This document shows, one piece after another, positions 1-64,000 of a DNA stretch of 64,000 bases. Where the stretch lies: the NCBI GenBank assembly GCA_904063045.1, contig CAJFCJ010000019.1, positions 248,001 through 312,000 on the forward strand, in the 5' to 3' direction. The position numbers and the translations under genes were made by a program. Position 1 is the first letter of the stretch, and each line of letters begins with the position of its first letter. Source of the DNA: Dimorphilus gyrociliatus (lineage: Eukaryota > Animalia > Annelida). The notes beneath the pieces were generated by a model. That model did no database searches. It was given only the letters and a program-made list of their open reading frames with translations, and was not told the DNA's origin.

Positions 1-2668
1 TATATCTTTACAAGTTTTTGGCTCCTCACATTCACACGTATTACAACCATTTTTGTCTTTCTTGTAACCATTTGGGCAGAAAACAGCGCACCTTATCACT
101 GGACAGGTGACCTTACATTGACAAGTTTTACAGCCTCTTTCATCCCGGATATATTCCTGGCCAATAGGACAAGCCATGCATCTGAAAACTGGACAATTTT
201 CGCATTTCACTTGCGAATTGGATTCTACGCAAAATTTATCTCTTGGGCATGTGGCATCTTCACAGGAGTCAGCACACTTGCAAATTTCACATCCAGATTT
301 GCTATCTCTCTTCCATCCAAATTCACAGTACATTTTACAGCGGACAGGTTCGCAAATAGCCCTATTGACACATTTTCCAATTTCATGACAAATACCTCCA
401 TTATCGCAAACTTTGCTTAATATACAATCTTGGTTATTTTTACAGTTTGCTTCTTTACATGCGCGGTGCAAAATACATCTAGCTTCACCATTCTCTTCTA
501 CACAAAAATGTCCAACCTGACATAACATAGCTGCACAGGTAGTTTTTGGTTTAACACAGACAGCATCAGTTGGGCAAGGAGGGACTAAACATGGATGAAC
601 TTTCTCTTCGCAGATTTCTCCAAGTTCACATTTAATATCATCACATGAATTTTTTGGTGGTTTAATATCATGACATTCGCCAATAGGTCCTGGGCATTCA
701 CCATTAGCAAGACAACCACGAGTAATAATCATGCAATTTTGGTCTTTTCTACAATTAGCTTTGACGCAAACTGGGTCAAGAACACATCTAGCTTCACCAT
801 TCTCTTCTACACAAAAATGTCCAACCCGACATAACATAGCGGCACAGGTAGTTTGTTGTTTTACACAAACAGCACTAGTTGGGCAAGGAGGAACTAAACA
901 TGGATGAACTTTTTCTTTGCAATATTCACCAATGTTGCACTTCTTATATTGGCATTTGTTTTTAGGGACACAGCGTGCAATAGGTTTCTTACAAACAAAA
1001 CCAGGAATGCAAATCGATGTTGCTATTTCACAGCTTTCACCTTCTTTACATTTTTTGCAGAGATCGTTTGGTACGCATTTTAAGAATTGCTTGCAGGGTG
1101 CCTTTTTACATACGACAGTTTCAACTTTGCATTCTTCATTTGGTCTACATCTCTCACAAGTTGCCAATTCACATCGTGGATTTTTGTAGCATGGGGCGGT
1201 TACGCATTCGATGTCATCTTCAATGCAAACTTCGCCTGTACCACATTTCTTGTCTCGACAAGACGTAGGTTCTCTACATTTGCATATAGGACATCCGTTT
1301 AATTGTTCAAATCCATTTTCGCAGAACATTTCACACATGTATTTTGCACAGCCGCACGTTTTTGTTTCTTCATCGCAAACTTGGTTTTTAGGGCAATCGG
1401 AGTTTTTGCTGCAAGTTTCTGATTTCACACAACGGGGGTTTTTGTAGCATGGAGCAGTTACACATTGGATATCATCTTCGATACAAGTTTCTCCGGGACC
1501 ACATCTTTTGTCCAAGCAAGACTCTGATTTTCTACATTTGCATATAGGACATCCGTTTAATTGTTCAAATCCATCTTCGCAGAACAGAGTACACATGATT
1601 TTTGAACAGCCGCATGTTTTTGTTTCTTCATCGCAAACTTGGTTTTCAAGACAATCGGAGTTCTTACTACATTTGGGTACTGGTGATGGGTTACATGTGC
1701 AAGTGGGGCATCCATTTTTATCCATAACGTTACCGTGTTCACAAAAGATTGCGCACACGGGTGGACATTCTAATAATAAAGAAAATATTGGTAATTGAAA
1801 CTAATAATATACTAAGAGAATAATTTATACCTTGCTTGACGCATTGAGCAATCATACGACAAGGAGAGTGAGGGAAACAGTTTGGTTCTGGGAGCACTTT
1901 ACAAACAGTTCCTTGTTGACATGTTACAGCAGCACATGATGTTGGTGGTTGCGGTGGTAGAGGAGGAGGAGGACCATTGCATTTACACTCTTCACAGCCG
2001 TTTGATCCCTTTGCGAAACCGTTTAGGCAAAACATCCTACAGGTAACTGGTGGACAACAAGCACAAGTATCACAACCTGCTCTGTCTTTCTTAAATCCTG
2101 TCGTACATGCAATATCGCATTCCAGCGGTTTGCATGTTTTCTCTATTTTCGATGAAAATAATAGTGTAACTTTAGTCACTAATTGTCAAAAAGGTAACTT
2201 TACACACTTACCACATTTAGCTGGCGCATTTTTTTGAACGCTTTCGACACAAGTTTCATCTTCGTTACATTTCATTTCTTTACAATCGAAGGTGGGATGC
2301 TCTGGTTCGACACATGTGTAACCATATCGGCAAATCACTTGGAAAGGATTCGGATATTTATTCACGACACAGACGCTTTTGTGACCAGAACATGGATTTC
2401 TATCACAGGGATTGTCGCAACAAGACGAACAATCTGGACAACCATCCGATTTCAGATTGAGAACTCCGTACTTACAGTTTTCACAATGGTCACTGCAATC
2501 TTTACACCGGCAATCACAAATTCCTGGAGTTTCAGCATCTGGATGGATACCATATAAACAATCTTGTACAGTACATTCTTCACACCGTTCACCAGTCGGG
2601 ATTGATTGAACTTGAGACAGTAGAACTATTGCTGGTACCAGCAGAATAAGTTTTGAAATCTTCATCAT
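1..2668 (-). CDS. Antistasin/follistatin-N-like multi-domain Cys-rich protein, paralog A (3' end outside window)
   Basis: Signal peptide MMKISKLILLVPAIVLLSQVQS. Exons 2668-2212, 2142-1831, 1769-<1 with GT-AG junctions that keep frame. The last exon translated by hand is open to base 1 (~590 codons) with repeated C-x3-4-C-x2-3-C-x2-G-x6-7-GC-x2-C-x-C antistasin motifs. Confidence 0.88.
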
Positions 2669-3379
2669 TCCTCGATAAAGAGTATAGCCATACTAAAAGT
2701 TTTCAGCCTTTATATAGACAGCTCGTGCCAGGCACTACGGCCTTTTTTGTATTTTGAATATATTCGTGCCAAGCGGTGACAGTCTCTTCACCCCGGTACT
2801 GATTGGTGGTCTGTAGACCTATGTTATATTTGGCCAAAACAACAATAGAGCAGTTCAATCGAAAGCCCTTAGTAAGTAGTTTTAAGAAATGCACGTTTTT
2901 TTAGAAGGTGACTGTAAAGTCAAATGAAAATAATATAAGTTTGATACAAAATTATCTGGCATATATCTTTATACATCTACTATATATATACTAGTACTAT
3001 AAACACCAAAATACGTATTGAATTAGTATTGGCTATTGACTTAAGGTTAAAATATTAAATTTCAGGTATTAAGTACACGTAAGCAGGTGGCGCTAAAATC
3101 AGAACAAAAGAAATTTTATTGAAGTAAGCAAAATGAAAACTTTTTTGTGCATAAAACACATTTCTTTTTTTTTAAAAAGAAAATCTATTTTTAGCCGGTG
3201 GAAGAAACTCAATGGGCGTTTACACGCGCATGATTTGTATGAGTAATACTATTGCTAAATTGCGAAAATATTCATACGGACATCTGTCAAAATGAAGATC
3301 GATATATGCCAACTGCTCTTATTTAATTTTCATACACTATCCATACTGCAATTAACTCGTTCGAATCCGAAAGAAAATA

Positions 3380-4021
3380 ATGGCTGATGATAAAAGAATC
3401 GTTGTTATCGGAGTTGATGGAAGTGTTCGTTCAGAGCACGCTTTTGATTGTTGGTATTATTACAAACATCTGAACATTTATAAGTAATTATATGTATATA
3501 TCACATTGATTGTCAATAAATTGCACATCTAGGGTATGCTGAACATTTGCACAAAAAAAAGAACTACGTAATTGTCATCCATTCCGTTGAAGTGCATAAT
3601 GTCCATCCTTATCGTAAGTACATAAAGCATTATTACATTAATGATAAGTAATTGACATATTTACAGTTATTAAACCGTAATTTTTATACTTTTCTTATTA
3701 TTTCTAATAGCGTCAGTTTTTGTTTCGCCGGAAGTTATGCAAGCTGAATTCGAAAAGGAAAAGTCCAAGTCAAAGAAGCTGGAAGAGTACTACACCGAGA
3801 GACTTAAGCAAAGGAACATTGAAGGTGAATTTGTAATAAAAAATGGTAAACCTGGAGAAGCGATTGTAGCATTAGCTAATGATATGAAAACCGAAATGAT
3901 CGTTGTTGGAACAAGAGGTCACGGAAAACTAAGGAGAACAATACTTGGTTCAGTAAGTGATTATATCGTTCATCATGCTCATTGCGCAGTTATAACTGTC
4001 AGACCGGATGTTCCTCTTTAA
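3380..4021 (+). CDS. Universal stress protein (UspA family), 3 exons
   Basis: Exons 3380-3449, 3533-3613, 3711-4021 join in frame. N-terminal VVIGVDGS and C-terminal IVVGTRGHGKLRRTILGSVSDYIVHHAHCAV are USP signatures. Confidence 0.93.
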
Positions 4022-4315
4022 ACATGTATCTATTTTTATTGATTACTTAATTAAAAGTAAGTATTTGAAAGTATAATAAAATATCCATTAAGATTCAAAA
4101 GGGTGTACTAGGTAGAAATCATAGTAATCTCCAAAAAGGAACACAAAACAAACTAAACGTAATATTATTGCATAACATTTAAGATCCTTTATCTAATATT
4201 TTCATAAAAGTGAGGTAAAAAACTTGAGTATAGATCAAACAGTATATTTTCAATTCGATTATAAGCTCTTTCCATAACATCTTTATTCTTGCATCCATCT
4301 TCCTTCGATATATTT

Positions 4316-5942
4316 TTAAAACGCTACAGAAGTGTATTGCGGAGGTGGCGTTGATGGTAGAACCTCTATAGTGTCATATTGTTCAGGTTTTCCTTTCTCG
4401 TCACTTGGATGGATGTAGTAGGGCGGTGGACTGATCCCTTCTTTTATTTGTTTATTACCAGCGTCTTGATGATTGTCTGATTGTCTTACTGTTGCTCTTT
4501 TCTTCATCTGTAGGAGAATATATTATTACTAGGTCACTTATGAATACTATAAAAGATACTTACGTAGTGGCAAGTAAATACTGATATCACAACAGCCACC
4601 AAAATTAAAATTGTAACTGTGATAGCAATGGCAATAATATGATTTCGTTGTAATTTTTTTGTACATTGGCAAGTATTACAGCCGTTTACTTGTTCATACC
4701 CATCTTCGCAGAACGTAGCACACATGAGTTTTGGGCAAAAAATCAAGCATGTTCTTGTTGCTGCATCGCAAACTTGGTTTTCAAGACAATCGAAGTCCTT
4801 GCTGCAAGTTTCTGATTTCACACAACGGGGGTTTTTGTAGCATGGAGCAGTTACACATTGGATATCATCTTCGATACAAGTTTCTCCGGGACCACATCTT
4901 TTGTCCAAGCAAGACTCTGATTTTCTACATTTGCATATAGGACATCCGTTTAATTGTTCAAATCCATCTTCGCAGAACATTTCACACATGTATTTTGCAC
5001 AGCCGCACGTTTTCGTTTCTTCATCGCAAACTTGATTTGTAGGACAATCAGATTTTTTGCTGCAAGTTTCTGATTTTTTACATTGTGGATTTCTATTACA
5101 AGGGGCGGTTTCACATTGAATGTTATCTTCAACACAAATTTCACCTGGACCACATCTTTTTTCCGAACAAGACATTGATTCTCTACATTTGCATATGTTG
5201 CATCCGTTTAATTGTTCAAATCCATTTTCACAGAACATAGTACACATCACGTCTGGGCAGCCACACATTTTCGTTGTTACATCGCAAACTTGGTTTGTAG
5301 GGCAATCTGAGTTCTTGTTACATGTTGACGGTGGCGGTGGGTTACATGTGCAAGTAGGACATCCATTTTTATCCGTAACCTTGCCATATTCACAAAAGAT
5401 TTGGCATACAGGTGGACAAACTGTAAAAATATTATATAATCTGTATAATAATCCACAAATGAAGTATACCGTTTAAACTACTAACCACACTTGGCTGGTA
5501 TGCTATTTTTGAGGCTACCTTCAATACAGGTTTGACCATCGGGGCATTTCACATCTTTACAATCGAAGACGGGATGCTCTGGTTCGACACATGTATAACC
5601 ATATCGGCAAATCACTTGGAAAGGATTCGGATATTTATTCACGACACAGACGCTTTTGTGACCAGAACATGGATTTCTATCACAGGGATTGTCGCAACAA
5701 GACGAACAATCTGGACAACCATCCGATTTCAGATTGAGAACTCCGTACTTACAGTTTTCACAATGGTCACTGCAATCTTTACACCGGCAATCACAAATTC
5801 CTGGAGTTTCAGCATCTGGATGGATACCATATAAACAATCTTGTACAGTACATTCTTCACACCGTTCACCAGTCGGGTCCGAATGTACTTGAGACAATAG
5901 AACTATAGTTGATAACAGTAGAAGCAATTTAGAAATTTTCAT
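4316..5942 (-). CDS. Type I membrane protein with antistasin-repeat ectodomain, paralog B
   Basis: Exons 5942-5486, 5420-4564, 4507-4316 in frame. Signal peptide, four antistasin motifs, TM segment IIAIAITVTILILVAVVISVF, cytoplasmic tail with PPPY and PPQY. Confidence 0.88.
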
Positions 5943-6777
5943 CTTAACTCTACGAGTAAAAATCTCAAACTGAAAGTTTTTAAGCTATGTATAGCTTTAT
6001 GATCAATTTATTATTAACAAGTTCGTACCAAACGGTAACAGGCTCTTATTTCTTATATCTCCGCTTGGTGTCTTTGTTGGCCTATCGTTTGGTTTAAAGA
6101 AAAATAACAACAAGACGTTAGGTTAAAACCAACTTGTGTAGAAAACGGAAGTGAAAATTTGTAACTAAAGCTTCCAAGTGTAGAAAAAAGCAAATAGTCG
6201 TGGTTGACGTCATAAAAATGGAGATGATTATTGTCTACATGAAGGTCAAGGAAAAAACTGCGTAGTAATTTTATATTTATTATAGACTAATGCATTGGTT
6301 ACAAAGCTTAATCGGCGTTTCTAACCATTAGAGCAATTATAAGGGATGTTTTCTCTTTTTATAAGAAAATCATCTATTCATAAATTACTTATATATTTAT
6401 ATAAGGAATAGTTATGCGTACTTTCTTGAAAACTGATCGAAAAGTATGTAAAAGTGTGCAAAACAGTTGTTATTTTATTTGATAATCTGAGAAATTCTAT
6501 AACACACAAACACGAAAAATAGACAGAAAAACTACACTTTTTGTAGTATTTATCGAGTTTTTCAAATTCAAGTTTTCACGAATTAGCTGGTAAAATAGCT
6601 TTCCGTTTTAGATGGTCAAGTATTCGAATATATCGATAAAGGCATTAAAAAAATAGAAAATAGTTTAAATTAAAATTCTCTCTATATAAATGATATTTGG
6701 ATGAGAACTAATTTATAGGTTAAAGTGTCGTTTTTTTTTTTGGGTATAGAAACTTTCTCTCTCTCTCTCTCAAATAT

Positions 6778-7909
6778 CTAGCAAGAAAGTTCTGGTAGCC
6801 CTTTCTTCTTTTCGTCCTCTTCAGAAATTGTTCTAAGAGAGGTTGTAGAAGTATATCTAGGTGGTGGAGTTGCTGGTGGAACACTAACAAAATCAGTTGG
6901 TTCAACCTTTTTCTCTTCATCATTTGGGTAGATGTAATAGGGTGGTGGACATTCCTTTTGGTCTCCAATTGGTTTTTCATTCATAACTCTTTGTTGATTG
7001 GAGACTTGTCTGGCTCTAGCCTTTTTCTTAATCTATACGGAATGATATATGATAATTTGATCTTTGAGTTGTTGTGTTCTACAATCTTGCTAATACTTAC
7101 GCAGTAGCAAGTAATTCCGGTTACACCAACAATCACCAATATTAAGATTACAGCGGAAAGTATTATGGCTCCACGTTTGTGGTGCTTAAAAAATCCGAAA
7201 CAACTGTCGTCATCGTCATCGGTTTGTTCCTCGGGTATAAGAGATTTGGCTGTTAAGATCAAACAATGTATTTGAATTAGCACTGTACATATGTCTACTT
7301 ACCAACGCAGTATGGTTTTTCAACATCTCCATCTTTAAAAATATGACAAGCATGATGTTTTGCGCACTTCACCCTGTGGCAGAGGTGTTTTTCTGCACAT
7401 TTACACATGGGGCAGCCAGAGGGGTTAAAGAGCATACCATATCTACATTTCACGTATTCTCTATTCGAATCTTTATCAAAATGCCTCATTTCCGTTTCCT
7501 TTTTATGCTTATGGGAATCTCTATCTTTTTCATCATCCTGTTCACGTCCTTTCTTGTGGCGATCATGTTCACGCTCTCTTTCATGTTCACGCTCTCTTTC
7601 ATGTTCAGGATGATTCTCAGGTCTGGGCATATGTCCACTACCTTGCTCACTGTGTTTCATAAACCATTTTGAGCCGTGTCTAAAAGAACCATGTCTGCTG
7701 TCGTTATCATCATCGTCATCATCATCGTCATCATGGTCGTCATCCCGGTCATCATCTCTTTCGTGTCTCTCAATTACACGTTCACATCTTGCTGAACAAA
7801 CCGGTAGCTTGCTCGTATCCATCGACGGAGGCAGACCGGGCCTCTTCAAATGCTTTGCCTCAATGGCAACTGCAATCAGTGCCAGTAAAACGAGTAGGGC
7901 GACTTTCAT
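6778..7909 (-). CDS. Type I membrane protein with His/Asp/Glu-rich insert in an antistasin-like domain, paralog C
   Basis: Exons 7909-7303, 7249-7101, 7032-6778 in frame. Signal peptide MKVALLVLLALIAVAIEA, CRYGMLFNPSGCPMCKC, TM AIILSAVILILVIVGVTGI, tail with PPPY and PPRY. Confidence 0.85.
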
Positions 7910-8285
7910 CGTGAGCTTTTAAAAGATTAGTAAATTAAACGATGATAAACTGAATTTTTCCCTACACTGCTGTACCTGTATTTGCAGCACAGAGTCTGAT
8001 CGATTACCGATGCGCTTCTGAAAAACACAATAATTTATTAGCGAAATGCCTGGCGCTGTGGTCGTGATCTCTTTTAAATAATTATTCAAAAACTTCAAGA
8101 TCTTATATTCATATTCATATTTTAGTCTAATAACACAATAAAACAGTCTATATCGATATTATAATATATGCATCTAGGTCTATTTGACAGACAAAAGTTT
8201 CAAAACTGTCAATGCCAACATAAATTAAAGGTAACCATAATACCTAAAAACACTACAGTAGAGAGCTTTCTAAACCTTTGTGCAT

Positions 8286-8387
8286 GTATGATTCAGCGGC
8301 AAGTGATTGCATAGGGTAAAAAACTACGGTGAGGGCTTAGAAAGGTATGAGTCAGAGGCAAGTGATTGCAGGGGGTGAAAAACTCGG
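8286..8387. repeat. Imperfect ~44-bp direct repeat (two copies, 59-nt period)
   Basis: gtatgattcagcggcaagtgattgcatagggtaaaaaactacgg (8286-8329) versus gtatgagtcagaggcaagtgattgcagggggtgaaaaactcgg (8345-8387). Confidence 0.8.
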
Positions 8388-8912
8388 GCGTTATAAATTA
8401 TCATTTATTTTTAATTTAATACTTTTCAAAACAGACTTCATTGTGATAATAAATTTTTAGAAATCTTGATAGTATTTGATTAATGAAAAAAATTGTTTAT
8501 CTTCATTTATATATGTTTGTCATGTTTTTATATGTTTCATATTTTCTATTATTATAAAATAATTGACTAAAAATACTAAAAAAGCATTCAGAATGACATT
8601 AATATTTTATAAATGCTCCATCAAATGAATTAATGCAAAATTATGCAATTTTAAGAAATAGAGAAACACACAATTTAAAAAAAAAGCGGTAGGTGACAAT
8701 AAAGAATAGAACCAGTTGCCGCACTTTAAGTTCAGTGACTTATTAGCATTTTATTCATAAAAAAGCTTATTTTCAAAAAAACATTGATCAGTAACTGTGG
8801 AGTAATAAAAGCTTTAATAATATCCACGAGCATGTTCAATTTATAGTTGTGTGCAATTTATAAGTTGATTCTATTTTTCATTTGTTTTTTGTTTTTGTAT
8901 ATTTTCATTAGT

Positions 8913-10610
8913 TTAGAATTCTGATGTATCGATTTTCCATAATTCCTATCAGGAAGAGAATATTGTATTTTATATTATATGTATGGTTGAAAAGCAACTA
9001 TTATTAAGTATATTCATTATTTTAACATATTACTAAAAATCGAGATCTTTCATAATCCATGTAGACTTCTATTTCCTTTATATCAACTTGGTTAACATTA
9101 AATTTCACCCTGGGTAAGAGATTATCATGAATGACGTCATTGCTTTCTTTAATAAATTCATAGCCATCTAATTCTTCTAGACATGTTTTGAAATGTTCAT
9201 AAGCTTCACAACAAACGGCCAAATTGTTCAAAGTAAAATTAATTCTTTTTGAATAGATAAAAAAAGAATATCAATTAGGCAATAAAAAGGAAATTTAATA
9301 TTTATAATCATAAATTAACCTATATATTATTGTACCTTTTTTCTATTGCAATATATAAAATCTTATTCCAGCGTCCAATTGTCAAAAGTTGAAAGACGGT
9401 TCGAAAGAAAGCATTAGTTAGATCTTCATTGTAAACAACTACAATTAAAGAAAAGATATGATAAATATATTATTATATTACGCATTTGCAAATATATAGG
9501 CTTACAAGTTATATTTCAATAAATAATGAAATAAACAGTATTAAATGTAGTATGTGTACAAATAAAAATAGGTCTTTTCTTTATAAGATAAATATAAATG
9601 ATAAAAATTTCATAAGGAAAGTAAAAACAGCTTTCATTAAATGATATTCAACGTACCGTCAGCAGCAATAATATATTTTGCTTCCTCAGCTATTCTACGT
9701 TCTTCTGTATCCCATTTTAATAATTCTAACAATGTTTCTAAATATTAAGCTTTAATTAAATATTAACTTTTTAAATATAATGCTAAAATAACAGATATTA
9801 ATACCTTCCCAATTAATTTCTTTTGTTAAAACAGTGCTTCCTTCTTTAAGAAATTTCTTATTATTTTCAATATTCTTTTCGCATAATTTCAAAATATTTT
9901 CCCCCTTATCTAATGTTGTTTTTAGTAAACGATATTGTGTTATTTTAAGTGTTTTAAATAAATTTATATATCGTCAATATTAAACCTGTACAGATGACTG
10001 TTTTTGCAAAAATTCCTCCAATAATTCCAGCTAAACCAACTCCTGAACCTAATTCGATGATATCCTCATTTTTTAATTTTTGCCTTTGATCTATTAGTAA
10101 TTCGCAGAGTAGTAAACTACTATGCCATACTTGTAAACCAACATCTTTTATTAGGGTACACTGTGCATGGGCTATAAATAATAATATAATAATAATTTTC
10201 TTTGTCTTTTAATTGTCAAGTAAATTCTTTAATAGAAATTTTAAATCAGATGGCCTAGAAATATAAGTCTATTTATTTTGAATGACGCGATATTTACTTA
10301 TACTTATACTGATTTCATTGCCGCGTTTAAGTTTTCTTTCTCTTTTAAGAATAAAATCTCCATCGCTATCTCTTTTAACACCATCTACAGATTGGTCTTT
10401 ATTAGACAACGATATTTGCAATTCCGGTATTACAAATTCAAACGTGGTTTCGAACGCTATTCAAGGAAAATTTTTGATTTAATAAAAAAGACAAATAGAT
10501 TATGCTTCTTTTTTTATTAAACCTTCATAATCTTTTAAATTTTGTTCCTGTTTTTTCGCAATATTAAGAATATGAACGTTCGAGAGAGCCTCTTGCAACT
10601 CCCGCTCCAT
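8913..10610 (-). CDS. METTL22: Methyltransferase-like protein 22, multi-exon
   Basis: Spliced motifs ALSNVHIL, RDSDGDF, DVGLQVWHSSLLL, IELGSGVGLAG, IAIEKRINFTL, CEAYEHFKTCL, ELWKI match METTL22. Largely missed by the ORF track because exons are short. Confidence 0.88.
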
Positions 10611-11124
10611 CTTGAGCAGACGACATTTAATTCATCTGATAGATGGCGCTGCGAATAAGAAAGAAAAACCGGAAATGTAACGACAAATTCTTTCTTACTA
10701 ATGTAATACTATGAGAATCTTTGTGGTACATTAAACACAGCAAACAGCAATGAGATTTATTTTTATAAAATCTTAGCTACGTGCAAGGCAATAGAGAAGT
10801 GTTCAACACAACTTGAACAAACAACTAAAAAGTTTAATATGTTTGTTCCTTATGCTAAAGCAGAGATCAAAGAGAAAACTAAAGAAATTTTTATGCATGC
10901 AGACAAGTTATTTCAGCTGAATAGTTACAAAAATAACACTTAAACTCTTTCATCGAAAAATGATATTATTTTTTTTTAAAAAAAATCAAGAGTAAAAGGT
11001 TACGTAACTATTGCATCATTCGGTCTATATCTTTTCGTTGTTTTCACATATCAACTAGATCAATTAATAAAAACAAAAGAGTAAAACTTTGGCATTCATT
11101 TTGTTTTCTTGATATTTAAAGCGT

Positions 11125-14100
11125 CTATGATTCTTGTGAAGTTATACGAGAAGACTTTGTCTTAATAGTCGTCGTTCCATGACCGCCCTGTTTCATTGAA
11201 TAGTATATATAGTATAAATATAAGAATTAATCATATTAATAAACTTACAGTCACTGTACGAGAAGTTGAAATTGAACTGCGATTCTTTGCTCTTAATTTA
11301 GCCAAAGTATTTTCAGCCATGTCAGCTCTCTCTTCGGCATCTTCTAATTCGTGTTGAACCTTTCTGTATTTAGCAAGATTTACGGCAGCAATCTCTTCTG
11401 CTTCATCCACTTGACGTTTATAAGTTTTGATTTTGTTCTGTAATTTATCGATAACATCTTGCATTCTTTCTTGCGCTTTACGATCTTCATCATTCTGGAA
11501 GGCAAGCTCTTTAAGGCGTTTATCTTGTTTTCTGAAATTCTTTGAAGTTTCGGCGTGGCGACGTTGCTCGCTATCCAACTCAACTTCAAGATCACGGACC
11601 CTTTGTTCCAATTTTTGGATAGTTCTCTTTCCACCTTTAAGAACATTCGCCTCAGCTTCATCTAATCTAGCTTGCAGTTCTTTAACCTGCGATTCTAGCG
11701 ATCTTCTTAGCTTTTCAATGCTGCTAGAATGATCTTGCTCCTTTCTCAAGTCTTCAGCCAACTTGGCAGCATCAGACATGGCTTTCTTGGAACGCTCTTC
11801 AGAAGTGCGAAGTTCATTCAATTGGTCATCCATATCACTCTGCATAGCTTGTATATCGTTCTCTAGCTTGCGCTTATGTGCCATAAGTGAGGAGTTAGTT
11901 GTAGTTAGTTCGGATACACGATCAACGGCCTCATGGAGGTCTCCTTCAGCAGATTTCCTGGCTCTTTCTGATGCTTCTAACTGAGTATGAAGTTCTTCGA
12001 TTTCGCCAGCCAGAACATTTGCACGTCTTTCTGATGAAGTGTATTGTTCTCGTGCTTCGTCTCTTGAGCGTTGCTCTTCTTCCAGTTGCATCTCCAACTC
12101 TCTAATATGCATTTGATATTTTTTGACATTCTTTTCAGCTTCAGCTCTACCTCTGTTGGCACCATCTAAAGCAACTTCCAACTCGTTAATGTCTTGCTCT
12201 AACTTCTTCTTTACGCGCAATGCTTCTGTTTTACCGCGGCTTTCAGCTTCAAGAGAAGCTTGCATAGAATCAAGGGCTCGTTGATGATTGCGGCGAGTGT
12301 TCTCAAATTCTTCATCCTTCTCTGCAAGGCGTCGTTCAATATCCTGTCTGACAGCAGAAATTTCGAGAGTAGCTCTCATTACTTTGGCTTCTTCTTGCTC
12401 CAAGGCAGCTTCAGCTTCTTCCAGAGCAGCTTGTAATTCTTCTTTTTCCATTTCCAAACGTCGACGAGCTTTTTCTAGGTCGTGAACAGATTTTCCGCCT
12501 TCTCCCAATTGATCCGTTAATTCTCGTATCTCTTCGTTCAAATTTTTGTTTTCTCTTCTTAGTGCCTCCATTGTATCATGGGATTCTTCGAGTTGGGTCT
12601 TGAGCTTGAACACTTCGGCAGCATTTGCTCTTGAATCGCGATTTGCTTGTTCTAATTCAGCTTGAAGATCTGATGATTTCTTCTTCCATTCGTCAATCAT
12701 CTTATCGAATTGCCGTTGTTTCTTTTCAGCCTGATTTGCCAGAGTTTGCGACCTTTCTACTTCAATGACAATATCTTCTAATTCTCCTTGTAACCTAACC
12801 TTCGTTTTCTCCAAGCTTGATACCTTAGCTTGGGCAGCCTCCAAAGCTTGCTCAGTTTCGGATAATTTAGCTCCCAACTTACGTTTTAATTCATCTAATT
12901 CCTCACTTCTTACGCTACCTTCTCCAGATTCACATCTTCTACGCCATTCGGCAGCTTCATTCTGAGCCTTGGTCAATTGCCTTTGTAAATCACTCTTTGA
13001 TTCTTGTTCTTCTTCCAATTGATCTCTTAGACTATCCACATCAGCTTGAAGGTTACGAGCTTCACCGTGTAACTTGGCCTTTGCACGAGATTCATCTTCG
13101 AGATTTACTTTCAGTTCTTCTATAGATTTTGTTAGGTTTGCCTTCGTTCTTGCCAGTTGTTTTATTTGACTTTCAGCTTCTTCTAATTGCCTTAGTAATT
13201 CGGATGATTCTGTTTGCACTCTGGATTGATGCGAGGTTAATTCGGATATCTTCCTCGTGGATTCTTCTAGCTGTGTAGAAGTTTCGGACAGTTGGCTTTC
13301 TAGCTGTTTGCTCATTTTTTCGGCCGCTGATTTGCTCTTTGAAACATGTTCCACTTGAGCATTTAAATCATCAACTTCTAATTTTAACTTATTCTTCTCC
13401 TTTTCAATACTAAAAGAAATGGTTAGTTTTACCAAACACTATAGAAATAAAACTTACTTGGCTTTGGTTTTACTTAAGTGATCTAATTGCTCCGAAAGTT
13501 CATTAACAGCATCTTGCTGTTTTTTTCTTAATGTTGCAGCTTGCTGTTCATGCTGCAATTGCTGTTCTTCTAAGTCTCTTCTTAGCTTTTGCATCTCCAT
13601 CTCTCTCTTTTTGTTCAATTCCATTTGAGCTTGGGTTGCACCACCAGCTTCATCTAGACGATCTGAAAGTTCATCTAACTCTCTATTTAATTCGGCTCTC
13701 TGTTTTTCGACCTTCATTCTAGCAGCTCTTTCGGCTTCGAGCTCTTCTTCTAGTTCCTCTATGCGAGCTTGAAGAGCTTTAATTTTCTTTTGTAATTGAG
13801 CGATTAGAGATTGTTCATCCTCTAATCTTGAATTCAAATTACTGATTTCCGAATCTTTCTTCTTAGATTGTTCTTCTAGGGATCTCTTCACTCTCTCAAG
13901 ATCGTCAACTGTTTCCTGAGTTTGTTTTAATTCACTCTCTAACTTTCTTCTCACTTTTTCAACATCGCTTCTTTGTTTCTTTTCTCTCTCCAAAGAATCT
14001 TCTAATTCGTCAATATTCTGCTCCAACTTTTGTTTCAGCTTATTCAAATGATTACATTTGTCTTCTTCTGCTGCTAAGTCATCTTGGGTCTTCTTCAGGT

Positions 14101-17100
14101 TTTCATCGAGATTTTTCTTATCTTTGTTGAGTCTCGAAATTTGATCGTCTTGTTGGGCCATTTCATCCTGAAGAGTTCGAATCTGGTTCTCTTTAGTTTG
14201 TTTATCTTGATTTGCTTTTTGGATCGTTAATTCCATATCTTCAACATCCTTTTTAAGATTTTCACATTCTTGCTCAACCTTGCGTTTGGCATCTTCAAGA
14301 GCCTCAGCACCATCTTCTTCTTCTTGAAGACGTTCTTCCAATTCTTTCATTTGACTCTCATAGTCGGCTTTTTGAGTTATCAGCTTTTGAATAGTTTCCT
14401 CACGATCAGTTAAGGTGTCTTGCTCGGCTTGTAATTGCAAGAACAGGTCGTTTTTAGCTTGAAGGAGAGTTACATTTTGCTCTTCTAGCTCCTTCTTATG
14501 TTTTTCCAACTTAGCAATATCTTCTTTAGCTTTTTCCAGCTCTTCTTCTTTCTTTTTCATTTCATCCTCTTGGCGAGCGATAGACAACAAAGGCTTAACT
14601 CTTGTGTATAATTTCCACCATTGCCAATTTCTCAAAGTCAACCATTTCCTAATATTTCTTTGGATAACGGAAAGACCCATACGTTGATCTTGCAATTTCT
14701 TGTAATTACGACGCATAAGATAACCTCTGATATGAGCTTGGAAAAGAGAAATAATTTTAGATAATTTCTCATCGCGCATATCTTCGAGTTGACCGAGGAC
14801 ACCAGCTCTAAAGAAAACTTTTGTGTGACCTAATCTATAATCATTGTCCGCCAATTGGATAGCCACGAGAACCTTCTCGGTAACGACCTTTCCATCAACA
14901 AAACCTTGAGGAATAGCATTGGGAGCAAGGATCGAATAACGTTGCTTAAATTCCGAATAAATGATTCTATTTGGAAATCCCTTCCTACAAATTCTTATTC
15001 CTTCCAATACACCGTTACATTGCAGTTGGTGCAATACAAGGTGAGCATCAATTTCTCCTGTAATTCATTAAGAAGAAAGAGGAGTTTATAAAGGAAGAAA
15101 ACAATTATTAAGATCTAGGAAAGGATTCGACATATATAGAGGAAAAGGACACAAACCGGGAGCCTTATTTTCGTTCGGGATAATACATCGGACAAAGTGA
15201 GGCTGAGTAGTCTTCAGGTTCGTCATAAGTTTGTTTAGAGATTCCTGACATTGGTAGGTTAAATAAAAGATAGGTAAATATCTATAGGTTCCAAACTTAA
15301 GAACAATCATGGAGAGACAGTAAAAGGATAATTAGGGGAAGAGAATTCAATTTCATTCGTTTCATAATTTGTTTACTGCAGTATTTTAATATATATATTT
15401 ATTTACAGATTTATGAAATGAGTTCTCTCTTATCGCTAGGCGCTATTCGCTAAAGATATCGGAAATTGGAGGATAAAGATAGGCGTGAAGGAATATTGGC
15501 GTGTGGGTCTACCTGAAAGCTAAACATAGCTTATTTAGCTTAAATACTTCTTCCATCCCTGAGATCCTGTATGCAAATAACGATTATAGATGATTTACTA
15601 TTGAAAGCTTTAAAGGAATAGACTGTTTTATCAGGCGCATTGCGCTATGCATAGTTGATAAAAAAAAAGCAGCTCAAAAAAATTCTCTCGAAAACTAACC
15701 CGATGAGTCGCTGAAATGGTTTGATAGGCTCCTCCCTTCTTCTTCTTCTTACCAGCAGCAGGTTTATCTATAAAATATAAAAATAAATAATAAATACCTA
15801 ATTGACGTTGTTTTGATTATTTTATACTATTAACCATCTTTAGGTTCCGCAAAGAACATAGCAACTAGAGGTTCTTTAGAAGCTTGGAGTAGTTGAACAA
15901 CGGTATCGTTGATGGGATCTTTGTTCTTATCCAACCATCCATTGATGTTATATTGAACAGTACCGGCATAATGATAAATTTCGAAATGAGGCTCATATTT
16001 AGCTTTCTTGTCCGGCTTGGGTTTTCCGAAATTGGGCGATTTACCCAAATGATTTTCGTATAATTTTGTCATAAAGGTTTTATCAGTAGCTTTAGGGAAC
16101 ATGCATTCCTCTTCAAGGATGGACAGAATACCCATCGGCTTTTCAATCAAATCAATACATTGTTGTAAATCCATACCAAAATCAATAAATTCCCAGTTTA
16201 TACCTTCTTTCTTGTATTCTTCTTGTTCCAAGACGAACATATGATGATTGAAGAATTGTTGCAATCTTTCATTGGTATAGTTGATACAAAGTTGTTCAAA
16301 GGTATTGTACTCAAAAATTTCGAAACCAGCAATATCCAGAACGCCTATGAAATATTGCCTCTTGTTCTTTGTGTCTAAAGTTTTGTTTACTCTTGCGACA
16401 AGCCACTTAAACATTCTATCATATAAGCATTTAGCTAAGGCGCCAACAGCAAAATTAACTTGATCCAGATTTTGTCCTTTGGTAACCATTTCATTACCAA
16501 CTTTGACTTTCGGTTTTAGCAAGCTCTTTAGGAGATCGCCAGCATTAACCCCCAAGAGATAGGCAACTTTTTCAGCCTCTGATGTTCCATCGGCTTCAGC
16601 TTGTTCTTCTCTTGGTCTTTGTTTAAATTTCATCTCGCCAAACCAGATAATGGCTGCAGTACACTTATACAAGCCCATCTTTTCTTCTTCAGTAAAGCCG
16701 AGGACGCCAAAAGCATCATCGGTGAATTTCATTTCTTCAGCATCGTCTAAATTTTCAACTTGAAGACAGCCTTGATTGATAAAATGATATAGGCCAGGAT
16801 CTTGGGCGATAAGGAGTTTATCTGTGATTTTTCAAGTAACGAATGATTACTTTCTATTTAAATTTGAGCGCTGGGGTTTTGCGCAAACGCAGGCGTTCAA
16901 GCCCCATAACGTGTGTTGTAGAATGGAATTGATCTTACCAGTGAACTCCTTACTATAATTAGATGTAATTTGATAATAAATATGATAATTGCGCTCGCGC
17001 CCAGGTTGTTGGTACGTAATGCGCGATTTTTCCAGAAGATCTGTAATTTAAAGATTAAGTACTACATTTAATCATTGTGTTCTCTTGTTGCATTCATTCT

Positions 17101-18252
17101 GATTTATTAGGTAACACGAATAGGATCAATCCAAAAACAACGGGGCAATTGGGCTAATACTTTCGCAGCAGCCAACAGCGCCACATACCCTTCGTTTCGT
17201 GGAAACTTCCGGAAAGTAATTGATAAAATATGTGGTAGTTCCTCTCGTTCGGTTGTTGGAAAGTGACACGAGACTTCTCTAAAAGGTCTATTGAGTAATA
17301 AGGGTCAAAGGTTTTACAGGGAAAAGTAGTTAATCAAAAAATTAATATCAAATAATAAGTTAAGTTTAGTTTTACGTGGAATGTTGATCTATTTATAAAT
17401 GTTCTATATATAGATCTAGTTAGCTTAAGGCACACTTGCAACGGAGATAATTTTGTACTTACAAGTCTCAATATCAGCTCCAGCAATTTTTCCCGTAGTA
17501 CCGAAATGAATTCTTATGAATTTACCGAAACGGGAAGAGTTATTATTACGGATTGTTTTAGCGTTTCCGTATGCCTCAAGAACCGGGTTAGCTTGGACTA
17601 TTTGATCTTCCAAAGTTACCGCTTTCTTCGAACTTCCTTCCGCTGGTTGTTCTTTAGACGATTGAGTTGCGGCGACAGAAGCAAAATAAGAAATTACTTT
17701 CTTCGTATTTTCCGTTTTACCGGCGCCAGATTCACCGGTGATAAGCATAGATTGATTCTCGCGATCCTGCAGCATATTATGATAAGCATTGTCGGCTATG
17801 GAGAACAAATGCGGTGGCATTTCATTCCTTCTCTTTCCCTTGAACTTATTAACCACTTGTATGGTATAGATGGGAAGTCTTCTATAAGGATTTATAGCAA
17901 CGCAGAAAAGCCCCGAATAAGTATAAATCAGGCCACTGCAGTAGCGAGACTTGAGATTATACAAAACCGAAGCTTCGTTTAAGTAGGTCAAATTCGCCAT
18001 ATCTTCCATTTTTTCGAACTTAGGTGGGTTCATTTGCTGACATTTCTCCTTTTTAACGGTTTTCGACTCCATCTTTTCTGTTAAAACCGTAACTTCATCT
18101 CCTTTCGTCGACTCGATATCGGCCCTAAGATAGCCCTCTTTTGGATCGGGAATCCAAACGTTCTTCTTACCATCGTAAGGTTTCGCCTCTTCCAACAACT
18201 TCTTTCTATCTATGAAAAGATAGGGATAATCCGGATCGTCGGGGTTAGCCAT
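11125..18252 (-). CDS. Mhc: Muscle (striated-type) myosin II heavy chain, ~1950 aa
   Basis: P-loop [24 protein letters not shown] region and coiled-coil rod. Exons 18252-17463, [17287-17189 or 17040-16939], 16821-15835, 15767-15700, 15244-15157, 15057-13458, 13409-11249, 11187-11125 sum to an intact frame. Confidence 0.98.
16939..17040 (-). other. Mhc alternative motor-domain exon B (102 nt): [34 protein letters not shown]
   Basis: AG/GT flanked, phase 1-1, homologous to exon A. Confidence 0.9.
17189..17287 (-). other. Mhc alternative motor-domain exon A (99 nt): [33 protein letters not shown]
   Basis: AG/GT flanked, phase 1-1, homologous to exon B. Confidence 0.9.
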
Positions 18253-19526
18253 AGTTCTCAAACTGAAAAATAAAATACTATGTAAAATAGATTGAGTCAA
18301 TTAAATAGTATCTATCTACAAAATAATATAGTTAATATTTATCCACCTGCCAAGAAGCAAGGCGTTCTGCGACTACTGCAAAGTTGCCTTCTCGTTATAT
18401 ACGTAAACTGTAAAGCAGGCGCAGATTGGCTACAGCAACTAAAGGCTGAACGCATATAAGGTAGAATGGGGCGTGCTGTAAAAAATATCCAGTACTGTAA
18501 GCCGAGGTATTTTTGGAAACGTGAAGTCTTTCTACTGCATACTTGAGCATCCGTTGTAAAAATATCTTTATCCTTCAGTCTCTAAGCCTCTTCAAGTTAC
18601 CTAAGGAATTATTTTGTACAGCTTTACTGTTTAACAATATTTAACCCTTATAATAGTGTTATATCCTTAATTATTTAACATTTACTATAAATTCACTATC
18701 CATTTACATTTCAAACATTTTTCTAAATACTAGAAATAACAAACCCCCCTCCCTCTCCTTCATAAGATATCTTAGACTTAGAATCAGAAGAATGTATACA
18801 TAGAAGATATAGATCAATAGGAAAACAAAAATACCAAAAATTCTTGCCTATCTTATTTATAAACAATTGAAAAGTGCTAATTAGTCAAAGTTGTCCAATA
18901 AATCAATCGGATAAAATAACAATGAATATAAATTACTAGAATCAAAAATTGATGATAACACAATTCTTTTTTTATAGATAATATCTTCGGAGAATATCTC
19001 TTCCGATAGATTATCGGAAACATTAGGGCATAATTCTAAATAGACGATTGCGTTGAAAGAAGATGGTGAATTAATTGATTTTATAAACAAGTTTCAGAAT
19101 TTCTCTTTTCGTTAACCTATAATACTTTTTCTATGGGTTGGCTAAGCTACAAGTTACTAAACCAAATATATCGACTAAGGCCCTCTATAAGAAAAAAAAT
19201 GCTGATACCAAGCTAAATGCTTCTTCTTCTAGTATGTGTACGAAAATCCATAGTAGAAATTTTATTTAACGAAATGAAACAACCTTTAATGCTGATTGAA
19301 ATTCATTACATGAATTAAGATTATAAAGCAAATAATTGAGTGGAAATGGTTATGTTAGGTTTGCCCTAACCCTAACTAACCAAAAACAAAACCCCACTGC
19401 AAATAAAACTGATGTGCACTATTACTTTCCTTATGAGTACTTTTCAAATTGTCTGCTTTTCAATAACCTAGTACATATTATATTTAGACAACGTCATAAA
19501 TATATTTAACTATATGAAAGATATTA

Positions 19527-20882
19527 TTAAGCATAACCGATTTGTTTCTTACCAGAATGCAGTAATTTTGCTTTTACAATAGTTAGTCGTTCAGTTATAT
19601 TTGGAGAAAACCTATTCAAACTCCTATCTTCAACAAAATGACGACGACTTTGTACACATCTTCCTCTTTTTCGGTAGTGTCTGAGTACCACTTCATCAGA
19701 GCTGATCATTTGCTTTTTATACGGTTTGCTGGGTCGAACACAATTGTGTTGGAGAAACATAAGACATTTCAGGGCCTTATGTATAGACTTTGCCGGAAGA
19801 AGTGACTCTTTACCAGCGGCTATTATTTCCTTATATGGCCTTTTAAAGAAATAATGTGTTTCATCTGGTATCATAAAATTACACGTTATATCAAAATTCT
19901 TCATTTGAAAGTTAATGGTATCATATTCTTTAAACTTATTCAAAAGTTCATGATAATTATTTACTTTTTTCGGTACAAGAACTTCATCAAGATCCATAAC
20001 CATAATATATGTACTTCTCAGATAATTTCTCAACATACATTCCGTAAGATCAGTAGAGTACAGAACTTCTAAGAAGTAAGGTTTTGCTGGAGCTCGAGAT
20101 TTATTCTTTTCAAATGTATACGTAATATTGTATGGTGTATCTAAATTATAGAAATCCAAGAGACCTTGAGCTTTATAATAGCTGAATATCTCCCAATTTT
20201 CTTTTGAAACCTTCCATACATGCATTGAAATTTTTTGTACACCAAAAAATCTTTGTAATTCAAACCATTCTATTAAGGCCTCTGAATTAAAGTTTCCATA
20301 AACTATTGGAACACAGGCTATAAGATTATAACTTCCCGACTCAGCGATTTCAACTGGTAAGAAGACTCTTTCTAATGTCTTTGTATCTTCCAATATTAAC
20401 TGACTAGGATAAGGTCCTACTTTTGATATAGGACATAAAATATGTACACTCTGCCACCCTGTGAATTCTAGTCTCCAACTTCTCGGTACTTGACCTAATG
20501 CAGCTCTTTTTGTTATCCACTCTCCTTCATAATACAATTTACAATTAACATTAAATTCGTAAAAAGCCCTTCCTCGTAAGATTCCTGTAGTAATTACAAC
20601 GGCTGTTTCACCAAATACACCCTGCCGCAGGTCAATAAATGATTTATGAACGAATAAATGATAATCTTTTTTCATAAATTCCTGCCAACCACCTTTTAGT
20701 ACATTTACAGTGTTCACCTCTCCTGAGTACAATAAACTTTCAGCTGGCCGAACTTGAACAGTCGATTGATTTATCTCAAAATAACTTTGACAAAGGACCA
20801 AAATTATAACTGTAATAATTAATAATGAAACAAAATATTTTAAATCAGGCGCACGAAATTTGTAAAGCGAGAGAGATTTCAT
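19527..20882 (-). CDS. Glycosyltransferase family 92 protein (type II membrane), single coding exon
   Basis: 451-aa ORF with N-terminal TM anchor, LIACVPIVYG, IEWFELQRFFGVQKI, LTECMLRN and the DxD motif MDLDEVLVP. Confidence 0.85.
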   Translation of the reverse strand: MKSLSLYKFRAPDLKYFVSLLIITVIILVLCQSYFEINQSTVQVRPAESLLYSGEVNTVNVLKGGWQEFMKKDYHLFVHKSFIDLRQGVFGETAVVITTGILRGRAFYEFNVNCKLYYEGEWITKRAALGQVPRSWRLEFTGWQSVHILCPISKVGPYPSQLILEDTKTLERVFLPVEIAESGSYNLIACVPIVYGNFNSEALIEWFELQRFFGVQKISMHVWKVSKENWEIFSYYKAQGLLDFYNLDTPYNITYTFEKNKSRAPAKPYFLEVLYSTDLTECMLRNYLRSTYIMVMDLDEVLVPKKVNNYHELLNKFKEYDTINFQMKNFDITCNFMIPDETHYFFKRPYKEIIAAGKESLLPAKSIHKALKCLMFLQHNCVRPSKPYKKQMISSDEVVLRHYRKRGRCVQSRRHFVEDRSLNRFSPNITERLTIVKAKLLHSGKKQIGYA

Positions 20883-21718
20883 TTTACAAAAAATTTGTGC
20901 CAGCAGCAGCAGTCAATTTAATATTTGATACTCATCTTAAGTATTGTACTCAAACTACTCAAATGTACAGCAAAGACAGCCTACCTATTAATATCATCCA
21001 ATGGAGGAAAGGGTTGATTTGAAGATCATAGATTTTGAAAAGAGATTGAATCTTGAATTCTGTAGTCTAAAATCTTTTGCCTGACCGCACTTGGACTTTT
21101 TCTTAATACACATAAAAGTAAAAGAACAATTCCACACAATAAAAAATTAGGCATATTTTTTGGGTAATGATACTGAGAGGAACTAATATAAATTTTCAAT
21201 TTGTATCTATACTTAAAGTGAAATTAATTGTACTTATAACCAAAAATAAGACACACAAAATCTAATACTTAGTATTATCCAATATCGTGTTTCCTGAATA
21301 GGGTATTACTTCTGCTTATAGGAATTTGATAACTTTAATTAATTTACTTTTAGTTAAGTAGTAATTTTTAATTCTCTTTTTAACTTAAAAATGTAACTAT
21401 ACAAGAACACTATGAGAAAATTCGTTCGAAAAATATTCAAAAGTTCAATGATCTCAAGCGGAATAGCTGAAAATATTCTGGCGTACAGCTAAACAATAAT
21501 GGACAATTTTCTTAAATACGATAGATGGCGCCTCCAATCTATTATTTTACATTTTTAAATTTTCTATATAAATTCTACAAATATTATATTTATTAATAAT
21601 ATTATAAATATATATGGACATATATATTGGTCTTTCGAAAACTTCGAATATTCGACAACAGTTCAAATCAATTCTGATCAATTTCCGGTGACTAGACAGA
21701 AGTTCAGCGCTGACAAAT

Positions 21719-23416
<1,698 letters not shown>

Positions 23417-23648
23417 TTAACTGTTGGGATACTTTGTAAACGTTAGTATTGACCATAAACAACAAAAAATAAAACTTTCACTGCTTAGAAATTTTCAAAT
23501 GAAAGTCTATTTTGTTATATAAAAATTTTAGAAGCACTCAAGAAAACAAAACGCTTCTTTTATAAATTTAATAATATACGATTTTTATTCATTACTATTA
23601 AATTTTTAAATATCATCAAAAATGACTTTTACAAAAATATTATAAAGT

Positions 23649-26600
23649 TTAAAATTCTGGATTTCCAAAGCCAAGCTCATTTTGCGTACGGTGAATTTCT
23701 TCAATTAAATCTTCATCAGCCGCCGAAAGATTCAACTGAAAGCCGAATACGGTCAATTAATATATTTTAAGCTCTTCATTAGTGAGAGTTTAAGAATTAC
23801 TGGCTATAACTAAAGTAGGAAGTGCTTCGTAGATACTAAACGAACCTAAAAGTCTTAAGCAAGCGTGCTTGACGCGAACACAAGAAAAAATAGGCAAAGG
23901 TATATAAATGCGACAGGAGGATTGCTAAACTTCTTCTATGTTTTACCTTTTCAAAAATGCTATAATCAATCGATTTCCACAGCTGTAGATGTTTTGTGCA
24001 CGGACTAATGGTGTTATGAATATTATAAAAGATGTTACGACCTACCTTAACGGCATATTTGTAAGCCTGTTCTGCTTCAACAGGCCTGTTTGTCTTTAAA
24101 CAAACAAGAGATAAATAAGCCCATACTTCTGGATCGATGTTATGCAAAATATTGGCTTCCGTTAGGGCATCCTCCGCTTCATCAAGTTCACCCAATCTGT
24201 AAACAATATGATAAAGGTAATATTATCCGATTAAAAAATATTGCTGTTTGTGGGGGTGTAACTAATCTAACCTATAGCAAGCTATTCCGACACCGAGCCA
24301 GGTCACACAAGTTGGAGATCTTCGGCACGCTTGCAAAAAGATATTTTTTGCTGCTTCATGATTATTTTCAGACATATAAATGGATGCTAATCTTAAATAA
24401 ATAGGGTGTAAATCAGTTGGCGGATTAACGAAAGCTAATGTTCTTTCGTAGCAATCTTTAGCATCTACAGTTCTTCCACTGAGATACATTACATGACCTT
24501 TCATGGCCCATCCATCGGAATTTTCATATTCAAACTGCATAGCTTCTTTCAAACTTTCTCCAGCCTCTTCTAATTCTCTCTTCTCGAGCTGAACTTGAGC
24601 AAGAGAGAGATAATAATAAGCACTAGGTCCGCCTAATGGATCTAACAAGTGTTGCGCCATGGCCTTATTACAGAAAGAATACGCTTTGTACTTGAGAAGG
24701 AAATTTATGGCTGGAACATAGATTGATTGAGACGGTTGAGGTGTTTTCTCTCTTGGAGCAGATACAGATGCAGATTCCTCATCTTCATTAGCAGCATTTT
24801 TTAGCTTACTTGCTGGTCTTGAATCGCTTTTAACTTTTGAAGCCGCACTAGCTGTTTAATAAAATCGAAATTAAAACTCCACAACAACATTACAGAAGAT
24901 TTTAAAGTTAATTAATAATCAATAACTGAATCTATTTCATCCATTAATAACAACTAAAGTCACTAGATGTCACTATTATTGGAAATTTTCCGAAAATAAT
25001 TGTTTCTTACCCGAAAACCATGCATTATGTAAGTGTTAATTAGTAGTAGAGGGCACTATCTTTGCATAAAGTGCTTTAATGGAAAAATTGCTGTTTGAGC
25101 TAATATAAAAATTGGATGAAGATAATAGAAGGTAACGCCGTTTCGCTCAAAGAACGAAATATGGGAACAAAGTTTATTTTTTGTTATGGCTATGCCATTA
25201 GACGGCGTTATTCAATAATGTACTATTGACGAAGCGTCTTTTTTTTCGTGTTTTTTTTTTTTACGTTCACCTAATAAAAAAAAAACTTGACTAGAAATCA
25301 GGACGAAAAAAAAGCAAGCATATTCTAAAAGCAAAAATGACTAAGGTAAGTAAATTAATAAGGGAAATTATAGATTATAAATCTTAAAAAAACATAATGA
25401 TAATAATAAAAAAAATGGAGTGTCTTTACCAAATGCGCCTTCTTTAAAAAGTTCTGGAGAATAATCATAGATGAAGAATAAGAGAATATTTGTTTTTCTT
25501 TTTTTTATCTTATTTTACAAGATGATCTAGAATACCTTAAAATACAGATAAAAATATTTTTCTTACCACTTTTTCTGGCAGATCCTTTTACTTTACTACC
25601 AGGTTTTACCCCTTTTACATCTGCATTTAGTGATAAAGGTGATATTGGGGGCTGTTGTATGGATTGTTCATCAGGTATATCAGCGCTTTGAATTGGTGGT
25701 ATATTTTCTTGTAATTTTCTGGTTTCGGCAATAGCTTTTATCTGATTTAATCTGTGCGCTTCGGCCAAAGCCATCTCTTCTCTAATTTCATCAGAAATTG
25801 TCTTATAAAAGAGACTTAGCAATGTCCAGCATAAAATGGAATCTGGTTTAAGTCGAGAAGCCATAGTAAAGAATAAATCCGCTCTGTCGTATTTCTGTTG
25901 CATTGAAACCGTAATAGCGTAAAGAAGTAAACCTTCAAGGTGCCTTTGATCTATAGAGATACATTCTCTAAAACACTCCTCAGCCCTAGATATGTCTTCT
26001 ATACTAAGGCAAAATACTCCAAAATCCAACCAGTGATCCGGATCATTCCTATCTCTTGCTATTCTCTCTTGATAATATTTATCCGCCAGTTCAGGTAGTT
26101 GGTTTGTCTCTGCTTCTTGAGCGAATATTTTTAATTGAACTGTTGTAGTTAAAGGCTCTGGTATTGGAACTTGATCTTCCACAGTTAGAGATTTATTAAG
26201 GCAAACGTGCATCTGATCAACCAAATAAACATATAATTCAGAGATAAACTTTTCCATTTCGTCTTGATCCGTTAAAGTGCTTGTTCTAAGAAATTTCTCT
26301 CTTACAATTTTTATGACAGAATATTTTAGTTGCTCTTTGAAAGCAAAGTATTTTCCAGAAGAGTTTAACTGATAGATTAAACGTTGATATCTAGATTCGG
26401 AATTTTCAGGCATTTCTCCTGTTTCGGTATCTTCTTCCTCCCCAACTCCCTCCAACAAATGCCTGTATTCGTCTATTATGAGGGAAGCAACAGAGGCTAT
26501 TTGATTGTGGTAATCTTCTACAGATTTTTGAGCATTATCGCTTCTCTTTGGAAACTTTGGTCTCGGTGGAATGTACTCAGCAACGCTATATGGAATATAA

Positions 26601-29600
26601 GACAAATCGACCAAAATAGAAAGTTTCTTATTAAATTAGGCGTTACTAACTGCTTTGATAGTTCTTCGAGTTCTTTCTTTGGGATTAAAGGCCTACTCAG
26701 CTTAATTTCCAACATTAAATAGGAAATATTCTCTTCATACTGCATTCCTTCCGTGTTAACAGGAATTTGCCCATCACCCTCAGCAACAGTTTCATTACCA
26801 GGTTTCGAAGTGGCCTTTTAATGAAAAGAAAATTCGATTAATTAAAGATATTTTTAAACACACCATCTCTAAACCTATAATAAACAACATTCGAAAGAAA
26901 ACTGAAATAAAAATGACAAGATTTATGTTCCAAAAAATGATTTATGATTTATCTATTTATATAATTCATATATATATATATATATATAAAGATAATACAC
27001 ATATATAATCTGTATATATATATATATATAAGTTAATATTTTAAAAAATTATCTTGATATATTGATATTCCTATTCATCACGCCAGTCCAATTTTAAGGG
27101 GGAAAAAATAGTCTGTTTTTTTTTTCCAATTATTTTAATAACTTTATTTTTAGAACTGTTGATTTGAAAGGTTAGGAAAGAACGGCGGGAAAAAGCGACA
27201 GATATTTTAGCGCCATTTAGCTTTTCCAACCAACCTCATCCATCATGGTGTAGTACTGTTTAGGTTAGTCGATTAAAATGTTAAAAACTCAATAAAAAAG
27301 AAATAAATAAATTAAAAGAAAACAAATAGATTTGTAAATTAATAAATAAATTAATTGGACTTTTGATTATTTAGTTTCTGTAGCATCCTTCTTAATGATA
27401 AATATACAAATTGGGTTATAAAATATACAAAATTAAGCACACTGCCACAGAATCTAAATCTTATCTATTAAAATAAATAACTAAAACGGTTCTTGTTTTT
27501 TTTTTTAGAGGTAAACGATTGTTACGCATGCTGCAAGATGCTTTTGGTGAAGGAGTTTTTGTGTCACTATGGGCCTATACCATTATAGTCTCCAATCTCC
27601 TACCCACAGTTGGTGGTACTGTACTTTTCAATTTTCTTGCAGCTGGCCCATCCATGCTCAACTATTAATTTTATTTTATTTGTTTTTTTCTCTTTTTAGT
27701 TATTTTTTTAGTTGGTTAAAAGTTTTTAAAAAGCAAAAATATTAAAAAAAAACAAAATATAAGTATTTGGAGGTTAAAGTTCACATAGTAACTCCTCCCT
27801 CATTTTTTTCCCTTAGTTTCAACTACGTTACTTTTTTTTTATTGTATAAATAATAGAGAGGCTCTGATATTTACCACTTTTTTTATTTCTTTTTTGTCGT
27901 CCTTACCCTTGCCACCTTTCCCAAAAGGTGAGCTGGCTGCCCTCGCCATCCAACCTTGTGCTAACTTAGTTGCTTCTTCAGCATGAGTTCCTTTTCTACC
28001 TGTTTTTTCTGTAACATCTTGTTCAGAAAAGGCCTTAACCTTGTAAGCGCCTCTTATTCTGCTAACTATAATTTTTTACAAAAGAAGAAAGATTTGTAAA
28101 GTTGTTTTATGTCTTAATTAGTTTATACCTCCAGGGTATAACAGAGGAGCCAAATCAACGTAAACAATTCCATGATACGATATATCCTCATCCTGGAAAC
28201 ATTAAATTGATTAACTTACTTTAATCTTAAATCTCTCTATCGAGAAATACTTTAAACAACAAAAAAATCAAACATCCTTAAAGTCTAAACTAACTATTGA
28301 AGTTCGATGTTTGTGCTGTTCGTGTAAGGTAAAATCCGTTTTATTACTTGTTGTAAAATAATTTCATACAATAAAACAGTTTGGAACAAATTTTGCCGGG
28401 AATCATTTGATTCCAGCCAAACAGGCCTATGTACATATTCATATTGATCTAAAATAGGTACAGAGGAAAACAGGGAAAGGATTTGGTTAGGAAACAGGAT
28501 ATTTTTGCTTTTCTTAACGAATAGAAATAAAAAACCTTTTTTTTTTCATTTGAGTATATTCGAAACGTTCTCTAGTGCAGATTATAATTATCTCTTTATC
28601 TCCCTACCATGCCAACAGTTTATACGTGCTAAATTATGTGAATAAGAGAGATGGTATTTTTGGCTCAGCTTTTTTCTTCTTGTTTTTATTACAAAAAAAC
28701 ATTTTTTCTTTATTTCACTCTTTCCTCTTCTCTTCTCTGTTTTCTTTTTTTCTTTCTCTCTCTCTCCCGCCCCCACCCCCCAGCTTTTTCTCTTATCTCT
28801 CTCTATCTTTCCATCTCTCTCTCCCTCTTCCCATCGTGAATTTCTATTGTTTGTTTGCTTTGTATAATTTGAAAAAATACAAAATTTACCATTTTATCTT
28901 CGTCGTCCATCGACGTCTAATTCGTTTTAATTCATATACTCAGTTTAAAACATTTATGATAAAAACTGTTCTTGATCTAATTACAAGCTAAAAGATCTGG
29001 CTACTTACTTTCTTTCCTCCTTTAGCTCCACCGCTGCCACCCATTCGACACACTTCAATTGGAGCAAATCGATTCTTGGCTATTTTCTCCTGAAATTTTT
29101 TGCTTGCTCCTGGCTCTAGATAGCATCTTCTCTCTATGTTCCAAACTAATCTATTCTTTTCCATTTCAGAATGATTACGAAAATCCCTATCATTTCGACT
29201 CCTCAATTCTCCATTTTCATCTTCTAAGTTGTCGTGGGATAAGAACGAATTAGGTATATTCACTGCTGTTCCGAGAGCTGCCCCAGGAATTGGCCATTTT
29301 TTGAATTTCGACAGTTGATCTTTGTCAGCGCTTGGTTTAACATGACCGGGAGCAAAAACAGCCAGTGTTTCTTTTTCAGATGTTTGCTGAACTGGCATAC
29401 AAGCTAGATACTGATGAGCTTGACCGCTTGTAGTAAAAGAATCAGGTGGAGAATACAATGATTCAACAGTCATAGACATCACAGTAGCATCAGTTATAGA
29501 GGGTAATATTTCATTTTCGATTGTTAACTGAACATCAATTTGAGGTATGGCATGTTCAGAAGGTAGGTTTTCGATAGGAGAACCAGGGGTGGCGTGAAGA

Positions 29601-30102
29601 GCAAGGGTGGAATTAAGTTTTGTTTGACCAAGAACTATGGGTAAAAGGTCAATTGTACATTGTCCAAGTGGTACAGTTTTCTCTTCTCTTTGCTTTTTTT
29701 CTTTAGGTAGGGCTTCTATTGCAGTACCTGCATTAATTTCGGCTTAATTACTTTTTTCTATATCTTTTTTGTTACTCACAGATAATAGGCTTTGAGCATA
29801 GCTCATCAATTAGCATATAATCATCAAAGCTAACACTAATAGTTGACTGAAAGTTTAATTCAGCATCATCTTCTGCAGTACATTCAATTTTTATAGACTC
29901 CCCAAGGGCCTTGTCATTGTGTTCTACTCGAACAAAAGCTGTTAGTGAATCTCCCCTGACACCTTTCTGAAATATCAACATATTAATAAGGAAACTACTT
30001 GGAAATTTATTGCTTTAAAACATTTACCAAATTACGTAAACGTAAAATATTTATGGTTAAAGTTTCAGGGGGCCGCATTTGAATAATTTCATGATCAGCC
30101 AT
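23649..30102 (-). CDS. CFAP70: Cilia- and flagella-associated protein 70 (TPR protein, TTC18)
   Basis: [36 protein letters not shown]-terminal TPRs and ending GFGNPEF* match CFAP70. Some internal low-complexity exons (27200-27820) unresolved. Confidence 0.9.
26969..27030. repeat. (TA)n microsatellite, two tracts, CFAP70 intron
   Basis: Visible TA runs at 26969-26988 and 27013-27030. Confidence 0.85.
28690..28830. repeat. CT-rich low-complexity tract, CFAP70 intron
   Basis: Pyrimidine-rich runs (tctctctc, ttttc). Confidence 0.7.
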
Positions 30103-30549
30103 CTGTAGGGCGATAATGTGTAAACATTTAACTTACGAATAATATACAAAGAGGGAATAAAATGCAAGTTTTTCAAGTATTATATGTTAAATCATTAATT
30201 ATTACCTTTCAAAGAGATTATTTTCACTTATTGTTTAATACTTCTTAGATGATTTCTAATTCTTTGAAGCTTGTTATAAAATTTTCTTCAGCGTCTGTTG
30301 CTATGGTGAACGAAACACCATAACAGTTATTACCGGTTTCTCTAGTTAAAATTCAATGCGCTCCTGTGGTAAACATGGCGACAATGACGCCAAATACTTT
30401 TGATGCCTGTAGAAGGAAATTGAATATCATCTGATCAGAGAATTTTTTCCGATCATTAAATGCGAAATATAATAGAAATTTGTTAAATAACACATTCGCA
30501 TATATTAGTCAAATTTGACAAACATTACTTTTACACGTTCAAATAAGCC
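30103..30549. promoter_or_regulatory. Candidate bidirectional promoter of CFAP70/ARMC9 with RFX X-box-like motifs
   Basis: 447 nt between divergent ATGs. GTTGCTATGGTGAAC at 30297-30311 and GGTAAACATGGCGAC at 30368-30382, each with one good RFX half-site. Confidence 0.55.
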
Positions 30550-33500
30550 ATGTCAGGGATTATCGCGTTTGAAGCCGAATTAAATTCAATAGTAAAAGAA
30601 GTGCGTAAAATTTAAATTAAATTATTTTGTTTATCACTGTCGGTCTTTTACTTGATTTTCAGTATTTGGAATTTAATGGATTGGACAAGTCGTCCGTTGT
30701 TTTTATGGAGGAATGTGAAGATAAAGATAGAAAAATAGCTCCACCAGATCCGAGACCCTTAACAAATCAAGACAATGTAGCCGCACAGGTACATTTTCAT
30801 TATTAATAGTGGGAAACATTCAATTAGGTTAAAAAGTTATGCAAGTAGAAAGTGTCTTAGACTCTTTGTTTTACAGTTATCGATTTGATTTATTTGTCTT
30901 GCATATTAGCTGACGATCTATCAAATATTCTGACAATTACTTAATAACTTTTTCAAATTACCAGTAGTTTCATCTTACATACTTTCATACAGAATAAAAT
31001 GTTGCAAGCATTCAACGTGGGAAATCGACGCAACTTTTTTGCCCTTTGGAAGGAGTATATTGAAACAAATGTCCCAGAGGAAGACCTTGTTGCACAAAAG
31101 CTGGAATTTTACGTGCATATCTACTTTGCCATCTTTCCTTTGAAGTATCCCGCTCAGGTGTTTAGATTTTAATGAATAGTATGATTAATCAGTATCAATC
31201 TGATCTTATCATTAGTAAATGAGAATCTCTTTACTTATTCTAAAAAGAATATTAAATGTAATATTATTAATCTTTGATGTAATAACACTCTCAAAATGAA
31301 TTTTTTTATTGATGATCTTCATTGAGAATGAACATAATATTTATTTTTCTATCAGGGCGGCGACCCAGTAGAAGAGATGGCTGAATTCCGAAATTTTATA
31401 GAATCCAAAGGATCGACTTTGAGCCAAACATCAGAGTTCCTTCCCTATTACGCTTTACCCTTCGTTCCAAATGCAAAAGTCCATCCATCTTTCAAAGAAC
31501 TATTTTCAGTAAGTTTATACGTCAATTTTATTGGCCGTTTATTACAAACGAAACATTAATTGACCTTTAACTGTTCTATTATTGTAAACCTTTGTAATTC
31601 GTCTTCATCCATTTGATACTGATACATTTATTTTCATATGGATCAAGCATATAAATCGATAAAAGGCTGGTTACCTTTAGCTATAACGATTTATGCGACT
31701 CTCCTATTAAACACACATATTTTTTCTGTTTAATGATTGTAATTCTAGCTGATTTCTGAAATTTTCCTAGGATTCCTGGGTACCAGACTTACAAGTGAGA
31801 CTTCAAAAATTCCTATCAATAACTCTGCATTCTAAACCTCAACCACGACTCTTCGAAATCTACAGAGGCGGACCAGGCAAAGGTTAGATTTAGATTAATG
31901 GAATTTTTGTGTATAGAGCGGAATGTATTAATGGAAGATGTAATTTAATTTTACCAACAGAAAACATAGTCTTACAAGAACAGATTGTGGACGCCGAGAG
32001 AAAAGCAGCTGCCTACTTGAAGCGCTTTAATAGATTGCAGATTGATTATCGAAATTTGATAGCCATAACAGCTGACCTCGTCGACACATTAGAAAGAAGC
32101 GTACAAGGTGAAATGGTTACACCAGAATATTTGGAGAAGATGTGTAGTCGGCTATTCAGTAATCAAGTTAGACAGTCCGTCAATTTGTCCAGACCAGGAA
32201 CGGCTGCTGAAATGCTTCGGCAATCTGTTCTTCCTCCCCAAGGGTTTCGTATTTACAAATTAGAGCTTTGAAGGGTTTTATTTTCTTATAATTCTTTCTA
32301 GTTTACAACCCGGTGAGAGTATGCCTAACAAAAGTTTGGATTACGACCGAATAAAGCATGATCTGACAGAGGGAGGAGAAAGACTTAAAGCATTACTTTT
32401 GCAAGCATTGCGATGGGTAGGCCAAATTTTTCCATACAATAAATTGGAAGCAACGATCAATTACCAATATTATTCCAATTAATATTTTATAGAGACTAAC
32501 GAAAACATCACCCGATGAGAGAGATCTAATAATGTCCTCATATGTTGAGAATGATCTGTTATCTTGCAGATCAATAATACCATTAACAGTATATATATAA
32601 AATTATCAATATAAAAAAAATATAATAAGGTATTCCATCAGCAAACGACGTTAGATTTATTGACGCATTCAAACGCCGTTGTAAAGGAGTATAAAGCCCG
32701 CTTATTGAATACGATAGCCTCGTTAAACGAAGGCCGATCCTACTTGTCTAAGCATGCTCTCCTCCTGCCTGCTTTGATGGACGCATTACACGAAGAGACT
32801 GTTGAGAGTCGATTCAGAGAACATGCGCTCGGTTGCCTGCAGAAGCTATCGCTTCGTCACGATCAACAGACACGAATGATCGATTTGGGAATAATAGAAT
32901 GGTTAGTTAAGGTCCTCGAGGATACTGACTCATTGAGCGAATATTCGTTAGAATATTCTGTTGCTTTATTAATGAATGTATGTTTAAGAACGTCTGGTAA
33001 AACGAGATGCTGTGCTAACCCTTCAGATGTACTTCGAGTTTTAGCGAACTTATTAGCCTTGAATAACAGAGACATTAATGCTTATGTTAATGGAACATTA
33101 TATGCTATATTATCAATGCAACCAGTTAGAGAAGAGGGTCGAAAAATGGGTTTGGAAGAGTTGCTTACAAGCTTAATGAAGGAGGAGCAACAAGATATGA
33201 ACAGACAATTTGAATTTATTATTAAACAATTAAACTCCAACGAACAGCACGATGAAGAATCTGACGCAGAAGATGAAGATGATGAAGAGGAGATACTAGA
33301 ACCCGATTTAGATAAGAATGAAATCGTAAGACCAGAAGGCAGAGAACTTGGTGGAGATAGACTTTTAAATACTAACTATGTAACTGCGAGTCCGGCTAGG
33401 TCAAAGAAAAAGGTTAGAAAAAATTTCCTTTATGGTCACTTTTTTCTTTTTCCAATTAATTAGTGTCTAATCAACTAATTTTTCGCATAATCGATTATTT

Positions 33501-34569
33501 ATTGCTCAAATACGCTTTTAACGATTTTATTTTTCTCCTTTTTCAAACACTGATACGCACAGTCATACGATTCAAATTCATCCGGTTGTTCCTCACCGGA
33601 TATTCTGTATGTTCACTCATCCTCTTCTATTTCGCCGCAAACTGAACAGGCTAGTTTGTCGGTATATATTTTATAAAGCATGAAGAGTAAGGAGTTAATC
33701 AGTTAATTAATTTTTTTTGTGCATGCCGACGTTCGTCGACCTTGTGTTTAAAGTTTGTTTTGTTTCGAACAAAAGCATTTTTTTAATGCTTTAGTTCCGA
33801 AATTCCAAAGTCAAATCCTTTTTTGTTTATGGTCACAACTAAATAATGCAGACAAATTAATCCTTACAATAAAAGCATCACTAATGATTAGATTTCAATA
33901 ACATGTGACCGTGAACAAAAGTAACAATGGTTTGAATAATTAATAAGCTTGAACATATATAGTCGATGCATGAATCTATTTAATAAATTAATAAACAAAA
34001 GTTCATTGGGGAAATTAACTTCTGGCCAATAACATTTGACTCTTTGTAGCAACTGGATGCCTTGAAAGATGACGAAATGCTCACACGACCTGTGACCCCC
34101 GGGCAACGTCATAACTCAACCGCACCAGTCGTCCATGTAAAAAATCCGAGTCGACCAACTTCAAAAAATTCCAGACCACCAACTAGGACCGGCTCCCGGC
34201 CAAATTCAGGAGAAGAGAGGCCATCATCAAAATCTTGTGAGTGAATTAAAATATTTGTTGTTCTCATTAGACTATCTTCAATTACATTCTACAGCCAATC
34301 ACAGTAGAGGATCTAGCAAAGGCCAGAACGGAAAACCGTTGAGTAGAGCTCATTATTGCTTTGTTAAAAAATTAACATTCTCTTTAAATACTTTTGACAG
34401 GGGTGAGGATTATTCAAATGCATTCTCCTCACGACCTAAAATTCCACGTACGCCTGATGCAAGTGGCGGTCGATCGAGTCAAGTGGGAAGAAGTGCCCCG
34501 CCGCAACCAAATTATTCAGAGTCCTTACCAACTCCTCGACCCGGTTCCGGCGGATCACAGTTGAAATGA
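30550..34569 (+). CDS. ARMC9: LisH/armadillo-repeat ciliary protein ARMC9
   Basis: [76 protein letters not shown]; multi-exon. Confidence 0.93.
33543..33620 (-). CDS. Candidate 25-aa small ORF nested antisense in an ARMC9 intron
   Basis: TATAAAA (33675-33669), Inr-like TCAGTT (33645-33640), ATG at 33620, stop at 33543, AATAAA at 33531-33526 and 33503-33498. No homology recognised. Confidence 0.3.
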   Translation of the reverse strand: MSEHTEYPVRNNRMNLNRMTVRISV

Positions 34570-34982
34570 CCCTAATCAAGTCTGTCTCTCTTTTTATGAC
34601 GAATTTATTCAATAAACATATTTTAATTCACCATCAATAAATTGATGTCCATACCATATTTAATAGTAGACAAGTATATTGACCGAACAAGTACATGAGA
34701 TTAGGTGAACTTTATGTTAGAGCATGTACTTTTTCGAAATCTCGAGGGAAAAGCCTTTTTTTAGGGATGATCCTAGGGAATATTTTTAAATGAAAGCATC
34801 CCTTGGTAATGTGAGATTTGCAAAATTATTAATAAAATCATTGCCGATATGCCCAGTAAATTTGGTGCGCAACTGAGAAGCTAGAACCCTAGGTGTATTT
34901 TGCTTACGCACATGGTTAGCTTGTTTGCTTTTGGCTATTATATAAATTTCTGCCAAAAAAACAACTATAAATTTAGTTAATC

Positions 34983-37487
34983 ATGGGTAAAATGAAAAGA
35001 AAGGTATGGAAAATTTTTTATAGCATATCGAATATGTAGAATATTTAATTATATCGATTAAAATAAAAAGAAAGAATCTGAGCGATAATTTCAGAACGGC
35101 TAGCAGAAACCATTTAACTCATACCAGTTGTTGGTAGAAAGCACATGCTTTTCTTTGACTGTTTCTGTTAGCTTGTTGAATAAATGCAAAATTCAATTTA
35201 CAATCGGGTATAAACATGGGGAAAATGAAAAGAAAGGTATTTATCAGAGTGTATTGCAACAAACTGGTGTATTGTCAGCGATTTATACAAATTAAAAGAA
35301 GTTTATAATAATTGTGTGATCGATATTATATGTATTTATTATTTACATCTTCGCAGTTTGAAAGTGGCGCTGCTACGAACTATATATCAAGAAATCAGGC
35401 TCTTAAGAAGTTACAGCTACCTTTAGCTGACTTCAGGAGACTATGTATCTTGAAGGGAATATACCCACATGAACCTCGTCATGTCAAGAAGGCAAATAAA
35501 GGAAGTACAGCTTCCAAAACATTCTATCTTAGGAAAGACATTCAGTTCCTTCTCCACGAGCCGCTAATAGATAAATTTAGACAATTTAAAGTGTTTATCA
35601 GAAAATATAAGAAAGCCATTAACAAGAAAGATAAGGAAAGAGCGTCTACCTTGAAATCAAACAAGCCTAGATATATTCTTGATAATATCGTTAAAGAAAG
35701 GTACACAAAAAGAGCTTTTGTATTTTCACTAAGTCTTATAAATAAACGTAAATTTCTCCTAGATATCCGACCTTTATAGATGCTGTGAGAGATCTTGATG
35801 ATTGCCTTTCTATGGTGCATCTATTCTCTATTTTTCCGTCTACAAAAAGAACTCATGGTAACATTATTAAGTCATGCAGGCGCTTGTCAGGTACTATTTT
35901 ATAATAAAATTAAAAATCTATTTCTACGTAAACTTGATATTTCAGTTGAATTTATGAATTACGTGATTTCATCTCATTCGTTACGAAAAGTGTTCGTTTC
36001 AATAAAAGGGTATTATTATCAAGCGGAAATAATGGGTGAAAAAGTGAATTGGATAGTTCCCCATCCATTGCCATATGAGCATCCAGAAGATGTCGATTAC
36101 CGAATAATGCAAACATTCACGGAATTTTACATTACCCTACTAGGATTCGTTAATTATAAACTTTACAATTCTCTCAATTTACACTATCCTCCTAAAGTGG
36201 CAGTTGACGACAAAGATGAGGGTGATTGGGATGATGCTGTAGACGGACGGTCAATATGTAATCGGTCCGAGAAATTTCTGGAAAGACTGGCCTCATTATC
36301 CTACCCATTATTAAAAGCGACAGATGCACCGGATGCTCCCGAGAATTCAGAGTTGAGTGACATGCACGAGTTGTTAAAGGAAGAGAGTCAAGAAAAAGCT
36401 GACATAGTTCTAGAAGAAGAAAAAAAGAGAGAAAACACAAAAAATCTATTTAAGGGTTTAAAAATTTTCTTGAACCGTGAAGTTGCGAGGGAACCATTAG
36501 CCTTCGTTATTAGAAGTTGTGGCGGACAAGTTTCGTGGGATTCTACAGCGGCTCCTGGGGCGACGTTTAGTGAAGAAGACGAATCGATTACATATCATGT
36601 AATCGATAGACCTAGTTTGAGCCCTATGCGCGTGAATCGCTCTTATGTTCAACCTCAATGGGTTTTCGACAGTCTCAATAAAGGGGAACTATTGGATGTA
36701 AAAAGTTACCTAATTGGCGCAGATTTACCGCCCCACTTATCCCCATTCGTCGTTTACGATGAATACTCTTATATTCCGCCTGAAGCTAGACCGGAAGGTG
36801 AAGAGGAAAAGTTAAGTGATATAGAGGAAGATGACGAGGAAGACGATGTAAAAAATGAAGATCAAAGCGACAGTGATGATGAAGATGAGGCTGAAGATGA
36901 TGAAGAAGTTGATGAAGACGATGAAGAACTAAGTGGAAATGAATCAGATAATGAAAATTCTGAAGAGTCGACGGTCGATGAACCAAAAGAAAAGAAAACC
37001 AAGGTTTTTTTACTTTTATTCAATAATAAATTCATTCTCAAAATATATATATACTGTATATGCCGTATAAAGATATATAAATATATATATTATATTATTA
37101 TATATATATACATAGTATATATTCTGTACTGTATATACTCAATATTTACTTAGCAAAAAAACACAATTAAACTCTGAATAATTCTTTTAGATGTCAGTAT
37201 CACGAGGTGTTGTAAGGAAACAACTATCAAAAGCTGAAATAGAGGATCAAGAGAAACGTGAGCATTTAAAACTGTCAGAAATGATGGCTTCTAAGAAACA
37301 CCGGCACGTCTACAAGAAGATTATGTTTGGCAAAAAAAGACTGCAAAAAGAGGTGTGTAAATATTTCAATTGATTATTTATTCTAGTTCTAATAATAATT
37401 CTTTCTCTACAGAAAAGAATATTACAAGAGAAGCGTGACGAAATCGACAAATTGAAGAAAAAGCGGAATAAAGGGAAAAATAATTAG
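34983..37487 (+). CDS. PES1: Pescadillo ribosomal biogenesis factor 1
   Basis: [39 protein letters not shown]-like region, PPHLSPF and acidic tract. Two possible first coding exons (34983-35003 or 35216-35236). Confidence 0.95.
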
Positions 37488-37950
37488 GTGCGTTCAGAAG
37501 AACGATTTCTCATTTTTTTCATTGCATAGCATATTGGTTAACTAATAAAAATGTGAAAAATAAATATAATAGAATAAAACAATCGACAATCATATTTATC
37601 AAAACAAAATCAGGAGAAAAAAGTAGACGATAAGATAAGCTACAAAATTTCCTATTACTTTCCGAGATCGAAACAGTTGTATTAAAAAAAATAATAATAA
37701 TAAATAAATAAATAGTAGAAGAATAGTGCGTAAAGAATTCTATTAGAAAAACTTATTGCAATATTGAAAGGTCTTTAAAAAGATCAACAAAACAAAGCAG
37801 GATGAGCCCGGGGCTGAAAAGTTTGCAGGAATAATTATTGTGAACTAGAATACCCTGATTGGCACGTTCTTTATACGTGTATACAGAAACAGTACAATTT
37901 TTGAACTCGTTGTTTTCTTAAGAGAGTGTCTGAGCAAATATTTTTGTTTT

Positions 37951-40900
37951 TTAAACCATAGTTGGTCCACAATTTGCTGAAGGTATCGTGGGTGCTTGCG
38001 CGGCGCCGGAAATACTAAAACCTCTCCTTTTTCTCGCCTCTAGTTTTTCTTCTAGATTAAAGCCCATTAGATCCTTCCTAGAGACAATTCCCACTACTCT
38101 ATTAGCTATATCAACTACCGTCAGATGTCTCAAGCCCAAAGTTCGAAAGATAATATATGTTCGATGGAGTGCGAAGTTTTCTTCTATGTGAGGTGCCGAA
38201 CGATTAATATAAGGTTCCTAATAAGAAAAATAAAATGTTATAGGACTATTTTCTCTATAAGCTGCAGTATTTACTCACCAAATCCACGTAAATTTCCTTA
38301 TATCTAGGAGTATCTGCGTATTTTTCTAATAAAGCCAAAACATGACTGGTCCCAGATAAACGATCCACAGCCACTTCCTCATATGTTAAGCTAGGCGTAA
38401 GAGTGCTGCCTGGATCAGCTCTATGTATAGATTCATCTTTTAGAATCATACATAATTCAACCCTATTAAAAAAAGAGGTTGAATAGGTTATTATGCTCCT
38501 CCATAAAAAGTTCTAATGACGAAAAAAAGAGCAATTCTTTACATATTAAATTACCTTGTTAATAACCCATACGCAACTTCCCCGTTAGCTTCTTCGTGAT
38601 GCTTCACTACCGGAAATCCTCCGTGAGTAGTATCGAGTAAAAGGTGTGCAAGATGAGCGGCTGTTTCGCGAGGAGTTATAGTAATAACTGGACAGTGCAT
38701 CACGTCTCTGGCTTTAAATAATTCCAAATTTTGCCTATATTTGTAACAATAGAGAAAGAATTGAATGTTAATAGGAAAATATTGATGAGATTAAATATTA
38801 AAGCGCAGGCTTACAGTCGGTGCTCCTCGTCATAAACAATCGGTTCGCTTTCAAGGAATGGAATGCACTTCAATTCGAGAAGCGAATGATACAAGGGATG
38901 CGTAATATAATCCCCAACCCACTTCGCGAACATTATTGCTACCATAATAGGCAATAGGAAAGCCACGTCGTTTGTAATTTCAATCTGTTTTTTAAGGAAA
39001 AAACAAGAGAAGAATTTAAATAAACAATACACTTAGAGTTGTGAACAGGTGAGAGAGAAACTACGTTAAAAATTAAAGTCGCATAAAAATTGATGGTAAT
39101 GCGGTATTCAACCATTAAAATAAGTAACAGAAAAGAGAGTTATTGAACATTTCGTTAAAGTTCACTCCTTTTTATAGTTGTAGGTACGTCAACATAAGGT
39201 CATTTAGTTTATGAAGGGGAATACTCTGAGAGTATTTAAAGAGCAATTTTCTCCTCTGGTCTTGGTATCCTAATTGGATTAAGTCCTCTGAATAAATATT
39301 TATCCTCTCAGGCCCAGTCATTAGCTATAATTCGAAAAGATTCTCTAGCTTTCTCTCTAGGTAATTACTCTTATTTTAGATTGAATGGGAAAGAAGAATC
39401 TGTTTTATTTTATACCGGGCGGCTCTATAATGAATTAAAATTAGCAAACAACCCATATTTACGACAGTCTCTGGAAAAACAATGACGTATTGACGTGATA
39501 TTATTAGAAAATTTACCGAGGGGAATTCCACAGATTTTCCCAACCTCGTTTTCGAATCGGTCAGTTTTTCGAAAGTTAAGCACAAATATTTATACTAATT
39601 AACGGTGGTAAACACAAGTAAATGTGAAAAAAACTACTTTAAAATGTCGAAAGAATGCACTGCCAATACTAGCCATGAGCATGGGAAGAAAAAGGGCAAG
39701 AATGTCGTAAGTAGACTACATGAGGAAATAAAACGTGGTTGGAAGAAAATGGGGGCAATCGATCTAAAGGATATAGAAGAATTATATAAAATCATTTTAA
39801 CTATAAAGGATAAAACGTCAAAAGAAGATGGAAAACTATTGCCCATCGCAGTAGCATATCACGTTCGAATAATAAAGCGGGAATTACAGACTGTTGACGT
39901 TTGCGTTAGCCTAGTGACGTTTGAAAAGGATTTAACTTTTAAAGCCATGAAAAAAGCCATGGACGGTTTGGATATGCAATTAGCTAGTAAAATCCACGTT
40001 GACTATGAAAAATGCCAGAAGGTCCATAATAATCTTCTAGAATATGCTAGAACAGTTTATTTGGACCCAGCACGTGATCTCATCAGAAAGCACGCGGAAA
40101 AGCACTTGAATTTTCTAGACCATCTCTACGAAAAATACAGCTTGAACGAATCTTAAAAACTTTTTTTCTTACTATTTTTACTTTGAATACACGAGAAAGA
40201 AAACTTTTGTGATATAAGAGGAAACAGCAATATGTTATTTTTTTATTATTATATGTTTACTTACCATTATTACCGTAAGAGACATAGTAAGTCTGGATAC
40301 GCCAGCAAAGAACGAAGCAGCACCAATCAGAGCCAAAGCACCAGGATCAATCCACATCCAAAATTTCTCTTTTGGTATTCCACCATGTATGTCTACCAAT
40401 AAACGTCCCACTGCTCTTCCGTATAATCCACCGATAAATCTGCAATCACTCCTATTAGCGTGACAGTTTCAAAATATAGAGGAAAAATAAACTCATACAG
40501 CATTGGGACGACGATCCCACTAGAAATAGCACTACCACTAGCCCAACAAGCTAGAAAGAAGTATATAGGCAAAATTGATAGCAATGTTGAATAACTAAAT
40601 TGTAGGTGTGTCCTCCTGGAGAACAATAATCTTAACGCCGTCTGTCCTGGCACATTCAGCAAACTAGCAACTGCATTATGCACAAACAAAAAAAGCGTCT
40701 ATAAGATAGAAAAGGTCCATATACATTTCATTCGGAGTTACCTTCGTTATATTCCCCAAATACAAGACTGTCATTGTTTCTTACCGACTCGTGACAGCGA
40801 TAGGATTTCATATCCTCATCAACTTGCATATGATATAAATACTTTAAATTCTTAGAACAACCGTCAAGTACACGAGCTATATCCGCTTCCGTTAGCTCCT

Positions 40901-43450
40901 GCTTTACGTGACCTTTATGGTTATTACCCTGCCGAAGATGTTGGAAGAAAGGTGTGTTATCATTTGGTGTCGGAGATCTGGAACGTTGATTTGCCGTCTT
41001 ATTTGTCGGTCAATTTACGGTTTATTAGTATCACGTACCCCATCTGCTGCAATACTTTCGTAACTAAATTTGTGACGTTGCCATCTTCAGGACAAATCAT
41101 AGGCCTGCACGGAAAGGCACTGGGTAGAAATATCGTAATCGAAGCCCAAATACACTGAAAAACGCCAATTTATGTAACATTATATGAAGAATAATTACGT
41201 CTTTGTCTCGACAAACAAAGCCAACAGACAACGCATGTAGGCCGCATAGCTTTATAAATAAAATAGACTTTAGTAACGTCGATTCGATAGTTGCCTTAAC
41301 CTTTGCACACACGAAGAATTAAATAAGCCAACGCTCGAGGCATATGTATAATTATTGTCATAAACGGCAACTAGTAGAGGTGTCCATCAAACGTTGGTGT
41401 TCGTCTTATCATTTGCAGCGAATGAAACGTGATTGCGTGGAAGATCAATCTTAAAGCGAGGACGTACTCAATCTAATTGCCAAGTGGGCAATCAATTGCT
41501 GATAACGATCAATCATCTAGATTCTATCGTAATTAACGAATTTCGTTCTCACGCTTACAGAATTTCCAAGACCTTGACGATATAAAGCTGTAATTACGCT
41601 CGAACGATAAAATCGTGCCAACTAATCTAAAGGCTAAAGCGGATGGAATTTTTTTCCACCTCTCTACCCTTCCCACTCCCATCTCGTCCTCCTCCACCAC
41701 TGTCTCCTCTCTTATTTATAACGCTCAAGTTATAATTAGTAAAATAGAAAATTATGTATTTCTAACGAACTTACCATAATCAAAGGTGGTTCCAGAAATC
41801 TAGCGAATTTCTGCAGAAAAGGCCTTTTTATGCTGAGAAAGAGGTGTCTTCTTGTGCGGGCTATCTTTAGATTAAACATAGTAAATAATGCTCCTAGGAA
41901 ACCTCCTAGTGCCCCTAGTAGCATAGCCGGAATGAACATAAGCAGATTGACCGGTATTGCGTCTCCCAACTGCATAAAGTATATATAAACAGTTTATATT
42001 GGCTCGCTCCAAGAAGTATATTTGTTTTTCTCTATACCTTGAAGATGATGTACTTATCCGTGTCGAATAACCCAAAAGTTCCTTTATATTGAAAACTTAC
42101 CAAAGCCGAGTTAAATAAGTCGGCCGTAAAAGTTGCTAACATACATGAAAAGAAAACCATCCATCCTAATTTCATAGACCAAAAAGAAGAGACCTCCTCC
42201 ATAGCGAACAAGAGACCACCAACGGGTGCGCCAAAGGCGGCGGCAACACCTGCTGCTGCTCCTGCTGAGGTAAAATTTCGCCGATCTTCGGAGTTACGGA
42301 ATCGAGTAAAGAGCGGTATGGAAAAACCCAGGGTCCTCGACCGAAACTGACTAAGACCCGTTCCGACTATGCCCCTACGGGACCAATCATTTGCGTTAAT
42401 TCGACTTGGCTAGATAAAAGCAGTCAAAAAACAAACCCCATATGGATCATCGGTCCCTCGGGTCCAACAGGCAAGCCGCTGCCGACAGCGCAAATGCAGG
42501 AAAAGAACTTAACAGCGAACGTACGCATGTTAAATACGTGACGCATTACAGTTCCATTGAGGAAGCCAATAATCTCCGGTATACCACTTCCGCTTGCGGG
42601 TAAGGAGATGAACTGGAGGAATTTTGAGTACATATTATTTTATACAGTATAAATCAATGGATGATCCTACTGTAATATTTATTATGCAATTAAGTAATGG
42701 GAATACGTACAGCAACTGATGCTGAACTTAAACCTGCGAATAAACAACTGTAACCAACAACGAACAACCATGCTTTAATATGTCCTTCCTGTGTACAAGA
42801 TTTTGATTAGTGAAGAATTAATTAGTTTGACCTAAATTTGGTACCGAAGCACCTTAATCAAGTGTTCGGCCTTTTCCCACTTCACTTCGGCGACGAGATG
42901 AATGAGCTGATGTAGTAGAAAGCCGACCATGCCTATCGACAGGCCTATCAGTCCCATCATTATCCATCGGTCCCAATCGAGCCTGAGAAAAAAGAAAAAG
43001 CACACGTTGCGTTGAGTTATTGAAGGCGTCTCTTTTATAATACCATCGATAATTACCTAGCTGGCTGCCTCTTAAGCCATTCTTTATAGACAGGAGAATG
43101 AGATGGGAGGTAGTCGAAACTGTCGTGTGAAGACAAAATTTCTCTCTCCTTTTCCGTATACCTATGATTGGTGTAGACGCTCTCAAAATCCCGACCCTGT
43201 TTCAGTAACAGAGAGGTGGTTTGGTAACTAATGAAGATATAGACAGCTGTAAAATTCAGCATAAGTTAGCAAACAGCTGAATATGACTGTTTGACGAGGA
43301 AATTTGATAAAATATACAAGTTGCTGTTGCTTGTTCTGCAAGGTGTTTTTTCGCCGTTTAATGTAATCCCAAGTCGTTATTTTCTCTCCATTAGCATAGG
43401 CCTAGATATTTATATACAGATAATCATGGAATTCCTCTGTATATATTTAT

Positions 43451-43492
<42 letters not shown>

Positions 43493-44964
43493 ATAGAGAG
43501 AGTTATATACACATATATTTTCCCTAATTTGATATTACTTATCAATCGCTACTGCTTATTGCTTCCTTAGCCGTTACTATAGAAACAGTAGAAATATATA
43601 AATATACTCTGCCGAATTCATCGACGCGTTCCGTTAGAGAAACGCTGCCGACCTCTAGATTTATGTTTACGTATGTAGAGAAAGCCTGTAAATCATGAAT
43701 TAATTATGTAGCTAGCCAATACACTTAATTTCTCAGTTGTATATGTCAAGAGGTAAATGAAATTGCTCGCACTTCTTCCAAACGTAGAACCACTTAAAAA
43801 ACATAATTGAACTAATTGAGAAAAGGCTGAAACGAAAAATAGACGCGCACTCATGACATTTAAGTAAAAACTTTTTATGCATGCGAGAAAAGTCGGACAA
43901 AGAGACTGATTACAAAACAAACAATAGCGTGCGACGCCTTTCTGATCAGCTAACATCGATCGGACAGACGTCGCTCAAGGGACGCTTCAGTGACGGCACT
44001 AAAACCCGGCGTTTACCATTTCAACTGTTTTTCGCTATTTCTATTTCTTACTGTATATTTTTTTTTTAACTTGCACATTTTGGCACGAACCTCGAATATA
44101 GTAGGCCTGCGAATGGTAATAGGCGGCAACGAAATAATCGTATTTCGGCGAGGAAGCGTTGACTTATCCAGATCTTCTTATTTTCTTTATTACCCTTAGT
44201 TGTGTTGTCGTTTCAATGAAGAAAAGACTGAAAATTAATGAGGCAAACGACGATGAGCGGTACGAGATGAAAGAGGCAAGCGTACTGTGCTATTTGCGGC
44301 CGTTTCACGTAGCAAACATTCCATTTGCTGGCGGTTCGAGTATATAGTAAAAAAAAAAGAAAAATGCCCCGAAATGAGAACGCTGGCAATATAGATACAG
44401 AAAAGACAGTGATTCAAAGGGGGCGTACGATATTCCTATTCAATAAACGGATTATTGGACGATTTGAGTGTTTAACACTCTTTATTGGCGAGCATTTTCT
44501 CTCACTCTCAAATAATAGCTTGTTGACAAAAGCCTATAGTTTCGCTTTTTACCTTGGAACAACAGGCGCATTTATCCTCTTCCATTTCTATTTCTTGATC
44601 CTCTTGAAGCATTGCCTCCATAGCTTCTCTGCCCTTTCGCTGCCTTCGCTTTTTCTTCGTGCGGAGACGCTGAAAGATCAAAAGTTTGTTTGTTTTTTTG
44701 CAATATACTCTTAAATCAAATTAAGGTTAAAAGCTACAGGATATAGAATCGTATGTTACGGAAACTAACCTGAAGCCGGCGGTACGGAGAAGGGGAAGGA
44801 GGCGGGTTGATGGACATTGTTGAAGAAGCCCTCGAGATGGTTAGATCGTCTTTTCCATTATTTAAATTTGATACCGTTTTCGGTACATGATTCCTTTCTG
44901 GCATCAACAAGCACATTTTTACGCTTTCCGGTTCCGACATTCGGACGGCTTTCGGTGTGGACAT
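37951..44964 (-). CDS. CLC-family chloride channel/transporter (ClC-6/7-related branch) with two CBS domains; 5' exons uncertain
   Basis: GSGIPE, GPEGPMIH, GVAAAFGAPVGGLLFAMEE, FFAGVSRLT, YHSLLELKCIPFL, CBS motifs HGGFPVV and GIVSRKDL. Confidence 0.9.
39644..40156 (+). CDS. Unknown 170-aa protein, intronless, nested antisense in a CLC intron
   Basis: 513-nt ATG-to-stop ORF in AT-rich DNA, wholly inside the 1280-nt intron 38985-40264; helical, charged composition. Confidence 0.7.
   Translation: MSKECTANTSHEHGKKKGKNVVSRLHEEIKRGWKKMGAIDLKDIEELYKIILTIKDKTSKEDGKLLPIAVAYHVRIIKRELQTVDVCVSLVTFEKDLTFKAMKKAMDGLDMQLASKIHVDYEKCQKVHNNLLEYARTVYLDPARDLIRKHAEKHLNFLDHLYEKYSLNES
43441..43500. repeat. Interrupted (TA)n microsatellite, CLC intron
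   Basis: Visible TA runs. Confidence 0.85.
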
Positions 44965-46789
44965 AGCGTTTAGCTAAGCGTGCAGCATCTGTTGTAGAGA
45001 GAGAGAGGGAGGAGGGATAAAAAAAAGAATCGATGTCCATAGAAACAATTGACAAAAAAAAGAATGTTGAAAAAGGCGCAGCCCCCTACTACAAACTACT
45101 ACAAACGTATACTATCTCAACGCAAAATGTGCTGAGTTTGCACTTTTCATAGAAGATTGCAGGGGCTTGGAAGAATAGACGAAGCGCGAAATATAGATAA
45201 CTGTCTTAATATTCTCTTTGATATATGGTCCAATTATATTGATAGTCCGAGTGAATCAAAGGACGGGATGCGCTCTTCCACTAATTAATTTTTACTCGAC
45301 ACCCTCTTAACGGTCATATCAATCGATCAAACTGGCCCCCCTTTCCCCTAGTTGAGGCCTAATTTTATAATATTAAGTTTATTTATTATTTATTCTGCAA
45401 TAGAATTGGCTCGTTTTAGTGATCCTCGTATTGATCATGTCGAGCGGCCGATAACAGGCTTTTCTCTGTCTACTCAACCGCTTTATACCTGCAGCTTAAG
45501 AAATAAATAGGAAAATAATTGCGCAAGGTGTATACTAAGCATGTGTATATTATAAAAATACATACAACTTCGCGAACAGGAGAAACAGATGCATTAGACC
45601 TATATTTACAATCCACATTTTAGGCCTATTTATACGTTTAGATCTGACACGCGCTGGAATGAAATATGTAAAGCAAACTCTTGTTTACCTACCACGCGCT
45701 TATTTCAGAAGACAACGATTGCAGTTGAATTATCCGTTTAGTCGGCTTTTGAAAAAAGTTGAAGGAAGTGTCACTTTTTTGATTTTTGCAATTGAAAAAA
45801 AAACCCGTAAATTTTGTTTTTCAATATAGTCGAAAGATGAAGAACAACGGCAAAAGGAAGAGAAGAAATAACCGGTTGAAAAACGGAGCTAGAGTGAGTT
45901 TAGGTTGCCCCTGCTGTAAACTTCCTTTATCCCCGGCAAAGCCGTCGGCTAAGTTTGACATGAAAAGCTCCGTCGTCAGCGACGTCTTGGACCGTTTCTC
46001 GGTGAACAGGTGAACGACAGGCGTTTATTTGTCCCGTAATACGTATCCACTCTAATCGATTTACATAGAATATTAACGGTTCGAATCGTACGTGCGCAAC
46101 ATTACTCCATCTAGTAGCATTCAATGGTTTTTTTTTGCAACTTAACCGGAACATATTCAATCAGAGTAGACCTATAATTACTTATTTGTAGGCTTATTAA
46201 TATCAAATATATATTTATATATATATGAGTTATAGCGTATAGACGACTGAATCCGATTTATTTCCCGTCCATTATAAAAGAATAAATCTTGTCGTCGGTC
46301 GTCCTGCATATATCTGATCTATACTGACGAGTTTAGGGCTTAACAGTCATTTGTTATCGATTTTAGGCAAGACAATTTTGCAGTAATAAATCGTAATGAA
46401 ATGTGTAACGTAATCAGTACTGACGGATATAAATGGAAAGTAATTACTGAAAAAATTCTGTCGCACTTGGCCGCGTCAGACGATCCATCCGCTTGCATAA
46501 TTTAAATGTATAGAGACTTTACTTTTTATTTCTTAATTGCGTAATATACAATACTCACGGAAAGGAAAAGAAAAGCAGAAAATTCTCGAGCAACGGAAAA
46601 AGATGATTGACATTAATCCTACTCTAAGAAAACAACTAGTCTGCCGCTCCAGCCTGTATACTCTCTTTACTTTTCCTCGAACGCCGCCAGATGACGTCGT
46701 CGACGGCTATTTTATTCGCTTAGCAAAAGTTAACCAAACTAATTATATATCAAGTATAATTCACACGTAGCTCTGCCGGATGGTAGGCT

Positions 46790-49700
46790 TTAGTAAATGC
46801 CTCGAATTCTATTGTTTGCCGGGTCGAACGGGCTTCGTAAGTGTAGATCAGCTTTATAGCGTTTTCCCAAATGCTCTATCGTATAATCGGCATCCGTTAA
46901 GTACTTTTCATCGATCGTTTCACCGGATACGTAGCCGTATCCTATAGTTTTCTTCAAGAAGAAGCCGTAGTCTGCTCTACACAAGAAGCCAACTACTTTA
47001 TCATTTCGGTAGATAGCCTCAAGACCATGAAGAGGAATTTTCCTGTTGAATAAATTGAGAAACATAGGAATACCTTAATAGGGCCAATTAAAATAGCTCA
47101 TTTCAACATACTTGTCTGTTGTGAAGCACGTCAATCTACCCAGTATCCGTTCCCTTCCCTCAATTTGTCTTTCCAATCTCTCCCGTCCCACGAACTCAAC
47201 GTCCGACTTGAGCTTACACGCGAAACGTAACCCGGCTTCTAAAGCCGTATAATCACTCCTTAAATCGGCGTGAGAATGATGGTAACCCTTTTCAATGCTC
47301 AATGAATCTATTGCCCTGTAGCCGGCGTCTAATAGTCCCATTTCTTTTCCAACCTCTCTCAAAGCTTTATAAACGTGAGGGCAGGTGGAAGACGGAGCGT
47401 GAATTTCCCATCCCAATTCGCCTACAAATGACAGTCGAATTACTCGACACTGGTGACCCGCGACGTTTACGACCTGTAAAAAAATCATTATTAAAAAAGA
47501 CCACATTTAACACGCCTGAAATACCTTGTGAGTACCAAACGGGAACGCCTCGTTAGAAAAATCGACGTCATCCTCGCACACTTTTTCCATAATATCACGG
47601 CTGTTCGGTCCCTGAACACTAAGTAGCGTTAAATCGTTCGTAGCATCAATTAATTGACAGTCGAGTTTCTTATCTTGCAAAATTGATTTAATATGGGACA
47701 AACCGGCTTGAGCAACTCCCCCGCCAATTGCAACATAAAAGATGCGACCATCTATATTTAGCGTAGAACAAGAATAATAAGTACTGTGAGTTATTACATC
47801 ATAAAAAAAGAAACCTTGTGTAACTGGATCGAAAAGACTTCTATGATGATCTTCTATAATACTGACTGTCAAATCGCTTTCAACACCACCTCGATTGTTT
47901 AGCATGCAAGTGTAGACTGTTCGGCCTGTTTTTAATTGTTTAATTGTAAATAATGACAACTGCTAGACTTTTAACAATTGGAAATTGGAACTCGCCAGAT
48001 TGTTTCCTCATGTCATTTGAGAAGATGTAATCGGCTGCGCTCTGAGCGTCTTTTCCCACCAAGTAAAATTGTCCGAAATAAGACATATTAAATAGAGAAC
48101 TCTTATTTCTACAATTTATACATTCACGACCAATCTGAAAAAATTGACATTGGTAGTTAATGTATTGGTTTGTTTGTATTTTTAGATGCCTTACAATTTC
48201 GTGATGATTTGGAAAGTCAAAGGTATAGTCGTACATCAATTTATCCTTATAATCATAGTTTTCGTGCAGTTTATTTCCATAGGAGCCATAGTAATCATAT
48301 TTTAGCACCTGATAGATCTCTGATTAGAAAATTCATAAAATCCTACAGATGGCGCTAAATTTTCAATAAAAAAGTTTAAACATGAAAGTCTACGTTTGTG
48401 TTTCCTAGATAATTTATGGTTAAAAAGTAAAAGCGCTAAAATAAAGTAAGTATAAAAACCGGTGAAGGTTTTCCATCAATGTCGAACCAGCCCGGTCGTT
48501 CCCACCCTAACCTCTCCTGATAGACGCATCCGTTATTCAAAAGCACCTGTACGAATTATATAATGGGGAATTGATGCAAATATATTCCAGCCCTACCTCA
48601 TACAAAGGGTCTTTACGCATATTTCTTCCGGCTAAGGCCTCGTCATGCGGAAAAACGATGCTGTAATTCTTTGCGTACGCTTCGTGACTCCGCTCTTTAT
48701 TCCAGCGAGCGTTTCGCGTCAATTCGGCGTTAAATCGCCTACCGAAAGCGAGAAGTATTGTATAAAAGAACGAATAAAATAGAGGGAAAAAAACCACTTT
48801 CACCAATAGAAATTTAAATATCTATTAGATTTTTATCTAGTTAAAAATTTGAAAAGATAAATTCACCTAATGTCGAAACCGTGCATCTCTAATTCTGGTC
48901 GACCCTTTACGACCCATTTTGCCATTTGTTCCCCACATCCGCCACCTTTTTCAAACATAGAGAGATACATAATGGCATATAGAAAAGAAGACTAAAGAAT
49001 AACCCATAAACAGCTTAAGGGGATACTCGCTACATAATAAACTGTCTGTCAAATGATGGCCTGTTTACAACCGCCCTTTCCCTCTTCTAACACCCGTCCC
49101 ACCTACCTAGGCCACCCAAACTTCTTCTCATTAAAAAAGGTCGAAAGTGAAAAGGACAGAAAGCTTACTTAACATCAGACCCGCGCTGTTGTAACCACAA
49201 TTCAAAAAGAAACCGCGCACTTGGTCGCTTTCACCCATCAACGGCTTGTGGTCGGCTGTAAAGCTTTCCGGACCGCATACTGTCGACTGTGAATGCAAGA
49301 ACACGGTATGTAGGGTGTCAATTAGACGTTAGGCTAAAGATGGGAATAGAAGGAAAATTCGGAAAGAATGGGAAAAATACGAAAAAATACCTTAATACCA
49401 GTACTTTCTATGACCGGAATTCTTTTCACATGACCTTCAGTGTTATATGTGAAGATGTCCCAGTCGAGTTCATACAGGCTGAAAGCGAAGTCATCATCGA
49501 CTTTGTCGACAAAGTGTGGATTCGGTTCATAACCACCTATACAAAGGGCGTCACCTTGTAATTTAAAATAGACGGAAAAGTCATGATCTCGGACGTTTGG
49601 CATTTGGCGTATTCCTTCAATTTTTTCTGTTACAACATAGGCATGTTTCATTGCGACAAGAGGAACTGTTACGTCAACCATCTCCCCTACGGATGGAGCC

Positions 49701-50882
49701 CATACGCCTAAAAATAAACAACGTATACCATGCATTATAAGGTTCAATTAACCGAAACCGGAAATTCCTACCCGCGCAATTAACTACGCAGTTGGTCCGA
49801 ATCCGTCCCTTATTAGTTTGAACGGCATGCACTCTTCTAGTACCGTAGTCATCGACAACGGTTTCAATTGCCGTAAGGGAACAACCCTCAACTACTCGAG
49901 CGCCGGCTTTGGCGGCCGCTCTAGTCAAGGCTGAACAATAGCCTGCCGGTTCAATAGTGCCGTCGGCGGGACTGTAAAGCGTCGCGTAGACGTCATCTAC
50001 ATTCATTAAAGGGTATAGTTTTTTCGTTTCCTTTGGGCTGAGAACTTCAGACTCGACACCGAACGCCCTACCAAGCTGTTGCCAAAACATTAAACATATA
50101 TATAATGTAGTTTAGAAGCACGTAAACGTGTACAAAGTATTATATGCATAAATTATCCCCCCTAGGGGGGGTTGCCGCGTAATGTAAACACAGACCGTCA
50201 TTAATCTTTTGTACTCGTCCATGCGTTCGTTAGTGGAAGCAACGAACAAACCACCATTGTTTATCCAACCAGGATCGATGCCCGTTTCCGCTTCGAGGGA
50301 AGCCATCAATTTCCTACTTCTCACCAACAATTCCACTTCGACGTCGTTCGGTCTCAAATTCCATACCAAGCCTGTATTTTCCCAAACAAATCGTTTAAAT
50401 TTCCCCCGCCTTTCAAACTATCAGATTTTGCATTTTTATTTTTGTCGCATTGAGTATTTATTTCTGTTAGACTAAATTAGACATTAACGAAATGAGTAAG
50501 ATTCAACTTACCTGCCGTGTGCCATGATGTGCCAGCGGTTAGAGAATGCATTTCCAATAAAACGGTATTAGTTATACCCAATTTAGCCAGGTGATAAAGC
50601 GTACTACATCCAGCTGCACCTCCTCCCACGATAACAACGTCGGCTTCGGTTGGTAAAGACCTCTCGCTGCTTTCACGCAATACTTTTTCGTATTTCCTGT
50701 TTGGGAAGGAAGAGGACGGTTTATAGGCCTATTTGTTTAATGTTTATTTTCCTTTCTTCTTTCGACACTTACTTTGTTGGAACGCCAGTCGTGGCTGTCT
50801 GGTTCGACCTACGACCTCCTAAGGCTTGTAGACTTTTTGCATATGAAAAACGAGCGGTCAAACTGCGACCAACTTTCCACAT
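46790..50882 (-). CDS. SARDH: Sarcosine dehydrogenase, mitochondrial
   Basis: Arg/Ser-rich presequence exon ([16 protein letters not shown]), FAD motif [60 protein letters not shown]. Closer to SARDH than DMGDH in these motifs. Confidence 0.9.
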
Positions 50883-52340
50883 TTTTTTAGTGCTGTTGAC
50901 AAATCACTTCTCCAACAGGTAATGCTAGCTCTAAATCGGATGTTGTTCTTCGACAGATAACGAGACAGGATCGCACCAAAAAAAAAAAATAACAAAACCA
51001 ATAAGCCTATCTTGAACGAGTAAAAAAAACCGTGAATTCTCTTTTAATTTCGCTTTTTCATTTATTTTTTCTATTTTACTCGGAAGGTGTTCAATAATGG
51101 AAAAGAATGCAGATTGAATAGAGTAGGTGAAAGAATGATTTGCTTTCTCACGCCGAACTCGTTAATTACTATTGCTCTGTATCGAATGGCGATTTAATAA
51201 CGTTTTTTTGGAAAATCAACGTGTCATCGTAAATAATTGCGACGTTCCGCCGTCGATCGAATGAGATAAAGGAGGGAATAAAAAGGTCGATTATAGGCCT
51301 GAGTAGTTGAATACGTATTTTACACGCATTATACTACATAAATAAAAAAAAGTGGTTGAAAGAGGTAAAGGGAAAGGTGGAAGGAAAAGTAGAAAGAAAT
51401 AAAGAAAGGGAGTGGTACGTAAGACTTGTAAAACTATGAACAAAAAGAGAAATGAATGGGTATGCCGGCTTTTTTTTCCCTTTCCTTTTACTCTTATACT
51501 TTTACCATTTTGGACATTTCCACCTTTCCCATTTTCCTTTTTATACTTTCTTTTTTCAAAGAGATATGTTAAACGCGATGGGAAACTGTCTGACATGCCG
51601 TCACTTTCACGGGGGATAGCGTTTCCAGGTTTTTCCCACGCTTACGCGGTTTTTTCTCACATCGCAATCTTGCCAGTAATTTATTCGCGTCCGGACACGC
51701 ACGCGTGCGCACGTCGTTTTTTTTTTTTATATACGCCCCCATTTTTTTAATTAAAGTTATGTAAAGCCTTGTTTGTTGTGTATTCATTTAGTAATTATTC
51801 ATTTAAAAAGGCCATAGAACAAGTGGTAAATCTTCGTATACTGTATATGGTGTTTACTTATTATAGTCTTACAAAAGAGTAATTGAACGAACTTAAATGG
51901 ATCGAGAACGCGGCTTTTATAAGGTCAAATACCGGCTTTTTTTCTCACGCCAGCCAAGGAATGAACGGTGATTAGCTTTATGATGCTTCCCCGCCTTTCG
52001 AACTTGGAGTGAGGTGCGTGGAATGTGTTGACATCGTTGCTGCTCCTCCTCCACCGGTTGAACGTGTATGCCGACGGCGACGGCGGCCTCTGAATAAAAT
52101 AAAAAAATACAAGAGCGTCTATTTATAAGGCGTGAGAACTTTTACGATATGGGAAAAACGGTTGAAGTAAACATTTGTACTACGAACTGGAGTGTTTGGT
52201 AGTCGCGGCGTCGATTAATTCAGTAGATTCCCGTCACCTCTGACCCTTTGCTAATTCTTTGTTTTCCGCCGACGAAAACGCAAAAATAGGCCTAGGCGAC
52301 GCAAAAGTCGTGCGAACTTCCACGCCCTGTCATACGCTAG

Positions 52341-52378
52341 CCAATAGATGACGGCGATATAGCGAACTATTTATAAAA
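52341..52378 (+). promoter_or_regulatory. NRARP core promoter (CCAAT + TATA)
   Basis: CCAAT at 52341 and TATAAAA at 52372-52378, about 105 nt upstream of the likely ATG. Confidence 0.55.
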
Positions 52379-52481
52379 TCGCAGCTGATTGGCCGGCGCC
52401 TCGGTAATGCGATCTACTGAATCGAAAACTCCCAGCAGTTTCTCGTTGACCGTCGTCGAGCTTCGACGAGGGACGCGAAAG

Positions 52482-52802
52482 ATGATGGATAAATCTGCTA
52501 CCACCGACTACCAAAAACGCTTCCTGGAAGCTGTTCAAAACTGTGATATGTCTTCTATGACTGAACTATTGAAAGATCGACCAGGGAAGGTTAATGTGAA
52601 CGTGTTTGATAAAAGAACCGGCCAGACACCTCTTCATCAAGGATGCTTGGAAGGAAATATAGAACTTGTTCAATTGCTCATTCGATACGGAGCAGACGTT
52701 CGACTAGCTAATAGAGATGGATGGTCACCTCTCCATTTAGCTTGTTATACCGGTAATGAAAAGGTATATAAATACATCGTGAGGATGTTGCAAGAAGGCT
52801 AA
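52482..52802 (+). CDS. NRARP: Notch-regulated ankyrin repeat protein, intronless
   Basis: QKRFLEAV...GQTPLHQ...GNIELVQLLIRYGADVRLANRDGWSPLH matches NRARP. ATG 52482 preferred over 52407 because of the TATA position. Confidence 0.88.
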   Translation: MMDKSATTDYQKRFLEAVQNCDMSSMTELLKDRPGKVNVNVFDKRTGQTPLHQGCLEGNIELVQLLIRYGADVRLANRDGWSPLHLACYTGNEKVYKYIVRMLQEG

Positions 52803-55800
52803 ATTGAAAAGAATAAATATAGAGAAAAATAGACAATTTTTGAAAGTATCGAGAAGAAAGAGACTCTCGGTGAAAGTACCTTCTACTCTAGTCATTGATC
52901 CTGCAGACGATTTCCCACACTAATAAACTGATATGAATCTTATCGGCCAACAGCAATCGGACCGATAAGCGGTGTATAGATACAGAGACAGGCGTAAAAA
53001 CTTTGCGTTGATAGTGAGTCCTTTTTCTCCTTTTACACACATTTTAAATATTTAGTATGTCAATTCAAAAAAAAATGTATGTATCAGTCGATAATGGATA
53101 ACTTATATTTGCATTCAAGTAAACGATTTATGCATATATTTATTGTTTTTATTTATGTCTTATGATTATGTATAAATATACACATAAAATGTATATATTT
53201 ATATTTGTACTTATATTTTTATTGGAATGTTAGAGCTTTTTTTATATGAAGGACAAATTTAAAAAATTTCTATTATGAAAGAAAATAAAAATGCAGATGA
53301 ATATTTAAAAAAAAAACAATATGGTCATATTTACAAGTATAATATACATGAAGTTTATACCTTATTGAAGTATTGTCGGCTATTCTTGAGAAGAAAGAAA
53401 CACATGGCCCGCCCCTGTCTATAGGCCAAAACGCCGCAGGGAAAGCGTCTCGTTTTTCTCGCATAAATATAACCGACTACAAACGATCGGCTCCTTTGAC
53501 CGAGTAATTGATAGCAGATATAGGCGCTGCTAGGTCTGTCGGACAGGTGGCTCGTACAGCTTTCGCTACAGTAGGCAACTTCAATACGCCAAAGGGCCTG
53601 GGGTCAGGTAAGCTGACCGCTGAGCAGGGTAAGAGAGTGAGAGAGAAAAGAAATTTTTTAGCGCCTCTGCACCATCGAGTTTTAAAATAGCGAGCTAATA
53701 GACCAAGCTAAGCGTACGCCCATACCCTCCCTTCCTCCCATTACCCCCTCCCTTGCTATCCAAACCAACTTCCTTTGGTGGGAACCAAGGGTGAACTCGG
53801 TGATGAGTATTCTCTCTGAATTTGTCTGTTGGAGGTCGTAACTTAATTAGCTTGTAAACAATCAAGAATACAGAGGAACTACGCTCTTTCCTAACCTAAC
53901 CTTAACCTCTAAAAGCAACCTCGTTTATTCTCCCTCCTATGGGTTTCTTTATACTGGTAAGGTGGCCGATTAGCGGAATATATTAAGGTAGGAAAAGGGG
54001 CGCGTGCGCCTTATTTGCGTGCGGCGTTTTTTTAGAAGGAGCGCGCGCAACAACACCTGGCGCAAACAAAGGACGCCACGTGCAGCTACTGACCAATGTC
54101 CAGTTGAGCGTCGCATCTGTCCGCTTTGACACGTGCATTGTCGCTTCAAGCTCTATCTTTGCAATCGCAACAAATTACGGAGAAGACGGGTCCATCCAAC
54201 AATCACCTCCTACTCTTTTGCTTTCTCATTTCTAACTTCCTCCTTCCTATATCTTATTCAGAACAAATCGTTTAAAATGTTAATAGGATATAGTGTATAC
54301 GGGTTCCGCCCCACCTCCCCCCTAGTTTCTATCTCTAATAACGGGTTTGTGGAAGGCAGGGAGCGAGAAGACCCTGATAAGGATTAGATGGCTGACATTT
54401 TTCGAGTAATAAATGTCAAAACTATTCTTCCCACGACCCATGCCTTCTACGGCGCCCCCGTAAAAATCTGTTGCCGACACGATAGTGCATTTTTTTCCAT
54501 TGCTTGCAATGGAAGGGGGGACATTTAGCGCCCCTAAACGTGTTGACATTGGACAAGGGGGGCCAAGGAGAAGAGGAGTAACACCTGTCGGTGTTACTAT
54601 CGTCTATCCGCTTTTATTCTCCTAATTAATTCCGTTTTTCCTATCTTTTACCAATTTTTCTTGATCCATCAAGTATACGCCCACAGCTACGATACACATG
54701 CCATCACCACGAAACGTCAACAACCAACTGCAACCTCTGGCACGAGCCACACTCTTATAAAAAAAGAAGGTGGTTTGAGTATATAGAATCGTGTCCTCTT
54801 TGTATCTCTCTCTGACGACAGTCATCTCTCTCACCACTCGCCAAACAAAAGATGACCGTAAATTAGAGGTCAAGTAAAGTAAAGCGGACCGCCCGCATAG
54901 CAGTGAAGCAGTGGGGGGTGAGGGGTGAATGTGTTTGTCTAATAAAGAGAAAAAAAAAGGTAAAAAAAACAAGAAAATTGCCTCCCGTTTCCTTCTTCTT
55001 TTGTTGTTCGTCCTTCCACGCTGGGCGACGGAGGTTGTAACGGGAGAGAAAAACCTTACACCAGCTGCACATTGTAAGGCGTAAGATTCTCACGGGAATT
55101 AAAGAACTATATAGTAAGACGCATAAGTCTATATAGCAGAGCCTGCCAAGCTAGAATAAATATTTCCTAAACAAATATACAGAAATCAGGATAGAAGCAA
55201 AATATAACTAATCGAATGTATCAAGAACGGCTTGGAGGCTTTTGCGGTTGAACGATTTGTTGATAGACGAGGTAAGTCAAAGCATACGGAAGGAGATCAC
55301 TAGCTGGAAAATGAATTTGTTTAGAAAAAATATGAAGTGGTTTAGGGGAATAAAAGAAGAAAGGACAACAAGTGGCGAAGCTCGAAACAAGTAAAAACAA
55401 AACTATTTGAAAACTATTTGAAATACTTCAATTTCTATTTACATTCTACGGGGCTAGATAAGACGAAGAAAAACTTGTAAAAATGTGGAACCTGATATTG
55501 GTTGTTGCTGTCGAAAATTCCCTTTCTCCCCCTCCTTTACACCCTGCGGGAGATACTATCAAATAGTCCGGACGGTATTCTAATCGCTCAAAGAAATTTG
55601 TCAACTTGTTTAATTTCCCACAAAAAAGGAAACGTATTGATTAGTTAAAGCAGATTTTTTTTTCTCACGAGACGCTCGACTTCAAACGACGGAAAGGGCG
55701 GTCACCACCTGCTCGTCGTCTAATATAACTATCGCTTTGCCTAATTGGTTGTGACGTAATCGGTCTTATCTGGTAGACGTCGTATTTTTTTAGGCTTTAA

Positions 55801-56556
55801 AATGGAAAGAAAAAAGGCGGGGGACGTCAGATGGCATTGCTCGGAATGACGTCATGGGCCAACTTGATAGGGGTGTGGGAAAAACGGCAAAGTTCAAAGT
55901 CGTTGATAAGCGTATCAATTTTGAACGGCTCGTTTGATGGAAAGCACCTGCGAATCGCTGCTAAGAATAATTGAGATAATTTAGGTTTAATTATTCCAAA
56001 CATTTATTACACTTTTCCGTCTGTTAATTATCTTAAATAATACAAATAAAAACAAGAAAAGAAAATAAATATCACGGTCCCGTAACCTATTCAACTCTAC
56101 TTAGAAATTGAACAGACGCAGTCAATAGGCCTATACATACATTTTTTTTCTCTTTTACACATTAAGTTCGGTTATCGTGTCAATATATGTAAAGATAAGC
56201 GGCTTTTATTCCGTCTGAAAGCTAGGTTGTGCAGCAGTCATTCATCGCTTGAATGGGCAATTGATATGTCAGTTGTAGCGAACGTGAAACATAATACGCG
56301 TTTCTTTGTAAAAATCTCAAAGCCTTGCTATAGCCAGCAACAGATGGACGCCAGAATGGACGCACCATCTGCATGTCAGCCCAAACTCGAGTTTTTATTT
56401 TTCTAATGCCAACAAATGTGATTTTCAAATAGTGTTACCTGATAATAAAAATATCTAAAGATATCAGTTACATACAATTTTTATATATATTATTAATTTA
56501 TACAACGTATATATCGATCAAAAGTTGATAAAGCTGAACGGTGATTTAGTAAACAA

Positions 56557-57822
56557 ATGGCTGAATATGGGAGACAACTTTCATCGGATTCCGACACTGT
56601 ATTCCCTTTGATAAAGGATGGGCAATACACTTATACAGTCAGTTCTTATCATACTCCTTCGGAGGCGTCAAAATTTTGTGATTGCGCCAACGAGAGGTCG
56701 CAAATACGGCTTCCGGCCGTTCAGGAGGCTTCTACTAACAACCACAAGGAAATGGAAAACTCTTACATCCTTCTAGTAGATAAGTCCGGCGACGGTCTGG
56801 CGCATTGGTTAAAAGTTTTACAAGTCGGTCATGGCGACAGTGAGGTTATAGTTGATGATTATGTTCACATAGAAAAGTGGAAGACTATACAAGATAGAAA
56901 GGATTTTGAGGTCTGCTCGCTAGATGATAAATTATATATTATAGGGGGTTTGAACATTAGCGACCCGGATCAGGTTCGCACATTGGCAGATGTTGATATT
57001 TATGATCCAGTTAAGAACGATTGGAACCAGTGTTCCCCTCTGCTGACTCCGAGATCCAGATTTGCGTCGACAATAGTTAGAAATCGTATCTACATAGCCG
57101 GAGGCAGAAAATCCGACGGAAGGGTGACGGCCAGCTGCGAAATTTATAACCCAATTACAGATCAGTGGACGAAAATGGGTTTATTACCCGGACCCCGAGT
57201 AGGATTGGCTATAATTGGTACTGAGAAGAACAGACGAGATTTCGTTTACGTTTCTGGCGGTGTTCATGCCAAACAAACTAAAAACAACTTTTGGTGTTAC
57301 GAGAGCCTTAAGTGGTCAGAATTGGACGACGACTACCCACACAAAATACGCAGAAGTCTCGAGAGGCATTGTATGGTTATTGTCGATGGTGTTCTTTACT
57401 TCATTGGTGGTCTTAGCCGACAATTAGAAGGGGGCGAAACTAAGCGCGTTGAAGCGAAAGTTGACGCATTTACTCACCAGGTTACGTTAGCTGACAGGAG
57501 GCGGAGGGCGGATATCATTTGTCCTTGGAATTTAACTTTACCCTCGTTAAACATTGGTAGATATTCTGCCGCTACCGTAGTACTTGGAGATAATATAATG
57601 GTATTAGGGGGGAAATCCGCCAAAGGCGATGCAGTGGTCGAAATTGAAGTGTTTAACATTCACAAGAAGATTTGGAGAACCCTCTTTAAACTACCAGAAA
57701 ATGGTGAATACAGTAACGTAGGAGCCGTTTTATTAAAGGCTACACCAAACTTCGAATTTGAATCCACTCCTCCCACTCCTGACCCTCAGCAGTCAAATCC
57801 GGTTAAATGGATCATGTGGTAG
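56557..57822 (+). CDS. Kelch-repeat (beta-propeller) protein without a recognisable BTB domain
   Basis: 421-aa ORF with repeated YIxGG...VDIYDP...W motifs. May be extended by an upstream exon (~56266-56390). Confidence 0.85.
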   Translation: MAEYGRQLSSDSDTVFPLIKDGQYTYTVSSYHTPSEASKFCDCANERSQIRLPAVQEASTNNHKEMENSYILLVDKSGDGLAHWLKVLQVGHGDSEVIVDDYVHIEKWKTIQDRKDFEVCSLDDKLYIIGGLNISDPDQVRTLADVDIYDPVKNDWNQCSPLLTPRSRFASTIVRNRIYIAGGRKSDGRVTASCEIYNPITDQWTKMGLLPGPRVGLAIIGTEKNRRDFVYVSGGVHAKQTKNNFWCYESLKWSELDDDYPHKIRRSLERHCMVIVDGVLYFIGGLSRQLEGGETKRVEAKVDAFTHQVTLADRRRRADIICPWNLTLPSLNIGRYSAATVVLGDNIMVLGGKSAKGDAVVEIEVFNIHKKIWRTLFKLPENGEYSNVGAVLLKATPNFEFESTPPTPDPQQSNPVKWIMW

Positions 57823-58342
57823 ACAAAGCGGTATTAATTTTCCGCCAGTTTTATCGTATTTTTAGTCAAATAGTCAAAAATAAAGAGCAATGATAGAGAA
57901 TACGTACACTACAGATGTCGCTGTGTGTTTTAAAAAGTTTTGTGTTTTTATATCTTTCCTTATATTAATCAAGAATAAAAGATGCAACGTCAGTAAAAAA
58001 AACTTGCACTTTAAAATCAATTGTGTACATATATACATATATATATGTATATGTATATATGTGCGTGTGAGTGTATATGTCTGTATTCACAGACGGTTTT
58101 TTTTTTATTTAAGCAAGTACAGATTGTAAAAGTTATATTCATGTTTAATGTAACAAGCACATTATGAAATAACAAACCAATTATAATTAACATTTGCATA
58201 GGATTAATTTCTGCAAAGTTAAAAGAATGTTAAAAAGATAGAAAGAGAAAAAAAGTATTAGTGCATTCTAGTATTTTTTTTTTAATATCTTTTTAAAAAA
58301 TAGACAAAAATATATGAAAAGAATATAAAAAAGTAAAAATTG

Positions 58343-59815
58343 TTAGAGTAATCTCAATGAAGTTTTTGATTGATCGCTATCTGTTCCATCTAGAGGCTTT
58401 CTTTCGTATTTTCTACGATATGTTTCGTCGATATTGGTAAGATACCAAGTTCCGGGGAAAAATGCTGCTACATCAGCCACGGGGCTATGTGGAGCTGACA
58501 GATAAAAAAAAAATGAGAAAGGAGTAATAAGCTGATTAAAAAATATTTAATAATCACCTGTATGGCAAGTAATCTCCCTCAATGCCATAATCTCGTCAAA
58601 GACAGCTGGATCGATTTTTGTCCGACTGTCTAATCGGCTGACAACGTCCGAAATACCCGTGTACAATCGTTTCAATTGGTTCATTTTATCACCAACTCTG
58701 ATGCTAAACATTGTCGAAGAAAGTCCTGAACCGTAAGAGAAAAGAACAATTCTCTTTCCAATTAACTTTTCAGCGCTATGGGATATTAGAAAAGAAATAA
58801 GGGCACCATATAAGGATGCAGTGTACATGTTCCCTATTCTGGTGGAAAGATTTAAAGACGGTTTTGTCTTTTCTTCAAACATTTTTAGACTTGCTTTCAT
58901 GGCTGCTTTTTCAATTTCTTTATTAAAGAATGTTTCACTCAATTCTACATCTTTATGACTCTCTAAACTTGGCCAATTATTATGTTGCCCGTCTACAACA
59001 TCATTCATAACAAGACGGGCAAACGATTTTTGCACAAGTTTACAATACGGGGTATGAAACAAAAAGGCGTCAGCTTGAAAAACAGTAAAAGATTTGGAAT
59101 GTTTTGCGTAATATTTCTTTTTATACAACTTGTAACATTTGTCAAGTGCAACCAAATAGCATGCAGCAGATAGTTTACCGTCAACCAAAGGATATTCAGA
59201 AGTCATATTAGGTTTATAGAAGTCATATGCATGCTGCATATGAGTACTTCGAGTTCCTCTTTCAAGGATCAAAGGGGCATTAGGGCCGAGAAGAAATGCA
59301 ACAGCACCCGCTCCGCCGGTGCAACGAGCATTTCCTCTGGGATAGACGGCAATATCAGAAGCAACCATTAGCGCATATCTGCCATCCCAGGCGCTTGACT
59401 CGAGCCAATTCGCGCAATTAAATAAAGCAGCTGTTCCTCCATAGCAAGCATTCGTGGAATCGACACCCTCAACATCTGAATTTCCCGACCGTTCGAATAA
59501 TTGCATTAGGACAGTCTTAACCGATTTCGATTTATCTACCAATGTCTCGGTTCCGACTTCCAGCCTTCCTATATCCGTATAAGAAATCCTATGCTTTTCC
59601 ATTAACCTTTCAACTACTGTAAGACAAAGTGAGTGGACATCTTCTCTATCAGTGCAAAATGCCATGGTAGTTTGTCCCAAACCAATCGTATACTTTCCAG
59701 TCGAGGCTCCATCAAATTCTTCTAGTTCCGCTTGATCGACATAATGACATGGAAAGTAAATTTCGACAGCCAGAATACCAACGTCAACAGGCCAATTAGA
59801 CATTTTTTCTTTCAT
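58343..59815 (-). CDS. HMGCS1: Hydroxymethylglutaryl-CoA synthase (cytosolic type)
   Basis: [18 protein letters not shown], catalytic NACYGG, FHTPY, GNMYTAS, FSYGSG. Large exon 59815-58554 plus terminal exon ending ...FPGTWYL...RLL* at 58343. Confidence 0.95.
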
Positions 59816-60719
59816 CTTTCATCAAATACGTTTCATTCTAACGTGATGCGTCAATTAATCTAGGGTAGAATAAAATTTACTTTTGTTAACTCACAATCAC
59901 GCCGTTCAAAACAATTGTGCAATAGGATTTTATGATTAATGCTTGTTTACGTTCAACAAAGGATATAACTAAACCAATCAAAGTAGAGCAGTATATGTCA
60001 GTACCCTTCTAATCCCGGGTGCAACGCACTTGAACATTGAACTACGTAACGAGCTAATTTTAGGCATACCAATGGGATAAGTACTCCGCTTCTAATATTT
60101 CTTTATGCCAATGTAAAAGGATTCAGGTGTTTATAGGCCTACTCCACTTTTTTAATAGAACATCTCTCTCAAGAGATCTAAAGTGGCCCTACAATACGTA
60201 TAAATTTATGAATATTTACTTCAAATAAATAAATGTTTTGTAAATACTAATTGTAAAAGACAATAAAATATATTAGATGTTGACCTTCAAGGTAATAATG
60301 ACCTTTCCGTTCTGAATAAATTAGGAACATTTCCTAAAACAATTGTCTAACAGAATAACCCTATATACGAATGAATTTTTAAAGAGAACCCTGTTAAACT
60401 TTGGCAAATATTAAGTTTTCCTTTTTCGCTAATTCTTCCTTATTTTTTTATATCAGTAACTTTTCAATGGCTTCTTGTCACGAATTTTTATGGCTTAAAA
60501 CCATTCGATTCAAAAATAAAACATTAGGGAACCTTAGAACGTCTTCTTGAGACGGAAGGGCTACTTCCCGTCTATTCTTACACTAAGTTTGTATCTTTGG
60601 ATGTGAGAACCACACTTGACGCTATTAAAAACGCTTCTCGACTAGATGTCATTCTAATCTGTCGAATCTACTTAGTACTACTAAGTGCTGCGCAATTTCC
60701 TTCGTATTTCACGTCATTC

Positions 60720-62232
60720 ATGGGTTGCCAGCAAACGAAAGTTTCAGACGCGGCTAAAAACAAACAGTCTGAACAGTCGCAAGCTTCACCGGTTGACCCG
60801 CGTTTACCCTTGACCGCCAGACAAGCGTTTAAGTTAAAGTCATCATGGAAAGGAATAAAGAGGAATATGGAGGCTACCGGTGTTGAAATGTTTGTCAGGT
60901 AAAAAAATCTACTAATAAAACGTTTGTAAATAAAATTTTCTGCCTGTTTAAACGAAACAATCTGGTAGGCATATTTAGATATGGAAGAGAACGCCCTTGA
61001 GGAGAAGATAGATATATAAAAAACGATTAAAACTTTAGAAGTCTGTAGAATAAGTCATTAAAAGTCAATGAAAGAGATTGAGAACTAATAGAAAAAGAAG
61101 GGCGAGTGATGCGTGTGTCTTTTGTATAGCTTCTGACCGCCAAACTTTCTTTCATTTCCCTTGTACTTTTCCAAAGGTTTCTACGTCTAGAAATAATTAT
61201 CTTCTTTCAGGCTCTTCCAACAAAATGGCCATTTGAAGACGCTGTTCAAAGACATACGAGATCTGCAAACGGCGGATGAGTTGAGAGCCCACGAAGCAGT
61301 TGAACATCATGGTAGTTTGGTTATGAGCGTGCTTGATGAGGCAATAAGTAATATAGACGACGTCGATCACGTGATAGAGGTCTGTCAACGAACTGGTAAA
61401 TCACACTCGAAATTTACTGGTTTTTCTCCTGAACTATTTTGGGTAAGTGCAAAAAATACAATAAGGCTTATTATTGCTTATCTAAGACTAACAAGACTTT
61501 ACGTATCGTCTAATTTGCAAACTGAAAATTTTGCTCATAAAAAACAATCTGAGAAAATTTTAAATCAAAATGATAGTGTAGGTATGAAAGTCTTATGATT
61601 CATAAACCAATATATATGTGTATGTATGTCAGTAAATTCCTTGAAACTTATGTATTGCATGCAAAATTTATCATTTCTCCCACCCCCCCCCCTTATAGAC
61701 AGTATATACAGTATATGTATAAATGTATTTTTTCTTCCATCATTTATTTTACTTTCTTCTAAGTAGTAACATTACCGTAATCCTGCACTTATTAATAATA
61801 AATAACATAATGTTATGCTGCTAATTATTGTTGTTTTTTGCACTATTTTTAAAGTTCCTTAGTATCATACTAATATGGATAATATTTTATATAATCTCTA
61901 CAGTTGATAAATTATCCTTCGTGCAGTCACCGAAAGTTACTCTAGGCGATGACTATAAAACGCAAACCCATGGAATCTACACGATAACTATAAGCTTTAA
62001 TTTAAACAAATTAGTTGCGTCTATTGGCAACTTAATGCTCATTTCAATGATGCCATTCAAAAATAGACAGATCATTTTTGTTTTTAAACAGCTAGCCGAA
62101 GAATGTTTCTTGGATGCCGTTAAAGTAATTCTGGGGGATCGTTACACAGATAACATGCAAATCATCTATCAAGTCGCAATCAAGTTTATTATCCAAAACC
62201 TCAAGAACGGTTATAAGTCAGGATCTCAATGA
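60720..62232 (+). CDS. Globin with N-terminal MGC acylation motif (globin X/neuroglobin-like), 3 exons
   Basis: Exons 60720-60898, 61211-61442, 62092-62232 in frame. A-helix Trp (KSSW), CD1 Phe (TLF), distal His (EHHG), proximal His (GKSH); introns at the canonical B12.2 and G7.0 positions. Confidence 0.9.
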
Positions 62233-62994
62233 GTTCTTCCATTCTCTCTAATTTTGTTTTGCACAATTCTAAGAAGGAGAGAAACATTAGATGAATATAT
62301 ATAAAGCGAGTTAATGTTGTTTTCCATAGAATCTGAACAGAATTCCCTTCAAATTGGAAATATTGCACAAACTTGTAACTTAATAATTTATTTCTTTATT
62401 TTTTAGTCAAATAAGTAATAAACGTCAAGGTGTTCTTTGAAAGGGTTTTTAACTTTCATTTACTCTAGATGACGCCACAAAAACATCAGATGGCGTTACT
62501 GTTCTTTTAATTATATAGCGTCAGACAGAGAGGATAGAATAAGCGAACAAAACAAGTCCGCAGTCGGTTTTTAACCGACCGATCTCGCTCCACAGGTAAT
62601 TTTTCAGCTTAAATTTTTTTTTCACCTTCTATCAAATTAATTAAACGGCTGCGCAACCGATAGAATAATTTAGTCGACTGATAAACCATCCGTCTAGACA
62701 CAGTCTGACTACAGAAAAGCCAAAGCGTCGGTCGATAGACGCCTAATGCGGGTCGGTCACGTGACCGTTGCTGTATCGGTATTTTTCGTTTTTTTTTTCA
62801 TCCTCTCCATCCTCCATTTCTCTTTCTGTTAACAAGAAGAGACAACCAAGGGCATCTAATAACGTTCGTACATAATCATGCTAATGCAACACAATTAGAG
62901 ACGCAAATTTTTTCTTTTTCACTCCTTATTGCTCCTTTACGTTCTATAAATAAATTGGCTTTTATTATCAAGTATGAAGAAATTATATGCAGTA

Positions 62995-63135
62995 CGTATA
63001 TATAAATTTATATATATATATATAGTATAATTTAACACGTCTAAGTGGATTAAGGATATATATATACTGTATATACTTGATATTCTAGTATTCTATGCAG
63101 TATATATATATATATATGTATATATAAATATGTAT
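62995..63135. repeat. (TA)n-rich low-complexity region
   Basis: Several TA runs. Confidence 0.75.
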
Positions 63136-63765
63136 GTATACTGCATAATATGCATAGTAAATATTATTATATACTACAATGCCTGTTTTGTTAGTCGCTA
63201 CCCTTGGAGTTAATGCTTACAAATGTTAAATCTTATGCTTATTACAACTGATTTATATAGAGTGGATAATTTTGGTTCCCTTTTCACAAGCCTCAATACT
63301 CGCAGCTTGTCATCGCTTCGTGTTTTCTGCGTTTGGCTTCGTTCGTTAATCAGATCGCGACCGATTTTTTTTTCGGCTTCCTCTAAACTTAATTATTCTT
63401 TTTCGATTAGAATGGCTCCGACTGGTCGAACAATTAGTATGTGTCTTATCTAGCTTAATTATACAACAGTACTCTACAAACAGCCGATAAGCTTTGACTC
63501 AGAGACGCGGGAAGAAAAAGAGAAAACGTACGCTTTTAACGAGCTTAAAGAGAATTAAGCGTTTATTTTTAGACGCCTCTTGTTTGTCGCCTTGTTTGTA
63601 TGACGTCAAGGTGTATGAGCGCGGTTTTCTTTTGTTCGTCCGAGATCGATTAACGTCGATTTACTGATCATATATAGTAGGTTTTTTTTTTCAGGTGTTT
63701 GTTTGTAGAGAAGAGAGCGAGCATGAGTTTTTGTATACGAGCAGATTAATGAGAAAAGAACAAGT

Positions 63766-64000
63766 ATGCAAGCGGAGAGCGGCGGTAACGCTACTCCTAC
63801 GAACATAATAACTCCAGGTAAACATTTGTAGTAGGTAGTTTAACTTCCTTTTTGATTTCTTTTTTCTTATTCCTAAGCAGAAGCAGGGGCCCATGGTTCT
63901 AGTCCAAAGAGAGGCGGAAGTGTTAGTGGGACCTCGGATTCAGGTCGAGGAACCCCAGTTCGCCACGTCCTACAGCATGGTGTCTCGTTTGTGGAGGAGG
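63766..64000 (+). CDS. 5' part of an unidentified gene (runs off window)
   Basis: Exon 63766-63817 (MQAESGGNATPTNIITP), GT-AG intron with polypyrimidine tract, next exon open to the window end (AEAGAHGSSPKRGGSVSGTSDSGRGTPVRHVLQHGVSFVEE). Confidence 0.55.

What the first reader, a model, noticed from the sequence alone, without database searches (positions are those of the whole stretch)
4316..7909. Receptor-like antistasin family: variable ectodomain on a conserved TM + dual-PPxY tail
Seen: paralogs B and C have very different ectodomains but share exon layout (TM exon, phase-0 intron, tail exon) and tail motifs: B SPPPYYIHP...STPPPQYTS, C CPPPYYIYP...ATPPPRYTS. Established: classical antistasins are secreted serine-protease inhibitors; PPxY binds WW domains (NEDD4-family ligases, YAP). 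Inference: a membrane-tethered protease inhibitor/sensor family coupled to ubiquitin-dependent trafficking or signalling, with exchangeable ectodomains. I do not recognise this architecture as a described family.
Basis: partly seen in the sequence, partly recalled or inferred. Interest (0 to 1): 0.78.

Follow-up and report, generated by a model that had tools for sequence, protein, structure and literature searches.

The report
Membrane antistasin-like proteins with PPxY tails
Two neighbouring genes of the miniature marine worm Dimorphilus gyrociliatus encode cysteine-rich surface proteins whose short intracellular tail carries two strictly conserved PPxY docking sites, most likely hooks for NEDD4-type ubiquitin ligases: a real, lineage-restricted family, but built on an already well-known plan.

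Summary
Genes B (4316-5942) and C (6778-7909), both on the minus strand, encode a signal peptide, a Cys-rich ectodomain, one TM helix, a phase-0 intron directly after the helix, and a tail with two PPxY motifs.

- **Gene models:** B equals the annotated protein DgyrCDS11316 of Dimorphilus gyrociliatus. The C layout is confirmed by an intron-less, transcript-like contig of a related species, whose exon joins fall where I predicted.
- **Conservation:** six tails from four taxa keep both PPxY cores, although synonymous sites are saturated. The tail is the best-conserved part of C.
- **Paralog A:** it is a giant secreted antistasin-repeat protein and lacks the TM and tail.
- **Distribution:** searches of 1.84 and 5.8 billion proteins found the tail only in close relatives.

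WW-domain recruitment (NEDD4-type ligases are present in the genome) is plausible and matches a known class: Comm, PRRG, Shisa/CYYR1, Melan-A. The protease-inhibitor half is weak. B's reactive-site positions are Q, T, E and A rather than Arg/Lys. C's Cys-rich domain is below the Pfam cut-off. CRIM1 already shows antistasin-like domains on a membrane protein.

Verdict: a new variant of a known kind, of moderate interest. The scan had not noted this family before.

The parts
5486..5942 (-). Gene B exon 1: signal peptide plus an N-terminal Cys-rich domain (22 Cys); ends in a phase-1 intron.
   Evidence: ORF and splice sites. Identical to residues 1-152 of the annotated protein P0001/DgyrCDS11316. 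90.5% DNA identity to exon 1 of gene A.
4564..5420 (-). Gene B exon 2: four antistasin-type domains alternating with a second 6-Cys module, then the TM helix (about 4570-4638); ends in a phase-0 intron.
   Evidence: Pfam Antistasin E 2.7e-13, four stretches. Matches antistasin 1SKZ at E 1.2e-7. KD maximum 3.11. Equals residues 154-438 of P0001.
4316..4507 (-). Gene B exon 3: 63-aa cytoplasmic tail plus stop codon; PPxY-1 at 4418-4429, PPxY-2 at 4334-4345.
   Evidence: Equals residues 439-501 of P0001. No remnant of the C-type C-terminal extension lies downstream.
7303..7909 (-). Gene C exon 1: signal peptide (7856-7909), Asp/His/Glu-rich low-complexity stretch, then a small 8-Cys module (about 7304-7462) resembling the end of an antistasin domain.
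   Evidence: Antistasin 15.8 bits, below cut-off. (E 4e-4 to the B repeat junction). Colinear with residues 1-191 of transcript-derived P0011.
7101..7249 (-). Gene C exon 2: acidic juxtamembrane stretch and the TM helix (about 7107-7172), ending in TCYC; followed by a phase-0 intron.
   Evidence: Colinear with residues 193-241 of P0011.
6778..7032 (-). Gene C exon 3: 84-aa cytoplasmic tail plus stop codon; PPxY-1 at 6937-6948, PPxY-2 at 6853-6864, SEEDE acidic cluster, C-terminal GLPELSC (6781-6801).
   Evidence: 75% identical to the P0011 tail and 64% to the L004 tail, with pS about 0.7.
1..2668 (-). Gene A, 5' part (context): a giant secreted antistasin-repeat paralog and apparent donor of B's ectodomain. 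It continues beyond base 1 and ends without TM or tail.

Best explanation
B and C are type I membrane proteins of Dimorphilus gyrociliatus. They belong to a small family restricted, as far as I can see, to its close relatives. A conserved cassette sits under ectodomains that differ greatly: a TM helix ending in Cys, a juxtamembrane Lys/Arg cluster, and a disordered tail with two PPxY motifs. In the C type the tail also has an acidic SEEDE cluster and a C-terminal G[LM]P[EQ]LSC. B carries four antistasin-type domains freshly copied or converted from the neighbouring secreted gene A. C carries an acidic low-complexity stalk plus one small Cys knot. Shown: the gene models, the topology elements, the conservation and purifying selection on the tail, and the presence of WW+HECT ligase genes. 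Inferred: the two PPxY motifs dock WW domains of NEDD4-family ligases. Lysines of the tail, or of an associated membrane protein, are then ubiquitinated, and the protein with whatever its ectodomain holds is sorted from the surface or Golgi into the endosome-lysosome route. That is how Comm, PRRG4, Shisa/CYYR1, NDFIP and Melan-A work. What the ectodomain binds is unknown, and classical trypsin/factor Xa-type inhibition is unlikely.
For: Gene models. B equals the annotated DgyrCDS11316. The C layout is confirmed by the intron-less 1,044-nt contig L006/P0011, whose exon blocks join at the predicted junctions. AlphaFold gives confident helices only for the signal peptide and the TM (pLDDT about 92) and a coil tail. 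Tail conservation: six tails, 16 invariant columns of 56, including all six defining PPxY columns (hypergeometric 2.5e-4, post hoc). C tail dN/dS is about 0.13 with saturated synonymous sites. The tail is 64-75% identical, against 53% for the Cys-rich part. TM plus tail is the only significant similarity between a C-type and a B-type protein (E 3e-13). At least three loci have WW domains next to a HECT domain on the same strand (C4, C9, C7). Analogous systems are documented in PMC5578492, PMC3764795, PMC10531659 and PMC9604169. Sub-threshold hits of TM plus tail go to two PY-tailed single-pass families, MLANA and CYYR1.
Against: There are no binding, localisation or expression data. PPxY also binds non-ligase WW proteins such as YAP, MAGI and dystrophin. 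Only four closely related taxa are sampled, and three of them are unidentified SRA runs. The C gene model of this genome itself was not found as an annotated protein with the tail, so for C the RNA evidence comes from a relative only. B has lost the acidic cluster and the C-terminal motif, so the tail functions of B and C may differ.
Confidence: 0.6

Rival explanations
1. These are membrane-tethered serine-protease inhibitors (functionally like the Kunitz-type HAI-1/HAI-2). Their PPxY tail couples protease capture to ubiquitin-dependent internalisation.
For: B has four bona fide antistasin-type domains that align with the solved factor Xa inhibitor antistasin over a full 10-Cys domain. Ala or Thr at P1 could suit elastase-like enzymes (own knowledge: guamerin has a non-basic P1).
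Against: The position aligned to antistasin Arg34 (reactive site; own knowledge, Dunwiddie 1989 as cited in PMC7851590) is Q, T, E or A in B's four domains. C and its orthologs lack a complete antistasin domain. CRIM1 carries antistasin-like domains, and its description in PMC11922885 names no inhibitor role. The conserved part of the family is the tail, not the ectodomain.
Confidence: 0.2
2. The PPxY motifs recruit non-ligase WW proteins (YAP/Yorkie, MAGI-type scaffolds or dystrophin-like proteins). The family would then be a signalling or anchoring receptor, not a trafficking adaptor.
For: PRRG4 and PRRG2 tails bind several WW-domain proteins besides NEDD4 (PMC3764795). The genome has 28 WW matches, many of them not next to a HECT domain. 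The conserved C-terminal LSC could be a PDZ-type ligand (own knowledge, a lead only).
Against: Nothing distinguishes the WW partners in silico. The acidic cluster and the juxtamembrane lysines fit sorting signals better (inference).
Confidence: 0.15
3. Artefact: the TM and tail exons belong to separate or non-coding sequence, and their similarity is chance proline-rich composition.
For: The tails are short and proline-rich. One database hit (P0004) was a spurious repeat protein.
Against: B matches the annotated 501-aa protein exactly. A spliced transcript-like contig of a relative joins all three C exons in frame. Exon phases and positions are conserved in a syntenic contig of another relative. 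dN/dS is about 0.13.
Confidence: 0.03

Closest known systems
Short single-pass PY-motif membrane adaptors: Commissureless, PRRG1-4, Shisa/CYYR1 (STMC6), yeast Rcr1/2
   Same: Signal or anchor, small Cys-rich or modular ectodomain, one TM helix (often with Cys in or after it) and a disordered tail with two or three [LP]PxY motifs that bind NEDD4-family WW domains and steer trafficking of themselves or partner receptors (PMC5578492, PMC3764795, PMC10531659). An acidic stretch follows the first PY motif here, as in the extended Comm/PRRG4 motif.
   Different: No significant sequence similarity: CYYR1 scores 15.9 bits against a cut-off of 31, and there is no Shisa_N or Gla hit. The ectodomain is antistasin-type, and in B it is large (about 410 aa). 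The Cys pattern is not the Shisa C*C*CC*CC pattern.
Melan-A/MART-1 (Pfam MLANA)
   Same: A single-pass protein that binds NEDD4 and ITCH and is ubiquitinated for lysosomal sorting (PMC9604169). It is the best sub-threshold Pfam hit of B's TM plus tail and ranks 2-3 in the Atlas feature search of a C-type TM plus tail.
   Different: 17.1 bits against a cut-off of 27, and an Atlas score of 0.85, which is a lead only. Melan-A has essentially no Cys-rich ectodomain, and the clusters found are chordate.
[quoted passage not shown]
   Same: A type I membrane protein with four antistasin-like domains and a short (76-aa) cytoplasmic tail (PMC11922885). It appears among the Atlas neighbours of B.
   Different: CRIM1 also has IGFBP and six VWC domains, none of which are found here. 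The only paper holding both 'CRIM1' and 'PPxY' is a YAP/TAZ review that I did not open, so I have no evidence of a PY motif in the CRIM1 tail. Atlas scores are low (0.77; TM 0.2).
Classical secreted antistasins (antistasin, hirustasin and others)
   Same: B's repeats align over a whole 10-Cys antistasin domain of 1SKZ and pass the Pfam cut-off.
   Different: The classical proteins are secreted, have one or two domains and a basic P1. Here the proteins are membrane-anchored, P1 is Q/T/E/A, and there is a cytoplasmic tail.
HAI-1/HAI-2 (SPINT1/2), transmembrane Kunitz inhibitors (own knowledge)
   Same: The idea of a protease-inhibitor module tethered to the cell surface by one TM helix.
   Different: A different inhibitor fold; no Kunitz hit here. 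Inhibitor function is not supported for B or C.

Membership tests
Antistasin family (Pfam PF02822) | Score above the curated cut-off for the antistasin Cys motif | tested here: met
   B exon 2: 50.6 bits, E 2.7e-13, four stretches; P0001: 44.3 bits; 1SKZ E 1.2e-7. For C it is NOT met: 15.8 bits against 21.2, and no hit for its ortholog P0011.
Antistasin-type serine-protease inhibitors (functional) | Basic P1 residue at the position of antistasin Arg34 | tested here: not met
   The alignment to 1SKZ places Thr at that position in B domain 2. The four domains have Q, T, E and A there. The Arg34 assignment is from my own knowledge.
PY-motif single-pass adaptors (functional class) | One TM helix with [LP]PxY motifs on the cytoplasmic side, conserved in orthologs | tested here: met
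   Signal peptide plus one TM. Two PPxY motifs invariant in six tails of four taxa.
PY-motif single-pass adaptors (functional class) | Physical binding to WW domains of NEDD4-family ligases | not testable with these tools
   Only the presence of WW+HECT genes in the genome could be shown.
Shisa-like / CYYR1 (STMC6) | Sequence membership (Pfam Shisa_N or CYYR1) and the C*C*CC*CC ectodomain pattern | tested here: not met
   No Shisa_N hit. CYYR1 reaches only 15.9 bits against 31, over TM plus tail of P0011. The Cys spacing read from the sequence differs.
Melan-A (Pfam MLANA) | Score above the cut-off of 27 bits | tested here: not met
   17.1 bits, E 0.0068 on P0001 residues 417-493; Atlas 0.85.
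CRIM1 | IGFBP N-terminal domain and VWC repeats alongside antistasin-like domains | tested here: not met
   Antistasin is the only family above its cut-off in B; none is above cut-off in C or P0011.
PRRG (transmembrane Gla proteins) | Gla domain in the ectodomain | tested here: not met
   No Gla hit in any exon, nor in P0001 or P0011.

The most novel reading that the evidence does not exclude
A Dinophilidae-restricted family in which one conserved cytoplasmic cassette (TM, dual PPxY, acidic cluster, C-terminal LSC) is repeatedly re-equipped with ectodomains copied by gene conversion or duplication from the adjacent giant secreted antistasin-repeat gene. This would create a membrane-tethered, ligase-routed twin of a secreted protein, working as a clearance or feedback receptor for whatever the secreted paralog binds. 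The different position of the B-type gene relative to Usp in the two genomes, and the within-genome similarity of A and B (91% against 55-61%), leave room for independent origins of the B type in each lineage.
Probability: 0.2. Interest if true: 0.6.

Novelty: new variant of a known kind. Interest (0 to 1): 0.4.

Why it matters
If the tail really recruits NEDD4-type ligases, this is a clean natural example of how a short trafficking cassette can be combined with unrelated or freshly copied ectodomains to make new surface receptors. It comes from a compact annelid genome that has published RNA-seq and ATAC-seq data (PMC7854359). It also shows that antistasin-type modules, usually read as secreted protease inhibitors, occur on membrane proteins outside CRIM1. 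That warns against annotating them as anticoagulants or inhibitors by default. The general principle (single-pass PY-motif adaptors) is already established, so the gain is a new family and an evolutionary case, not a new mechanism.

Tried and rejected
1. Same tail on paralog A: rejected. A ends in a Cys-rich exon and a stop with no TM or PY. Single-sequence and profile searches of the whole genome found only the B and C tails.

2. Wider relatives. A profile of the B and C tails against 1.84 billion representatives gave only B itself, two fragments from Logan assemblies and one spurious repeat protein. The five-tail profile against 5.8 billion proteins gave the same two fragments. That tool's length filter sees only proteins of about 46-147 aa for this query.

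3. Survey of antistasin-repeat proteins similar to B: six hits. None has a TM plus PPxY tail, and one has only a C-terminal hydrophobic anchor.

4. Literature searches for antistasin with transmembrane or PPxY found only CRIM1 and unrelated snail loci.

5. The structure of the C-type protein P0011 was too poor outside the two helices (mean pLDDT 54.5). I ran no fold search, because matches would be meaningless.

6. Pei & Grishin 2012 (PMC3295595) is not held, so the Shisa-like criteria are cited second-hand.

7. The SRA accessions of the relatives were not found in any paper, so those taxa remain unnamed.

They were searched exon by exon, by reference. Full-length sequences were used only where a database returned them (P0001 for B, P0011 for a C ortholog).
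Full report
**What is in the sequence**

The window is G000:C19:248001-312000 of a 78-Mb genome. The organism is Dimorphilus gyrociliatus: the protein of gene B is held by NCBI and UniRef as DgyrCDS11316, on a contig of 3,787,408 bases. The published median intron of 66 bp (PMC7854359) fits the introns found here.

Both genes lie on the minus strand.

| Gene | Exon 1 | Exon 2 | Exon 3 |
|---|---|---|---|
| B | 5486-5942 | 4564-5420 | 4316-4507 |
| C | 7303-7909 | 7101-7249 | 6778-7032 |

All four introns are GT..AG and 53-68 nt long. In both genes the intron after the TM segment is phase 0 and falls right after TCHY (B) or TCYC (C).

Each product has these elements:
- It starts with a hydrophobic, signal-like segment.
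- It has exactly one strongly hydrophobic stretch, with 19-aa Kyte-Doolittle maxima of 3.1 (B) and 3.0 (C).
- It ends in a Cys-free or Cys-poor tail: 63 aa with six Lys in B, 84 aa with ten Lys in C.

B's TM helix is the end of the big antistasin exon; only C has a small TM exon of its own.

**Are the gene models real?**

- **B.** The three in-frame exon translations plus the split codon (Val) reproduce the 501-aa database protein P0001 residue for residue.
- **C.** Searching exon 1 alone returned P0011, a 322-aa protein encoded as one uninterrupted ORF on a 1,044-nt Logan contig (L006, run SRR30211050).
  - C's exons map to P0011 residues 1-191, 193-241 and 242-322, so the joins are where I predicted them.
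  - In DNA the contig aligns to the window in blocks that skip the two introns.
  - This is what a spliced mRNA of a related species looks like, although I could not read the run's library type.
- **Genomic contig of another relative.** L004 (run SRR23372229) has the same exon layout and phases for a C-like and a B-like gene, next to the same Usp gene and an A-like gene.
- **Structure prediction.** AlphaFold on P0011 is confident only for the signal helix and one TM helix (residues 216-255, pLDDT about 92). It leaves the tail as coil.

**Conservation of the tail**

- Six tails were compared: C, B, L006, the two L004 genes, and fragment P0003 from ERR14224705. They share 16 invariant columns out of 56 gap-free ones.
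- The invariant columns include K-K after the membrane, PPPY, and TPPPxYTS. All six defining PPxY columns are invariant (hypergeometric 2.5e-4, a post hoc figure).
- Between the window and L004, synonymous sites are saturated (pS 0.7-0.95; the Usp control has pS 0.69 and dN/dS 0.04). The C tail has pN 0.24 and dN/dS about 0.13.
- The tail is the best-kept part of C. It is 64% (L004) and 75% (L006) identical, against 53% for the Cys-rich part and 56-61% for the TM exon.
- Between a C-type and a B-type full-length protein, the only significant alignment is TM end plus tail (E 3e-13).
- C-type tails, and the B-like tail of L004, continue with SLR..EDE.. and end in G[LM]P[EQ]LSC. B of this genome stops right after the second PY motif, and no remnant follows in any frame.

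**The ectodomains**

- **B.** Exon 2 holds four antistasin-type domains (Pfam E 2.7e-13). One aligns over a whole 10-Cys domain of the solved antistasin 1SKZ (E 1.2e-7). The residue aligned to antistasin's Arg34 is Thr. By my own knowledge Arg34 is the P1 of the reactive site; the primary paper is cited in PMC7851590. The four domains have Q, T, E and A at that position, so a trypsin or factor Xa type of inhibition is not expected.
- **B relative to A.** B's exon 1 and repeats are 82-90% identical in DNA to the start of gene A, and the similarity stops at about 4657, just before the TM codons. In mature exon-1 protein, A and B are 91% identical. Every cross-species pair, and the A-like/B-like pair of L004, is 55-61% identical. 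This points to recent gene conversion or duplication.
- **A.** This is a very large secreted antistasin-repeat gene; its four sampled pieces hold 5, 2, 8 and 2 Pfam stretches. It ends in a Cys-rich exon and a stop, without TM or tail.
- **C.** The ectodomain is an Asp/His/Glu-rich low-complexity stretch plus an 8-Cys knot. The knot resembles only the end of an antistasin domain and the start of the next module (E 4e-4). It is below the Pfam cut-off (15.8 bits against 21.2), and P0011 has no antistasin hit at all.

The phrase 'variable ectodomain on a conserved TM and tail' is therefore right. 'Antistasin family' is fully right only for B.

**Distribution**

- The genome has only these two tails.
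- A tail profile read against 1.84 billion representatives found B itself, two Logan fragments and a spurious repeat protein.
- The five-tail profile against 5.8 billion proteins found the same two fragments.
- Proteins similar to B elsewhere are secreted-type antistasin repeats without TM plus PY.
- The family is seen in four diverged but related taxa and nowhere else. Short tails evolve fast, so absence further out is weak evidence.

**How it most likely works**

*Shown.* These are type I topology elements with a disordered, Lys-rich tail, two invariant PPxY motifs under purifying selection, and an acidic stretch after the first motif. The genome has at least three loci with WW domains next to a HECT domain on the same strand: C4, two to four WW domains per locus; C9; and C7.

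*Inferred.* The two motifs dock WW domains of NEDD4-family ligases, leading to ubiquitination and endosomal or lysosomal sorting of the protein and of what it holds. This is documented for Comm, PRRG4 and PRRG2, Shisa/CYYR1 and Melan-A (PMC5578492, PMC3764795, PMC10531659, PMC9604169).

*Leads from my own knowledge, not tested.* The SEEDE cluster looks like a casein-kinase-type acidic sorting signal, as in furin. The terminal LSC looks like a PDZ-type ligand.

I put 0.6 on this reading, 0.2 on the tethered-inhibitor reading, 0.15 on non-ligase WW partners, and about 0.03 on artefact.

**Comparison with known families**

- The plan is that of the short single-pass PY-motif adaptors, but no membership test is met.
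  - CYYR1 scores 15.9 bits against a cut-off of 31.
  - MLANA scores 17.1 bits against a cut-off of 27.
  - There are no Shisa_N, Gla, VWC or Kunitz hits.
  - The Atlas lists MLANA at 0.85, which is a lead only.
- Membrane proteins with antistasin-like domains are already known. CRIM1 has four of them, a TM helix and a 76-residue tail (PMC11922885). It also has IGFBP and VWC domains, which are absent here.
- Literature searches found no paper describing an antistasin-type ectodomain on a PY-motif tail.

**Verdict**

This is a real, selected, lineage-restricted family, and a new variant of a known kind of trafficking adaptor. Interest is moderate (0.4). The most interesting open point is the apparent reuse of the secreted neighbour's ectodomain on the tail cassette.

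**Limits**

- No expression or binding data.
- The relatives are unnamed SRA runs.
- No fold search was run on the poor model.

Noticed in passing
window 1-2668 (-) continuing into L003 7573-10000: Gene A is a very large secreted protein made almost entirely of antistasin-type repeats. L003 8000-8750 holds five near-identical 150-nt units. It has no TM or tail. It could be a structural Cys-rich matrix or cocoon-type protein rather than an inhibitor (compare the leech cocoon protein cited in PMC7851590).
   Followed up: partly
window 4657-5942 against 1-2668: B's exon 1 and repeats are 82-90% identical in DNA to the 5' part of A (91% in mature exon-1 protein), far more than any cross-species pair (55-58%). 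This indicates recent gene conversion or duplication. The similarity ends right at the first TM codons.
   Followed up: yes
window 7968-8008 (-): A 42-nt block just upstream of gene C is 88% identical to the 5' end of the transcript-like contig L006. That is better conserved than the coding blocks (72-82%). The 58 nt between this block and the ATG (7910-7967) have no counterpart in L006, so they are either a 5'UTR intron or an indel.
   Followed up: no
window 3380-4021 (+); L004 1279-2006 (-): A universal-stress-protein (Usp) gene with short introns, 90% identical in its last exon to that of the relative. It lies between B and A here, but between the C-like and B-like genes in L004. Either there was a local rearrangement or the B-type gene arose independently in each lineage.
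   Followed up: partly
window 6781-6825 (-): C-type tails end in an SEEDE acidic cluster and an invariant G[LM]P[EQ]LSC C-terminus in four sequences. Gene B of this genome has lost both.
   Followed up: partly
window 7463-7800 (-): C's ectodomain contains an extreme Asp run and His/Glu/Arg repeats. The L006 ortholog keeps an acidic stretch, while the L004 ortholog has a Gly/Ser/Tyr-rich stretch instead. This is a fast-changing low-complexity stalk.
   Followed up: no

Follow-up and report, generated by a model that had tools for sequence, protein, structure and literature searches.

A candidate split antistasin-like unit and its long low-complexity spacer in a predicted annelid membrane protein

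What becomes of an antistasin-like unit when the two cysteines that should flank its reactive site stand 112 residues apart is the question raised by paralogue C, a compact three-exon gene which ORF reading and tblastn with an orthologue (P0001) place on the minus strand at 6778-7909 of the window, by which we mean the whole 64,000-nucleotide stretch of Dimorphilus gyrociliatus DNA that was analysed. The initial annotation of this locus proposed that the inhibitory loop of the unit had given way to a large disordered loop stapled by the disulfide scaffold, possibly for metal or mineral binding or as protease bait. Judging this proposal depends on whether the spacer reaches the protein, whether the two cysteines upstream of it belong to the unit at all, and what a loop of this kind could still do.

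Paralogue C within a local antistasin cluster

Exon 1 of paralogue C is one uninterrupted frame, lying in an ORF of 204 aa (7295-7909, minus strand), and ends in phase 1 at the donor G/GTAAGT. Nineteen residues separate the signal-peptide-like start MKVALLVLLALIAVAIEA from PV-C38-SAR-C42-ERV, and beyond the spacer lie the core cysteines C155 (its codon starts at 7447), C166, C169 and C171, followed by a four-cysteine module whose frame recurs in the module between units of paralogues A and B and in the N-subdomain of antistasin (Table 1). A transmembrane helix and then PPxY motifs, the arrangement of CYYR1-like adaptors, can be read from the sequence of the two remaining exons; the three exons were aligned and searched as separate rows, not as a joined protein. 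PPPYY and PPPRY are conserved in paralogue C, P0001, P0002 and P0004, with PPPYN (not a PPxY motif) and PPPKY at the same two places in P0003. The ectodomain also holds an eleventh, juxtamembrane cysteine (7200-7202, exon 2; aa 208 of P0001; also in P0005) in the motif C-[FW]-x-F-F-K-H-H-K, which is kept in three species; the resulting odd number of cysteines may reflect a free thiol, or else a disulfide between molecules and so a dimer.

Table 1. Positions of paralogue C features in the window
Feature	Position	Strand	Basis
Exon 1: signal peptide, CxxxC motif, low-complexity spacer, antistasin-like C3-C6 core, 4-Cys module	7303..7909	-	ORF; tblastn, P0001 aa 1-193 to 7909-7298
Signal peptide MKVALLVLLALIAVAIEA (aa 1-18)	7856..7909	-	Assigned by inspection of sequence; 15/18 residues identical in P0001
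C38-SAR-C42, candidate Cys-1 and Cys-2 of a split antistasin-like unit	7784..7798	-	Within the conserved motif PVC[ST]A[RK]CERV
Cys-free Asp/Glu/Arg/His-rich low-complexity spacer, 112 codons (aa 43-154)	7448..7783	-	Counted by script
GAT/GAC triplet run, poly-Asp tract	7701..7756	-	Tandem Repeats Finder
Perfect 18-nt tandem repeat, 2.5 copies, encoding EHEREREHEREREH (EHERER)	7563..7607	-	Tandem Repeats Finder, 100% matches, score 90
Antistasin-like core Cys-3 to Cys-6, C-RYGMLFNPSG-C-PM-C-K-C (aa 155-171)	7397..7447	-	Sub-threshold PF02822 match; similarity to intact units
4-Cys module C-x4-C-x5-C-x12-C (aa 172-202; C177, C182, C188, C201)	7304..7396	-	10-row alignment; 1SKZ alignment
Exon 2: acidic juxtamembrane EEQTDDDDD, conserved eleventh Cys (CFGFFKHHK), transmembrane helix	7101..7249	-	tblastn, 59% identity to P0001 aa 192-242; orthologous exon P0005
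Exon 3: cytoplasmic tail with PPPYY and PPPRY (PPxY), stop codon	6778..7032	-	tblastn, 73% identity to P0001; tail orthologues P0002, P0003

The window contains 12 intact antistasin units, all carried in tandem by paralogues A (1-2668, read from 2668 downward) and B (read from 5942 to 4307), which lie on the minus strand and are larger than C. The first exons of A and B are nearly identical, pointing to a recent local duplication. Paralogue B corresponds to P0004, a protein of 501 aa with four PF02822 units (44.3 bits) that align to antistasin 1SKZ, a transmembrane helix and a PPxY tail. Paralogue C follows this three-exon plan too, with a first exon that likewise ends in phase 1, and also has the helix and the tail. 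Descent of paralogue C from an antistasin gene is indicated by its place as the tandem neighbour of A and B and by the best matches of its core, which are intact units at 1633-1743 (E 5e-4) and 5278-5394 (E 0.002). Pfam itself recognises the core poorly, with PF02822 scoring 15.8 bits against a gathering threshold of 21.2 and covering aa 154-171 at profile positions 9-26 of 26; a fragment from a third species scores 13.5 bits at positions 8-26, also below threshold, and P0001 gives no match. Paralogue C is, on this reading of its exons, a predicted single-pass type I membrane protein in a local tandem family of membrane-tethered antistasin-domain proteins.

Several further features of the neighbourhood were observed. 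The first exons of A and B (2387-2590 and 5664-5870, minus strand) hold two odd Cys-rich units, C-EE-C-TVQD-C-LYG... and C-SDH-C-EN-C-KYG...C-PD-C-SS-C, which follow the antistasin frame and go unrecognised by Pfam. A small universal-stress-protein gene (Usp, PF00582) sits on the plus strand at 3737-4021 between the antistasin-family paralogues, and the region upstream of paralogue C (8001-10000) is very AT-rich, with a GC content of 25.6% against 35-40% elsewhere.

Between Cys42 and Cys155 a script counts 112 residues, which is exactly the length and position first annotated, and both residue composition and Tandem Repeats Finder bear out the accompanying description of a charged, low-complexity stretch with poly-Asp, EHERER repeats and many His. 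Asp makes up 20.5% of the spacer, Glu 15.2%, Arg 14.3%, His 12.5% and Lys 8.9%, with a net charge of -14 and about 10% hydrophobic residues. The 18-nt repeat looks like a recent slippage product, and taken with the GAT/GAC repeats it suggests that the spacer has grown by replication slippage. The premise that antistasin has only about three residues, P1 among them, between these two cysteines also holds, since the gap from Cys-2 to Cys-3 is two or three residues in 12/12 intact units of the window and three in 1SKZ, where the equivalent stretch, aligned to the units of paralogue B, is C33-R34-V35-H36-C37. Set beside these values, 112 residues is an extreme outlier, and with such a gap between Cys-2 and Cys-3 paralogue C lacks the contiguous six-cysteine frame C-x3/4-C-x2/3-C-x9-12-C-x2-C-x-C.

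Relatives of paralogue C and turnover of the spacer

The closest relative, P0001 (322 aa), was found by a word-index protein search with 44% identity over exon 1 and is encoded on a 1044-nt Logan contig as an uninterrupted coding sequence without introns. When P0001 is aligned to the window by tblastn it splits into exactly the three exons of paralogue C, in the same order, and given that its coding sequence is intron-free and colinear with all three, the contig reads as a spliced transcript. It nonetheless keeps PVCTAKCERV, a 102-residue stretch rich in poly-Asp, Arg and His, and the RCKHGMLFDMTGCPMCIC core, and it has GAC/GAT runs at the place equivalent to the poly-Asp tract. From this contig we conclude that the spacer is real and translated, and expressed in a relative. 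Conservation is unevenly spread along the alignment, with 7/9 identities in PVCxAxCERV, 11/17 in the core and 22/31 in the 4-Cys module; the spacer and its 102-aa counterpart are identical at 38/99 aligned residues, with 16 gap columns. Few stretches of the ectodomain are, as judged from these alignments, as well conserved as PVC[ST]A[RK]CERV.

A profile search of 1.84 billion representatives returned four proteins only, namely paralogue B, P0002, P0005 and P0003, and no further ectodomain relative appeared in that exhaustive search. P0001 was also the sole protein recovered when exon 1, P0001 itself or the N-terminal 46 residues served as word-index queries, a metagenome scan for relatives gave no match, and the protein atlas gave only leads below 0.9. 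Within the reach of these searches, the gene family appears lineage-restricted and confined to a few small marine annelids. The 951-nt contig that encodes P0003 (L004) comes from run ERR14224705, to which a metagenome paper on the coral microbiome refers (PMC13083261). Relatives of this worm family are thus to be met with in reef samples.

P0002 and P0005 are exon-sized fragments on one 9.7-kb genomic contig (L002/L003) of a third species, and P0003 is a tail fragment. The gene order of L002/L003 is syntenic with that of the window, a C-like gene being followed by a Usp gene on the other strand (1279-1563 of L002) and then by an A/B-like gene, of which there is only one after Usp. The contig starts inside exon 1 of the C orthologue, where at least 52 Cys-free residues precede K-C-QKGMIFDKMGCPVCKC. 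These 52 residues are rich in Gly, Ser, Tyr and Pro, with few acidic residues or His, and include NSGSGSGYPH twice, encoded by a 30-nt repeat; a PEGxP anchor in the spacer aligns across all three species. A long Cys-free spacer before Cys-3 is thus ancestral to the three species, whilst its chemistry drifts. That the length class has been kept and the composition has not fits a disordered spacer subject to turnover by slippage, and argues against a conserved role in binding metal or mineral.

The N-terminal cysteine pair

Closure of the spacer into a loop would depend on C38 and C42 being the unit's Cys-1 and Cys-2. The C-x3-C spacing of C-SAR-C is that of the intact units C-PPV-C-(A/Q)IF-C-E(H/Y)G (5344-5418 and 1693-1767), which are also the best matches of the core, and simple arithmetic gives a chance of ~0.03 that two cysteines, placed among the 136 mature residues that precede the core, would fall three or four residues apart. 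With both included, cysteines 38, 42, 155, 166, 169 and 171, together with 177, 182, 188 and 201, fit the antistasin 6+4 scheme. The structure paper for 1SKZ reportedly gives the disulfides as Cys1-Cys4, Cys2-Cys5 and Cys3-Cys6; without C38 and C42, Cys-4 and Cys-5 would then have no canonical partners, which favours membership of the pair.

The alternative that survives best, which we regard as possible but on the unlikely side, is that the unit is truncated and the spacer an ordinary, linear disordered linker. Here the unit's own Cys-1 and Cys-2 would have been lost by point mutation, and the N-terminal CxxxC would be unrelated to it, being for example the remnant of an earlier unit (as in ER-C-EE-C of paralogue B) paired with itself or with the eleventh cysteine. 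An ungapped alignment of KDCSDHCENCKYG from the exon-1 unit of B with KDSNREYVKCRYG from C can be read in this way, given that a Ser and a Tyr adjoining Cys-3 in C face Cys-1 and Cys-2 of B, and that Cys to Ser and Cys to Tyr are each one-base changes, so that loss of both by point mutation is possible. However, the K-D match lies within a K/D-rich stretch and is not significant (BLAST with the whole segment gives an E of 0.005, driven by the core), and derivation from a B-like ancestor would need six cysteine losses as opposed to none for an in-frame expansion.

An HMM built from the 12 intact units gives ~10 bits with or without the spacer, so its in-silico deletion brings no gain in score and C-SAR-C contributes nothing measurable, as a truncated unit would have it, although a comparison of this kind has no power to discriminate, since local alignment ignores the prefix; the Pfam alignment, restricted to profile positions 9-26, leans the same way. 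AlphaFold gives a pLDDT of 43 for the whole of exon 1, with the core below 50, and of 76 for the C-terminal 52 residues modelled from the 10-row alignment, so that these residues are predicted to fold alone, which again suits a truncated unit. Antistasin was not recovered with the 52-residue model either by Foldseek against the PDB (best E 2.7, to EGF-like Pvs25/Pfs25) or by VIA-align wide (best Z 2.1, to a vWC domain), and a PDB sequence search with exon 1 returned low-complexity noise only. The odd number of ectodomain cysteines might also be taken to favour a linear linker, but with an eleventh conserved cysteine in the ectodomain arguments from parity are weak. A truncated unit would moreover leave Cys-4 and Cys-5 without partners unless they formed a strained C-x2-C bond, and would not account for a CxxxC-ERV motif that is strongly conserved and spaced identically to that of the closest intact units.

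That the N-terminal cysteine pair staples the spacer into a loop is a plausible inference, for which we would put the odds at about even to moderate. The explanation that we favour overall, and consider somewhat more probable than its negation, is a split antistasin-like unit with a translated, disordered spacer and a presumed staple. The sole antistasin-like unit of paralogue C would be divided such that C-x3-C-ERV follows the signal peptide, and Cys-3 to Cys-6 with the 4-Cys module come ~110 residues later. The intervening stretch is intrinsically disordered, low in complexity and translated, is older than the split of at least three species, and turns over fast by replication slippage, so that it is Asp/His/Glu/Arg-rich here and in one relative and Gly/Ser/Tyr/Pro-rich in the third species. 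Cys38 and Cys42 would most likely still partner Cys-4 and Cys-5, so that a small disulfide base near the membrane would close the disordered segment into a large loop. Such a loop would serve as a flexible surface loop or spacer of high charge and not as a specific binding site, and the cytoplasmic PPxY motifs would probably serve in sorting by linking the protein to WW-domain (Nedd4-type) ligases.

Possible functions and relation to known proteins

A canonical reactive loop has P1 directly after Cys-2 and Cys-3 at P3'; in antistasin R34-V35 is the established reactive site for factor Xa, with R34 as P1 between C33 and C37. In paralogue C, Cys42 is followed by E-R-V and Cys-3 is 113 positions away. 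Given that the three-residue P1-P2' loop anchored by Cys-2 and Cys-3 is gone, the unit should be unable to work as a canonical antistasin-type serine-protease inhibitor, and we can say with good confidence that the canonical inhibitory loop no longer exists in paralogue C. The proposal that a large disordered loop has replaced it is upheld insofar as the spacer occupies the C2-C3 reactive-site position of a degenerate antistasin-like unit, is translated, and stands where the canonical loop is missing; the stapling of that loop carries the odds given above.

The composition of the spacer invites comparison with acidic and His-rich low-complexity proteins that bind cations, such as those of the histidine-rich Ca-binding protein type, which have poly-Asp runs and His/Glu/Arg repeats. 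Composition is where the similarity ends, as no homology was found (the PDB matches are low-complexity matches only) and the third species does not share this residue make-up. A dedicated metal- or mineral-binding loop, in which poly-Asp and His-rich repeats were selected for Ca2+, Zn2+ or mineral surfaces, would be served by a content of 36% Asp+Glu and 12.5% His with D runs and HE/HD pairs, by the similar composition of P0001 with its poly-D tract at the same place, and by the second acidic run beside the membrane. We nevertheless judge it unlikely, and the metal-binding role first suggested is weakened, since the spacer of the positional orthologue in the third species is Gly/Ser/Tyr/Pro-rich and its 52 visible residues include few that are acidic or His, the repeats are perfect and therefore recent, identity along the spacer is low, and a membrane tether and sorting tail set the protein apart from secreted matrix proteins.

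A more speculative variant, drawn by analogy and to be given very little weight, is that the antistasin knot might serve as a disulfide clamp displaying a large, fast-evolving disordered loop on the cell surface, and that in this lineage the loop might be a low-affinity sensor of divalent cations or pH, its state being passed on through the PPxY tail to Nedd4-type ligases. Bsd2 and NDFIP are metal-responsive PPxY adaptors that offer an analogy to such a sensor, and no homology to them was found here. Slightly less likely again is a processed connecting peptide or protease bait, in which the spacer would be cleaved out or clipped to leave two disulfide-linked chains. Basic clusters do occur in the spacer (RHKKGR in paralogue C, DKKRED in P0001) and, given a staple, two chains could result from this topology, but the clusters do not align from one species to another, none is seen in the visible part of the third, there are no dibasic sites at the spacer boundaries, and the idea depends on a staple that is itself putative; with no conserved dibasic or other cleavage site, the suggestion of a bait finds no footing. 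Least credible of all is that the spacer is an artefact of genomic reading, an in-frame intron or a stretch otherwise removed from the mRNA, or that the gene is not expressed: the protein of paralogue C is absent from both protein libraries searched, where it may be unannotated, but the P0001 contig, spliced at both real introns, keeps the stretch, full enumeration finds seven in-frame GT..AG pairs around the spacer, all with purine-rich acceptors and none (0/7) restoring the short C-x3-C loop, and the ORF stays intact over 336 nt of low complexity, with indels between species remaining in frame.

Annelids commonly have antistasin-like proteins that are not from leeches and whose function is not known (PMC7851590). 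With the antistasin family (antistasin 1SKZ, hirustasin, bdellastasin; PF02822) paralogue C has in common C-xxG-x7-C-xx-C-x-C, the C-terminal two thirds of the unit, and the frame of the 4-Cys module. It differs in having 112 rather than three residues between Cys-2 and Cys-3 and no P1-P2' loop, in the Glu after Cys-2, in its sub-threshold Pfam score, and in being membrane-anchored rather than secreted. Membrane-anchored antistasin-like domains are already known from CRIM1, a type I transmembrane protein (PMC11922885), which like paralogue C is single-pass, with antistasin-like Cys-rich units in its ectodomain and presumably no protease inhibition (PMC11922885). Paralogue C is much smaller, has no IGFBP or VWC domains detected by Pfam, and has a split unit and a PPxY tail.

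The tail invites a further comparison with small PPxY adaptors, CYYR1 and yeast Rcr1/2, in which a transmembrane helix likewise leads into a short tail bearing two PPxY motifs. CYYR1 and yeast RCR are PPxY membrane proteins linked to Nedd4/Rsp5-type ligases. The similarity of P0001 aa 221-299 (window 6781-7032) to both families falls below their cut-offs, at 19.3 bits against 31 for CYYR1 (PF10873) and 14.7 against 27.8 for RCR. The PPxY motifs, together with this weak, sub-threshold similarity, suggest WW-domain-dependent sorting; the ectodomain of paralogue C is unrelated to those of CYYR1 and Rcr1/2, and any binding to WW domains is a prediction from the motifs.

No antistasin unit with an enlarged reactive loop between Cys-2 and Cys-3 came up in literature searches, nor did any account of the paralogue C family, and we read the spacer-split unit as a lineage-restricted variant of a known domain. 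Irrespective of whether the staple is real, the family is limited to a few small annelids. If the staple is not real, then paralogue C would amount to a lineage-restricted membrane protein with a simple low-complexity linker. If it is real, then nature would here have let a tiny inhibitor knot tolerate a ~35-fold expansion of its reactive-site loop and switch from protease inhibitor to a scaffold displaying a disordered loop, a case of some interest for how Cys-rich domains evolve and for the engineering of knottin-like scaffolds by loop grafting.

Follow-up and report, generated by a model that had tools for sequence, protein, structure and literature searches.

In vertebrates, NRARP is a textbook example of a Notch target that acts back on the pathway as an inhibitor. 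It is described as a direct target whose product binds CSL and the Notch intracellular domain (NICD) (PMC10523584, citing Krebs 2001, Lamar 2001 and Jarrett 2019). In mouse, Nrarp is bound by RBPJ and induced by NICD, and its RBPJ sites are comparatively distal (PMC9371899). The vertebrate gene is small, has a single exon, and encodes about 105-115 aa with little beyond two ankyrin repeats; CSL consensus sites lie near it, some of them away from the start site. To our knowledge, Drosophila lacks NRARP. Outside vertebrates, the NRARP literature that we found consists of expression data from Platynereis dumerilii, where the annelid orthologue Pdu-Nrarp is co-expressed with Notch components and is drastically reduced under gamma-secretase inhibitors (PMC5356439).

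The response elements of HES and E(spl) genes are built on the same motif, YGTGRGAA. The classic E(spl)/Hes1 elements are head-to-head paired sites (SPS) with a 15-17 bp spacer, which are present in many strong Notch targets and are not obligatory. A further parallel is provided by homotypic transcription factor site clusters in conserved non-coding elements, where many sites for one factor occur in blocks conserved far above neutral levels. The setting described here differs, since the genome of the annelid Dimorphilus gyrociliatus is reported to be stripped of most distal regulatory DNA, with the bulk of its regulation located no more than 1 kb from start sites (PMC7854359). We describe a locus in this genome where a single-copy NRARP gene with one exon is probably surrounded by an array of conserved elements that respond to Notch through CSL. 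Unlike the vertebrate sites, which were shown experimentally, the D. gyrociliatus sites are a sequence prediction; they are unpaired and crowd the two flanks of the gene within 4.7 kb, in a genome of 78 Mb.

Results

NRARP gene, transcripts, and neighbours

The window, by which we mean the whole 64-kb stretch of DNA that was analysed, contains an uninterrupted single-exon ORF of 106 codons plus stop at 52482..52802 (+), present once in the genome. The 106-aa product has two ankyrin repeats (residues 16-100, matched by Ank, Ank_2, and Ank_4) and along its full length shares 46-58% identity with NRARP-named proteins of the molluscs Biomphalaria, Physella, and Candidula and the nemertean Tubulanus. 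A GADVRLANRDGW..LH block is invariant across NRARP and the aligned mollusc and nemertean relatives, and the next best match within the same genome is merely 36% identical. An earlier note on this DNA had named the 321-nt gene NRARP, and the annotation of its best named relatives bears this out; the identity is based on comparison with mollusc and nemertean proteins. In a PDB sequence search with NRARP, DARPins and ankyrin proteins with many repeats dominated the matches, and the solved NRARP complex was not among them. A three-chain complex prediction with NRARP and the Su(H) and Notch RAM-ANK of the same genome scored 0.29, short of the 0.34 mark, and has no bearing on binding in either direction.

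A colinear, unspliced RNA contig of 1605 nt covers 51470..53074 (+) with no mismatches (run X8, contig 23), showing that the coding region is intronless, and a 1459-nt RNA contig of a related worm (L003) corresponds to about 51655-53125. The former implies that the 5' leader is long or that a transcript from upstream overlaps the gene. An AATAAA lies at 52922, and the RNA evidence, which consists of assembled contigs, suggests a transcript 3' end near 53.07-53.12 kb. The non-coding stretch upstream of NRARP is partly transcribed, and five CSL sites lie inside DNA covered by an RNA contig. Farther upstream, a spliced + strand transcript covers 50900-51019 and 51087-51477. Its 67-nt GT..AG intron at 51020..51086 (+) was placed by a joint in contig 22 of X8 and by its splice dinucleotides; the median intron published for D. 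gyrociliatus is 66 bp (PMC7854359). It may represent either a distal leader of NRARP or a non-coding RNA that is divergently transcribed.

The upstream neighbour is a DAO/GCV_T-type (dimethylglycine or sarcosine dehydrogenase-like) gene, whose first coding exon at 50477..50680 (-) was recognized from its ORF and from Pfam matches at the syntenic locus of the relative. It is transcribed away from NRARP, and the CSL site at 51145 lies near its divergent promoter. The downstream neighbour encodes an intronless 421-aa Kelch-repeat protein at 56557..57822 (+), with an RNA contig that begins by 56082.

A local cluster of CSL-type sites

The motif YRTGRGAA occurs 21 times in the window compared to 17.4 expected from shuffles. 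The window as a whole thus holds no more matches than chance predicts, and the excess is confined to one place: 12 of the 21 matches sit in 51145-55881, exactly the 12 matches in 4.7 kb that the earlier note had counted around NRARP. They are divided evenly, with six before the start codon of the gene and six beyond its stop codon. For the stricter CSL consensus YGTGRGAA, 11 of the 15 matches in the window fall in this interval and 4 elsewhere. This consensus has 6000 sites in 77.9 Mb genome-wide, which predicts 0.36 per 4.7 kb; the comparison with genome background that had been proposed as a check thus shows that such a density is not general. The Poisson tail for 11 strict sites is ~3e-13, and ~5e-8 clusters this dense, anchored on a site, are expected in the whole genome. 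The true consensus also ranked first among 3360 permutations in the interval (11 matches compared to a mean of 0.5), and local composition is therefore not the cause of the cluster. First-order Markov simulations of the interval never gave more than 6 matches, and partial variants of the 8-mer reached only 5-7 compared to 11 for the full motif. The extended Su(H) consensus is YGTGRGAAM, which 10 of the 12 sites match at position 9 by having A or C there.

Screens of the genome for three close sites returned mainly satellites and dispersed repeats. Six such triplets occur in the NRARP flanks, compared to at most three at any other unique locus. No repeat family linking the CSL sites was found, and the sites are not repeat copies. 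A search for SPS (head-to-head pair, 11-21 bp spacer, at most two mismatches) found no canonical pair at the NRARP locus, in agreement with what had been noted before; the sole candidate is weak and is disrupted in the relative by two mismatches and an indel.

Conservation of the NRARP flanks

We compared the locus to the syntenic locus (L001) of one fairly close relative. Neutral sites are near saturation in this pair of worms: four-fold codon sites are 52% identical, introns 45-55%, and other intergenic DNA ~50%, and the first two values give a neutral 8-mer a survival probability of 0.005. All 12 CSL sites are intact in the relative, with order, strand, and sequence kept. Of the local non-coding 8-mers only 46.7% are intact, so that survival of all 12 sites is improbable by chance (p ~1e-4); because the relative is close, conservation of the sites is not fully separable from that of the enclosing blocks. 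The NRARP non-coding flanks are 83% identical overall and contain 20 perfect blocks of at least 40 bp, the longest of 172 bp. This identity, well above the levels in introns, other intergenic DNA, and four-fold sites, supports the earlier suggestion that the enhancers resisted compaction. The earlier note also took this for the largest non-coding stretch of the window; the length of ORF-free gaps proved no useful gauge of this because of random ORFs.

The region 51.1-56.0 kb is made up of about seven conserved non-coding modules, five of which hold the 11 YGTGRGAA matches and one weaker site. Upstream of the gene, CGTGAGAA at 51145..51152 (-) is intact within a 19-bp perfect block. An 85-bp perfect block (51631-51715) includes CGTGGGAA at 51633..51640 (-) and also contains CACGCGTG; TGTGAGAA at 51654..51661 (-) follows 21 bp from the first site in identical orientation. 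CGTGAGAA recurs at 51942..51949 (-) within an 86-bp perfect block (51869-51954) and at 52131..52138 (+) in a 37-bp perfect block (52102-52138), where a conserved TATTTATAA (52120-52128) lies immediately upstream. The weaker CSL-like site, TATGGGAA at 52148..52155 (+), has A at position 2, and its 8-mer is intact at L001 position 8710.

Downstream of the stop codon, TGTGGGAA at 52912..52919 (-) lies inside the NRARP 3' untranslated region, and CGTGGGAA at 54428..54435 (-) within a 42-bp perfect block. CGTGAGAA at 55087..55094 (-), with a CAGCTG 25 bp upstream of it, belongs to a perfect block of 164 bp (55071-55234). The last three sites are TGTGGGAA at 55615..55622 (-) in a 56-bp perfect block, CGTGAGAA at 55662..55669 (-), a consensus match conserved in the relative, and TGTGGGAA at 55874..55881 (+), which belongs to a perfect block of 71 bp and is separated by ~200 bp from the start of the Kelch RNA contig. 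Two of the longest conserved blocks are without a CSL site, which implies that other factors act here too. One is the 172-bp block at 53416..53587, which has no Rfam match and no unusual RNA fold (z = -0.33). The other, of 150 bp at 53998..54147, likewise has no unusual RNA fold (z = -0.51) and contains CACGCG, two CACGTG, and CACCTG, which are candidate bHLH (HES-type or proneural) sites.

Notch pathway genes and other loci

The genome encodes a Su(H)/CSL protein with LAG1, BTD, and TIG domains, and contains a second and a partial LAG1-type locus. Notch has a Pfam NOD match, and its 563-aa ORF shows LWLPEGF, a motif of RAM type, as well as a region resembling ankyrin repeats, both read by eye rather than scanned. 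The HES/HEY loci, as classic Notch targets, served as an internal positive control: 11 loci of the same genome contain 36 sites compared to 8.5 expected (~4-fold), and the reversed control gave 13. Site density is 2.3 per kb in the NRARP flanks compared to 0.7 at the best HES locus, a difference of about 3 times. Seven other spiralian NRARP loci together contain 38 sites compared to 15 expected (about 2.5-fold), and four of the seven share a minus-strand CGTGGGAA that precedes the NRARP start codon by 370-750 bp. In Tubulanus, nine CSL sites lie 3-9 kb downstream of NRARP, where no gene is called.

Discussion

The motif excess, its conservation, the enrichment at HES/HEY and spiralian NRARP loci, the pathway genes of this genome, and the expression of the Platynereis orthologue strongly suggest that vertebrate-type Notch-to-NRARP feedback is wired likewise in annelids, in support of the hard-wired loop that the earlier note had proposed. 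CSL would occupy the NRARP-flanking sites when the signal is absent; upon cleavage of Notch, the intracellular domain would join CSL and NRARP would be activated, both through the cluster near its promoter (51145-52155) and through distal modules that lie 1.6-3.1 kb downstream. By homology, NRARP protein may then bind the CSL-Notch complex and damp the signal as in vertebrates. Since the CSL sites are monomeric, and differ in this respect from the paired HES and E(spl) elements, the response would rest on many single sites and on neighbouring factors; the CACGCG, CACGTG, and CACCTG boxes are conserved in the same blocks.

Not every site need serve NRARP. The Kelch RNA contig starts just 200-470 bp from the three sites at 55615-55881, between which there are conserved CRE-like TGACGT/TGACGTCA motifs. 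NRARP might therefore be served only by 51145-52155 (perhaps with 52912), while the distal sites, especially 55615-55881, formed the Kelch promoter and 51145 perhaps belonged to the dehydrogenase-like gene, a division that fits the reported confinement of regulation to 1 kb around start sites (PMC7854359). However, sites 54428 and 55087 stand 1.0-1.7 kb off the Kelch start, and the nine downstream sites of Tubulanus are not accompanied by any called gene. Moreover, the Kelch and dehydrogenase genes are not known to be Notch targets. The comparatively distal RBPJ sites of mouse Nrarp (PMC9371899) also speak for a common role of the sites in NRARP control, and we regard the division among genes as unlikely. 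It is also rather improbable that the motifs are selected for a function without Notch, with CSL as a constitutive repressor or with another factor that recognizes a TGGGAA/TGAGAA core. The bound protein is not identifiable from sequence alone, RBPJ has Notch-independent functions (PMC9371899), and the additional LAG1-type loci would be compatible with such a function. By contrast, the full 8-mer is enriched well above its partial variants, position 9 fits CSL, the HES/HEY loci are enriched too, and annelid Nrarp needs gamma-secretase activity (PMC5356439).

A reading of the conserved blocks as exons or as genes for structured RNA, instead of regulatory DNA, has very little chance of being right. 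In its favour are a low-depth piece of RNA over 54977-55154 and, on the minus strand at 54343-54455, a weak Rfam match of mir-71 type with a good fold (z = -4.3). We rejected the latter as a microRNA, as it scores 23 bits compared to a gathering score of 50, its 3' arm is not maintained in the relative (-42 compared to -28 kcal/mol), and there is a difference in what would be the miR-71 seed. Downstream of NRARP, just 8 of 31 indels are multiples of three, and perfect identity over 150-172 bp is incompatible with coding because four-fold sites are 52% identical. There is no Rfam match at gathering threshold, and the two largest blocks lack an unusual fold. That chance, base composition, or a repeated element produced the cluster is practically negligible. 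The looser motif is at chance window-wide and the limits of the interval were chosen after the sites had been seen; against this stand the genome-wide expectation and permutation rank given above, the lack of a repeat family joining the sites, and their conservation in a second species.

We therefore return to Notch-responsive elements around NRARP as the preferred reading of the locus. More tentatively, NRARP, and not any HES gene, may have the strongest homotypic CSL cluster in unique DNA, set in an array of non-coding elements of roughly 5.5 kb that is kept at 83% identity although neutral DNA is saturated, and an ancestral bilaterian, multi-enhancer, and partly distal feedback may have survived compaction. 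The Platynereis study is confined to expression, does not describe cis-regulatory sequence, and places expression mainly in the chaetal sacs (PMC5356439). The regulatory map of D. gyrociliatus complements it with twelve conserved predicted CSL sites in about seven modules in a tractable annelid with a tiny genome. As far as we know, dinophilids are without chaetal sacs, so that the tissue context must differ. If the sites are functional, direct Notch control of NRARP goes back to the bilaterian ancestor, the locus clearly departs from the loss of distal control that has been reported for this compact genome, and its enhancers could provide a compact reporter of spiralian Notch activity.

Contigs from coral metatranscriptome runs match the conserved blocks only, and appear to derive from DNA or RNA of the relative.

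A dense cluster of CSL sites flanks NRARP

The genome has one copy of NRARP, an open reading frame at 52482-52802 (+ strand) whose 106-residue product has two ankyrin repeats. Aligned over its full length, the protein shows 46-58% identity to annotated NRARP of gastropods and a nemertean, and contains the GADVRLANRDGW..LH block that is invariant among those proteins. YRTGRGAA, the looser form of the motif for CSL (Su(H)/RBPJ), matches 21 times in the window compared to 17.4 expected from shuffles, and 12 of these matches lie within 51145-55881, the same count that an earlier note had claimed for the 4.7 kb around this 321-nt gene. Thus, the window-wide count is no more than chance would give, and the excess is a local one. 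The strict CSL/Su(H) consensus, YGTGRGAA, occurs 11 times in this interval compared to 4 times in the remaining 59 kb of the window. The extended Su(H) consensus has A or C at position 9, as do 10 of the 12 sites. As the earlier note also stated, the interval contains no head-to-head paired (SPS) site.

The window corresponds to C19:248001-312000 of the assembly. Assembly-wide, YGTGRGAA occurs 6000 times in 77.9 Mb (reversed control, 6209), a density (0.077 per kb) at which 4.7 kb should hold 0.36 sites. The concern that the motif might be similarly dense genome-wide is not borne out by the 11 strict sites found, for which the Poisson tail is ≈3e-13; equally dense clusters, anchored on any one site, are expected ≈5e-8 times in the genome. 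The excess cannot be put down to local composition, because the real consensus ranked first of 3360 permutations in the interval (11 compared to a mean of 0.5) and no first-order Markov simulation of this stretch gave more than 6 sites. The next-ranked permutations were overlapping variants of the CSL motif itself. A repeat origin was rejected, since the sites are not repeat copies.

We screened the whole assembly for three CSL sites with gaps of ≤480 nt in all orientation classes. The NRARP flanks contain six such triplets (C19:299145-300138 and C19:303615-303881), compared to three or fewer at every other unique locus. The runner-up, C4:1690835-1691446 (L021:4636-5240), is an unannotated stretch with four strict sites in 600 bp, the second-densest CSL cluster found in unique DNA, and has no recognisable ORF or Pfam match. 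It lies ≈72 kb from the Notch gene. The remaining matches were mostly dispersed repeats or tandem satellites at the starts of C7 and C12 and in C38, C67, and C74. Satellites that each carry a TTCTCACA match (C7:130-5835, C12:1197-8769, C38:153475-157244, C67:13415-19187, and C74:105655-107367) have periods of roughly 468, 171-342, and 345-430 bp; they dominate genome-wide clustered-CSL screens, and two are located at contig starts.

CSL sites at other Notch-related loci

The genome encodes Su(H) with LAG1, BTD, and TIG domains and a Notch receptor that matches NOD. In the 563-aa ORF of the Notch intracellular domain, a RAM-type LWLPEGF motif and a region resembling ankyrin repeats are visible by eye. 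As a positive control, we used eleven 10-kb stretches centred on the 12 Hairy_orange (HES/HEY) matches of the genome. These stretches contain 36 CSL sites compared to 8.5 expected (reversed control, 13), which implies that the motif marks classic Notch targets in this genome too. The densest of them has 7 sites in 10 kb, compared to 11 in 4.7 kb at NRARP.

Seven NRARP loci from other species (Biomphalaria, Physella, Tubulanus, and four further eukaryotic assemblies) together contain 38 CSL sites in 141 kb compared to 15 expected (reversed controls, 11), and 12 compared to 4.2 expected within 2.5 kb of the coding sequence. In four of these loci, a minus-strand CGTGGGAA recurs at 370-750 bp upstream of the NRARP start. 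In Tubulanus polymorphus (OZ123232.1), nine strict sites lie 3-9 kb downstream of NRARP (L005:13242-19749), where ≈1 is expected in 10 kb and no gene is called; the 10 kb upstream contain none. Dimorphilus is close to the richest of these spiralian loci in number of sites, but packs them into less space.

Upstream of the Su(H) ORF (L024:2500-3801, - strand), one CSL triplet was found at ≈3.3 kb, and four CSL sites (C7:3939567-3941558; L024:5568-7558) lie at 1.8-3.8 kb; the reversed-motif control gave 0 in this locus. These sites may reflect Su(H) autoregulation or may belong to a 333-aa ORF at L024:8276-9277. The LAG1 DNA-binding domain is encoded at C7:3937372, C13:1162116, and C7:3127306; two loci are full-scoring (both ≈159 bits) and the third is weaker. 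They may represent paralogues of CSL or haplotypes left uncollapsed.

Complete conservation of the sites in a close relative

A 20.6-kb public contig of a close relative (L001; Logan SRR23372228) encodes an NRARP that is 97-98% identical in protein and has the gene order of the window: dehydrogenase, NRARP, Kelch, and HMG-CoA synthase. All 12 CSL sites are kept in identical order, strand, and sequence, and the equivalent interval contains no additional ones. At four-fold degenerate positions in NRARP and Kelch, the two species agree in only 52% of cases, and the dehydrogenase introns and Kelch-to-HMG-CoA-synthase spacer are 22-55% identical, which implies that neutral DNA is almost saturated with changes. 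The non-coding DNA that separates the start codons of the two neighbouring genes (5.5 kb), by contrast, has 83.4% identity, nearly as much as the NRARP coding sequence (86.9%), in keeping with the earlier inference that NRARP enhancers resisted compaction.

Within this non-coding DNA, 20 blocks of ≥40 bp are perfectly conserved, the longest 172 bp, and low-conservation spacers (50.98-51.08, 51.38-51.58, 53.08-53.28, 54.18-54.28, 54.78-54.88, and 55.98-56.08 kb) divide it into about seven modules. Given that 46.7% of local 8-mers are intact, conservation of all 12 sites has p ≈ 1e-4; moreover, 7 of the 12 lie inside perfect blocks of ≥40 bp, which make up 25% of the region (p = 0.013). The relative was found in several public runs, and coral metatranscriptome contigs appear to derive from it as well. 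Comparison with this species lends itself to phylogenetic footprinting throughout the D. gyrociliatus genome.

Transcripts around NRARP

A contig of RNA run X8 is colinear with 51470-53074, which implies that NRARP has no intron. A second, spliced + strand contig (50900-51477; joint 51019/51087, GT..AG, 67-nt intron) heads from the dehydrogenase gene towards NRARP and stops at 51477, abutting the NRARP contig. The 67-nt length agrees with the median intron of 66 bp in the published 73.8-Mb D. gyrociliatus genome (PMC7854359). The spliced transcript has no convincing ORF; candidate identities are a divergent non-coding RNA and a distal leader exon of NRARP. Judging from its 2414-nt length at a depth of 513, the Logan contig that carries this transcript probably joins it to the dehydrogenase mRNA. 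In the relative, a 1459-nt contig covers the equivalent of ≈51655-53125. Together with the abutting X8 contigs, this implies either an NRARP leader of ≈1 kb or an overlapping upstream transcript. A TATA-like element at 52120 directly abuts a CSL site inside a perfectly conserved block; another at 52368 is only partly conserved.

Discussion

We consider it likely that NRARP is controlled by Notch/CSL response elements, predicted as a proximal cluster (51145-52155), one 3' UTR site, and distal modules (54.4-55.9 kb). CSL would occupy these sites, transcription would depend on Notch, and the protein would act as an inhibitor. This predicted direct Notch target region at an annelid NRARP orthologue is a link that a specialist would expect. 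In Platynereis, Pdu-Nrarp shares its expression with Notch components and falls drastically under gamma-secretase inhibitors (PMC5356439). In mouse, NICD induces Nrarp and RBPJ binds it, at sites comparatively distant from the start site (PMC9371899). Published work also presents NRARP as a direct target of Notch whose protein binds CSL and NICD (PMC10523584). What is notable is that the top CSL cluster in unique DNA by the consensus-triplet screen, with every site conserved, survives in a compacted genome. The D. gyrociliatus genome packs 209 genes into each Mb, its intergenic regions are short, and most regulatory information is reported within 1 kb of start sites, with distal elements potentially lost (PMC7854359). 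The 5.9-kb NRARP interval, with 321 nt coding and dense conserved blocks, is an exception to this trend.

The main rival to control of NRARP is partial: three sites at 55615-55881 lie 200-470 bp upstream of the Kelch transcript, beside conserved CRE-like motifs, and may serve the Kelch gene. Other readings concern the conserved blocks themselves, which are neither coding nor obviously structured RNA. Perfect block identity is incompatible with coding because synonymous sites are saturated, and only 8 of 31 downstream indels are divisible by three. No Rfam match in the region reached threshold, and folding of the two largest blocks was no stronger than that of shuffled sequences. A weak mir-71 match at 54343-54455 (- strand; 23 bits, E 0.23) forms a stable hairpin (z = -4.3) with the CSL site at 54428 in its 5' arm. 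This candidate was rejected because the 3' arm has uncompensated changes in the relative that weaken the fold from -42 to -28 kcal/mol, and the miR-71 seed is unmatched.

Besides the predicted Notch/CSL elements, class B/C E-boxes (CACGCGTG, CACGCG, and two CACGTG) occur at 51700-51709 and 53998-54147, five in all compared to ≈1.1 expected. As a lead only, the conserved CACGCG, CACGTG, and CACCTG boxes hint at HES/Hey or other bHLH input beside the CSL sites; all five class B/C boxes lie inside perfectly conserved blocks, and the CACCTG box is also in conserved blocks.
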